Source of the DNA: Okamejei kenojei
Taxonomy: Eukaryota
Direction of reading: 5' to 3'
Assembly: GCA_035221665.1 (NCBI GenBank)
Contig: CM069154.1
Location: forward strand, 5,642,001-5,706,000
DNA: 64,000 nucleotides
Shown here in pieces: positions 1 to 64,000 of this stretch. Each line of letters starts with the position of its first letter. The first letter of the stretch is position 1. The translations under genes and the position numbers were made by a program. The notes below the pieces were generated by a model. It worked only from the letters and a program-made list of their open reading frames with translations, did not search any database and was not told the DNA's origin.

Positions 1-993
1 TTAACCGTAGGTACCTTCAATGAGGTGCAATTTTCCGGTGTTTTATATAATTCTGCTGTTTCAGCCATCACAGAATCTTGAAGTTGGTGAGATAGCATAT
101 AATTAATACTGGCAGCTAGGTTTTCTTCCATAGCCTCACCACTTCCTTCAGGGAAAAGCAAAATCTCTTGCCATATCAGGCACATATGGCCTTTTCTTTT
201 TTATTTGTGGTGTGCACTCATAATCCACATCACCACTTTCAGGGTCTGACTTTTGCAGCCCTGATACTCCTGGAACTTCATCAAATGAGACTTCCTCCAC
301 CCTTAATCCTGGGTCTGGAGTTTCAAATTCCCAATTTGGCACATAGCCATATTCTGGATATTCAAACCCCTCAGGGTCAGTTTGGGAAAGTTCTGGGTAC
401 TTGGACCCTTGTCTCATAATATTTTGGAGTACTCTCTCCATATGTTCCATTTTAAGCCATATAGCTTTATTATCCGGAGGACTTTCATTATCAGAGTCAT
501 CATCAGAAACCACAGGCCTCACAGATTTCTTTTTACTTTTCCCAGGAACATTTTCCTCCGTGGTTTGTGTTTCTGGAGAAATTATAGTCTCACTAACAGG
601 TGAATCAACGGCCACCGGTATTGGAACCGGCTCCGCACTAATCTCTTGTCCCGACTCTTTAGCTTCTCCCCGGGACGATCTTTTAACCCGCGAAATCTTC
701 CTCTGAGACTTCTCCATTTTAAATTTTTTATTACCTAAGCTGGATGAGTACGCCAGCGTGACTCTGATTTTTTGAAATTTTTACTTTCATTTTTGCTGGT
801 TCTACTTGCCAGCGTAATGTCTTTTTTAGAACGTCCCCTAAAAATTTCATTGCACTTACCTGCGGGTCCGTTCTGACCGCTGAGAGGAGCTGCACTCTGC
901 AGCTCTTGCTTCTGCCGTCAGCGTTGACGTAATGCCGTTCCAGCGCCAGGCGGGGCTTCTTCACGTAGTCACTCACGTGACTCCGAAGTAAAA
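1..993 (-). mobile_element. DIRS1-type tyrosine-recombinase retrotransposon #1, left end plus frameshifted gag-like ORF1 (runs off window start)
   Basis: Minus strand starts TTTTACTTCGGAGTCACGTGAGTGACTACGTGAA, the same terminus as the elements at 23124 and 54396. ORF 148-717 continues after a frameshift as GEAMEENLAASINYMLSHQLQDSVM...YKTPENCTSLKVPTV, homologous to AEAIQYMLSHQLQELAM...YKAPVNCDLLKVPVV in ORF 52866-53249. Confidence 0.85.
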
Positions 994-1290
994 TATCGTG
1001 TGGGTCGCCTCCCTTATGCAGTGGAGTAACATTGGTACACTTCCATGCGGAAGGGAGGGTACAAGTTGAGAAGGACAAATTAAACAGGTCGCATAGTGGG
1101 TACATTAGAATATTAACTCCTAACTTAATGAATTTAGTCTCAATACCAGCTGGTCCAGATCCACAATCATCCTTTAATTCATTAATAGCATGTTGAACGT
1201 CAACAGGTTTTATTTTTTGAAAAGAAAAAGAGCTTCTACACGTAGAGGTAGCTGGAAAGTCACAAGTACTTTGTTGCAAACTGTAACCTG
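994..1290 (-). mobile_element. Non-LTR retrotransposon (L2/CR1-group) ORF2 fragment, RT-proximal
   Basis: Peptide FSFQKIKPVDVQHAINELK...PLCDLFNLSFSTCTLPSAWKCTNVTPLHKGGD is typical of the region just before LINE RT. It is cut by DIRS #1. Confidence 0.75.
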
Positions 1291-2028
1291 GCCATCCTAT
1301 TTTTGTGGCTAACCAGTGGTTTGCATCTTGCAGTGTATCCTCTGTATTTCTGTTCATGAAGTCTTCTGCGGACAGTGGTTATTGTCAAATCCCCACCTGA
1401 CTCCTAGAGTGTTTCTTATCTGACAGGGTGTTTGGGTTTTTTTTCTTTATTATAGAGAGAAGTCTTCTGTTATCAGCTTTGGAGGTCTTCCTTGGCTTGC
1501 CAGTCCCTTTGCGATTAGTAAGCTCACCAGTGCTCTCTTTCTTCTCAATGATGTTCCAAACAGTTGATTTTGGAAAGCCTAATGTTTGGCTGATGTTTCC
1601 AACATTTTTATTCTTGTTTCTCAGTCTCATAATGGCTTCTTTGACTCATTGGCACAACTTTGGTCCTCATGTTGATAAACAGCAATGAAAGTTTCCAAAG
1701 GTGATGGAAAGACTGGAGGGAAGATTAGGTGCTGAGAGCTTTTTATATCTGCATTAAAGAGGCAATTAAACACACCTGAGCAATTACAAACACCTGTGAA
1801 GCCTTGTGTCCCAAAATGTATGGTGCCCTGAAATGGGGGGACTATGTAAAAACACAGATGTAATTTCTTCATGGTGTAACCAAAATGTATAAAAATACCC
1901 TTTAATAAAATCTGACAATGTGCACTTTAACCACATGTGATTTTTTCTATTACCAATCTCAAATTGTGGAATACAGAGGCAAATAAATAAATTATGGGTC
2001 TTTGTCCCAAACATTATGGAGGGCACTG
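1291..2028 (-). mobile_element. Tc1-like DNA transposon (IR/DR type), left ITR and transposase N-terminus
   Basis: ITR CAGTGCCCTCCATAATGTTTGGGACA with flanking TA at 2029-2030. Peptide MRLRNKNKNV..ISQTLG.PKSTVWNII..TGELTNRKGTGKPRKT is an HTH region. Same flank (agtgtggacaTA) as the element at 41237. Confidence 0.9.
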
Positions 2029-2879
2029 TATGTCCACACTTTATCTCTAAATTCTAAAGTGAATTCCCATCATTTCCAATTTAATTTAATGTGAACACCA
2101 GAGTGAAGAGATTGCAAACTTTTACCTTTTAAAAGTTGTCACACAGCTGATTGAAGCCAGGAAGAGAAGCAGAACTCCAAAGAGTACCCAGCGTAACACA
2201 CCCCAAACACGGCGAACATTCAACACGATGTCCCTGGAAATACAAGGAAATATTATTACTTCCACACAGAGTTATCAAAGATCAACGTTGGGAATTTTTT
2301 CATCATATTGCACACGGAATCATTCAGTGTGATCCAAGGTTGTGGTGTAGACATTGGTGAGATGTTTATATCGCAACATGCACCCATTCCTTGGAGGTGT
2401 TCCATGACTACATACATTAACAACTTAGATGTTCATGTTGGTGGTCAGACATACAGCACGAAAACATGTCCTTTGACCCAATTTCCCCACGCTGACCAAG
2501 ATGCCCTTACCTACACTAGTCCCATCTGCCGGCCTTAGATGTTAATGTTGGAAGTATGATTAACGAGTTTACAGATTACACCAAAATTGTATCATTTTGG
2601 ATAGTACAATAATCATAGACCACAGAGGGATGAGAAGCAACTGGTATGTTGGGCAGAGCAATGCCAGCAGGTATTGAACCGTGATAAGTGTGAAGTTATT
2701 TGTTTTTGGCATCAAATAAGGGTAGACATTCACAATGGTAGGGAAACTGGATGTACTAAGGACAGAGGGACTTTAGTCAGGGCCAAGGAGTATTTATCAA
2801 TGGACTGGAATGTGATCAGCCACGCTTTCTCAAAGTACTGGGACTGATTTTACCGACAATAAGATACGATCCTACCGGA

Positions 2880-3060
2880 CCACCGGTGCTGTCAGTACAT
2901 AGTTTGTATGTTCTCCCTGTGATTGCAAGAGTTTACTCTGGATTCTCCAATTTCCTCCCACATTCCAAAGACGTGCGGGTTTGTAGTAAATTGCCCCTAG
3001 TGTGTAGAACAGAACTGGTGTATGGGGTGATTGCTGCTCAGAGCGGACTCGGTGGGCCAA
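2880..3060 (+). mobile_element. tRNA-derived SINE fragment (HE1-like); paralogous fragments at ~21975-22230 and ~39225-39450 (minus)
   Basis: Body motif gtttgtatgttctccctgtga...tttcctcccacattccaaagacgtgcgggtttg is shared with many dispersed copies in the window. Confidence 0.7.
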
Positions 3061-4011
3061 AGTATCTTTTAACTGAGTTGAACTGATCTTAACTAATTTG
3101 TTCTCAGTTGAGGCTGTGTTGGCTCTTCAAGTTACCAACCTGTTTGAAAGTATTGAACCAGGAGACTCAGTGGAACTTGCTGCCTCGGTGGTTGGTGCAT
3201 CTTGAGGCAGGGTGGTCAGAGCCCTTGTGCTTATTGTTGTAGAGGTGGTGATGACCATATCTGGGCAGTTTGTTTGAGACCCTTGTGCAGATAAAGTGAA
3301 TGAAGTTTTTGAACATTAAATGTCTGAAAGCACGTTCTGTTCCACTTTAGTGATGTGGGGGAGATGCTTCAGTTGGGAGTGCTCTTGGTCTGTGTGGAGA
3401 GATTCCTGGGTTCAAATCCCAAACCAGTGTGGCCCCATGCAGCGGATTCCCCCTACCCCCTTCTCACCTCCCACCAAACATCCCCCCTCCCTCCCCCATG
3501 AACCCCCGGGGATGTGGCACCGAGTCACCGTCAGGACTGAGGCCGAGAATTCCCAAGCTGGAATTTCACATGTGTGGGAGATTCGCGGTTTGAATCCCAC
3601 TCCATACATTTGGACAAAGATCCTTCTGAGGCTACCATAGATGGACCAAGCATCTTGGTCTAGACAGGAGGCTCACCCATTAAGATGCCACATGACGGCC
3701 GCAAGCATTCAGAGACTTCTTTCATGCCCTTCAGAGTCCCACAGGCTGTGTTATCTGCCTGCTGCTAGAGTTAGGCACATGTCTTCTACGTTGGAGAAGA
3801 ACTTGGGAGCGGGAGGATCCATGGACTATTTTAATTACGTGGACTGAATTGGAAATAATGCAATTTGGTTGGAGGTATCTACCTGAAACATTAACTCTCA
3901 TTCTCTCTCCACAGATGCTGCCCGACCTGTTGAGTATCTCATCTTGTACAGTTTGTGCGGCTCAGTTTAAAGTCCATATCAGTCATCTCATAAGGATTCT
4001 TCGTTCATAAT

Positions 4012-7000
4012 TTCTAGGAACATAGAAAATAGTTGCAGGAAGAGGCCATTCGGCCCTTCGAGCCAGCACCGCCATTCACTGTGATCTGGGGTGAACATCC
4101 ACAATCAATAACCCATGCCTGCCTTCTCCCCATATCCTTTGATTCCACTAGCCCCTAGAGCTCTATCTAACTCTCTCTTAAATCCATCCAGTGATTTGGC
4201 CTCCACTGCCCTCTGTGGCAGGGAATTCCACAAATTCACAACTCTCTGGGTGAAAATGTTTTTTCTCACCACAGTCTTTTTTTTGTTTTTTTGTTTTGTT
4301 TATTTTATTAGAAGTTAATACAGTAAAAAACAATACAGTGGCACCTAATGTTAGGTGACAACTATGTCATAACGTAATACATTCTATGTACAGCCTCTAG
4401 TTTTATGTTTTTGAAAAGGAAATTAAAAAAAGACAAGAAATAGAGAGAAGAAAAAGAGGAAAAATAGATAGTAGAAAATAGAAAAACCTGAAGTGTGCAT
4501 ATAAGAAAAGAAAACGTAGAAAGTAGAAATGGGAGAAAAAGACCCTTAAAAAGAAAATGTTCAAATCTTTGTTCGGAGATGTAATTCTACCCACGACCTG
4601 AGCTGAAATCAGTAATCTTAACGGTACTGCTGCATCACATGATTCCAAAAAGTCGATGAAAGGGGACCAACTCCTTAAGAATTGGTCATATTTATCTATT
4701 AGGCGGAGTCTCATTTCTTCAAGGTGAGCTATGTCCGTCATATTACTAATCCACATTTTAATAGTTGGTATAGCTGTATTTTTCCAAAATTTAAGTATCA
4801 ATTTCCTTCCAATTATTAACCCATAATTAAAGAATACTTTTTGGTCTTTGTTTAACTTGATATCTTCTACTATTATTCCAAATATAATCCATTCCGTATT
4901 TGGTTCTATTCTTGACTTGAAGAGCTTTGTAAAGATATCAAATATATCGCTCCAAAAGTTATTCAACTTTATACATCCTACAAATGAATGTGATATTTTG
5001 GCATTTTGAAACAAACATTTATCGCATCTAGGAGAAACATTTGAGTTGAATTTATTTAACCTCGTTTTTGAATAATATAGTCTATGTAATAGTTTAAATT
5101 GAATTAGATTATGTCTTGCATTAATGGAACAATTATATGTGTTCATCAGATACTTTTCCCATTTATCTCTCGGAATCTTTATCATTAGTTCATGTGCCCA
5201 ATCTTCTCTTAGTGCCTCTGTTGAGGGTAATTCTCTATTTAATATACTATTATAAAAATAGTTTTTGTGAATTTTATCGGTGAGAACAAGATCGTTCCTA
5301 TATCGTACGGGAAACACTCCTCTTTCTCCATTCTTATCCACTCCGACTGGTGAGTGGAGTTATCCAACCAGTACATTATGTTCTTTATATGCACTGCCCA
5401 GTAGTAATATGTAAAGTTAGGTAATGATAACCCCCCAACTTCTTTAGGTTTACACAGATGCTTTTGTTGAATTCTGTGTGCTCTATAATCCCATATAAAA
5501 TTAGTGATATTAGAATCTAGTTTTTTGAAAAAATATTTTGGAATATATATTGGGATCGCTTGAAACAAATATATTAATTGTGGTAAGAAAGTAATTTTTA
5601 TAGTGTTAATTCTACCTATCAATGAGAGCGGTAGCGTTTTCCAAAATTTAATCATAACATTCAGTTTATTTAATAGTGGCATAAAATTAGCACTAAATAA
5701 TGATTTGTGTCTTCTCGTAATTTGAATACCCAAATACTTGAATTTTTCTGTTGCAATTTTGAAAGGAAATTTTAATAAGTGTCTCACATCCTGTGGTTTC
5801 AAAGACATAATTTCGCTTTTATTCCAATTTATTCTATATCCTGAATAAGAATCAAATTCCTCGATCAGTGTTAATAAGGTGGGGATACTCATTTGTGTAT
5901 TAGTAATATATAAAATAATATCGTCAGCATATAATTAAATTTTATTCTTTGAGTCCTTAGTATTATATCCGTGAATATTTGGATGATTTCTAATCCTTTC
6001 AGCCAGCGGTTCTATCATAAGGGCAAATAGCAATGGTGATAAGGCACATCCCTGCCTATTACCCCTTGATAAATACAATTTTGGAGATAACATATTATTA
6101 GTTAATATTCTTGCCGTAGGTTTATCATAAAGTAATTTAACCCATCTAATAAAATTCTCTCCCGTGTTCAATTTTTGGAGTACCTTATATAAATACTGTC
6201 ATGCTACCTGATCAAATGCCTTCTCTGCATCCAATGTAATGACTGAAATATCTTCAATGTGCTCTTTGTGAGAGTACATTATATTGAAAAGCCTTCTCGA
6301 GTTATTAAGTGATTGTCTTTTAGGTATAAATCCTGTTTGATCCGGGTTTACCAATTTGTTAATATAATTATTCAGTCTTCTTGCTAGAATCTTTGCTAAA
6401 ATTTTCTGATCCGTGTTTAGAAGTGATATAGCTCTGTAAGAACCTGGTTCCTCTAAGTCTTTATCTTTTTTTGGTATAAGCGTTATTGTTGATTCAGCTA
6501 AAGTTTCTGGTAGTTTATTTTCGGTATAAGCCTGCGCGTATAAGTTGAATAATCTTGGTACAATTGACTCCTGAAATTGTTTATAAAATTCATTGCTAAA
6601 ACCATCTGGTCCTGGGGTCTTCCCATTTTTCAATGAGTTTATTGTTTGTTTTATTTCTTCACTAGTAATCCGTGCTCCTAATTCCTCTGGTTCTAAACTA
6701 TCCAATTTAGGGAGATTGCAATTATCTAAAAAATGTGTAATTTTACTATAATTTATGCTTATCCTCAAATTCGAAGTGTGCGTGTTTTGTAATTTGCAAT
6801 AATCTTATTACTCTTGCCGATAATATTCTATTGAGTTTATATTTCAATAAAGTTATCTTAATATGTTTATCTATGGTTGGGTCATTTGCATTGTCCAGAT
6901 CTAATAATTTTATTTCCTGTTCAATCCTCTGAAGTTCTCTTTTATTTTCTTTATTTTGAAAACTTTGATAAGAGATTATAGCACCGCAGATGTAAGCCTT

Positions 7001-8040
7001 AAAGGTTTCCCATAAGTGATACAGAAATACCCGGTGTCTCATTTATCTCTAATTTTTTTTTGGTTTGTTTTTTTAATATACTCATAACCCTGCGGGTTAT
7101 TTAATATTTGTGCGTTGAATCTCCAAAAAGGTATTATATACGGTATTCCCTCGATTTTAAGTATAAAAGTCAGTGGTGAATGATCGGAAATAATACTATT
7201 ATGGTATGATGGTTTCGACGTATACAGGATTAATTTGGTATCCAATAAGAAATAGTCAATTCGTGAGTAAGTTTTATGAACCGATGAGTAAAACGAATAT
7301 TCCCTTCCAATTGGGTTTGCTATTCTCCAGACATCAGTTATGTTATTATTTTTTATATGTATTTAAGAATTCACAGGTCTTAGTTTTAACAAGACGCTTC
7401 CCTACCTTTATTGATTTATCTAAATATGGGTCGATAACACAATTGAAATCTCCCCCCATTATTATATTTTGATAATTATGCTCTGCAATTATATCTACTT
7501 AAAAAATTGGTGGTTATCAAAATTAGGTGTGTAAATATTTATCATAGTTAATGACGTATTATAAATTGCTCCTGTAACTATAACGTATCTTCCCTCTTTA
7601 TCAGATATAGACTTCTTTAATTTAAAAGGTATACCTTTCCGAATTATAATGGCCGTACTTGCTTCAGTCTTAAATGGCCTCCCCTTTATTTTAAGACTGT
7701 GTCCCATGGTTCTGGAGTCGCCCAACATTGGGAACATTTTTCCTTCATCGAGCTTGTCCAGTCCTTTTATAATTTTATATGTTTCTATAAGATCCCCACT
7801 CATCGTCCTAAACTCCAGTTCAGAGCCTAGTCTTTTCAATCTTTCCTCATATGACAGTCCCGCCATCCCAGGGATCAATCTCGTGAACCTACGTTCACTG
7901 CCTCAATCACAAGGATGTCCTTCCTCAAATTAGGAGAACTAAACTGGACACAACACTCCAGATGTGGTCTTACCAGACCCCTATACAACTGCAGAAGAAC
8001 CTCTCCACTCCTGTACTGAAATCCTCTTGTAATGAAGTTC
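4012..8040 (-). mobile_element. CR1/HER1-type LINE 3' fragment split by L1 #1 (pieces 4012-4278 and 7665-8040)
   Basis: Peptides LQLYRGLVRPHLECCVQF and IPGMAGLSYEERLKRLG..GDLIETYKIIKGLDK match the CR1 ORF2 C-terminus. 3' UTR and ttctatg-type tail lie at 4012-4100. Confidence 0.85.
4279..7664 (-). mobile_element. L1-clade LINE #1, 5'-truncated, frameshifted ORF2 (EN end, RT, C-terminal zinc finger)
   Basis: Motifs GKTPGPDGFSNEFYK, DQTGFIPKR, LDAEKAFD, QGCALSPLLF and CDKC..HSFVGC. T-rich tail at 4277-4310. TSD cagtctt at 4272-4278 and 7665-7671. Confidence 0.92.
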
Positions 8041-10038
8041 ATGTGATAGGGGAGAATGAGGCCATTTGACCCATTTTTGTCTACTCCACCATTCAATCAT
8101 GGCTGATCTATCTCTCCCTCTCAACCCCATTCTCTTCCCTGCTCCCCATATCGCTTGACACCCATACTAATCGAGAACCTGTGAATCTTAAAAATACCCA
8201 GTGACTTGGCCCTCATTGGAAACACGGTAAAAGCTTTTCCCTGTACGTCAGTACAGACGACAACAATAAACTGAGCTCATGAATCACCAAAGTTTGTGAG
8301 ACACAAGGAATTGCAGGTGCTGGAATCTTGAGCAAAACACAAAGTGCTGGAGTAACTCAGCAGGTCAGGCAGCATCTGTGGAAGGAATGAATAGACGATG
8401 TATAGGGTTGGGATCCTTCTTCAGATGTTGTGTGTGTGGTGGGTGTGACGGTGACAGGCAGGGGGAGAGCATGAGGGGGCGTTCTCCCCCCCAGTCCCAG
8501 TGAGGGGGCACCAGAGGTTCTGGTCCAGGAAAGATCGTCTTTGGGGAAATGAGCCGCCAGCAGCAGGACCGCCGATATCCATTGATGACCCCCCCCCCCA
8601 CACTGCTCCTGGGACAGTGGGCCCTTTGTGTGGCCCCCCTACCTCTCCCTCACCTCCCCCCAAACTTCTCTCCCCCCCACGGACCCCCGGGGATGTGGCA
8701 CCGAGTCACCGTCAGGACCGAGGCCGGGAATTCCCAGGCTGGAATGTTCACATCTGGGAGAGTGAGGAGAGATCGTCAACGTACCTTCAGAAACCTTCAA
8801 TGAGATGGATGTCCTTTCATCGAAGTTCTATCGGACGTGTATCTCACACCAGTAGTGTCCTTCATCACTCTTCTCCAGGTTGTCGATGGTTACTGAAACT
8901 ATCCGTTGTGTTTTGTTATCAGTCATCGATGTTCTCCCTTGTCGTGGGTCATCAGTAGAAACCACGGTAGAAGATAACCGGTAATAATAACCTTTACTCC
9001 ATAGCTTCCTGTTGTCACTGTATTCCTGATCATACGGAAATTCCACAGTGACCGACTGCCCCAACTCTCCCCTCACCTCCTCCGGTCCAGTTATTCCCCT
9101 TGGCCCTGTGGGCACATGAATGATGAAAGATCACTCACACTGCAGCAACACAAGCTGAGGTTTAACAATAAAAAACATGTCATTTGTACTGTTCAGACAG
9201 GTTCATGGTTTCGCATAGATCATGTGTAGCAAGGAACTGCAGGTGCTGGTTTACACCAAAGATAAACACAAAGTGCTGGAGTAACTAAGCGGGCCAGGCA
9301 GCATCTCTGGAGAAATCGACAGGTGATGTTCCCTCATCCATTCCTTCTCTCCAGAGATGCTGCCCGTCCCGCTGAGTTACTCCAGCATTTTGTGTCTCTC
9401 TTCTTTTGCATAGACCCTGTTGTACTTTAATGCTTTTCCCACTGGTGTTAATTTCCATTTCACCGGGATTGTTCCCCAAGTTCCAGTGAAAGCAGAACTG
9501 CTCCTGAATCTACCTGGCGCCCAGATCCTCCTTCCCTGTGGGCGTGGCTTGACCTGAGTGGTGATCATGTGACAGGAAGCCAACGTGTCTCTCACTCTGA
9601 CCCACCCTGTGTTCAATCTCACTACAACCCACTTCCCCATTGAACTAGTAGAAACAAGGAACCGCAGATGCTGGTTAATGCACAAAAGGACACAAAGTGC
9701 TGGAGTAACTCAGGAGAACTCAGAGGCTGGGGAAAGGACGGTGTGGAGAACAGCTCGAGTAGCAGAGTCTGTTGTAAGGCAGCTGTTTTTTCTAAGAAGG
9801 GAGAGATTACCACAACTTCTCCAAATGCTAAATTGGACAGTCACTCTGGTGCTTCCTCATTTGAGACACCCGCCTGTTCCCAATGGCTGGCTTTTACAGG
9901 CTTTTTCTTTGAATGTGCTAAGGTTTAGGTTCAACATTTCACATTGCATTGCATGGAGGGAGTGCCGTGTGTCTTTGATAGACACTAAATGCTGGAGTAA
10001 CGCAGCGCGTCAGGCGGCATCTCTGGAGAGAAGCAATG

Positions 10039-10072
10039 GGTGACGTTTCGTGTCGAGACCCTTCTTCAGACC
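10039..10072 (-). ncRNA. Minimal type I hammerhead ribozyme motif in a Penelope-like terminal repeat fragment
   Basis: GGT-CTGAAGA-AGGGTCTCGACAC-GAAAC-GTC-ACC: CUGANGA and GAAA core, GUC cleavage triplet, helix I GGT/ACC. Helix II has one mismatch. Confidence 0.55.
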
Positions 10073-10419
10073 AAGAGTCAGGGAGGGAGGAAGTCAAGAG
10101 ATGTGCAAGGGGTAAAGCATTTAGCTGATCTGCTGTCAAGTCACTGAGAAAGTTCACCTGGAGATAGTTTGCACCAGAATAGTGGAGCAAACTCTCTGTT
10201 CTGGGGGCAAGAGTTACCCCTACACCCATGATCAACAAGGCCAGCTGTCGGGTCATTTTCTACAGGGAGTTAGCTGTGGCTGCGCACAGCATCACAACAG
10301 TCATTAGTGCAGGAAAGAACAAGTCTGCAAGCACTTTATCTTTAGCAGCTCATAGCCCAGTAGTCTGCTCTGTGGCTCAAAATAATTCAAGGTGCTAGTA
10401 AATAATTCTGAAGAACAGA

Positions 10420-10810
10420 TCATAAGTTCATTAGTACTAGGAGCAGAATTAGGCCATTTGGCCCATCAAGTCTACTCTCCTCCATTCAATCATGGCTGAT
10501 CTACCTTTCCCTCTCAACTCAATCCTGTTGCCTTCTCCCCAGGACTCCTGACACCAGTACTGATCAAGAATCTATCTATCTCTGCCTTAGAAATATCTAT
10601 TGACGGCCTTCACAGCCTTCTGTGGCAATGAATTCCGCAGTTTCACCACCTTCTTACTAAAGAAATTCCTCCTCATCTCCTTCCTAAAGCAATGTCCTTT
10701 AATTCCGAGACTGCGACCTCCGGTCCTAGACTCTCCCACTAGTGGAAACATTCTCACCCCATCCACTCTATCCAGGCCTTTCACTATTCAGTAAGTTTCA
10801 ATGAGGTCCA
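10420..10810 (-). mobile_element. CR1/HER1 3' fragment belonging to the duplicated unit (paralogs ~16745-17130, ~34800-35180, ~56930-57310 on +)
   Basis: Peptide KGLDRVDGVRMFPLVGESRTGGRSLGIKG..RKEMRRNFFS plus the typical 3' UTR. Confidence 0.8.
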
Positions 10811-12779
10811 CAAGGCAAGGCAAGCTGTAGGTAGTTATCTCCCTTCTCCACAGGGAGCTAGCTGTGTGCAATTTGGCTGAACACAACACGACAACAACCG
10901 CTGATGGAAATCTCTACAGGAACTAACGAGTGTTGAGCAATTTATCATCAGCCCTCCACCCAGTACAGAGATGTCTGTGGTTGCAAATAATTCAAGGCGT
11001 TGGTTAATAATTCTAAAGAACAGAGCATTTGTTAAACAACGATTTACCTGGTGTGAGACCAACAGCGACAAGAACCAAGAGAGCGACTGTTCCCCTGGAT
11101 CTGGGCCATTTCTGGTGGGTGAATTCTTCCTGTCCCACCGCCATGTCTCGGCTGCGTTGGATCGGTTTGGTCCTTGCACTGCGTTTGAGTTGTCCTCTTC
11201 CTCATTCACAACAGAAGTCAAACAGTCAATTTCCATTTACGCAGGAAACGACTTTGCAGTGGTTCGAGACTAAGTTGGTGACTCACTTGCCACCTCCCCC
11301 AGCCTCCTCACCACGGACAATGCATCTATCAGGAGTGGGCTGCAACAGTCTCCAGTTGCCTGGATTGGAGCATCTCCTCGTCCTGGTGACGTTTGCCCGC
11401 TTGACTGGCGCTCTGTCCACCACCGCAAACATTCCCGTGCCCCCCCTCTCAACCCCCTCCCCCAAATGCGGGCACACTGTGTCTGAACTTGTATGGGATT
11501 AAGAGGCAGAGATCAGCCATGTTTGAATGGCGGAGTAGACTCGATGGGCTGAATGGCCAAATTCTACTCCTGGAACATGTGAATTCGTGAACTGTTTACC
11601 CATCTCAAAATGTGCGTTGCTAATTTGCCCAGCGTTCCTCAGCTTCTCATGTGTTGAAACGTTACCCAGGAGAAATAAGACAACGCCAAACGTGCTCAGG
11701 TAAGTCTACGCACGTCACCAGATAAACACCAGATAGATTCTTAATTAGTAATTAGTACATGTGTCAGAGGTTATGGAGAGAAGGCAGGAGAATGGGGTTG
11801 GGAGGGAGAGATAGATTAGCAATGATTGAAAGGTGAAGTAGACTTGATGGGCCGAATGGCCTAATTCTACTCTCATCACTTATGACTCTATGACAAAAAT
11901 TCAGCCATCTTTTATTACATTAGATTATTTTAATCATTATTCAATGTGCAGGGTTTTACACTGGAATTCAATTGATAGTAAAGTTAAAAGTTCATATTCT
12001 GGAGAGCCAGCTTTGTTCTAGTCTACGTACTGCTGTCTTTTGGGTGAATGTCAGGATGTACAGACGTGTCTGCAAACATAGGTGCAGAATTTGGCCATTT
12101 GCTCCATCGAGTCTACTTCGCCATTCAATCATGGATGATCTATCTTTCCCCCTCCATCCCATTCTCCTGCCTTCTCCCCTCAACCTTTGACACCCTGAGT
12201 AAATCTGTCAATCTCCACTTTGAAAATATCCATTGAGTTGGCCTCCACAGCCATCTGTGGCAATGAATTCCACAGATTCATCATCCTCTGCCTAAAGAAA
12301 TTCCTCCTCAAGCGGTCATGTTAGATTGGACATAGGTAGGGTGTGGTGATGCTGTAGGATCAAGGTGATGAGATTTGTACATCTCCAACTGGTGAACACC
12401 CTCTCTGGCCCAGAAAAGCTAAACGATGATTATTGGGCGTCATTCCATCAGAATAATAATATTGAGATAACTATTACCCTCAATTTTTATCTTATTCTTC
12501 TAACGCGTGTCCACAGTTCAATACTCGTAATCATTTAACCGTTTTTATATCCATATTGCTCAATGGTTCAATGATACTTAATTGTCTCATGCACTTGGGT
12601 ACAAAGGCATTTCTTTTGCATAGAATTCAGTAAAAATCTTACTTTATATAAGCACAGCTGAAGCAAGGGACAAGATTGTATTAATAGCAGATTATATGAT
12701 ACAGTACACAAGAGTTTCCACATTTCTAACGGTATTTTATATTCTTAAACATCAAATTGGTTAAAAAGTTGAGTCTTAT

Positions 12780-15340
12780 TTTGGAAAAGATACTTGGCGA
12801 ATAAAGTGTGATTCTGATTCTGTTCGGCCGACCGTTCGGCCCACCGAGTCCACGCTGACCATCGATCACCCGTTCACACTAGTCCCACGTTACACCACTT
12901 TTGCATGCACTCCCTACACATTGAGTGAAATTCGACAAGAGGGCCAATTAACCAACAGAGCCACACGTCTTTGAGATGTGGGAGGAAACCGGAGAACCCA
13001 GAGGAGACCCACGCGGTCACAGGGAGAACGTGCAAACTCCACACTGATAGCGCCGGAGGTCAGAATCGAACCGGGGTCTCTAGGGGTGGTTGCAGTTCCA
13101 CCTACAGCAAACCCAACCCCACAAATATCACCCAGAACAAGCTTCTCCATCACCAGTGTAGCAGCGTGGCAACACAATGCTAGCAACTCACGTCAAAATA
13201 GGTTGAGAACAGGAAGACACAAGGAAGTACAGATGCAGTAATATCTGACAGTCCACTTGGGTAGATTGCAACCCAATGGTGGGAACATTGAATTTTCTAG
13301 TTTTAAGTAACTAACCCACAACAATCCTTTCCCCTAACCTCCGTTCCTTTCCACATATATATATCCTTTTTTCCAGCTTCACATTTCATGCTTCTCTCCA
13401 TATCTCACAGCCTTTTATCTTCTTTCTATTTCTGGCCTTCGTCTACCCATCATCCAATAACCCTCTCTCCCTCACCTGTATCCACCTATCACTTGCCAGG
13501 ATTCATCCTTCCCCCACCTCTCTCCCAGCTTTCTCCCCCCTACTACAATCAGCCTGAAGAAGGGTCCCAACCCAAAACGTCACCTATCCATGTTCTCTGG
13601 AGATGCTGCCTGGCCCATTGAGTTACTCCAGCATTATATGTCTGTTTTTGAGAAATAGGAAGTTGTGAAGTTGATAAGAAGATTTGAACACCAGTGTAAA
13701 TATTTTGAAACCAAGTCATTGTTTCTACTTGTTAGGATTGTTATGACAAAGCAGGGTGGGTTATCAGATCTGTGAGGTGTGGAGAACTGTGGTCAAGTCC
13801 AAATCCACCCACATGTCACAGTGACAGGGTGAAGGGTGAGTGCGGCAGAGCAGGGCGGGGGACTGGCACCAGAGTTAAACTCATAGAGTCATATAGCACA
13901 GAAATAGGCCCTTCGTCCCAACTTGACCATGCTGCTTAGAGATACAGCGTGGAACCTGGCCCTTCGGCCCACCGAGTCCGCACCGAACAGCAATCCCCAC
14001 GCATTAGCACTATCCTACACGCACGAGGGACTATTTACACCTATTCCAACTAACCTATACGTTTTTGGAGTGTGGAAGGAAACTGAAGATCTCGGAGAAA
14101 ACCCAGGTGGTCACGGGGAGAACGTACAAACTCCATACAGACAGCACCCATAGTCGGGATCAAACCCGACAGTAAGCGCTGTAAAGCAGCAGCTCTACCA
14201 CTGCGCCACCGTGCCGCCCTAGTCCACTAGTCCCACTTGCCCGCGTTTGACCCATCTCCTCTTTGTTCTGCCATATATTGGTAAACATCCAGTTTTCAAC
14301 CTCAGTCAGGAAGTAGTGTCTCGGCCGGAATACAAACATGCACTTTTTGCCTCCACAGATGCTGCTTGACCCGTTGAGATTTTCAGGTGTTCTGCCTATT
14401 GTTCCAGATTCTAGTATATGCAATCTCCTTTGTCTTCTCCCTCACACAACCCTAATCCTACCTCAACAATGTTATCTCACAGAAGCTGATGGGTACATGG
14501 AAGGAGCACGTCCAGAGGAGGTAGTGGGGACGGGTACTATTAACAACATTTAAAAGCATTAGGACATGGTACGTGGATAGGAAAGGTTTGTAGGGACAGG
14601 GGTCAAATGCAGGCCTGGTTTTTATGGTGGTGCAGCTGTAGAGTTGCTGCCTTACATTGCATAACAGCAGCAATACCCGGGTTCAATCCCGGCTTCAGGT
14701 GCTTGGCTGTACATAGTTTTCTCCGAGAACTTCAGTTTCCTCCCACCCTCCAAAGATGTACAGGTTTATAGGTTAATTGGGTTGGTGTAAATGTAAACAT
14801 TTGTGTTGCTGTGCGGGGATCACTGGATGGTGCGGACACGGTGGGTCAGAGGGCCTGTTTCCGCAATGTATCTCTAAACTAAACTAAACGAAAGAGGGAC
14901 TAGCGTACATGGGGCATCTTGATCGGCATTGGCAAGCTGTTTCCGTGCTGTATCACTCTACGATTTTATGAATCACATCCTCAAACTAAGCTTTACCCGG
15001 TCTCCGATGCTCAAATATGTGAATTGTCCTTCAAGCAGTTTATCTGGTGACATGAGTTGACTTATCTGATAACATTTGACAATAGACAATAGACAATAGG
15101 TGCAGGAGTAGGCCATTCGGCCCATCGAGCCAGCACCACCATTCAATTTGATCATCCAGAATCAGTACCCCATTCCTGCCTTATCCCCATATCCCTTGAC
15201 TCTGCTATCTTTAAGAGCTCTACCTAGCTCTCTCTTGAAAGTATCCAGAGAACCGGCCTCCACCGCTGTCTGAGGCAGAGAATTCCACAGACTAACAACT
15301 CTCTGTGAGAAAAAGTGTTTCCTCATCTCTGTTCCATTGG
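12780..15340. repeat. Repeat-dense spacer between the inverted arms: SINEs (~12820-13090 -, ~13880-14215 -, ~14625-14890 +), PLE fragments and a CR1 tail (~15080-15315)
   Basis: SINE head gtggcgcagtggtagagctgctg; PLE motif gatgctgcctg..gagttactccagca; CR1 tail aatagac repeats. Boundaries approximate. Confidence 0.65.
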
Positions 15341-16194
15341 TGTCTTTTTTCTCCTGGGTAACATTTCAACACATGAGAAGCTGAGGAAGGCTGGACAAAT
15401 TAGTGACGCGCATTTTGAGGTGGGTAAACAGTTCACAAATTCACACGTTCCAGAAGTAGAATTTGGCCATTCGGCCCATCGAGTCTACTCCGCCATTCAA
15501 ACATGGCTGATCTCTGCCTCCTAATCCCATAGAAGTTCAGACACAGTGTGCCTGCATTTGGGGGACGGGGTTGAGGAGGTGGGCAAGGGAATGTCTGAGG
15601 TGGTGGACAGAGCACCAGTCAAGCAGACAAACATCACCAGGATGAAGCCGAGGTTCGAGGAGATGCTCCAATCAGGCTACAGGAGAGTGTTGCAGCGCAC
15701 TCCTGATAGGTGCATTGTCCGTGGTGAGGAGGCTGGGGGAGGTGGCAAGTGAGTCACCAAGTTAGTCTTGAACCACTGCAAAGTCAATTCCTGAGTAAAC
15801 GGAAATTGACTGTTTGACTTCTGTTGTGAATGAGGAAGAGGACAACTCAAACGCAGTGCAGGGTCCAAACCGATCCAACACAGCCAAGACATGGCGGTGG
15901 GACAGGGAGAATTCACCCACCAGAAACGGCCCAGATCCAGGGGAACAGTCGCTCTGTTGGTTCTTGTCGCTGTTGGTCTCACACCAGGTAAATCGTTGTT
16001 TTACAAAATGCTCTGTTCTTTAGAATTATTTACCAGCGCCTTGAATTATTTGCAATCAAGGACCTCTCTGTACTGTGTGGGGAGCTGATGATAAATTGCT
16101 CAACACTCGTTAGTTCCTGTAGAGACTTCCATCAGCGGTTGTTGTCGTGTTGTGTGCAGCCAAATTGCACACAGCTGGCTCCTTGTGGAGAAGG

Positions 16195-16720
16195 CATATA
16201 AGTAAGGAAGTAAGTAAGTTTATTGGCCAATTATTCACATACAAGGAATTTGCCTTGGTGCTCCACCCACAAGTAACAACAACACATACAGTGACAGTTA
16301 CGAATGACTCAGAAAACACTAAACATTAATAATAATAGAATATTAATGATAAAACATGATTGATCAAGCATGCGAACCAACAAAATACCAGATCAAAGGG
16401 AGGCTACAGATTTTTGGCTGTTGAGTAGAGCAACTACTCGTGGATAAAACTGTTTTTATGTCTGGCTGTGGCAGCTTTGACATTCCGGAGTCGCCTTCCA
16501 GAGGGAAGTGATTCAAAGAGTTTGTGGCCAGGGTGAGAGGGGTCAGAGATGATCTTGCCCGCTCGCTTCCTGGCCCTTGCAGTGTACAGTTCATCAATGG
16601 AGGGAAGGTTGCAGCCAATAACCTTCTCTGCTGATCAGACGATTTGCTGCAGCCTCCAGGTGTCGTGCTTGGTGGCTGAGCCAAACCAGACAAGGATGGA
16701 GAAGGTGAGAATAGACTCAC
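16195..16720 (-). mobile_element. Rex1/Babar-type LINE 3' end, present only in copy 2
   Basis: Minus-strand peptide SILTFSILVWFGSATK..KVIGCNLPSIDELYTARARKRAGKIISDPSHPGHKLFESLPSGRR..NSFYP, followed by an aataaa/(ttac)n tail. Paralogous units lack it. Confidence 0.8.
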
Positions 16721-17491
16721 TATCTACAGCTTGCCTTGCCTTGTGGACCTCACTAAAACTTACCAAATAGTGAAAGGCCTGGATAGAGTGGATGGGGTGA
16801 GGATGTTTCCACTAGTGGGATAGTCTAGAACCAGAGGTCACAGCCTCAGAATTAAAGGATGTTCCTTTAGGAAGGAGATGAGGAGGAATTTCTTTAGTCA
16901 AGGGAGGTGAAAATGTGGAATTCATTGCCGCAGAATGCTGTGGAGGCCGTCAATAGATATTTCTAAGGCAGAGATAGATAGATTCTTGATCAGAACTGGC
17001 GTCAGGAGTCCTGGGAAGAAGGCAGGAGGATTGAGTTGAGAGGGAAAGGTAGATCAGCCATGATTGAATGGAGTGGATTAGACTTGATAGGCCAAATGGC
17101 CTAATTCTGCTCCTAGTACTAATGAACTTATGATCTGTTCTTCAGAATTATTTACTAGCACCTTGAATTATTTTGAGCCACAGAGCAGACTACTGGGCTA
17201 CGAGCTGCTAAAGATAAAGTGCTTGCAGACTTGTTCTTTCCTGCACAAATGACTGTTGTGTAGCTGTGTGCAGCCAAATTGCACACAGCTAACTCCCTGT
17301 AGAAAATGACCTGACAGCTGGCCTTGTTGATCTTGGGTGTAGGGGTAACTCTTGCCCCCCAGAACAGAGAGTTTGCTCCTCTATTCTGGTGCAAACTATC
17401 TCCACGTGAACTTTCTCAGTGCCTTGACAGCAGATCAGCTAAATGCTTTAACCCTTGCATATCTCTTGACTTCCTCCCCTCCCTGACTCTT

Positions 17492-17525
17492 GGTCTGAAG
17501 AAGGGTCTCGACCTGAAACGTCACC
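17492..17525 (+). ncRNA. Minimal type I hammerhead ribozyme motif in a Penelope-like terminal repeat fragment
   Basis: GGT CTGAAGA(17495-17501) AGGGTCTCGACCT GAAA(17515-17518) C GTC ACC. Confidence 0.6.
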
Positions 17526-19019
17526 CATTGCTTCTCTCCAGAGATGCCGCCTGACCCGCTGTGTTACTCCAGCATTTAGTGTCTATCAAAGACACATGGC
17601 ACTCCCTCCACATTCAAAGAAAAAACCTGTGAAAGCCAGCCATTGGGAACGGGCAGGCATCTCAAATGAGGAAGCACCAGAGTGACTGTCTAATTTAGCA
17701 TTTGGAGAAGTTGTGGTAATCTCCCCCTTCTGAGAAATAACAGCTGAATTACAACAGACTGCTGCTCGAGCTGTTCTTCACACTGTGCTTTCCCCATCCT
17801 CTGAGTTCTCCTTCAAGGCATTTGTCTTGTGGCTTGTGAGCAGACCTGGACTGATCTGATCATATGTCTCCAGCCCAGCTCCTGAATCTGCAGAGTTTCA
17901 CATGTGTTAGAGTTATAGAGTGATACAGTGTGGAAACAGGTCCTTCGGCCCAACTTGCCCACACCGGCCAACATGTCTCAGCAACACTAGTCCCACCTGT
18001 GTCCACGTTTGGTCCATATCCCTTGAAACCTATCCTATCCATGTACCTGTCTAACTGTTTCTTAAATGATGGGATAGTCCTTGCCTCAACTACCTCCTCT
18101 GGCAGCTTGTTCCATACACCCACCACCCTTTGTGTGAAAAAGACACCTCATGATTATTCCAGGGGGATGTGGAGTTTGAAACATCAGTGGCAGATCCAGC
18201 TTCCACCACAGGCTGGGAAGTTTAGTTCAATGTGGCACAAAGTGCTGGCATAACTCAATAGGTCCAGAGATGTTGCCTGACCAGCTGAGTCACCACTGGC
18301 ACCACAGGCAACTGGCTATTCAGCTTTAGTAAAGCACAAAGTGCTGGAGTAAGGCAGCAGGTCAGGCAGCATCTATGGAGATCGTGGATGGGTGGCGTTT
18401 TGGGTTGAGACCTGAATAAGGGGTAGGCCAGATGAGGAAAAACCTTTTCACCCAGAGTTGTGAATCTGTAGAATTCTCTGCCACAGAGGGCAGTGCAGGC
18501 CAATTCACTGGATGTATTCAAGAGAGAGTTAGATATAGCTCTTAGGGCTAATGGAATCATATGATATGGGGAGCAAGCAGAATGGGGTACTGATTTTGGA
18601 TGATCAGCCATGATCATATTGAATGGCAGTTCTGGCTCGCAGGGCCAAATCGCCTACTCCTGCCCCAATTTTCTATGTTTATATGTTTTTATGAATCGTC
18701 ACCTGTCCACTTTCTCCAGAGATAGTTCCTGTCCCATCGAGTTACTCCAGCTCTTTGAGTCTGTCTTTGGTGTAAACCAGCACCTGCAGTTCCTTGCTAC
18801 ACATGATCTATACAAAACCATGAACCTGCCTGAACAGCACAAATGACATGTTTTTTATTGTTAAACCTCAGCTTGTGTTGCTGCAGTGTGAGTGATCTTG
18901 GTCGCTCTGCACAACCTTGGGCAAACCGAACAACGAAAACAACTTGTTAACGAAGAAACTGCAGATGCTGGAGAATCGAGGGTTACACAAAATGCTGGAG
19001 AAACTCAGCGGGGAAACGA

Positions 19020-21305
19020 AAACAACTTAGTGAGAGACTTCACAATGGTAGGGGCAGTAATGTTACGCAAAGGGACCACCTCCGGAAAGCGGGTTGACGC
19101 ACACATAATTGTCAATAAAAACTTGTTGCCCCCCCTTGTCCGAGGTAGAGGACCCACACAATCAATTAGAATCCGACCACAGGGATTGGATATAAATGCG
19201 CAGGAACAATCGATTGGTTTGGCTTTCCTGCCACCTGGCAAATGTGACAACACCTGCAGTGCTGCTTCACGTCCTTTTTCAACCCTGGCCAAAAAGAATT
19301 CCATAAGATACGGTCATACGTCTTATTGACCCCCAAATGTCCACCCAGAGGTCCATCATGAGCCAAACAGAGTATCTCGTCCCTATACCGGCGAGGTATC
19401 ACAATCTGATCAACCATGCTCCAATCATCCTGCCCTGACACATCCAAGGGAGACCACTTTCGCATCAGCAAGCATTTCCTCAGAAAATACACCTTTGATA
19501 AGGAATCCATATCCCCCTCAAGCACCGCACAGTCGAACAGATCTGATAAACCTGGATCACTCTTTTGCTCCTCAACCAGCCGGTCATGTGACAGCGACAC
19601 GGGCACATTTTCAGACAAGACCCCATCTTGAGATGTAGAAACACCCTTCACAACACAGGATTCATCATCCTGATCCCCAAAAATGCTCTCACTCAGGTCC
19701 ACTACATCTTCAACCTTTGCCTGGCTCTTAGCCAGAGCCCTAGTGACAGCATAAGCTCTGAAGACCGTCGGATGTTGCATAGCCAATATATCAGGACTCT
19801 GCACCATCGGAACAGCCGTCACCTCAGGAGTAATGAAAACTCTACCTCCTGCCAAGTCATTCCCCAAAATCACAGAAACTCCCGCAACGGGAAAACACGG
19901 CCGTAACCCATCAATTACCTGGCCTGAAACCAACTCGGACTCGAGACTCACGGCATGCAAAGGCACTACCATGTCCACCAACCCGAATCCTACCACAGGG
20001 ACACTGGACCCAACCGATGACTCCCCAGAAAACGGCAGTACACTATCCAATATAAAGGACTGAGTAGCACCAGTATCACGCAAGATGGATACTGGAACTC
20101 TATGACCCCCATTCTCTAGAGAAACAAAACCTTTCGTGATGAACGCAGAATAATTCCTACACTCATCAGACGCAGGCATCCCAGGTACCACAGGTGCTCT
20201 TTGTGTACCCACCAAAGCCACAGGCTTTGCATTTTTCCTTTGCAGGACGGGACACGACTTTAAGATGTGCCCGGTCCCTTTATAATAGTAGCACACAGGA
20301 CCTTCCTTAGTCCTGAAATCTCCGTCAACCTTATCAGCTCGGACCTCCCCCTGTATTAATGAGCTGACACTTGCAGGCACAGAAACAGCTTTGGCACTAC
20401 CACCGGTGACACCACCAAGATTAAACGGCCGTGCACCAAAACTATAGGATCGCCCAACAAACTCCATTTTATGAGTCAATACATACTCATCTACTAACGG
20501 GAGGCATTCAATTCCTTCTCCTGCCGCTCAAGGCATTCCATTTCAAGCATGATCTCTTTCTCTCAAGGCCCTCTCTTTTTTCCTTTCAAGCTCTGATTGG
20601 AGCATGAGCTCTTTCTCTCTCATTTCATGCTCTTTCTCTCTTAAGGCTCTCTCCTCCTTTTTCATTTCAAGCTCTAACTCCATCTTTTTCATTTCAAGCT
20701 CTAACTCCTTCAATCGAATGAGGTCCCCCATGTCCTGACCAGGCTGTGTAGAAGATAGAGGACTGTCTGCACCAGCAGACAATACCCCATTCCTCACCAA
20801 TGCAGACCATAACTCTGACTTTATAGCCTCTTTCTTCAAATGCTTAACAATAGGCACCTTATAGGTCTCTGCCAGCATAAACAAATGCTCCTTCATACAT
20901 TTATCAAACAACTCCCGACTAGGAGCCTCAGTAAAGTGCTCCACTTTAAACTCCATATTAAATGTAGGACCAAACCACCAGCCAAACCCTGGTCACAAAT
21001 GTTACCCAAATGGAAGAGGAAAAAAAATCTCCTCACAACACAGAATTCCTCAGTCACCTCACAACACAGACTTCCTCAGTCACCTGAAGCCTACCAAAAA
21101 AAAACCCAAGACTGTTTAGGGTCCTCAAAGCTTAGGACGAGCCTCCGATGAGTCACCCGTCACCTGATGCAGCTTGGCCAATCGGGTACAGGAGCCCTTA
21201 ACCCCTTGATTCCTGACTCCCAGCCTCGGGGCCTGCACTCAGGAGAGAAACAGAAGAGTTAAGTACATAGCATTCACCAGAGGGGGGGGGGGGGAGTACC
21301 TAACA
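19020..21305 (-). mobile_element. Gmr1-like Ty3/Gypsy LTR retrotransposon, 3'-truncated (short LTR 21305-21149, PBS, gag, protease, integrase)
   Basis: LTR TGTTAGG...GACTCA is followed by TCGGAGGCTCGTCC, a degenerate tRNA-Pro PBS. Gag N-terminus 20956-20543; knuckle CYYYKGTGHILKSC; protease LRDTGATQSFI; integrase H2C2 AHD..GHLG..CHICQ and core IDCVGPLP directly follow the protease with no RT between. Confidence 0.88.
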
Positions 21306-22715
21306 AAGGGGAATAACTGGACCCGAGGAGGTGAGGGGAGATTTGGGTCAGTCGGTCACTGTGGAATGTCGGTATGGTCAGGAATCCAGTGAACCAAGGG
21401 AGAACATCGATGACTGATAACAAAACAGAACGGATACTTTCAGTAACCATCGACAACCTGGAGAAGAGTGATGTAGGACGCTACTGGTGTGGCATAAACT
21501 TACGATGGAACGTCAATCAAAGGATCTCCATCTCATTGAAGGTTTCTGAAGGTACGTTAACGATCTCTCCTCATTCTCCCAGATGTGAAAATTCCATCGT
21601 GGGAATTCCCGGCCTCCGTCCTGATGGTGACTTGGCGCCACATCCCCAGGGGTCTGTGGGGGGGGGGGGGGGGGGGTACGGGGGACCCGCTGCATGGGGC
21701 CACACCAAGAGCCCACTGTGCTTTCAGACATTTAATGTTCAAAAACTTCATTCACTTTATCTCCACAAGGGTCTCAAACAAGCCGCCCGGACATGGTCAT
21801 CACCACCTCTACAACAATAAGCACAAGGGCTCTGACCCCGCCTCAAGATGCACCAACCACCGAGGCAGCTAGTTCCTCTTGTTTCACTACTTCCAAACAG
21901 GTTATTAACTCGAAGAGCCAACTCAGCCTCACCTGAGAACAAATTAGTTAAGTTCAGCTCAGCTCAGTTAAACGATACAGCGTGGAAATGGACCCTTTGG
22001 CTGCCGAGACTGCTCTGAGCAGCGATCACCCCATACACCAGTGCTGTTCTACACACTAGGGGTAATTTACTACAAACCCGCACGTCTTTGGGATGTTGGA
22101 GTAAACTGGAGAACCCAGAGAAAACTCTTGCGATCACATGGAGAACGTACAAACTCTGCTCTGACAGCACCAGTAGTGAGGATCGAACCCGGGTCTCCTA
22201 CGCTGTGAGGCAGCAACTCTACCGCTGCGCTGACATCTCAATGGACGAGCCTCATGTCTAGATCAAGGGGCTTGGTCCATCTATGGTGGCCTAGGAAGGA
22301 TCCTTGCTCAAATCTCTGGATTGGGATTCGAACCAAGAATCTCCCCACACAGAGCAAGAGCGCTCCCAACTGATTCATCTCACACACATCACTAAAGTGG
22401 CACAGAACGTGCTTTTAAACATTTAATGTTCAAAGACTTTACTTTATCTTCACAAGGGTCCCAAACATGACTCAAAGGACCAACTCAGCCTTGCACAGCT
22501 TCACCACAGTGTCAACGGCTGAAGCGAGCAGCCCATGATTAACAAGAAGGGTAAATACAATCAGCGAGTTTACTGGAGATCGCCGTGGGTTATTGTTACT
22601 TACTATATAACAACAGATATTCCCTCCCTCACACATTGTTCAAAAATCATCTTCGTTCCAATCTCCACAGCCTGATCTTCCTCTCCTGCTGCTGTCCTGG
22701 AAGAGTACAGACCAG
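21306..22715 (+). pseudogene. CD300/pIgR-like receptor copy 2, pseudogene (V remnant 21306-21551, stalk 21770-21900, 99-nt exon-like segment 22617-22715; TM exon deleted)
   Basis: The V acceptor is replaced by the Gypsy insertion. A ~71-nt deletion removes strands C-C'' and shifts the frame. The stalk is 131 nt instead of 142. The TM exon was lost in the deletion joining DIRS #2 to Tc1. Confidence 0.88.
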
Positions 22716-23634
22716 GTGGACTTTGCTACATCAGGAGAGGGCAGCATTCCTGCTGCCTGACCCGCTGAGTTACTCCAGCATTTTGTGACCATCTGCAACC
22801 TTTCTCAGTTGTGAAAGTTTGAGTAGAGGGGAAACGGATCCTGTTGTCTGTAAAATCAGTCCCAGTACTTTGAGAAAGTGTGGCTGATCACATTCCAGTC
22901 CATTGATAAATACTCCTTGGCCCTGACTAAAGTCCCTCTGTCGTTAGTACACCCAGTGGCCCTACCATTGTGAATCTCCACCCTTATTTGATGCCAAAAA
23001 CAAATAACTTCACACTTATCACAGTTCAATACCTGCTGGCATTGCTCTGCCCAACATACCAGTTGCTTCTTATCCCTCTGTGGTCTGTGGTCTATGATTA
23101 TTGTACTATCCAAAATGATACAATTTTACTTCGGATTCACATGAGTGACTACGTGAAGAACCCCGTACAGCCATTCGTGCGTCATTGCATCAGACGCTTT
23201 CGTGCAGACGACTGTGGAGCAGCGCAGCTCCTCCAACGGTAAGTCAAAAAAGTTTCAGGTAAGCGCTATTCCTTACCTGTTGTAGGTCTCCTGCAGGAAC
23301 CTCCGAGGTTTTTGCGGGATGGTCGCGAGGCCGACGAGTGAACCAGCCTAGGGCTTTGGGGGAAAACCCTGGCCCGACCGCGGAAGCGGAGAGCTGGGTA
23401 TGTCGGGTTCGCGATTGGGATCACTGATAACGTGGTCAGTGACTCCACACGTTGGGTTCTCGGGGAGGGGATACCCGAGAATAGTGCGGTTCCAGACCGC
23501 AGTAGTCCCTAAGGTATGGGGCTTAACTGACCTGAACGGTTCCCAGACCGCAGTGGTCCCCAAGAATTGGGGTTTAATTCACATAAATGATTAGCCCGGG
23601 TGCCGGGAGGGTACCGCGGGGGAATCAATATAAA

Positions 23635-23635
<1 letters not shown>

Positions 23636-23704
<69 letters not shown>

Positions 23705-23715
23705 TATATTTATAT
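23636..23715. repeat. (TA)n microsatellite inside DIRS #2
   Basis: Near-pure TA run of about 80 bp. Confidence 0.95.
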
Positions 23716-23888
23716 TGATTCCCGGGGAGGGGAAATTCACTTATGGGGTTCCCAACCCACAATAATCCGCAGGATATGGGGACAGCTGAAAAAATAGTCA
23801 GTGTAATTAGGAAAGATTTGGTAGGTTTCGCCTGTGGGAATGAATTTAGAGACACTCCTTCAGCGGGAGTTGGATCAGCAGTAAAGTT

Positions 23889-24365
23889 TATGGCAGTGTC
23901 AGCCTATTGCAGAGGCTGTGCCAGCAGCACCTTTGGGAAGGGCTGCTTCATGGGGATGCCAAGTTATGGCAGTGCCAGCCTATGGGAAAGGTTGTGCCAG
24001 CAGTACCTTTGTTCAGGACTGCTCATGTGGATGCCAAGCTATGGCAGGCTAGCCTATTGGAGAGGCTGTGCCAGCAGCACTTTTGCTCAGGGCTGCTCAT
24101 GGGGATGCCAAACTATGGCAGGCACGCCTATTGCAGAGGCGGTGCCAGCAGTACCTTTGCTCAGAACTGCTCCAGGGGAATGCCAAGTTATGGCAGGTTA
24201 GCCTATTGGAGAGGTTATGCCAGCAGCACCTTTGCTCAGGGCTGCTTCATGAGAACGCCATGTCTATGGCAAACACTGGCCTATGGGAAAGGCCGCGCCA
24301 GCAGCACCTTTGTTCAGGGCTGCTTCATGGGCGCCAGCGGTACCTTCTTCAGGGCTGCTTTATGG
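23889..24365 (+). repeat. Tandem array of 74-76 bp hairpin-rich units (6 full plus 1 partial) inside DIRS #2
   Basis: The anchor TATGGCA recurs at 23889, 23965, 24040, 24114, 24189 and 24265. Confidence 0.92.
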
Positions 24366-26534
24366 GAATAGCTGCTTAGTAGGGTATTCCCATTTACAGT
24401 GATCATGGGGGATGAGGGGTCATGGTTAGGATAAGGCAATATAACAGAATGATGACAAAAAAACCATTCAAAGAAAACTATTCACAGTTTAAAATCCACT
24501 GTTAAGTCTCAAACTATATTTGAGAAATTGGGCTCCTCTATCCAGTTAGATTACGTCTATCAAATAGACTTGTAGGATGTTGGGATTCACTTTTAGGTAT
24601 TCAATTGGCCAAGACATTGGCCTGGGCAACAGATGGCAGTCAATAGACTCTGGTAACAGTTTTGTTGTTATAAATCAGCTTTTCTAGTCATTAGATTAAT
24701 TGTTAATAGTATAGATGTGATTCAGCTGTGCACGTAAGACAATTTATTTTGTTAAATGGTTAACTATTAAGGGCCATATAGGTCATTGTTAACACACCTT
24801 GTTTCACCTACTGAAAAAATAAAATCACAATGATGGACAAACAGTATTCATTACTGCTCCAGTTGTTAAGTAAATCTTTAATTATATTGCAAAATGGTGC
24901 TAATGGCCCTAAATGGGAAATTGTGTCAGCAGCGCTTTTTAGCAGGCCTGCTTAAGGTCTCCCTCATGTAGGAGGAGAGCATGCTGCATCAATATTAGTC
25001 GGACGCTGGGGCCATGGCAAAGTCGGCGTATTGCTGAAGCTGCGCCAGCAGCACCTTGTAACAGGGCTGCTTAATGGCTCCCTCATGTAAGAGGAGAGCA
25101 TGTGGGATCGGTATAGTCTAACACGGAGTCTGAGGGTATAGCCATAGAGCATGCCCAAGGAATACAGGGCATGTGCCAGAGGTCTATGCCTGGCAAGAAA
25201 GTTACCATCCCAAACACATATGCAGTGAATACCGCTCTCAGGGGGACATTACAGTTGGCCGCCGAATCTTCTATTCAGGTAAGACCTTTCCATAGGCGAA
25301 ACCTGGAGGACAAAGCACAAGCTATTGGAACGAGCAAGGTTTCATAGTTTTGGTGACAATGCATCCCACATCTTTATTGGCAGTAAGCGGTTCACTGAAG
25401 TTGGTGGCAGCATGAAAGCTGGCCAGAGGTTCCACGCACTGTAACTGTGCTACTCTACAATTAAGAGACCACTTACAGCTTGGTAAGGTGTACACTTAGT
25501 TATACATTACAAATGATTGAGACATTATCAGCTATCTTGAGGGGTCTAACCATGTAAAATGGACTGTACTAGCTTTTCAAGCAGGTTAGAATTGGACAGG
25601 TTCAGTAGAAGAACAAGATTGTCTTGCAAGACTGGTTTGGAAATCGAGCCACAGTTGCTATTTACGGTAGATACCAAGTTGCAAATATCATCTCGAGTTT
25701 GGAGGTGGAGCAGACTTGCATGACTTGCAAAAATTTCTGTTATGGATATCAACTATCTATAGACCCTACGGGCATTGTATGGGTTAAAAAATGATTGGAC
25801 AAATGTGCATATTGTAATGCTCAGGTTCAGGTTGATACATTATGATTATGGCATATGTTAGTCACGAGGGTGCAATCAGTTAAAGATTCCTGGAATGGTT
25901 ACATAATCTTGTTCTCACAGGAGAATCATCAAATATAGGTTAATGGCAACACCGAATTGGTGTTGAATCACACTGTATTATGAAATTCTGGTTAAATGGA
26001 CTTCGAAGTAAAATAGTAAGATTAAATGAGAACTTACCAGTTTGAAGTTTGATCTTATATTCACACTTTTTATACATTTTATTAAAGGGTATTTTTATAC
26101 ATTTTGGTTACACCATGTAGAAATTACAGCTGTGTTTATACATAGTCCCCTCATTTCAGGGCACCATAATGTTTGGGACACATGGCTTCACAGGTGTTTG
26201 TAATTGCTCAGGTGTGCTTAATTGCCTCTTTAATGCAGGCATAAGAAAGCTCTCAGCACCTAATCTTTCCTCCAGTCTTTTCATCATCTTTGGAAATTTT
26301 TATTGCTGTTTATCAACATGAGGACCAAAGTTGTGCCAATGAATATCAAAGAAGCCATTATGAGACTGAGAAACAAGAATAAAACTGTTATCAACATCAG
26401 CCAAACATTGAGCTTACCAAAATCAACTTTTTGGAACATCATTAAGAAGAACGAGAGCACTGGTGAGCTTACTAATCGCAAAGGGACTGGCAGGCCAAGG
26501 AAGACCTCCACAGCTGATGACAGAATAATTGTCT

Positions 26535-29500
26535 TTTTTTTTTTTTTTTTTTTTTTAATTTTATAATACAACTAAGGAGATAGGTCCGTAGGTACAGAAA
26601 TCAAAACTATTCGTCGAGTCCTGGGTTCAAGTTTCTGTCGAGACTCAGCGCTGGCCCATTCTACCCCTTCAAATAATCTATGAACGGGGACCATATTCGA
26701 ATAAATAATTCAGGTTTGTCGATTAAGACAAATCTAATTTTTTTCCAGATTTAAGGTCTCTGACATCTCCACATTTTAATTGTAGGGGATGCAGGGTTTT
26801 TCCAAAATTTTAATATTAGTTTTTTTCCCAGTTATTATACTATAATCCAGGAAATTTCTTTGGTTTATTGTCAGTTTTAGGTATTGTTCAGATATGCCCA
26901 ATATTATTAATTTAGGATCGGGATCCAGTTGAATATTAACCACTATGGAAATAATTTTAAAAATATCCACCCAAAATGTTTTAATTTTTATGCAATTTAC
27001 AAAGGTATGGGTTAAATTAGCCTCAGAGTATTGACATTTATCGCAGATAGGAGAGATATTAGGAAAAATTCTGTTTAATTTTGTTTTAGAATAATACAAT
27101 CTGTGTAATATTTTAAATTGTATTAAAGAATGTCTGGCGTTTAACAAACATTGATGTATATGTTGTAGGCTTTCATCCCAAATATCTTTCCTTATGGGTT
27201 GAACTAATTCATTTTCCCATGCTTGTCCATGTGATTCCGTCGACTGATTCTCACTATCTAACAGAATATTGTAAAAATATGATATTAATTTGACTGTGTT
27301 GGGATGTTTATTCAAACATTCATCTAGAATCTCTGGCTCTCTAATTCTGTATTCTTGTGTATGTGATTTAACATAATCTTTCAATTGTAAATATCTAAAA
27401 AAATTATTTGAATGTAATCCATAATTCTGTTGTACCTCCAGAAACGAGAGGAACATACCATTTCTATAAAGATGTCCCATCTTTTTAATTCCATAATTTT
27501 TCCATTGTGTAAAGCCTTTATCCAATACCGAAGGCTTAAATGAAGGGTTATTTGCAATAGGGAGCGAAAGTGATAAATTATCCAATTTTAATGTTCTTTT
27601 TATTTGTTTCCAAATTCGAATACCGCTATGTATTATTGGATTTTCACTATAAATCTTTTTGTTCAATTTTGTAGGGGATAGGAGAATCGCACCAATTTCA
27701 AATGGCAGACAGTCCTCCTTTTCCATCTTGATCCGAAATTATAATATTATGATATTTCGAATTATAAGTAAATGGGATGAGTTTAGAATCTACTAAAAAG
27801 TAGTCTATCCTTGAATAAGTTTTATGTACTGAAGAATAAAATGAGTATTCCCTTCCAGATGGGGTTTCAATTCTCCAAACATCCTTGATATTGGTGGTAT
27901 TAATATATGAGCTTAATAATTCACTTGATTTGGATTTTGCTTTTCTTTGTCTTGTTGATCTATCGAGATAGGAATCTAATGTACAATTTAAATCTCCACC
28001 AATTATCAAATTATGTTGTGTGAGCTCCGGAATGGTATTAAGTATATTGTTAAAAAAACATTGGATTATCAAAATTTGGTCCATAAACATTAAGAAAAAT
28101 CACTTTTTTTTTAATATAATTCACCCACCAGTATAATATATCTACCATTGATGTCCGCTATAGTTGATATATGTTTTAAAAGAGATACCTTTACGAATTA
28201 AAATTGCGACACCTCTGGCCTTATGGGAAAATGAAGAGTGATATGTTTTCGGCGATCCATTTTGCTTTCAATCTATACTGTGCGTCTTTTTTTAAGGTGC
28301 GTCTCTTGAAGGAACGTATGTCTGCTTTGAGTGATTTTAAGTGTGCTAATACCTTACCTCTCTTGATTGGTTCATTAACTCCCTTGACATTCCAACGACA
28401 AAACATAATTCCTTGACCCCCGTTTTTTCTATTTACATCTTGCATCTTGCTGTTAGGGTGTCTATAAAAGAGCAGATAGGTCAGCACCGTAGACCCGACC
28501 TTCCACCCGAACCCTGGACTGGACGAGTTGTAATTCTAATTCATATAATTCCTCCTTACGGACACATCTCCACAAATAATATTTGTAAATAAATTCAAGA
28601 TTAATGTAATTAGGAAAAAAATACAAAAAGTAAAAAAAATAGAAAATTAATAAAATGTGAAAAGAAAGAAGTAACTACATCTAGATTTAATGTAGTAAGT
28701 GCTAGCCACACTAACGTGGCTGTCCATCAAAAGACTTCTGTAGATTAAACAAAAATATATAATTATTCCTAGCTCCATGCTTACAAGAAAAATTTGAATA
28801 TGAGTAATATACGGGATTATATTAAAACTATTTTGGACCTGAGTGTTGGTAATCATATAGTGAGAGACTATTACTCTCTTTGTTAGTTATTAGTCAAGTC
28901 TAATGTAGATAAAGGGAGAACATCACAAATTCCAATTAATAAAATATCTAAATTATAACTTCTTATTTGTTAGTTTTTTATATTTAACATATCATGTATT
29001 TAACTAGTTATTCCAATAATAATAACAAGTATTTTTGATGATTAGTAATTGTTAGTAAGAAATTAGTACTAAATATTTAAAAAATAATATGTCCCTAATT
29101 GGGGGGACAACCCGATTGTCGTTATCAGCTTTCAATAGTCCTTGAATATAACGAATTAAAGTTCCATTTGTTCTCAGCAAGATGACGGTATTATATGTAA
29201 ATTATTCAATCCTCTCTCGAACCCACAATCTTCTGGGCATACGCCAGTGCTTTCTTGTGATCAGTGAAAAAGTGTTCCTTCTTCAGATAAGTGACTCGCA
29301 GTCTTGCGGGGTACAACAATCCATATTTCAAATTGTCTATCTTCTTTAAAATCCCTCTTGTCTCATTGAATAACGCTCTCCTTCTGACCACTTCTGCAGG
29401 GTAGTCTTGAAATATGCTTATTTTGTCTCCATCAAACATAAGATTTCTTGTGCCAGCAATTTTTTTTCATGATATCCTCCAACACGTGATCGTATTGGAC

Positions 29501-30443
29501 CTTCACTATCAGCTGCCTGGGGGGGGGGGGGGGCGTTCGGGTCCGAGCGACGTCCAAGAACTCTGTGTGCCCGCCCTAATAAGGGCTTTTGGTCTAAATT
29601 CAAGACTGTTTCTAATAAGTCTGCAGCAAAGTCCCGGAGATCTTCATTTCCTTCTTTACCCTCTTGAACGCCCACAATCCTCAAGTTCTGTCTTCTCTGA
29701 CGGCCCTCCAAGTCAATACATTTTTCAGTTACTTTAAGCAGTAAATCTGATAAACGCTTGTTCTCGGCAAGGAGTGTGTCTGTTGTTACTTCCAGCTGAG
29801 TTATGGCGTCAGCCTGTTTCTCCATTTGTTGCTGCATTGTAGTGAAGGTCACTTCCAGATTATCTTTAGTGTTGGTTTCATTCGTCTTGATTTTCTCATA
29901 TACTTCCTTAATTTGTAAGTCGAAATTTGCTGACATTTCCTCCTTCATATTAGTCAGTTTCGTACGCACCAGATTAGTCATTTTATTTTCAAACTCTAAG
30001 AAATCTTCTTTAAACTCTGTTTTAAGACTTTTCAAAAGTTCTTTAATATTCAATTCGTTTTTAAAACTTATCAATTCTTCTTTCATACTTGCAATTTCCA
30101 TTGTATTGCTGTTGCGAAGTTCATGCATTTCTCTTGTCTTTATATATATCTTCTGGGTCACTGAAACGTCCTCCTGGGAGGATGTTAAAACTGAGCCCGA
30201 GGCTTCAGACCGGCCTACTTCCTCCTTCGGTTGTTTTCCTCTTGTTGCTTTTCTAGTCGGTTCCTTTGTGGGGGAGTGTTTTACCGACATTGGGAATCCA
30301 GTCGTGGTCTGATGACGTCACATAGACTGCCGGAGCGATTTCTGCAGGTCAGTTCTATATTTAGATCCCGTTTTTTTTCGGTTTTTCCGCGTGGAGCTAG
30401 CTGGCACTCACCCTACTCCACCATTAGCGCCACCGGAAGTCCC
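26535..30443 (-). mobile_element. L1-clade LINE #2 with complete 5' end and ORF1 but RT domain internally deleted
   Basis: 5' GGGACTTCCGGTGGCG. ORF1 DLEGRQRRQNLRIVGV..ISIFQDYPAE. EN WNVKG..GGDLN..SRIDYFL..ISD is joined directly to post-RT MEKEDCL at ~27727. Poly(T) at 26534-26556. 14-bp TSD cagaataattgtct at 26521-26534 and 30444-30457. Confidence 0.93.
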
Positions 30444-31229
30444 CAGAATAATTGTCTCTCTAATAAAGAAAAAAACCCAAATACCTGTCCGACAGGTCAG
30501 AAACACTCTTCAGGAGTCAGGTGTGGATTTGTCAATGAACACTGTCTGCAGAAGACTTCATGAACAGAAATACAGAGGCTACATTGCAAGATGCAAACCA
30601 CTGGTTAGCCACAAAAATAGGATGGCCAGGTTACAGTTTGCCACAAAGTACTTAACAGAGCAACCACAGTCCTGGAAAAGGATCTTGTGGACAGATGAGA
30701 ACAAAGATGAACTTATATCAGATTAATGGCAATTGCAAAATATGGAGAAGAGGAGGAACTGCCCAAGATCCAAAGCATACCACCTCATCTGTGAAACACG
30801 GTGGTGGGGGTGTTATGGCCTGGGCATGTATGGCTGCTGAAGGTACTGGCTCGCTTATCTTCATTGACGATACAACTGCTAATGGTGGTAGCATAATGAA
30901 TTCTGATGTGTATTGACACATCCTATCTGCTCAAGTTCAAACAAATGCCTCAAAACCCATAGGCCGGCAGTTCATTCTACAGCAAGACAATGATTCCAAA
31001 CATATTGCAAAAGCAACAAAGACATTTTTCAAAGCTAAAAAATGGTCAATTCTTGAGTGGCCAAGTCATTCTGGATCCAATTGAGCATGCCGTTTATATG
31101 GTGAAGAGAAAAGGGGACTAGCCCCCAAAACAAGCATAAGCTAAAGATGGCTGCAATACAGGCGTGGCAGAGCATCACCAGAGAAGACACCCAGCAACTG
31201 GTGATGTCCATTAATCACAGACGTCAAAG

Positions 31230-31975
31230 AAAAGTAAAAAGTAAAGTATTCTTTATTGTCATTCAGACCTTTTGGTCTGAACAAAATTTCGTTGCCTTTC
31301 AGTCATACATTTAATAAAATAACAAAACACACAATAAACACAAATTTAACATCCAGCACAGAGTTTACCAGGCACCTCCTCACTGTGATGGAAGGCAAAA
31401 GCCTCAAGTCCTTGTCTCTTCCCTCCTTGTTCTCCCTCTGAGCTGAGGCAATCCAGGCTTCCGATGTTGTGACCCCATCGGGTCACCTGCCGGGACACCT
31501 CCTGAGCCCCGACTCGGGCCGTCGCCGCCGGGACGCCTCCTCAGCCCCTAGTCGGGCCATCGCTGCCGGGACACCTCCTCAGCCCCGAGTCGGGCCGCCT
31601 TCGCCGCCGGGACACTTCAGCACTGAGTCGGGATGTCGCCGCCGAACACCGCCTCAGCCCAAAAGTCAGGACGGCCAGCCTTGCGCTGGTAAGTCCTGGC
31701 TGGCTCTGCCTCCGGAGGGTCGAGGCCGGTCGCAGTTGGATGCCGCCAGCTCCGTTATTAGGCCTCAGTGCAGATGGAGACAGGGGATACGACAAGAAAA
31801 GTCGCATCCCTCCCGAAGGAAGAGACAAAAACAAGTTTCTCCCACCCCCACACACATACACAACCTAATAACTCAAATTAACTAGCTAAAACAGGACAAG
31901 ACAACAACAAAAAAAAGAAAGAACAGACGGACTGCAGGCGAGCTGCAGCTGCTAAGTCAGCGCCGCCATTTCCTG
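31230..31975 (-). mobile_element. Non-autonomous LINE-derived or SINE-like element inserted in Tc1 #2, with internal GC-rich ~37-bp repeats (partial second copy 60652-61087)
   Basis: Minus strand begins caggaaatggcggcg and ends aataaa..(tacttt)n. It interrupts Tc1 at cagacgtcaaag|cagtcattgcatg (compare 42578-42600). gccgggacac..cagccccgagtcgggcc repeats at 31485-31660. Confidence 0.65.
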
Positions 31976-32274
31976 AAAGCAGTCATTGCATGTAAAGGAT
32001 ATGCAACAAGATACTAAACATGACTACTTTCATTTACATGACATTGCTGTGTCCCATTATGGTGCCCTGAAATAGGGGGACTATGTAGAAACACTGCTGT
32101 AATTTCACCATGGTGAAACCAAAATGTGTAAAAATGGCCTTTATTAATATTTGACAATGTGCACTTTAACCACATGTGGTTATTTTTCTATTACAAATGT
32201 CAAATTGTGGAGTACAGAGGCAAATAAATAAATGATGGGTCTCTGTCCCAAACATTATGGAGGGGGCTGTAGGC

Positions 32275-32550
32275 CCTTACAAGCCAACCAAGTCCGCGCC
32301 GACCAATGATCACCCCGTACACTCGCACTATCATACACACAAGGGACAATTTATGATTATACAGAGGCCAATTAACCTACAAAATTACAAGTCTTTGGAT
32401 TGTGGTAAGAAACCGGAGCACGTGGAGAAAATCCACGCTATCTCAGGCAGAACATACAAACTCCGTACAGACAGCACCCGTAGTCATGATCAAACCCGGG
32501 TCTCTGGCGCTGTAAGGCAACAACTCTACCGCTGTGCCACTGTGCCGCCC
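32275..32550 (-). mobile_element. tRNA-derived SINE (HE1-like); paralog 61390-61660, related copy 36330-36625
   Basis: Head ggcggcacagtggcacagcggtagagttgttgccttacagcgccagagacccgggtttgatc contains A/B-box-like motifs. Confidence 0.75.
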
Positions 32551-32619
32551 TGGGGCATTTCCTCAGGTAAAATTTGATGGTGGAGATTATAAACTGCATT
32601 TTAATTGTTATTCAAGGAA

Positions 32620-32980
32620 AAAAACAGCCGAGAACTTGGAGATGGGATCGGCAGTGGTGGAGGGAGGAGAGGATCAGCGTCGGTGAGCTGGCTGGGTGTG
32701 GCCTCACCTCGCATAGAGACAGCCATGGGAGGCGAGGGGAAAAGGGTGGGTCGAGGTGTGGGCGGAGTGCGAGTGGGCTGCTGGAGGCCCTGCAGCAACC
32801 GGTGGATCAGGTGCCGCTGGAGGTACCACAGAGATCGGGGACAAGCGAGCGGATCGGACATGGCCTGCAGCGGCACGGTGCGGCGATGGAGGCACCGACA
32901 ACATCGCCAGGCCAGGCCGACACCTGCAACTCCCACCCAGTGCCGTCTCCATGACAACGGGCCTTTAAGCCCAAAATAAG
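32620..32980. other. Unexplained GC/CpG-rich module of the duplicated unit (paralogs 43160-43510 and 61735-62105)
   Basis: High GC and CpG content in an AT-rich context. Ends gtctccatgacaac, an RFX X-box-like motif. No conserved ORF between copies. Confidence 0.5.
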
Positions 32981-34364
32981 ACTCTACTTTTTTACCAATT
33001 TGATGTTTGAAAGAATATAAGATACCGCCAGAAATGTGGAAACTCTTGTGTACTATATCATATAATCTGCTATTAATACACTCTTGTCCTTAGCTTCAGC
33101 TGTGCTTATATAAAGTAAGATTTTTACTGAATTCTATGCATGAGACAATAAAGTATCATTGAACCATTGAGCAATGGGGATATAAAAACAGTTAAATGAT
33201 TACAAATATTGAACTGTGGACACGCGTTAGAAGAATAAGATAAAAATTGAGGGTAAACGTTATATTAATATTGTTATTCTGATGGAATGACGCCCAATAA
33301 TCATCGTTTAGCTTTTCAGGGCCAGAGAGGGTGTTCACCAGTTGGAGATGTACAAATCTCATCACCTTGACCCTACAGTATCACCACACCCCATCTATGT
33401 CCAATCTTGAGGAGGAATTTCTTTAGCCAGAAGGTGATGAATCTGTGGAATTCATTGCCACAGACAGCTGTGGAGGCCATGTCAATGGATAATTTTAAAG
33501 TGGAGATTGACAGGTTTTCTCAGGGAGTCTAAGGTTGTGGGGAGAAGGCAGGAGAATAGGATGGAGTGGGAAAGATAGATCATCCATGATTGAATGGCAG
33601 AGTAGACTTGATGGAGCAAATGACCAAATTCTGCACCTATGTTTGCAGACACGTCTGCACATCCTGACATTCACCCAAAAGACAGCAGTACATAGACCAG
33701 AACTCAAAGCTGGCTCTCCAGAATGTGAACTTTTAACTTTACTATCAATTGAATTGCTGTGTAAAACCCTGCACATTGAATAATGATTAATATAATCGAA
33801 CATAAATAAAGATGGCTGCATTTTTGTCATAAGGCCATAAGTGACGAGAGTAGAATTAGGCCATTCAGCCCATCAAGTCTACTCCCCCATTCATTCATAG
33901 CTGACCTATGTCTTCCTCCCAACCCCATTCTCCTGCATTCTCCCCATAACCTCTGACACATATACTAATTAAGAATTTATCTGGTGATGTGATTGGACGT
34001 ACCTGATCACGTTTGGCATTGTCTTATCTCTTCTGGGTAATGTTTCAACACATGAGAAGCTGAGGAAGGCTGGACAAATTAGCGACACACATTTTGAGGT
34101 GGGTAAACTGATTACGTTTACACGTTCCATGAGTAGAATATGGTCATTCTGCCCAACAAGTTTATTCCGCCATTCATACATGGCTGATCTCTGCTTCCTA
34201 ATCCCATACTATTTCAGACACAGTGTGCCGCATTTGGGGGAGGGGTTTGAGGGAGTGGGCAAGGGAATGTTTGCGTTGGTGGACTGTGCGCTAGTCAAGC
34301 GGGCAAATGTCACCAAGGCACTCCTGATAGGTGCATTGTCCGTGGTGAGGAGGCTGGGGGAGTT

Positions 34365-34465
34365 GGCAAGTGAGTCACCAAGTTAGTCTCGTACCACTGC
34401 AAAGTCGTTTCCTGAGCAAACGGAAATTGACTATTTGACTTAGGTTGTGAATGAGGAAGAGGACA
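34365..34465 (+). promoter_or_regulatory. Candidate myeloid enhancer (AP-1 TGAGTCA 34371, ETS CGGAAA 34421, PU.1-like GAGGAAG 34453); present in all five units
   Basis: Motif matches only, in non-TE sequence upstream of the V exon. Sharing among recent duplicates is not evidence of constraint. Confidence 0.3.
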
Positions 34466-35741
34466 ACTCAAACGCAGTGCAGGAACCAAACCGATCCAAC
34501 GCAGCCAAGACATGGCGGTGGGACAGGGAGAATTCACCCACCAGAAACAGCCCAGATCCAGGGGAACAGTCGCTCTGCTGGTTCTTGTCGTTGTTCTCAC
34601 ACCAGGTAAATCGTTGTTTTACAAAATGCTCTGTTCATTAGAATTAGCTACCAGCAGATGATAAATTGCTCAACACTCGTTAGTTCCTGTAGAGACTTCC
34701 ATCAGCGGTTGTTGTCGTGTTGTGTGCAGCCAAATTGCACACAGCTCGCTCCCTGTGGAGAAGGGAGATAACTACCTACAGCTTGCCTTGCCTTGTGGAC
34801 CTCACTGTAACTTACCAAACATAACAAATAGTGAAAGCCTGTATAGTGTGGATGGGGTGAGGATGTTTCCACTAGTGGGAGAGTCTAGGACCAGAGGTCG
34901 CAGCCTGAGAATTCAAGGGCATTCCTTTAGGAAGGAGATGCAGAGGAATTTCTTTAAAAGGTGGTGAAACTGTGGAATTCACTGCCACAGAATGCTGTGG
35001 AGGCCGTCGATAAATATTTCTAAGGCAGAGATGGATAAATTTACGGGTGTTAGGAGTCTTGGGGAATAGGCAGGAGGATTTAGTTGAGAGGGAAAGGTAG
35101 ATCAGCCATGATTGAATGGAGGAGAGTAGACTTGATGTGCCAAATGGCCTAATTCTGCTCCTAGTACTAATTAACTTATGATCTGTTCAGAATTATTTAC
35201 TAACACCTTGAATTATTTTGAGCACAGAGCAGACTACTGGGCTACAAGCTGGTAAAGATAAAGTGCTTGCAGACTTGTTCTTTCCTGCACAAACGACTGT
35301 TGTGATGCTGTGCGCAGCCAAATTGCACACAGCTAACTCCCTGTAGAAAATGACCCGACAGCTGGCCTTGTTGATTATGGGTGTAGGGGTAACTCTTGCC
35401 CCCCAGACCAGAGAGTTTGTTCCACTATTCTGGTGCAAACTATCTCCAGGTGAACTTTCTCAGTAACTTGACAGCAGACCAGCTAAATGCTTTACCCCTT
35501 GCATATCTCTTTACTTCCACCCTCGCTGACTGTTGGTCTGAAGACGGGTCTCAACTCGAAACCTCACTCTTTTCTTCGCTCCAGAGATGCCACCTGACCC
35601 GCTGCGTTACTCCAATATTTAGTGTCCATCAAAGACACACGGCACTCCCTCGACGCACTGCAATGGGAAATGTTGAACCTAAACCTTAGCACATTCAAAG
35701 AAAAAACCTGTGAAAGCCAGCCATTGGGAACAAGCGGGCAT

Positions 35742-35820
35742 CTCAAATGAGGAAGCAGCAGAGTGACTGTCCAATTTAGCATTTGGAGAAGTTGTGGTAA
35801 ACTCTCCCTTCTGAGAAAAA
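35742..35820 (+). promoter_or_regulatory. Candidate regulatory cluster (PU.1-like AATGAGGAAG 35746, RUNX TGTGGT 35793, STAT TTCTGAGAA 35809)
   Basis: Motif matches only; also present in copies 1, 2 and 4. Confidence 0.3.
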
Positions 35821-36939
35821 CCAGCTGGACTGATCTGATGTGTCTCCACCCCAGCTCCTGAATCTGCAGAGTTTCACATGTGTTCGAGTCATAGAGTGAT
35901 ACAGTGTAGAAAAAGGCCCTTCGGCCCAACTTGCCCACACCGGCCAACATGTCTCAGCAACACTAGTCCCACCTGTCCACGTTTGGTCCATGTCCCTTCT
36001 AACCTGTCCTATCCATGTACCCGTCTTAACTGTTTCTTAAATGATGGGATAGTCCCTGCCTCAACTAGCTCCTCTGGCAGTTTGTTCCATACACCCACCA
36101 CCCTTTGTGTGAAAAAGACACCTCATGATTATTCCAGGTGGACGTGGTGTTTGAAACATCAGTGGGAGATCCAGCTTCCTCCAAAGCCCGGGAAGTTTAG
36201 TTCAATGTGGCACAAAGTGCTGGCGTAACTCAGTAGGTCAGGCAGTATCTCATGGTCTTGACTTTAAACGTCACCTATCCATGTTCTCCACAGATGCTGC
36301 CTGACCTGCTGAGTCACCACAGGCAACAGACATTAGAGATCCAGCACGGAAACAGGCACTTTGGCCCATCAAGACCATGCCGTCCAGCGATCACCCGGCA
36401 CACTAACCCTATCCTACTCACGAGGAACAATTTACAATTTTAACGAAAGCCAATTAACCTACAAACCTGCACATCTTTAGAGTGTGGGAGGAAACTGGAG
36501 CACCCAGAGAAAGTCCATGCTGTCATGGGGAGAATGTACAAACTCCGTACAGACAGCACCCGAGGTCAGGATCAAACATGGGTCTCTGACGCTGTAAGGC
36601 AGTAACTCTACCCCTGTGCCACCATGTCCCTACCAGTAACATGTTCTCCAGCGATGTTGCCTGACCCGCTGACCCATCACAGGCAGCTGGCTATTCAGCT
36701 TTAGTAAAGCACAAAGTGCTGGAGTAAATCAGCAGGACAGACAGCATCTCTGGAGAACATGGATAGGTGACATTTAGGGTTGAGACCTGAATGAGGGGTA
36801 GGCCATTTAGGAAAACCTTTTCACCCAGAGAGTTCCACTTTCTCCAGAGATAGTTCCTGACCCCATTGAGTTACTCCAGCACTTTGTGTCCTTTTGTGTA
36901 TTAATCTGCATCTGCAGTTCCTTGTTTCTACTAGTTCAA

Positions 36940-37045
36940 TGGGGAAGTGGGTTGTAGTGAGATTGAACACAGGATGGGTCAGAGTGAGAGACAGGTTGGC
37001 TTCCTGTCACATGACCACCACTCAGGTCAAGCCACGCCCACAGGG
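36940..37045 (+). promoter_or_regulatory. Candidate proximal promoter (PU.1 GGGGAAGTG, ETS CTTCCTG, M-box/CLEAR-like GTCACATGAC, Sp/KLF CCACGCCC)
   Basis: Dense motif cluster ~450 bp upstream of the V exon. Paralogs at ~9540-9640 (-) and ~58700-58790. Confidence 0.35.
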
Positions 37046-37473
37046 AAGGAGGATCTGGGCGCCAGGTAGATTCAGGAGCAGTTCTGCTTTCACTGGAACT
37101 TGGGGAACAATACCGGTGAAATGGGAATTAACACCAGCGGGAAAAGCATTAAAGTGCAACAGGATCAATGCAAAAGAAGAGAGACACAAAATGCTGGAGT
37201 AACTCAGCGCGACGGGCAGCATCTCTGGAGAGAAGGAATGGGTGAGGAAACAACACCCATCAGTTTCTCCAGAGATGCTGCCCATCCCGCTGAGTTACTC
37301 CAGCTCTTTGTGTCTATCTTTGGTGTAAACCAGCACCTGCAGTTCCTTGCTACACATGATCTATGCGAAACCATGAACCTGTCTGAACAGCACAAATGAC
37401 ATGTTTTTTATTGTTAAACCTCAGCTTGTGTTGCTGCAGTGTGAGTGATCTTTCATCATTAATGTGCCAACAG

Positions 37474-37794
37474 GGTCAACGGGAATAACTGGACCCAAGG
37501 AGGTGAGGGGAGAGTTGGGGCAGTCGGTCACTGTGGGATGTCAGTATGGTCAGGTATACAGTGACTACAAGAAGCTATGGAGTAAAGGTAAATATCACCT
37601 GTCATCTTCTACCGTGGTTTCTACTGATCACCCACGACAAGGGAGAACATCGATGACTGATAACAAAACACAACGGATACTTTCAGTAGCCATTGACAAC
37701 CTGGAGAAGAGTGATGAAGGACGCTACTGGTGTGCCATAGACATACCATCGTACTACGATGAAGCGACCTCCATCTCATTGAAGGTTTCTGAAG
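37474..37794 (+). CDS. CD300/pIgR-like (MDIR-like) receptor copy 3, IgV exon (open, phase 1-1)
   Basis: aacag|GG...TCTGAAG|gtacgt. Translation ITGPKEVRGELGQSVTVGCQY..KKLW..GRTSMTDNKTQRILSVAIDNLEKSDEGRYWCAI has the B-strand Cys, C-strand Trp and DxGxYWC. Confidence 0.9.
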
Positions 37795-38997
37795 GTACGT
37801 TGACAATCTCTCCTCATTCTCTCCTAATATTCCAGCCATGGGGCCACACCAAGGAGCAGTGTGTGTGGGGTGGGCGGAGCAGTGTGTGTGGGGTGGGCGG
37901 AGCTCATCAATGGGGACCAGCGGTTTTGCTGCTGGCGGCTCATTTCCCCCAAAGACGATCGCTCCAGGACCAGAACCTCTGCCTCCCCTCACTGGGGCAA
38001 GAGGGGGAACCGCCCCCTCACCCTCTCCCCCTGCCCATCACTGTCACACCCACCATGCACACAACATCTGAAGAAGAGTCCCAACCCTATACATCGTCTA
38101 TTCATTCCTTCCACAGATGCTGGCTGACCTGCTGAGTTACTCCAGCACTTTGTGTTTTGCTCAAGATTCCAGCACCTGCAAATCCTGTGTCTCACAAACT
38201 TTGTGATTCATGAGCTCAGTTTATTGTTGTTGTCTGTACTAAGGTACCGGGAAAAGCTTTTACCGTGTTTCCAATGAGGGCTTAGTCATTGGGTATTTGG
38301 AGATTGACAGGTTCTCAGTAGGTACGGGTGTCAAGCGATATGGGGAGAAAGCAGGAGGATGCGGTTGAGAGGGAGAGATAGATCAGCCATGATTGAATGG
38401 CGATGTAGACTCAATGGGCTAAATGGCCTAATTCTGCCCCTATCACATGAACATGAACGAAGAATCCTCATGAGATGAGTGATATAGACTTTACACTGAG
38501 CCACACACACTGTATAAGATGAGATACTCAACGGGCCGGGCAGCATCTGTGGAGGGAGAACGAGAGAATGTTTCAGGTAGATACCTCCAACTAACTGCAT
38601 TATTTTCAATTCAGCCCATGTAATGAAAATAGTCCATGGATCCTCCCGCTCCCAAGTTCTTCTCCAACGTAGAAGGCATGTGCCTAACTCTAGCAGCAGG
38701 AAGATAACACAGCCTGTGGGACTCTGAAGGGCATGAAAGAAGTTTCTGAATGCTTGTGACCAACCGGTGGCATCTTAATGGGTGAGCCTCCTGTCTAGAT
38801 CAAGAGGCTTGGTCCATCTATGTTGGCCTCAGACGGATCCTTGCTCAAATCTCTGGATTGTGATTTGAAACCAGGAATCTCCCCACACGGAGCAAGAGCG
38901 CTCCCAACTGAAGAATCTCCCCCACATCACTAAAGTGGCACAGAACATGGTTTCAGACATTTAATTTCAAAAACTTCATTCACTTTATCTCCACAAG

Positions 38998-39139
38998 GGT
39001 CTCAAACAAGCCGCCCAGATATGGTCACCACCACCTCTGCAACAATATACACAAGGGCTCTGACCACCCTGCCTCAAGATGCACCAACCACCGATGCAGC
39101 AAGTTCCACTGTGTCTCCTGGTTCAATACTTCCAAACAG
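38998..39139 (+). CDS. Receptor copy 3, Ser/Thr/Pro-rich stalk exon (phase 1-2)
   Basis: ccacaag|GG...AACAG|gttagt. SQTSRPDMVTTTSATIYTRALTTLPQDAPTTDAASSTVSPGSILPN is in frame with the V exon. Same 142-nt length in copy 1. Confidence 0.8.
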
Positions 39140-39683
39140 GTTAGTAACTCGAAGAGCCAACTCAGCCTCACCTGAGAACAAATTAGTTAAGTTCAGCTCA
39201 GCTCAGTTAAAAGATAATTTGCTCCACCGAGTCCGCTCTGAGCAGCGATCACCCCATACACCAGTTCTCTTCTACACACTAGGGGCAATTTACTACAAAC
39301 CCTCACGTCTTTGGAATGTGGGAGGAAACTGGAGAACCCAGAGAAAACTCTTGCAATCACAAGTAGAATGTACAAACTATGTACTGACAGCACCAGTAGT
39401 GAGGATTGAACCTGGATCTCCTGCGCTGTGAGGCAGAAACTCTACCGCTGTGCTGACATCTCAATGGGCGAGCCTCGTGTCTAGATCAAGGGGCTTGGTC
39501 CATCTATGGTGGCCAAGGAAGGATTTTTGCTCAAATCTCTGGATTGGGATTCGAACCAAGAATCTGCCCACACAGAGCAAGAGCGCTATCAACTACAGCA
39601 TCTCCCACACATCACTAAAGTGGCACAGAACGTGCTTTTAAACATTAAATGTTCAAAGACTTCCTTCATTTTATCTTCACAAG

Positions 39684-40028
39684 GGTCTCAAACGTGCTGC
39701 CCAGATATCCTCACTACCTTGGTGGTGGGGGGGGGGGGGGGGGGATATGGTGACGCAGTGGTAGAGTTGCCTCCAATACTCCAAAGACGTACAGGTATGT
39801 AAGTAGATTGGCTTGGCGTATGTGTCAATTGACCCTAGTGTGTGTAGGCTAGTGTTAGTGTGCGAGGATTGCTGGTCGCTGCGGACTCCGTTGGCCATAC
39901 GGCCTGTATCCGCGCTATATTGCTAAACTAAACTGAATTAAAATATAGTCACATCAGGAACCATTACACCCACTCTGCCTCCGGTTGCATCGACCACCAG
40001 GGACTCCTGGTTCATCGCCTCGACACAG
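39684..40028 (+). pseudogene. Duplicated second stalk-type exon interrupted by a SINE (~39720-39940)
   Basis: Upstream intron 39455-39683 duplicates 38770-38997. The exon starts SQTCCPDILTT and resumes IVTSGTITPTLPPVASTT before cag|gtcagt. Confidence 0.6.
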
Positions 40029-41035
40029 GTCAGTGACTCAAAGGACCAACTCAGCCTTGCACAGCTTCACCACAGTGTCAACGGCTGAAGCGAGCAGCCC
40101 ATGATTAACAAGAAGGATAAATACAATCAGCGGGTTTACTGGCAATCGCCGTGGGTTATTGTTACTTACTATATAACAGCAGATATTCCCTCCTTCACAC
40201 ATTGTTCAAAAATCATCTTCGTTCGAATCTCAACAGCCTCATCTTCCTCTCCTGGTGATGTCCTGGAAGAGTACAGACCAGGTGGACTTTGCTTCATCGG
40301 GAGAGTGCAGCATTCATGCTGCCTGACCCGCTGAGTTACTCCAGCATTTTGTGACCATCTACAACCTTTCTCAGTTGTGAAAGTTTGAGCAGAGGGGAAA
40401 CGCATCCTATTGTCTGTAAAATCAGTCCCAGTTCTTTGAGAAAGCATGGCTGATCACATTCCAGTCCATTGATAAATATTCCTTGGGCCTGACTAACGTC
40501 CCTCTGTCCTTAGTACACCCAGTGGCCCTACCATTGTGAATGTTGACCCTTATTTGATGCCAAAACCAAATAACTTCACACTTATCACGGTTCAATACCT
40601 GCTGGCATTGCTCCTTCCAACTTACCAGTTGCTTCTTATCCCTCTGTGGTCTATGATTATCGTACTATCCAAAATGATACAATTTTGGTGTAATCTGCAA
40701 ACTCGTTAATCATACTTCCAACATTAACATCTAAGGCCGGCAGATAGAACTGGTGTAGATAAGGGCATCTTGGTCGGCGTGGGGAAATTGGGTCAAGGGA
40801 ATGTTTTCGTGCTGTATGTCTGACCATCAACATGAACATCTAAGTTGTTAATGTATGTAGTCATGGAACACCTCCAAGGAATGGGTGCATGTTGCGATAT
40901 AAACATCTCACCAATGTCTACGCCACAACCTTGGATCACACTGAATGATTCCGTGTGCAATATGATGAAAAAAATTCCCAGCATTGACCTTTGATAACTC
41001 TGTGTGGAAGTAATAATATTTCCGTGGATTTCCAG

Positions 41036-41146
41036 GGACATCGTGCTGAATGTTTGCCGTGTTTGGGGTGTGTCACGCTGGGTACTATTTGGAGTTCTGC
41101 TTCTCTTCCTGGTTTCCATCAGCTGTGTGACAACTTTTAAAAGGTA
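41036..41146 (+). CDS. Receptor copy 3, transmembrane exon with intramembrane Arg (donor after 41143, or read-through to TAA at 41145-41147)
   Basis: tttccag|G GAC ATC... gives DIVLNVCRVWGVSRWVLFGVLLLFLVSISCVTTFK. The phase-2 start matches the stalk exon end. Conserved and open in copy 1. Confidence 0.8.
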
Positions 41147-41236
41147 AAAGTTTGCAATCTCTTCACAGGTCACATTAAATTCAATTGGAAATGATGGGAA
41201 TTTACTTTAGAATTGTAGAGATAAAGTGTGGACATA

Positions 41237-42670
41237 CAGTGCCCTCCATAATGTTTGGGACAAAGACCCTTCATTTATTTATTTGCCTCTGTATTCCACT
41301 ATTTGAGATTTGTAATAGAAAAAATCACATGTGATTAAAGTGCACATGGTCAGATTTTATTAAAGGGTATTTTTATACATTTTGGTTACACCATTTGAAA
41401 TTACAGCTGTGTTTATGCATAGTCCCCCCCATTTCAGGGCATCATAATGTTTGGGACACATGGCGTCACAGGTGTTTGTAATTGCTCAGGTGTGTTTAAT
41501 TGCCTCCTTAATGCAGGTATAAGAAAGTTCTCAGCACCTAGTTTTTCCTCCAGTCTTTCCATCACCTTTGGAAACTTTTATTGCTGTTAATCAACATGAG
41601 AACCAACGTTGTGCCAATTGAAAATCAAACAAGCCATTATGAGACTGAGAAACAAGAATAAAACGGTTAGAGACATCAGCCAAACCTTAAAGCTTGCCTA
41701 AATCAACTGTTTGGAACATCATTAAGAAGAAAGAGAGCACTGGTGAGCTTACTAATCGCAAAGGGACTGGCAGGCCAAGGAAGACCTCCACAGCTGATAA
41801 CAGAAAAATTCTCTCTATAATAAAGAAAACCCCCCCAAACACCAGTCCGACAGATCAGAAACACTCTTCAAGAGTCAGGTGTGGATTTGTCAATAACTAC
41901 TGTCCACAGAATAATGCATGAACAGAAATACAGAGGCTACACTGCAAGATGCAAACCACTGGTTAGCCGCAAAATATAATTGCCGGGTTACAGTTTGCCA
42001 AGATGTACCTAAAAGAGCAACCACAGTTCTGGAAAAAGATTTTGTGTACAGATAAGATAAGAATTAACATATCAAAGTTATGGCAGGAGCAAAGTATGGA
42101 GATGAGAAGGAACTGCCCACGATCCAAAGCATACCACCTCATCTTTGAAACACGGTGGTGGAGGTGTTATGGCCTGGGTATGTATGGCTGCTGAAGGTAC
42201 TGGCTCACTTATCGTCATTGATGATACAACTGCTGGTGGTGGTAGCATAATGAATTCTGAAGAGTATAGACACATCCTATCTGTTCAAGTTCAAACAAAT
42301 GCCTCAAAACCCATAGGCCGCAGTTCATTCTACAGGAAGACAATGATTTCAAACACATTGCAAAAGCAACAATGGATTTTTTCAAAGCTAAAAAATGATA
42401 AATTCTTTTGTGGCCAAGTCATTCTAAACACAATTGAGCATGCCGTTTATATGCTGAAGAGAAAACTGAAGGGGACTAGCCCCCCCAAAAAAGCATAAGC
42501 TGAAGATGGCTGCAATACAGGCCTGGCAAAGCATCACCAGAGATGACACCCTGCAAATGGTGATGTCTATGAATCGCAGACTTCAAGCAGTCATTGCATG
42601 TAAAGGATATGCAACAAAATACTAAACATGACTACTATAATTTACATGATTTTGCTGTGACCCAAACATT
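41237..42670 (+). mobile_element. Tc1-like transposon #3, near full length, frameshifted transposase ~41597-42625, right ITR truncated
   Basis: TA|CAGTGCCCTCCATAATGTTTGGGACA. Inner direct repeat cataatgtttgggacac at ~41443 (IR/DR architecture). Motifs GRPRKT, KHGGGGVMAW and NTIEH. Confidence 0.92.
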
Positions 42671-42671
42671 A

Positions 42672-43095
42672 CTTGTACTCGCTAGAATTTAGAAGATTGA
42701 GGGGGGATCTTATAGAAACTTACAAAATTCTTAAGGGGTTGGACAGGCTAGATGCAGGAAGATTGTTCCCAATGTTGGGGAGGTCCAGAACAAGGGGTCA
42801 CAGTTAAAGGATAAGGGGGAATTCCTTTAGGACTGAGATGAGGAAAACATTTTTCACACATAGAGTGGTGAGTCTCTGGAATTCTCTGCCACAGAAGGTA
42901 GTTGTGGCCAGCTCATTGGCTATATTTAAGAGGGAGTTAGATGTGACCCTTGTGGCTAAAGGGATCAGGGGGTAAAGAGAGAAGGCAGATACAGGATACT
43001 GAGTTGAATGATCAGCCATGATCACATTGAATGGCGGTGCAGGCTCGAAGGGCCGAACGGCCTACTCCTGCACCTATTTTCTATGTTTCTATGTT
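42672..43095 (+). mobile_element. CR1/HER1 3' fragment
   Basis: LYSLEFRRLRGDLIETYKILKGLDRLDAGRLFPMLG, then the 3' UTR and (ctatgttt)n tail. It replaces the outer Tc1 ITR and SINE seen in paralogs. Confidence 0.88.
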
Positions 43096-44271
43096 TCCTG
43101 GGGTAAAATTTGATGGTAGAGATTATAAACTGCGTTTTAATTGTTATTCAAGGAAAAAAAACAGCCGAGACCTTGGAGATGGGGTCAGGCAGTGGTGGAG
43201 GGAGGAGAGGAACAGCGCCGGTGAGCTGACTGGGTGGGGCCTCACCTCGCATGGAGACGGCCGTGGGAGGAGAGGGGAAAAGTGTACGTTGGTGGGTCGA
43301 GGTGTGGGCGGAGTGCGAGTGGGCTGCCAGTGGATCGGGTGCCGCTGGAGGTCCCACAGTGATCGGGGAGGAGCACGCGGATCGGACACGGCCTGCAGCG
43401 TCACGGAGCGGTGGTGGAGGCACCGACAACATCGCCATGCCAGGCCGATGCCTACAACTCCCACCCAGTGCCGTCTCCATGACAACGGGCCTTTAAGCCC
43501 AAAATAAGACAATAGCTTTTTTACCAATTTGATGTTTTTTTTCGTTAAATATTTTTATCAGACGTAAGTACATATTAAAAGAAGAATATACTTGTCACAT
43601 ACATTCTTAATATTATTAATATTAACAATTATGTCTTGTTTGTACTTCTATACATTTTTTAGTTTTTAACGCAGATTAAAATAGAAAATCAAAAAGATGA
43701 GTGGAGTGTTAAACAGGTTATCCATCGTTGGAGATATATCCATGATTTGTTATGTATGATTCTTCATCTATTCCTTTATTCAGGCTTCAGTCAGGCTCTC
43801 GCACCGAGCCATTTTGACCCTTTAAATATTCAATAAATGGAGACCATATCCCTCTGAAAAGATCCAACTTGTCCAGTAGGACGCCTTAATCTTTCCAGAT
43901 GAAGTGTCTCCGACATTCCTGTAATCCACATTTTGGTTGTGGGGGATGTAGGACCTTTCCAGAATTTCAATATTATTTTTTTCCCAATTATTAAACTGTA
44001 ATCAATAAAAAATTTATTTGATTTGTTGTTATTAATTGATCCGTTTTCTAATATTCCCAATATTATTAATATTTGAGTCAGGAATCAGATTTCGTATTAA
44101 CAACTTTCGAAATTATCTTAAATATTTCTGTCCAAAATTTAGTAATTTTTATACAATTTGTAAATGAGTGCGTTAAGTTAGCTTCTAAGTGCTGACATTT
44201 ATCACATATGGCAGATACATTTGAAAAAATACTATGTAATTTGGATTTTGAATAATGTAATCTATGTAATA

Positions 44272-44760
44272 TTAATAGAATATTGATGGCCTTGAGGGGG
44301 ATACGACATATATTGCCTGAAGTAGATTCATATTGCCCGAGTCGAAGACGAGGGCAATATGGATCTAGTGAGGGCAATATATGTCCTATCTCCCGAAAGA
44401 GGACAGTCAATATTGTTATTATTACCCATTATCAGACATCTAGAGGAAAATTTGAACATCTCAGCTCGGCGGACTTCCACGTAAAATTTAACCAAAATGG
44501 ACGCGGCAGTCTCCTGTCTGCCGTTTGAATATTCTAAATTTCCCACGCAGCGTCACGTTGCCGTCACGTTGCCAAGTTCCCGGATGTGAGACCAGGGGAA
44601 TATAAGACTATATTCCCCGCTGTTTTAACAGGTAAAGTCCATAGGCGTTCGCAAGAAAGGGGAATATAAGAAAATATTCCCCTGTTACCCCTGCTGGCAG
44701 TAAAAACTAAGGGAATACAATTTTGTAAAAGCATACCTCAGATGTGTGATATGGGTAATA
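44272..44760. mobile_element. 489-bp non-coding fold-back insertion, Crypton-like or tyrosine-recombinase-type non-autonomous element
   Basis: Cleanly interrupts L1 ORF2 (QFKLLHR is restored on removal). GTAATA direct repeat at 44266-44271 and 44755-44760. Long left hairpin and an internal complement of the right end. Confidence 0.7.
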
Positions 44761-47700
44761 ATTTAAATTGTATAAGAGAATGTCTAGTATTTAACGAGCA
44801 GTGGTGTATATGTTGTAAACTTTCATCCCATACTTCTGGTCTGATTATTTGACCCAATTCGTTTTCCCATGATTGCCTATATATTTCTGTCATTGGGACA
44901 GCATTTTCCAATAAAATGTTATAAATATATGATATTAATTTTTCTGTGTTCGGGAGTTTATTTAGACATTCATCTAAAATTTATGTCTTTCTATTTCTAA
45001 TTTCCTGTGTGTTTGCTTTTACAGTCTCTAATTTGTAAATATCTAAAGTAATCTTTTGAATGTAATCCATAAATTTGTTGTAATTCTTGAAATGAAAGGA
45101 AGGAGTTTTCCCTGCAGAGATCGCCCATCTTATTAATTGCATAGTTTTTCCATTGTAAAAAACCTTTGTCCATCATTGACGGTTTAAATGTAACGTTATT
45201 TACAATGGTAAGGGCTAGTGGTATACATTCCAATTTTAATGTTTTCTTTATTTATTTCCAGATACGTATCCCACTTTCTATTATAGGGTTTTCACTATAG
45301 GTTTTCTTACCTAGTTTAATATTGGCGAATAAAATCCAGCTAATTTCAAAAGGCAAACAATCTTCTTTTCCCATTTTTAACCAGATTGGTTGTTTATCTG
45401 TCTCTACTAACCAAAAATTCATATTTTTAATATTAACTGCCCAGTAATAAAACATAAAGTTTGGCAGTGCTAGACCTCCATTTATTTTTGATTTACATAA
45501 ATGTTTTTTATTTTTTTCTATGGCTCTTATAATCCCAGATAAAGTTGGTGACTAAAGAATCAACCTTCTTAAAAAAATTTTTAGGAAGATATATCGGAAT
45601 CAATTGGAAGAGATATAGTAATTGCGGGAGAAAAATAATTTTTACTGCATTAATTCTACCTAGCATTGAAATAGGTAATGTTTTCCAATATAAAATATTC
45701 TTATTTAATTTATTCAGTAAAAGTGGAAAATTGGATTTAAATAAAGAATAACATTTTTTTGTTACATAAATTCCAAGATATTTGATTTTTTTGTTTGCTA
45801 TCTTAAAAGGAAATTGTTGTAATATATGTAAGTTATTTACCATTATTGACATAAGTTAACTTTTATTCCAATTAATACTATATCCTGAAAATAAGCCAAA
45901 TTCAGTTATTAAATTTAATAAATTTGGAATACTAATTTCTGGCTTTGTAATATAAAGTAATACATCATCCGCATATAAGGAGATTTTATTTTCAGTATCT
46001 CTGGTTTCATACCCATATATTTCAGGATGTAATCTCACGCGTTGAGCTAATGGTTCAATTGCAAGTGCAAACAATAGCGGGGATAAAGGACAACCTTGTC
46101 TGCAGCCTCGGAATAAATTAAATTTAGTTGATAGCATTTGATTTGTTAGTATTCTGGCTGTTCGATTAGTGTATAATAATTTAACCCATGTAATAAACTT
46201 CTCTCCCAACTTAAAAGTTTCCATGACCGAAAACAAGAAAGACCATTCCACCTGGTCAAAGGCTTTCTCCGCATCTAACGATATAATTACTAGGTCTTTA
46301 TTAATACCTCTTTTCGAATATATAATATTCAATAATCGTCTCAGGTTATATGAGGAATATCATTTTGGTATAAATCCTGTTTGATCCGGGTGAATTAATT
46401 TATTGATAACTGTGCTTAGTCTTTGTGCTAATATTTTGGTTAGTATCTTTTGATCAGTGTCTAAAAGAGCTATAGCTCTATAAGATCCTGGGTCATCCAG
46501 ATATTTGTCTATTTTAGGTATGTGTTATAATAGATTCATTTAACGTTTCTGTTAGGTATAGATGTATTCATAGAGTATCTTCAAACGTGGTGCAATCAGA
46601 TCATAAAATGTTTTATAAAATTCCAAACCAATACCATCTGGTCCCGGTGTTTTACCATTTTTTTAATGATCTGATAGATTCTTTGATTTCTTTTACTGAT
46701 ATTTCAGCATTTAGTGATTCTCTATTTTCTGAATCCAACCCATTTAGATTACTTTTTTTTTTAAATGCTTCTATTCCTATCCGGTTTTCTGTCATTTTGG
46801 CTGAATATAAATTTTTATAATATTGCAAAAATCTCTCATTAAGATCTTTGGGTTGTACTAATGGTTCGCTATTGTATGATTTAATCCCATGGATTATCTT
46901 TTCTCCCTCCATTTTCCGTAATTGACGAACCAATAATTTTTGGGGTTTATCTCCGAATTCAAATTGTAATTGATTAGTGTATTGATAGAGTTTTACAACT
47001 TGATCTGAGTATATTTTATCTAATTTATATTTCAGTGCAACGATTTTGTTATATTTTGTCATGGATGGATTAGCAGCATTCTCTGTGTCTAATTGTATTA
47101 TCTCCTTTTCCAATTCCTGTTGTTCCCTCCGATTCTCTTTATTATAAAATGCTTGAGTAGAAAACATAATTCCATGGGCATATGCTTTAAAAGTTTCCCA
47201 TAATAGGGAAGAACATATTTCCGGTTTATCATTTATTTCAAAGAAAATCTTGATCTGTTCTATAATATATTCCTGAGTTACTTTGTCTTTTAAAATTTGT
47301 GGGTTAAATCTCCATTGTCCCTGTTTTTCCGTTTTACCATTTATTTTAATCATAAATGTTAAAGGTGCGTGATCTGAGATTGTGATATTATGGTATTTTG
47401 AATGGTAAGTAAGTGAGATAAGTTTAGAGTCTACCAAAAAATAATCTATTGTTGAATGCGTTTTATGTACAGGTGAATAAAATGAATATTCTCGTCCAAT
47501 TGGATTTTTGACTCTCCAAACATCTTTAATATTACTAGTATCCATGTTTGCATTTAATAAGTCACTGGAATGGGATTTAATTTTCCTTTGTCTTGTGGAT
47601 CTATCTAAATAAGAGTCTAGCGTACAATTTAAATCTCCTCCAATTATTAAGTTATGTTGTGCTATTTCCGGGATGTTATTAAATATTTTCTTAAAGAACT

Positions 47701-49099
47701 GTGGACTATCAGAGTTTGGTCCATAAACATTAACAAAAATCATTTTTTGTGCATTTAATTCTTCCATAATGTATCTACCATCACTGTCAGGTATAGTGGA
47801 TGTATGTTTAAATAAAGTGCCTTTACGAAATAATATTGCTACGCCTCCGGATTTGTGTGTAAAAGAAGAATGATACGTTTTATCTATCCATTTAGCTTTC
47901 AGCCTATGCTCGGCATCTTTTTTTAAGTGTGTTTCTTGGATAAAAATTACATCAGCTTTAATTGCTTTTAAATGTGCTAGTACTTTACCTCTCTTAATTG
48001 GTTTCTTAATACCTTTAACGTTCCAGCTACAAAACGTTATTCCTTCATTCCCCGTATTCATTTTTAAATCTTGCATCTTTTGTCTATGGAGGTCTATAAT
48101 AGAGCCAATGGTTCAGTTCGACTGACCCGACCTTACACCCGACCTCCGAATAGACGAATTTCAAGACCCTTGAATGTCTCTCACGTGTATTTCTCCTTTG
48201 ATCCAATTTGTAACTCCATTCAAACTGAAAATAATAATGATAGATTATAATATAAGAGAAAAGAGGATAGACTAAGAAATTAGTAATGTGCACAAAGAAG
48301 GAAAAAACTACATCTAGTATTAGTGTAGTTAGTGCTAGCCATACTAGCATGGCTAACCATCTACCGACTTCCATAGTTGATGTTACCAACTTAACCAGCT
48401 CCCTGGTTTCTTGGAATTTTTATTCCATAGCAGTATTTTACCGGGGATATTGGATTTTAAAATATTCGGGTTCCAATAGTCAGGAATGTGAGGATACATG
48501 AATTTAAAACATTTAAGAATATAATAAAAAACGGGAAAAAAGGAAGAAAGAAAATAAAAATAAAAATTAATAAAGGAAAAGTTTCCAAGGAGATCAAATG
48601 AAATCAAACTCTATATTTGACTAAACATTCAATTATAAGTAAGTATTAGTCATTAGTGATAATTATTAACTCTGATTAGTAATGATACCACGCTATAGTT
48701 TTCGTATTTATCAGTTATTTGTATTAGTAGTGCAATTATTCTAATTATTAGTATCCATGGGAGAGTTTCTGATCCACATCTGTCTCCAGCTTCCTTAGAC
48801 ATGTCTTTAGTTCCATTCAGTCCTGCAAAGTCAGTTTATTCAATGATGAAGTTCAGTTTTAAAAATATTATTCAAGCTTCCTCTCGAACCTTAGTCTTCT
48901 GGGCAAAGTCCAGTGCCTCCACAGGGTTGGTGAAAAAGTGTTCATTCAGATTGTAGGTGACTCTTAGGGTAGCTGGACACCTCAGACCATATTTCAAGTT
49001 CTTCACTTCCCTCAAGATTCTTTTGGTCTCATTAAACGCTTTTTGTGTCCTGGAGACCTCTGCTGGGTAGTCTCGATAGATACTGATCCCATATCCTTT

Positions 49100-52000
49100 A
49101 ATAGTAAGATTAAACGAGAACTTACCAGTTTGAAGTTTGATCTTTATTTTATGAGGAGTCGAGTTGAGGGACTACGTGAATAGAAGCCCGTACAGCCGTT
49201 GGTGCGTCAATCTTCAAAGCAGCGGAATGAATTCACAGCTAACAATGACCGAAGTATAACGGTAAGATGATAAAACTAGAACTACCAGATGAGATCTATG
49301 AGGGTGGGAGCGGAGGGCACGTAGTCCCTCAACTCGACTCCTCATAAAATAAAGATCAAACTTCAAACTGGTAAGTTCTCGTTTAATCTTACTATTTTAC
49401 TTCGGAGTCACGTGAGTGACTACGTGAAGACTTCAAAGCACTGTGAATTCATGCCGCAGACTCAAATCCGACGTTCACACTGCCTGGATTGACTCAAGTC
49501 GTTAACAATCAATCATGCATCAGTAATACATTTGTTAAATGAAATAACAGTTTATTTACAAACAAATCATAACAAACCCCTCTAACTCAGGGGAAAAGTG
49601 TAACAGTACTGAAACCAGAATCAGCAAACACCCCGAGCCTTGAAATCGGCTTGTGATAAAACCTCTGAAAAATTAGCTCACTGGACCATCCTGCGGCCGC
49701 GAGGACATGGTCTATTGGCAAGTCCATCGCCCTTGCCGCTGAAGTTGATGCCGCCCTGGTGGAATGAGATTTGAATTTATCAGTATCAATTCCAGCACTT
49801 GCCAGGACCCACTTTAGCCACCTTGAAATCGTTTGCACCGACACCTTACTGTGTGTTTTTTTGTGACTAATAAACAAAGCCAACTCTGTTCCTCTCAGAA
49901 GTTTAGTAATCTCAATGTAACGAGATAAATGTGAGACTACACAGAAGCGATCATCTGCGGGGTATGCTGAAAACACAATCTTACATCCTGTCATGCCTCT
50001 TTTATTATGTTTAAGCAAATCATAGACATAAAATATAATGGCATCAGCCGACACATGCATTCTATCTAGCCGTAGCTTTTGCAACATTTATACACGTTGA
50101 GCTGAAACCAACGCCATAAGCATGACCACCTTCATAGATAATTTGGCTACTGATAGGCTTGTAACCGGAGCCCACTGGCGAAGAACCATAAAAACCTCAG
50201 TCACATTCCAAATACCGGCATACCTGGGTTTAGGAGGATTAAAATTGAAAACTCCCTTCATGAATCGTGAAACTAACGGATGTGTCCCTACTGTATGCAA
50301 TTCTGCATTCATAGGTAAATAAGAAGACAGAGCACTTCTGGCTGAATTAATCGCACTGTAACTTAATTTTTTGGTCAAAATAAAGAGTTGACAAACTCCA
50401 ATACATCGTGATCCCTGCAGTGTGATATACAATATTCTGCTGTAGGCAGAATTGCTCCCACTTCCTTATATAGGTGATATATTGCTGCTGTGTACTATCC
50501 CTGCAGGCCGACGTGAGAACATCCACAGTCCGATGAGACAGTCCTTTCCCCAGGTATGGCCTCCTTAAAATCTGCAAATTAACAGATCAATACGATCATA
50601 TAAAGGATGTTGATCCCCAGTGACTGGATTTACCAATAGATTTTTATTCTTGGGCATAAGCATGTAAGGCTCCCTAGCCATTTGTAATACAACGGGAAAC
50701 CATGCTCGTGTAGGCCAATCTGGCACTACCAATACCCCTGAAGCGAAGTCCTCCTTGATCTTTTGCAAACATCTGCTGATGAGACAGAATGGAGGAAATA
50801 CATACACAAACATTCCTCCCCCAATGCAGCGAAAATGCATCCACTGCTACTGCCCCAGGATCTGGTTACCATGAAACATATCTAGGTAACTGATGATTTA
50901 ATCGAGATGCAAACAAGTCAATATCTGGCAATGCATACTGATCAATCATTTGGTTAAATACATCCTGATTTAACATCCATTCAATGTTGTCATTAAACTG
51001 ACGTGACCTCTTCCTGGCAAATAAAGTGCTGAAAGCCAGATATTTTGGTCAATACACCAGCTCCAAATCTGGTTAGCCAGTCTATCAAAAGACTGTGACT
51101 TAACTCCACCCATGTGGTTTACATATGCCACTGCTGTGGTGTTGTCAATCTGACCTGCACATGCAGATCCCTCTTTGTAGAACAATAAGCTTTGAGCCCA
51201 TACCTGGTGCCCAACAACTCTAAATAATTAATCCCTCTTAATTGAGGAAGCGATGTCTCATCCACATTCCATCTGCCTCCACAACTAGAAGACATATCTG
51301 TTGCACCCCAACCCAGTGCACTTACATCAGTCTGTAATATCAGTGACGGTGATTCCACCAAAACCTTCCTTAAATTTTTTGAAACATGTACTATCCACCA
51401 TTGTATGTCAGCAATCGCCCCAGCTGACAACTGCATAGGCCTACAAAAATGGCCCCTTTGTATTCTCAGTGCCTGTTCCTTTGATCGTTGTAATTGTTGA
51501 TAATGCAGAGGACCATACTGCACAGCTGGAAAGGCTGCAACAACTTCCCAATAAAACTGGCTACTTGTCTAATCGAAGGCCGTTGTTCTCCAATGAGATT
51601 AACACAGTCCTCAATTAACTGATTCAATTTATCCCTGGGCAAAGTTACCAACATGTGATTGGAATTAATGGTAAATCCCAGATAATCAATAATTTGGACT
51701 GGTGATAATTTAGATTTATCTGGGTGAATAACAAATCCCATTTGTTCAAAAGTGATTTTAACAAACTGAAACTGATGATTGAGTTTCAGCATGAGTCTTT
51801 CCAACAATCAGAATATCATCTAAATAGGCCATTACCACATGCCCCTGAGCTCTAAGTAATGCTAACACAGGTTTTACCAATTTAGTAAATAATCTAGGAG
51901 CTGAAGTTAATCCATTCGGCAATGTCCTGAATTGCCACAGCTCAGTCATCCAAATAAATTTCAAATATCTTCTATCATCACCATGAATAGACACTGCGTA

Positions 52001-54396
52001 ATACGCATTCTTTAAATCAATGGTTGCCATATAATACCCTTTGGACACTAGATGTTTGCCCGTGGTAAAGGTCTCCATTTTGAAATGCCTATAACAAACA
52101 AATGTGTTCAAATTCGATAAATCCAGAATAATTCTACATTCCCCAGTCTTTTTAGATCTGGGAAATATACTTGACAGAAATTGTTGACTTTGATAGACAG
52201 ATGGCTCAATTACCCCTTTCTTATGTAACGACTGAATCTCTGCTTGAATAAGCACATTTTCCTCATCTGAAAAATAAGTTTACGACTAGGAAAAATGTTG
52301 ATTAGGTAGACTGTCCTTATAGTAAAATCCAATTTTTCACCCTTGAATACACTAAGTTTGAACAAATCTGATGTCAACTGCTGCCATTGTTTGAGAAACA
52401 ATTTTAACCTTCCCCAATTTGAACAGGAACATCAGTTAATTCATCGTCTGTCAATGTTATATTCCTTACCAGCATCTTTCCTTGCGGCCTTGTTGTCCTC
52501 GACTTCTTGTAGAGAACCTTTTTTTGCCTTGCTTCCAGCTGGCTTAATGAGGGCCATGGTTATAACAACCTCATGACAGTCTTTGACCCTTTTTGCAAGG
52601 TTACCACCAAACAACAGATTTCGTGGTGGTACACTGGTCGGTTTGCACAACTCGCCAAATTCGGGTTAGCACTGGCCTAATAGCGGCCCTCCCGATATTA
52701 TTAATTTCAAAATGCATTACAAAGGAGTTCCAGTTCATCCTGGTGTGCTTCAACCATATCGTTTGTATCAATAGCTTTCACCACAGCTGTAATACCTGCT
52801 GACAACAGTTTAAGCACTTTTTTAAACTTCATCTCCTGGGCCCTAGCAGGCAAACCCATCTATGATCAAATTTGGTGATTAACCACCGGTACCTTCAGGA
52901 GATCACAATTAACAGGAGCTTTATAGTTTTTTGCTACTTCATCCATAGCTAGCTCCTGTAACTGGTGGGAGAGCATATACTGAATGGCTTCGGCCAATTC
53001 TACATCAATCGCCTTTCCTGCCTCTCTACACTCAGCAAACTTCCCAGCAATGTTCGGAATTACCTCCAACCGAACACCTTTACTGCTCTCCCCCAGCATA
53101 GAATCAGTGTCAGCAAACTGCACTGATAGAACATCCTCCTCACAGGCAGGATAGTTCTGCAGCCCTGAAACAGGTGCTGCTAGCACAAGCTCTCCATCAG
53201 CCTGGCTTGGGCACCACTCCTCCCCACGGAGCTGGTCCCTGTCGAGCATTCTTTTGTAATAGAATCTCGACGTGGGAGAGCCGTGAGCAAACGGACTCTC
53301 CTATGGAGGGTATAACCTCCAGGCCCGACTCATTTACGGGCCACAGAGACTTGCCAGTGGCCTTCCACCCTACTGACAAGCCTCCACTGCCCCCCAGCAG
53401 TGCGTCCGCAACCACTGGCTGTGTAGCCAGCACCGGACCAGGTGTACCAGACGGGCCTCCATCCTCAACACTCTCCTGCCACTTTTCCTTTCTACCCCCG
53501 GAGCGCCTCGCCGACACCTTCTTCACTTTCTGCAACATTCTCTAAGAACCCCAAACCGTCGCAGAAAATGACATGTGGTAAATTTTTTTAAAAACCTTAC
53601 CTCTTTAAACTTGTTTAACGAAGAACTGCAAATGCTGGAGAATCGAGGGTGAAGTCTGAAGAAGGGTCTCGACCCGCAACGTCTCCATCTCCTTCGCTCC
53701 TTAGATGCTGCTGCACCCGCTAAATTCTCCAGCTCTTCGTATAACCCGCGGTTTAAACTTACCGCTCGGAGGAGCGCACCTGCTCCAACCGGCCGACTGC
53801 ACCAGCGTAGAAACATAGAAATTAGGTGCAGGAGTAGGCCATTCAGCCCTTCGAGCCTGCACCGCCATTCAATATGATCATGGCTGATCATCCAACTCAG
53901 TATCCCGTACCTGCCTTCTCTCCATACCCTCTGATCCCCTTAGCCACAAGGGCCACATCCAACTCACTCTTAAATATAGCCAATGAACTGGCCTCAACTA
54001 CCCTCTGTGGCAGAGAGTTCCAGAGACTCACCACTCTCTGTGTGAAAAAGTCTTTCTCATCTCGGTCTTAAAGGATTTCCCCTTATCCTTAAGCTGTGAC
54101 CCCTTGTCCTGGACTTCCCCAACATCGGGAACAATCTTCCTGCATCAAGCCTGTCCAACCCCTTAAGAATTTTGTAGGTTTCTATAAGATCCCCTCTCAA
54201 TCTCCTAAATTCCAGAGAGTATAAACCGAGTCTATCCAGTCTTTCTTCATAAGACAGTCCTGACATCCCAGGAATCAGTCTGGTGAACCTTCTCTGCACT
54301 CCCTCTATGGCAATAATGTCCAATACTGACGTCATGACGCACCAACGCTGTACGGGCTTCTATTCACGTAGTCACTCACGTGACTCCGAAGTAAAA
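49100..54396 (-). mobile_element. DIRS1-type retrotransposon #3, full length but frameshifted (gag ~53540-52500, RT ~52400-51470, RNase H ~51520-50970, adenine methyltransferase-like ~50950-50565, tyrosine recombinase ~50580-49587)
   Basis: RT IDLKNAY, LPNGLTSAPRLFTK, YLDD. RH TDVS..GWG, INYLEL, IDNTTAVAYVN. MT DLFAS and YVFPPF. YR HSTRAASTS..AAGWSS..FQRFY. Inverted termini and an ICR at ~49318-49428 with junction CTTACTATTTTACTTCGG. Confidence 0.95.
53808..54325 (-). mobile_element. CR1/HER1 3' fragment nested in the 5' region of DIRS #3 (PLE fragment alongside at ~53610-53745)
   Basis: IIAIEGVQRRFTRLIPGMSGLSYEERLDRLGLYSLEFRRLRGDLIETYK; tail tttctatgtttcta. Confidence 0.9.
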
Positions 54397-55343
54397 TTGT
54401 AAGATTTCTGTTTCTTACAATTTTTTTGCATTATCTCCTCCAGGACATAGTCATACTGGACTTTTATTATCATTTGTCTTGGGGGAGCCCCTTGTCTTGT
54501 CTGGCATTTCATCACTCTGTGTGCTCGAGCAAGTAAAGGCTTTTGATCCAGAGATAACATTTTTTGCAGTAGATTTGCAGTGAATTCTTGGGGATCTTGA
54601 TCCGCCTCTTTCCCTTCTGGAATACCCACAATTCTTAGGTTCTGTCTTCTCTGGCGATCTTCCAATTCAGTACATTTCTCAGTTATTTTGCCCAGTAGTT
54701 CAGTTAGACGTTGGTTTTCTGTGATAAGTTTTTCCGTTGTCTGAGCACTTGTTTCAGCTAGTTCTTCAAGGTCCTTTATGACTGACGTCTGTTGATTCAG
54801 TGCTTCCTCCACGGGATTCAGCCTTTCTTCAAGATCAGTTGTCACTTTTCTGATTTTAACATTTGTCTCGTTTGTCATACTTGCAGCTTGTTCAGTCAGT
54901 ATTTCTGCAATTTCTTTCTTCAGTTTATCCGATGTATTCGTAGCCGTGGTATTAATTTCAAGCTTTAACTCCATCATTTCCTCCTTGATTTTTTTTATTT
55001 GATGTTTAAAAGAATATAAGATACTGCCAGAAATGTGGAAACTCTTGTGTACTGTATCATATAATCTGCTATTAATACACTCTTGTCCTTAGCTTCAGCT
55101 GTGCTTATATAAAGTAAGATTTTTACTGAATTCTATGCAAAAGAAATTTCTCTGTACCCATGTGCAAGAGACAATAAAGTACCATTGAACCATTGAGCAA
55201 TGGGGATATAAAAACGCATAAATGATTACAAGTATTGAACTGTGGACACGCGTTATAAGAATGATAAAAATTAAGGGTAATCGTTATATCAATATTGTTA
55301 TTCTGATGGAATGACGCCCAATAATCATCGTTTAGCTTTTCAG

Positions 55344-55446
55344 GGCCAGAGAGGGTGTTCACCAGTTGGAGATGTACAAATCTCATCACCTTGACCCTAC
55401 AGCATCACCACACCCCACCTATGTCCAATCTAACTTGACTGCTTGA
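55344..55446 (+). CDS. Candidate cytoplasmic-tail exon for receptor copy 3 (paralogs at ~33320 and 62447)
   Basis: tttagcttttcag|G GCC AGA... in phase 2 matches the TM donor and reads AREGVHQLEMYKSHHLDPTASPHPTYVQSNLTA*. No homology support. Confidence 0.3.
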
Positions 55447-58400
55447 GGAGGAATTTCTTTAACCAGAAGGTGATGAACCTGTGCAATTCATTGCCACAGG
55501 CAGCTGTGGAGGCCAAGTCAATGGATATTTTTAAAGTGGAGATTGACAGGTTTACTCAGGGAGTCAAAGGTTGTGGGGAGAAGGCAGGAGAATGGGATGG
55601 AGGGGGAAACATAGACGATCCATGACTGAATGGCAGAGTAGACTTGATGGATCAAATAGCCAAATTCTGCACCTATGTTTGCAGACACGTCTGTACATCC
55701 TGATATTCACCCAAAAGACAGCAGTACATAGACTAGAACTCAATGCTGGCTCTCCAGAATGTGAACTTTTAAATTTACTATCAATTGAATAGTTGTGTAG
55801 AACCCTGCACATTGAATAATGATTAAAATAATCAAACGTAAATAAAGATGGCTGAATTTTTGTCACAAGGCCATAAGTGATGAGAGTAGGATTAGGCCAT
55901 TCGGCCCATCAAGTCTACTCCCCCATTCATTCATGGCTGACCTATCTCTTCCTCCCAACCCCATTCTGCTGAATTCTCCCCATAATCTCTGACACCTGTA
56001 CTAATTACTAATTAAGAATCTATCTGGTGTTTATCTGGTGATGTGAGTGGACGTACCTGATCACGTTTGGCGTTGTCTTATCTCTCCTGGGTAACGTTTC
56101 AACACATGACAAGCTGAGGAAGGCTGGACAAATTAGCAACGCACATTTTGAGGTGGGTAAACAGATCAGGTTTACACGTTCCAGGAGTAGAATTTGGCCA
56201 TTCGGCCCATCGAGTATACTCCGCCATCCAAACATGGCTGACTTCTGCCTCCTAATCCCATACAAGTTCAAACATAGTGTGCCTGCATTTAGGGGGGGGG
56301 AGGGGGTTGAGGGGGTGGGCAAGGGAATGTTTGCGGTGGTGGACAGAGCGCCAGTCATGTGGGCAAACATCACCAGGATGAGGCAGAGCTTCGAGGAGAT
56401 GCTCCAATCCAGGCAACAGAAGAGCGTTGCAGCCCACTTCTGATAGGTGCATTGTCCGTGGTGAGGAAGCTGGGGGAGGTGGCAAGTGAGTCACCAAGTT
56501 AGTCAGGAACCACTGCAAAGTCGTTTCCTGAGTAAACGGAAATTGACTGAGTTCTGTTGTGAATGAGGAAGAGGACAACTCAAACGCAGTGCAGGGACCA
56601 AACCGATCCAATGCAGCCGAGACATGGCGGTGGGACAGGGAGAATTTACCCACCAGAAACGGCCCAGATCCAGGGGAACAGTCTCACACTGGGTAAATCG
56701 TTGTTTTACAAAATGCTCTGTTCATTAGAATTAGCTACCAGCGCCTTGAATTATTTGTAACCACAGACCTCTCTGTACTGTGTGGGGAGCTGATGATGAA
56801 TTGCTCAACACTCGTTAGTTCCTGTAGAGACTTCCATCAGCGGTTGTTGTCGTTGTGCAGCCAAATTGCACTCAGCTAGCTACCTGTGGAGAAGGGAGAT
56901 AACTATCTACAGCTTGCCTTGCCTTGTGGACCTCACTGAAACTTACCAAATAGTGAAAGCCTGGATTGTGTGGATGGGGTGAGGATGTTTCCACTAGTCG
57001 AATAGTCTAGGACCAGAGGTCACAGCCTCAGAATTCAAGGACATTCCTTTAGGAAGGAGATGAGGAGGAATTTCTTTTGTCAGAAGGTGGTGAAACTGTG
57101 GAATCATCGCCGCAGAATGCTGTGGAGGCTGTAAATAGATATTTCTAAGCCAGAGATGGATAGATTCTTGATTAGTACTGGTGTTAGGAGTCCTGGGGAG
57201 AAGGCAGGAGGATTTAGTTGAGAGGGAAATGTAGATCAGCCATGATTGAATGGAGTAGAGTAGACTTGATGGGCCAAATGGCCTAATTCTGCTCCTAGTA
57301 CTAATGAACTTATGATCTGTTCTTCAGAATTATTTACTAGCACCTTGAATTATTTTGAGCGACAGAGCAGACTACTGGGCTACGAGCTGCTTAAGATAAA
57401 GTGCTTGCAGACTTGTTCTTTCCTGCACTAATGACTGTTGTGTAGCTGTGAGCAGCCACAGCTAACTCCCTGTAGAAAATGACTCGACAGCTGGCCTTGT
57501 TCATCTTGGGTGTTGGGGTAACTCTTGCCCTGGACCAGAGAATTTGCTCCACTATTCTGGTGCAAACTATCTCCAGGTGAACTTTCTCAGTGACTTGACA
57601 GCAGATCAGCTAAATGCTTTACCCCTTGCATATCTCTTAACTTCCTCCCTCCCTGACTGTTGGTCTAAAGAAGGGTCTCGATCCGAAACATCACCCATTG
57701 CTTCTCTCCAGAGATGCCGCCTGACCCGCTGCGTTACTCCAGCATTTTGTGTCCATCAAAGACACACGGCACTCCCTCAATGCACTGCAATGGGAAATGT
57801 TGAACCTAAAACTTAACACATTCAAAGAAAAAACCTGTGAAAGCCATCCATTGGGAACAGGCGGGCCTCTCAAATGAGGAAGCAGCAGTGACTGTCCAAT
57901 TTAGCATTTGGAGGAGTTGTGGTAAACTCTCCCTTCTGAGAAAAATCAGCTGGGCTGATCTTATGTGTCTCCACATCAGCTGCTGAATCTGCAGAGTTTC
58001 ACATGTGTTCGAGTCATAGAGTGATACAGTGTAGAAACAGGCCCTTCGGCCCAACTTGCCCACACCGGCCAACATGTCTCAGCAACACTTGTCCCACCTG
58101 TCCACGTTTGGTCCATGTCCCTTCAAACCTGTCCTATCCATGTACCTGTCTAACTGTTTCTTAAATGATGGGATAGTCCCTGCCTCAACTACCTCCTCTG
58201 GCAGCTTCATCTATACACCCACCAACCTTTGTGCGAAAAAGACACCGCATAATTATTCCAGGTAGACGTGGAGTTTGAAACATCAGTGGCAGATCCAGCT
58301 TCTACCACAGGCCGGGAAGTTTAGTTCAATGGGGCACAAAGTGCTAGCATAACTCAGTAGGTCAGGCAGTTTCTCATGGTCTTGACTTGAAATGTCACAT

Positions 58401-59219
58401 ATCCATGTTCTCCACAGATGCTGCCTGACCTGCTGGTCAAAACAGGCAACTGGCTATTCAGCTTTAGTAAAGCACAAAGTGCTGGAGTAAATTAGCAGGA
58501 CAGGCAGCATCTCTGGAGAACATGGATAGTTGATGTTTAGGTTGAGACCTGAATGAGGGGTAGGCCATTGAGGAAAACCTTTTCACCCAGAGTGTTCCAC
58601 TTTCTCCAGAGATAGTTCCTGACCCGTTGAGTTACTCCAGCATTTTGTGTCCTCTTGTGTATTAACCAGCATCTGCAGCTCCTTGTTTCTACTAGTTCAA
58701 TGGGGAAGTGGGTTGTAGTGAGATTGAACACAGGGTGGGTCAGAGTGGATCCTGTCACATGACCACCACTCAGGTCAAGCCACGCCCACAGGGAAGGAGG
58801 ATCTGGGCGCCAGGTAGATTCAGAAGCAGTTCTGCTTTCACTGGAACTTGGGGAACAATCCTGGTGAAATGGGAATTAACACCAGCGGGAAAAGCATTAA
58901 AGTACAACAGGATCTATGTAAAAGAAGAGAGACACAAAATGCTGGAGTAATTCAGCGGGCCGGGCAGCATCTCTGGAGAGAAGGAATGGGTGAGGGAACA
59001 TCACCCGTCGGTTTCTCCAGCGATGCTGCCTGTCCCGCTTAGTTACTCCAGCTCTTAGTGTATATATTTGGTGTAAACCAGCACCTGCAGTTCCTTGCTA
59101 CACATGATCTATGCAAAACTATGAACCTGTCTGAACAGCACAAATGACATTTTTTATTGTTAAACCTCAGCTTGTGTTGCTGCAGTGTGAGTGATCTTTC
59201 ATCATTAATGTGCCAACAG

Positions 59220-59540
59220 GGTCAACGGGAATAACTGGACCCAAGGAGGTGAGGGGAGAGTTGCAGCAGTCGGTCACTGTGGGATGTCAGTATGGTCAGG
59301 AATACAGTGACTACAGGAAGCGATGGAGTAAAGGTAAATATCACCTGTCATCTTCTACCGTGGTTTCTACTGATCACCCACGACAAGGGAGAACATCGAT
59401 GACTGATAACAAAACACAACGGATACTTTCAGTAACCATCGACAACCTGGAGAAGCGTGATGAAGGACACTACTGGTGTGCCATAGACATACCATCGTAC
59501 TTCGATGAATCGACTGCCATCTCATTGAAGGTTTCTGAAG
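59220..59540 (+). CDS. CD300/pIgR-like receptor copy 4, intact IgV exon; own stalk and TM exons deleted
   Basis: 321 nt with AG/GT borders, open: ..VTVGCQYGQEYSDYRKRW..DEGHYWCAIDIPSYFDESTAISLKVSE. The downstream intron breaks at ~60650. Confidence 0.8.
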
Positions 59541-61087
59541 GTACGTTGATGATCTCTGCTCACTCTCCCAGATGTGAACATTCCAGCCTGGGAATTTCAG
59601 CCTTGATTCTGACGGCAACTCAGTGCCACATCCCCAGGGGTCCGGGTTGGGAGTTTTGGGGGACGTGAGGGGGAGTAGGGTGGAAAAGCTGCATGGGGCC
59701 ACACCAAGAGCCCACTGTCCCAGGAGCAGTGCGTGGGGGGGGGGGGGGGGGGGGGGGGGTTGGGGGAAGCGCATCAATGGGGACTGGCGGTCCTGGGTCA
59801 TTTCCCCAAAGACGATCTCTCCAGGACCAGAACCTCTAGTGCTTCCTCACCCTCTCCCCCTGCCCATCACTGTCACACCCACCACGCACACAACATCTGA
59901 AGAAGGATCCCAACCCTATACATTGTCTATTCATTCCTTCCACAGATGCTGCCTGACCTGCTGAGTTACTCCAGCACTTTGTGTTTTGCTCAAGATTCCA
60001 GCACCTGCAATTCCTTGTGTCTCACAAACTTTGGTGATTCATGAGCTCAGTTTATTGTTGTTGTCTGTACCGACGCACAGGGAAAAGCTTTTACCGTGTT
60101 TCCAATGAGGGCCAAGTCACTGGGTATTTTTAAGGTGGAGATTGACGGGTTCTCGATTAGTATGGGTGTCAAGCGATATGGGGAGAAGGCAGGAGGATGG
60201 GGTTGAGAGGGAGAGATACTGTAGATCAGCCATGACTGAATGGCGATGTAGACAAAAATGGGCCAAATGGCCTAATTCTGCCCCTATCACACGAACATGA
60301 AGGAAGAATCCTCATGAGATGCGTGATATAGACTTTACACTGAGCCACACAAACTGTACAAGATGAGATACTCAACGGGCGGGCAGCATCTGTGATGAGA
60401 GAATGAGAGTTAATGTTTCAGGTAGATACCTCCAACCAAATTGCATTATTTCCAATTCAGTCCGCGTAACGCAAATAGTCCATGGATCCTCCCGCTCCCA
60501 AGTTCTTCTCCAACGTAGAAGACATGTGCCTAACTCTAGCAGCAGGAAGATAACACAGCCTGCGGGACTTTGAAGGGCATGAAAGAAGTCTCTGAATGCT
60601 TGCGACCACCTGTGGCATCTTAATGGGTGAGCCTCCTGTCTAGATCAAGAGCCCCAATCGGGCCACCGCTGCCGGGACACGGCCTCAGCCCCGAGTCGGG
60701 CCGCCTTCGTCGCCGGGACACTTCAGCCTTGAGTCGGGATGTCGCCGCCGAACACCGCCTCAGCCCAAAAGTCAGGACGGCCAGCCTTGCGCTGGTATGT
60801 CCTGGCTGGCTCTGCCTCCGGAGGGTCGAGGTCGGTCGCAGTTGGATGCCGCCAGCTCCGCCATTAGGCCTCAGCGCAGATGGAGACGGAGACAGGGGAT
60901 ACGACAAGAAAAGTGGCATTCCTCCCGAAGGAAGAGACAAAAACAAGTTTCTCCCACCCTCACACACATACACAACCTAATAACTCAAATTAACTAGCTA
61001 AAACAGGACAAGACAACAACAAAAAAAGAAAGAACAGACGGACTGTAGGCGAGCCGCAGCTGCTAAGTCAGCGCCGCCATTTCCGGA

Positions 61088-61384
61088 AAGCAGTCATTGC
61101 ATGTAAAGGATATGCAACAAGATACTAAACATGACTACTTTCATTTACATGACATTGCTGTGTCCCAAACATTATGGTGCCCTGAAATAGGGGGACTATG
61201 TAGAAACACTGCTGTAATTTCTCCATGGTGAAACCAAAATGTGTAAAAATGGCCTTTATTAATATTTGACTATGTGCACTTTAACCACATGTGTTTTTTT
61301 TTCTATTACAAATGTCAAATTGTGGAGTACAGAGGCAAATAAATAAATGATGGGTCTTTGTCCCAAACATTATGGAGGGGGCTG
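61088..61384 (+). mobile_element. Tc1 right end, duplicate of 31976-32269
   Basis: Near-identical to the right ITR of Tc1 #2, including the ...ggagggggctg|TA variant end. Confidence 0.9.
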
Positions 61385-62916
61385 TAGGCCCGACAGCCAA
61401 CCAAGTCCGCGCCGACCAATGATCACCTCGTACACTCGCACTATCATACACACAAGGGACAATTTACGATTATACAGAGGCCAATTAACCTACAAAATTA
61501 CACGTCTTTGGATTGTGGTAAGAAACCGGAGCACGCGGAGAAAATCCACGCTGTCTCAGTCAGAACATGCAAACTCCGTACAGACAGCACCCGTAGTCAT
61601 GATCAAACCCGGGTCTCTGGCGCTGTAAGGCAGCAACTCTACCGCTGCGCCACTGTGCCGCCCTGGGTCATTTCCTCGGGTAAAATTTGATGGGAGAGAT
61701 TATAAACTGCGTTTTAATTGTTATTCAAGGAAAAAAACAGCCGAGATCTTGGAGATGGGATCGGCAGTGGTGGAGGGAGGAGAGGAACAGCGTCGGTGAG
61801 CTGGCTGGGTGGGGCCTCACCTCGCATGGAGACAGCCGTGGGAGGCGAGGGGAAAAGGGTGCGTTGGTGGGTCGAGGTGTGGGCGGAGTGTGAGTGGGCT
61901 GCTGGAGGCCCTGCAGCAGCCGGTGGATCGGGTGCCGCTGGAGGTCCCACAGTGATCGGGGACGAGCGAGCGGATTGGACACGGCCTGCAGCAGCACGGA
62001 GCGGTGGTGGAGGCACCGACAACATCGCCAGGCCAGGCCGACGCCTGCAACTCCCACCCAGTGCCGTCTCCATGACAACGGGCCTTTAAGCCCAAAATAA
62101 GACTCTACTTTTTTACCAATTTGAAGTTTGAAAGAATATAAGATACCACCAGAAATGTGGAAACTCTTGTGTACTATATCATATAATCTGCTATTAATAC
62201 ACTCTTGTCCTTAGCTTCAGCTGTGCTTATATAAAGTAAGATTTTTACTGAATTCTATGCAAGTGCATGAGACAATAAAGTATCATTGAACCATTGAGCA
62301 ATGGGGATATAAAAACGGTTAAATGATTACAAATATTGAACTGTGGACACACGTTAGAAGAATAAGATAAAAATTGAGGGTAAACGTTATATTAATATTG
62401 TTATTCTGATGGAATGATGCCCAATAATCACCGTTTAGCTTTTCAGGGCCAGAGAGGGTGTTCACCAGTTAGAGATGTACAAATCTCATCACCTTGACCC
62501 TACAGCATCACCACACCCCATCTATGTCCAATCTTGAGGAGGAATTTCTTTAGCCAGAAGGTGATGAATCTGTGGAATTCATTGCCACAGACAGTTGTGG
62601 AGGCCATGTCAATGGATATTTTTAAAGTGGAGATTGACAGGTTTTCTCATGGAGTCTAAGGTTGTGGTGAGAAGGCAGGAGAATGGGATGGAGTGGGAAA
62701 GATAGATCATCCATGATTGAATGGCAGAGTAGACTCGATGGAGCAAATGGCCAAATTCTGCACCTATGTTTGCAGACACGTCTGCACATCCTGACATTCA
62801 CCCAATAGACAGCAGTACATAGACCAGAACTCAAAGCTGGCTCTCCAGAATGTGAACTTTTAACTTTACTATCAATTGAATTGCTGTGTAAAACCCTGCA
62901 CATTGAATAATGATTA

Positions 62917-63136
62917 CAGAATAATGCCACAGAGGGTAGTTGAGGCCAGTTCATTGGCTATATTTAAGAGTGAGTTGGATGTGGCCCTTGTGGCTAAGGG
63001 GATCAGAGGGTATGGAGAGAAGGCAGGTACGGGATACTGAGTTGGATGATCAGCCATGATCATATTGAATGGCGGTGCAGGCTCGAAGGGCTGAATGGCC
63101 TACTCCTGCACCTAATTTCTATGTTTCTATGTTTCT
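62917..63136 (+). mobile_element. Short young CR1/HER1 3' end, unique to unit 5
   Basis: (tttctatg)n tail. Direct repeat atgatta at 62910-62916 and 63137-63143. Absent in the paralog at ~33785. Confidence 0.85.
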
Positions 63137-64000
63137 ATGATTAATATAATCGAACGTAAATAAAGATGGCTGCATTTTTGTCATAAGGCCATAAGTGATG
63201 AGAGTAGAATTAGGCTATTTGGCCCATCAAGTCTACTCCCCCATTCATTCATAGCTGACCTATCTCTTCCTCGCAACCCCATTCTCCTGCATTCTCCCCA
63301 TAACCTCTGACACATATACTAATTAAGAATTTATCTGGTGATGTGAGTGGACGTACCTGATCACGTTTGGTGTTGTCTTATCTCTCCTGGGTAATGTTTC
63401 AACACATGAGATGCTGAGGAAGGCTGGACAAATTAGCGACGCACATTTTGAGGTGGGTAAACTGATCACGTTTACACGTTCCATGAGTAGAATATGGTCA
63501 TTCTGCCCAACAAGTTTATTCCGCCATTCATACATGGCTGATCTCTGCTTCCTAATCCCATACTATTTCAGACACAGTGTGCCCGCATTTGGGGGAGGGG
63601 GTTGAGGGAGTGGGGAAGGGAATGTTTGCAGTGGTGGACTGTGCGCTAGTCAAGCGGGCAAATGTCACCAAGATGAAGCAGCGCTTCGAGGAGATGCTCC
63701 AATCCAGGCAACAGGAAAGCGTTGGAGCGCACTCCTGATAGGTGCATTGTCCGTGGTGAGGAGGCTGGGGGAGTTGGCAAGTGAGTCACCAAGTTAGTCT
63801 CGAACCACTGCAAAGTCGTTTCCTGAGCAAACGGAAATTGACTATTTGACTTAGGTTGTGAATGAGGAAGAGGATAACTCAAACGCAGTGCAGGAACCAA
63901 ACCGATCCAACGCAGCCAAGACATGGCGGTGGGACAGGGAGAATTCACCCACCAGAAACAGCCCAGATCCAGGCGAACGGTCACTCTGCTGGTTCTTGTC

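Follow-up and report, generated by a model that had tools for sequence, protein, structure and literature searches.

Introduction

Why a tandem array of short hairpins should stand inside a retroelement without intact genes, and whether the pairing within it is under selection, is the question raised by a stretch of 64,000 nt from the skate Okamejei kenojei (assembly GCA_035221665.1, contig CM069154.1, positions 5,642,001 to 5,706,000 of the forward strand), here called the window, to which coordinates refer unless a locus is named. An initial annotation, made from the letters alone, had described units of about 75 nt with three hairpins each and compensatory base changes, and had proposed selection on an RNA or single-stranded DNA structure. 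According to the available part of the Dictyostelium DIRS-1 work, neither the way in which DIRS RNA is selected nor the start of its reverse transcription is known (PMC7192593). Comparison of the array with its relatives in the skate genome suggests that it likely marks the signal by which DIRS RNA gets recognised for copying.

The host element

The array lies in a truncated copy of a DIRS1-type element (23123..26056, + strand), which begins with a 5′ terminus, the left inverted repeat (23123..23190, +), whose start is common to coding DIRS families, and closes with an ICR remnant (26001..26056, +) containing the junction of the two termini, as recognised by comparison with the ICRs of other copies. 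The copy is without about 1.4 kb before the ICR and without the 3′ end, a full-length family member measuring about 4.36 kb (L031, 854–5215). A genome search with the array yielded 1273 first-look candidates, identity being 92–100% in the 40 that were scored, and a single-copy 20-mer adjoining the array has 569 exact matches genome-wide, equivalent to at least 569 family copies. Other array-bearing loci begin at the position equal to window 23111–23123 in 21 of 29 cases; the 3′ end is present in 17 of 20 long loci, and in most of these 17 rows the ICR, read as its reverse complement, spells the 3′ end followed by the 5′ end across a shared T-run. The termini are inverted, as the 5′ end matches the inverted 3′ region in L031, L043, L045, L048 and L049. 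Copies picked by their 3′ end carry the array in 18 of 20 cases.

Intact gag, RT/RH and YR frames are absent, with no open frame above 188 aa in four copies examined, where a YR remnant (best E 1e-4) is the only coding trace; a Pfam search of 11 open frames of the window element gave nothing significant. Its termini are common to the coding families A and B, and the coding relative L072 displays RVT_1 (2e-17) and Phage_integrase (3e-9) matches. As inverted termini, an ICR, the lack of intact open reading frames and the termini of coding DIRS elements occur together, the host of the array is a dispersed coding-dead DIRS1-type family. Among 38 copies placed in a tree, subfamilies follow one another, their terminal branches falling from about 4% to 1%. 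Family A was considered as the direct parent and rejected, since at the DNA level it shares the termini only. DIRS elements are very abundant in this genome, with about 19,000 exact terminus matches, a figure that includes double counts.

Two GTAAG motifs near the 5′ end (23239..23263, +), splice-donor-like by the donor consensus, are kept in the 5′ ends of most families. A second hairpin-rich segment (23434..23590, +) consists of one full and one partial unit of about 93 nt; the unit is tandem in L032, L033, L035, L036 and L045, where self-matches have a period of about 93, and by eye the segment resembles hairpins near the gag start. This second hairpin group near the gag start is also tandem in coding-dead lineages (53, about 62 and 93–103 nt), at sites including L127 around 820–1110, L186, L197 and window 23434–23590, and seems to be retained in an AT-drifted lineage described below. 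An (AT)n microsatellite (23635–23715) stands inside the element just 5′ of the array, and similar expansions occur in the AT-drifted lineage.

Layout and folding of the array

The tandem array (23889..24365, +) is composed of six units of 74–78 nt, each in the order H0-H1-H2, and a seventh unit of 36 nt with H2 only. Tandem Repeats Finder (TRF) reports 23889–24331 with a period of 74, 5.9 copies and 81% matches, followed by a 35-nt tail at 24295–24366, and successive H2 hairpins are spaced by 76, 74, 74, 75, 78 and 36 nt. The tandem units of about 75 nt inside a non-autonomous DIRS element are thus confirmed by TRF, by motif positions and by the family architecture. The H1 hairpins (5 bp, 7-nt loop) start at 23901, 23977, 24051, 24125, 24200 and 24278 (span 23901..24294, +), the H2 hairpins (5 bp, a bulged A, 3 bp and a 5–6-nt loop) at 23924, 24000, 24074, 24148, 24223, 24301 and 24337 (span 23924..24358, +) and the H0 hairpins at 23958, 24033, 24107, 24182 and 24257 (span 23958..24270, +). 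The description of every unit as three hairpins therefore holds in part: five H0, six H1 and seven H2 are found at the described places, but unit 1 is without the left arm of H0.

Folded singly, five of the six units are no better on the + strand than their dinucleotide shuffles (z +0.3 to −0.9), while unit 6 folds better than shuffles on both strands (z −2.7 on + and −3.0 on −). The array was also screened for known RNA types. A loosely tRNA-like geometry and processing into small RNAs, both raised at first, found no support, with 0 genes from ARAGORN and no Rfam match overlapping the array at E up to 5; on the window region, Rfam gave only AT-repeat and weak off-array matches, and on five relatives it gave none. 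No ribozyme core was detected in the array either by Rfam or by a search with a hammerhead core motif.

Pairing changes within the array family

Pairing was counted over 326 H2 and 280 H1 hairpins in 51 copies. The fifth pair of H2 is C-G in 155, T-A in 94, T-G in 63 and C-A in 10 of the 326 hairpins, the third pair is A-T in 291 and G-T in 28, and the end pair shows an inherited A-C break in 15. The H2 change from GCAGC/GCTGC to GCAGT/ACTGC is thus real and inherited family-wide, and the H1 forms GGCCT/AGGCC of unit 6 and the AGGTT wobble are likewise inherited variants. The H1 form CGCCT/AGGCG of unit 4, read at first as a compensation, is private to the window copy (1 of 280), the inherited variant at that site being an A.G mismatch (23 of 280), and a C.A break at another H1 pair is inherited in 18 of 280. 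The claim that differences between units keep the pairing accordingly stands for several inherited paired changes and fails for inherited breaks in H1 and H2 and for private H2 breaks in units 3 and 4. Because units 1 and 6 are shifted in register, which distorts the H0 pair counts, these counts were left unused.

Among 22 colinear copies, 24 of 74 private stem changes leave the pairing intact; of the inherited stem changes, 8 of 12 do (binomial p 0.016; Fisher 0.027 against private), a tally made by hand after the data had been seen, to which H2 contributes 3 of 4 (p 0.14 if taken separately). The contrast between inherited and private changes is modest evidence for selection. Private changes per site amount to 0.43 in stems versus 0.35 in loops (p 0.40), so that there is no constraint after insertion, as expected. 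That the wobbles fix the + strand, as had been argued, is not established, as G-U stands against A-C with 12 versus 8 cells in 14 family rows and folding energies are equal on both strands. The number of H2 hairpins per copy ranges from 3 to 8, also among young sister copies, so that no particular number is needed. Array length had seemed stable in older copies, an impression that was discarded, as those copies had been chosen by their likeness to the window array.

Origin of the unit in gag

Coding family B, nested in L074, matches the array family over its first 130 nt at 82–85%. The array unit finds a single 52-nt match of 79% identity (E 4e-5) in the open gag frame of family B, which, among family-B matches with E below 0.01, is the sole one besides the 5′ terminus. 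H1 is homologous to a family-B gag hairpin with one pair flipped from C-G to G-C and H2 to a single-copy gag hairpin of the coding families, while folds of coding gag offered no recognisable counterpart of H0. On these alignments, the H1-H2 core of the array unit goes back to a part of gag that is single and in frame in intact relatives. Units that align in frame to a repetitive Gag segment had been named among the findings that would speak against a structural role; the units are indeed gag-derived, but the source segment is single-copy. An origin from a repetitive in-frame gag was consequently rejected, the segment occurring once in families A and B and the H2 spacings being 76, 74, 74, 75, 78 and 36.

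In gag, H1 and H2 belong to a cluster of about 135 nt in which family-wise folding predicts four hairpins, H1, H2, H2b and H3. Their spacing is nearly constant in most rows and is kept across gag families that are only 31–47% identical. In a MAFFT alignment, 11 of 12 gag rows from these families have their H2 peptides at matching columns, and the PxxGL peptide at H2 is partly conserved. A blind fold scan over six families, comprising 301 aligned windows of nine codons, found the lowest mean energy at H2 (−11.4 kcal/mol, z −1.9) and ranked H3, about 57 nt downstream, first by z (−2.45); other windows have a mean z of −0.26 (sd 0.53), and only windows of H3 have a better z than H2. Of 13 representatives, nine have an H2 that folds better than synonymous-codon shuffles at p<0.05, and four do not. 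Third-position identity at H2 is only among the top 15 of 253 windows, which counts against a structural signal.

From a nearly gap-free alignment of 14 cluster rows, RNAalifold recovered H2 and H3 unaided, with 12 pairs of which 5 have double changes. A structure of 15 pairs has 87% of its cells paired, versus 23–50% for slid controls, and a covariation score of 0.232 versus 0.118. The number of double-change pairs was equalled in 144 of 500 shuffles and is hence not significant; the 14 rows are related, and we estimate 4–5 independent covariation events. Minus-strand folding energies equal the plus-strand ones in representatives of the gag hairpins. The loops vary in sequence and length and, by inspection, are not palindromic, with no self-complementary loop for dimerisation. 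As in the 5′ regions of Ty1 and in retroviral psi, a conserved secondary structure, here in predicted folds, is thus found in the 5′/gag region. Selection on a base-paired structure is supported more strongly than the initial annotation could see, although mainly by the relatives and not by the array itself.

Beyond the skate genome, a protein search with a single gag gave no match and neither did a metagenome scan. A gag profile search returned 11 proteins, six of them named from skates (Rhinoraja, Leucoraja), and some of the 11, compared as protein alone, display by eye the spacing of the H2 and H3 peptides. Two more DIRS gag fragments with the hairpin cluster lie in the window on the minus strand (239–321 and 53103–53183), the latter being a 5′-truncated derivative of family B.

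The diversity of DIRS elements was sampled as the first 62 of about 81 distinct 5′ ends that an exact search for the terminus lists on contig C1. The sample falls into 17 sequence clusters; the clusters, at least 17 in number and with gags down to 31% identical, possess near-identical termini, which would allow cross-mobilisation between DIRS families. The array family contributes one of the 62 ends and is therefore no obvious winner.

Retention of the cluster after coding loss

The cluster outlasts the reading frame in an AT-drifted, frameshifted lineage, of which seven copies were aligned that count as one lineage and not as independent trials. Compared with the GC-rich gag relative L174, 25 of 26 stem positions of H2b and H3 are identical in five copies, 23 of 26 in one and 18 of 26 in one, where a microsatellite replaces half of H3, whereas outside the stems identity is 59–64%. 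With the closer relative L204, all 26 stem positions agree versus 73% elsewhere. In the same lineage, the loops have grown to 16–19 A-rich bases, and after a 9-nt deletion at the H2 site a new hairpin has formed there, which in some copies pairs through G-T (G-U) on the + strand.

A profile of the cluster matches 50 of the 62 sampled DIRS 5′ ends and has no minus-strand match among them; 12 of its 14 rows come from that sample and match by construction. The 12 misses comprise seven AT-drifted ends, five of which keep all three stems by folding, and five that are deleted or interrupted. Of the junctions of cluster-removing deletions, both of the two tested, a small sample, are single-copy genome-wide with up to one mismatch allowed. 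As stems are kept after coding loss while loops change freely and short stems and bulged purines are conserved, the cluster would have to act in cis on the nucleic acid of the element itself.

Multiplication of the cluster

Downstream of the array, the window element holds two whole gag hairpin clusters. The first (24917..25010, +), with decayed H1, H2, H2b and H3, is matched by the profile at 24927–25008 (E 6.5e-5) and is part of a 119-nt direct repeat (D20); the second (25036..25130, +), in which H3 is decayed, is matched at 25045–25113 (E 6.9e-7). With seven H2 in the array and the two clusters at 24917–25130, the element has nine H2 copies. A sister lineage possesses 6–11 H2 per copy in 20 copies, including several whole clusters, and exhibits a new double change (G-C 127, A-T 32, G-T 3 and A-C 2 of 166). 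Arrays of other unit lengths are found in L186 and L127, and these, the arrays of the sister lineage and those of the window family may have one origin.

One derivative of family B, whose copies have frameshifts in common, bears tandem copies of 106 nt that span H1-H2-H2b; of 3772 exact matches, the first 100 cover 76 loci, and 22 of these have the family-B segment in tandem. Single-copy and duplicated forms of this derivative have both spread, which argues against selection for number. Judged by these alignments, at least two coding-dead lineages have multiplied the cluster segment independently. The 106-nt duplication occurs on different frameshift backgrounds (L122 and L133 versus L140, L141, L147 and L150), which suggests recombination between copies or recurrent duplication. 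All unit sizes, 36, 62, 74–78, 106 and 119 nt, contain a complete H2. Likewise against selection for number, other 5′ segments of 53, 64, 69–73 and 93–103 nt are duplicated too.

What the array may do

Our preferred reading, to which we assign a probability of roughly 0.45, is that the array is an amplification of H1-H2, that the cluster is a cis-acting RNA signal, likely bound by the Gag or RT of a helper, and that the units are under selection. The array would have arisen when H1-H2, out of the predicted four-hairpin gag cluster, was amplified in tandem, and the cluster on the element RNA would be recognised by helper-made Gag or RT and lead to packaging and reverse transcription. With the reading frame gone, duplications out of frame (36, 62, 74–78, 106 and 119 nt) would be tolerated; they probably arise as template switches of RT at short homologies. 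The added units would still fold, and selection on transposing master copies would keep their pairing. Because the loops vary freely in sequence and length, the recognised feature might be the short helix with a bulged purine that is found in both H2 and H3, and extra units might provide greater avidity for a limiting helper protein. A broader proposal, which we regard as doubtful, is that the cluster is the missing Gag/RT-recognition and possibly priming element of vertebrate DIRS, and that coding-dead families, in an arms race for helpers, have repeatedly evolved multivalent arrays of bulged helices comparable to defective-interfering RNAs.

The cluster may also be a real cis signal of which only the two whole copies at 24917–25130 matter, the array being a neutral by-product; we rank this account close behind that of selected units. 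Hairpins would stall RT, the template switches so provoked would leave duplications, and these would persist after the loss of coding; the units would look compensated as young copies of a paired template. The variation of unit number among sister copies, the weak folding of units, the inherited breaks in H1 and at the end pair of H2, the duplication of other 5′ segments as well and the persistence of whole clusters downstream all agree with such neutrality. It accounts less well for new double changes inside the arrays of two lineages with few mismatched intermediates, for inherited changes that preserve pairs more often than private ones, for the complete H2 in units of 36, 62, 74–78, 106 and 119 nt, and for the fact that duplications have spread and deletions have not. 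The signal could also serve host RNA handling rather than Gag or RT, with a 3′ splice site masked or presented by the hairpins, or with export or stability of unspliced RNA controlled, the number of copies tuning the balance. We consider this unlikely: 8 of 13 family rows have YAG|G in the 3′ arm of H2, the pair of donor-like 5′-end motifs is conserved and retention in coding-dead lineages suits any cis role, but the AG is missing in families C, C2 and E though pairing is kept there, and the donor-to-H2 junction pattern has 2 genomic matches versus 38 for a reversed control. The failure to find spliced retrocopies in the genome by this count (2 versus 38) is a weak negative, as spliced RNA may escape being copied back.

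Two further accounts fare worse. That the structure acts on single-stranded minus-strand cDNA, or as a DNA element, and not as RNA is improbable, even though DIRS-1 is reported, in the part of the study at hand, to make linear single-stranded cDNA (PMC7192593) and the skate data, with minus-strand folding energies equal to plus-strand ones and G-U exceeding A-C by just 12 to 8, do not separate the strands; the rebuilt H2 of the AT-drifted lineage relies in some copies on G-T pairs that are valid only on the plus strand, and bulges and double changes are ill-suited to a double-stranded binding site. Most improbable of all is a codon accident, in which Pro, Gly and Leu codons of a conserved gag peptide happen to pair and the array is a plain minisatellite, or, alternatively, a set of tRNA-like or small-RNA precursors. 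The four of 13 representatives that fail to beat synonymous shuffles and the partly conserved PxxGL peptide speak for the codon accident, which is largely refuted by stems that outlast coding loss in the AT-drifted lineage and also persist through amino-acid changes; the precursors are contradicted by the empty ARAGORN and Rfam searches of the array.

Precedents and significance

Under the preferred reading of a cis-acting signal for helper Gag or RT, the cis region of Ty1 is, by analogy, the best precedent. The part of the Ty1 study at hand places packaging sequences within the 5′ 380 nt, where deletion of nt 237–380 cuts packaging to 15%, and describes the region as working with proteins supplied in trans (PMC4974528). 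Both would combine a structured, cis-acting sequence close to the 5′ end of the RNA with proteins acting in trans; going by the same portion of that study, the Ty1 region has a tRNA primer site and a pseudoknot, whereas the DIRS cluster lies 500–750 nt in, has no known primer site and is naturally multiplied in coding-dead lineages (PMC4974528).

Retroviral psi comprises several short stem-loops near the gag start, and hepadnaviral epsilon, near the core start, is a bulged stem-loop bound by the polymerase. The DIRS cluster is similar in consisting of several short predicted stem-loops, bulged, in gag, but is without a conserved loop sequence or a dimerisation loop, and its stems are far shorter than that of epsilon. 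LTR elements are already known to carry cis signals inside gag, and the DIRS cluster would be a variation on that.

For Dictyostelium DIRS-1, the accessible portions of two studies describe inverted termini and an ICR spelling the junction of 3′ end and 5′ end, as in the window family, which differs in having no intact open reading frames and nine H2 copies (PMC7192593, PMC5633606). One of them states, in the portion at hand, that the RT of DIRS-1 acts in trans, which makes non-autonomous families possible, that the ICR is essential and that no primer for reverse transcription is known (PMC7192593). The same text reports that a construct without ORF1 had cDNA made in trans and did not complete transposition, which, as far as that text goes, argues that the gag region is unneeded for reverse transcription itself in Dictyostelium (PMC7192593). 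Retrozymes and Cassandra/TRIM arrays, to judge from partial texts, are likewise non-autonomous with structured RNA or tandem organisation, but the DIRS repeat is an internal gag-derived module without a ribozyme match and its helper would be a YR element (PMC4918200, PMC7215508). A literature search with partial coverage, outside Repbase/Dfam and supplements, found no description of a gag-embedded hairpin cluster or array in DIRS.

A candidate of about 135 nt with mapped stems, bulges and natural variants makes the question of how DIRS RNA is selected accessible to probing and binding experiments. Parasitic retroelements that keep, rebuild and multiply a putative cis signal after gene loss offer a natural experiment.

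Other features of the window and its relatives

A family-A copy (L072, 4456–7698) carries gag and pol in a single frame of 1081 aa, the end of which has a weak PCIF1-type match (E 0.0015) that is probably the DIRS methyltransferase domain. In L191, an antisense, decayed fragment precedes gag about 700–870 nt from the element 5′ end (raw about 790–960) on the opposite strand, with peptides such as NKQGWQNSIRHNLSLN; this family is common to L191, L202 and L184. We take the fragment, from the peptide named, to be forkhead-domain-like, and thus an apparent host-gene capture.

In the window, the DIRS copy is cut by an element at 26076–32270 with inverted repeats (26076–26171 and 32055–32150) and a transposase-like frame (26264–26566), which holds an insert of about 3.9 kb on the minus strand (about 26506–30444). 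The element is presumably Tc1-like and its insert L1-like. A GC-rich 38-nt tandem repeat of 4.6 copies (31489–31660) lies within the Tc1-like element. Elsewhere in the window, repeated blocks at 15341–16896 and 34020–34956, about 18.6 kb apart, share 83–95% identity. Other DIRS families are inserted into DIRS copies in L004, L070, L008, L033 and L074, a self-targeting that the available part of a DIRS-1 study also reports (PMC5633606), and the insertions of L004 and L070 occupy the same site in the array family, equal to window position 24880 or thereabouts.
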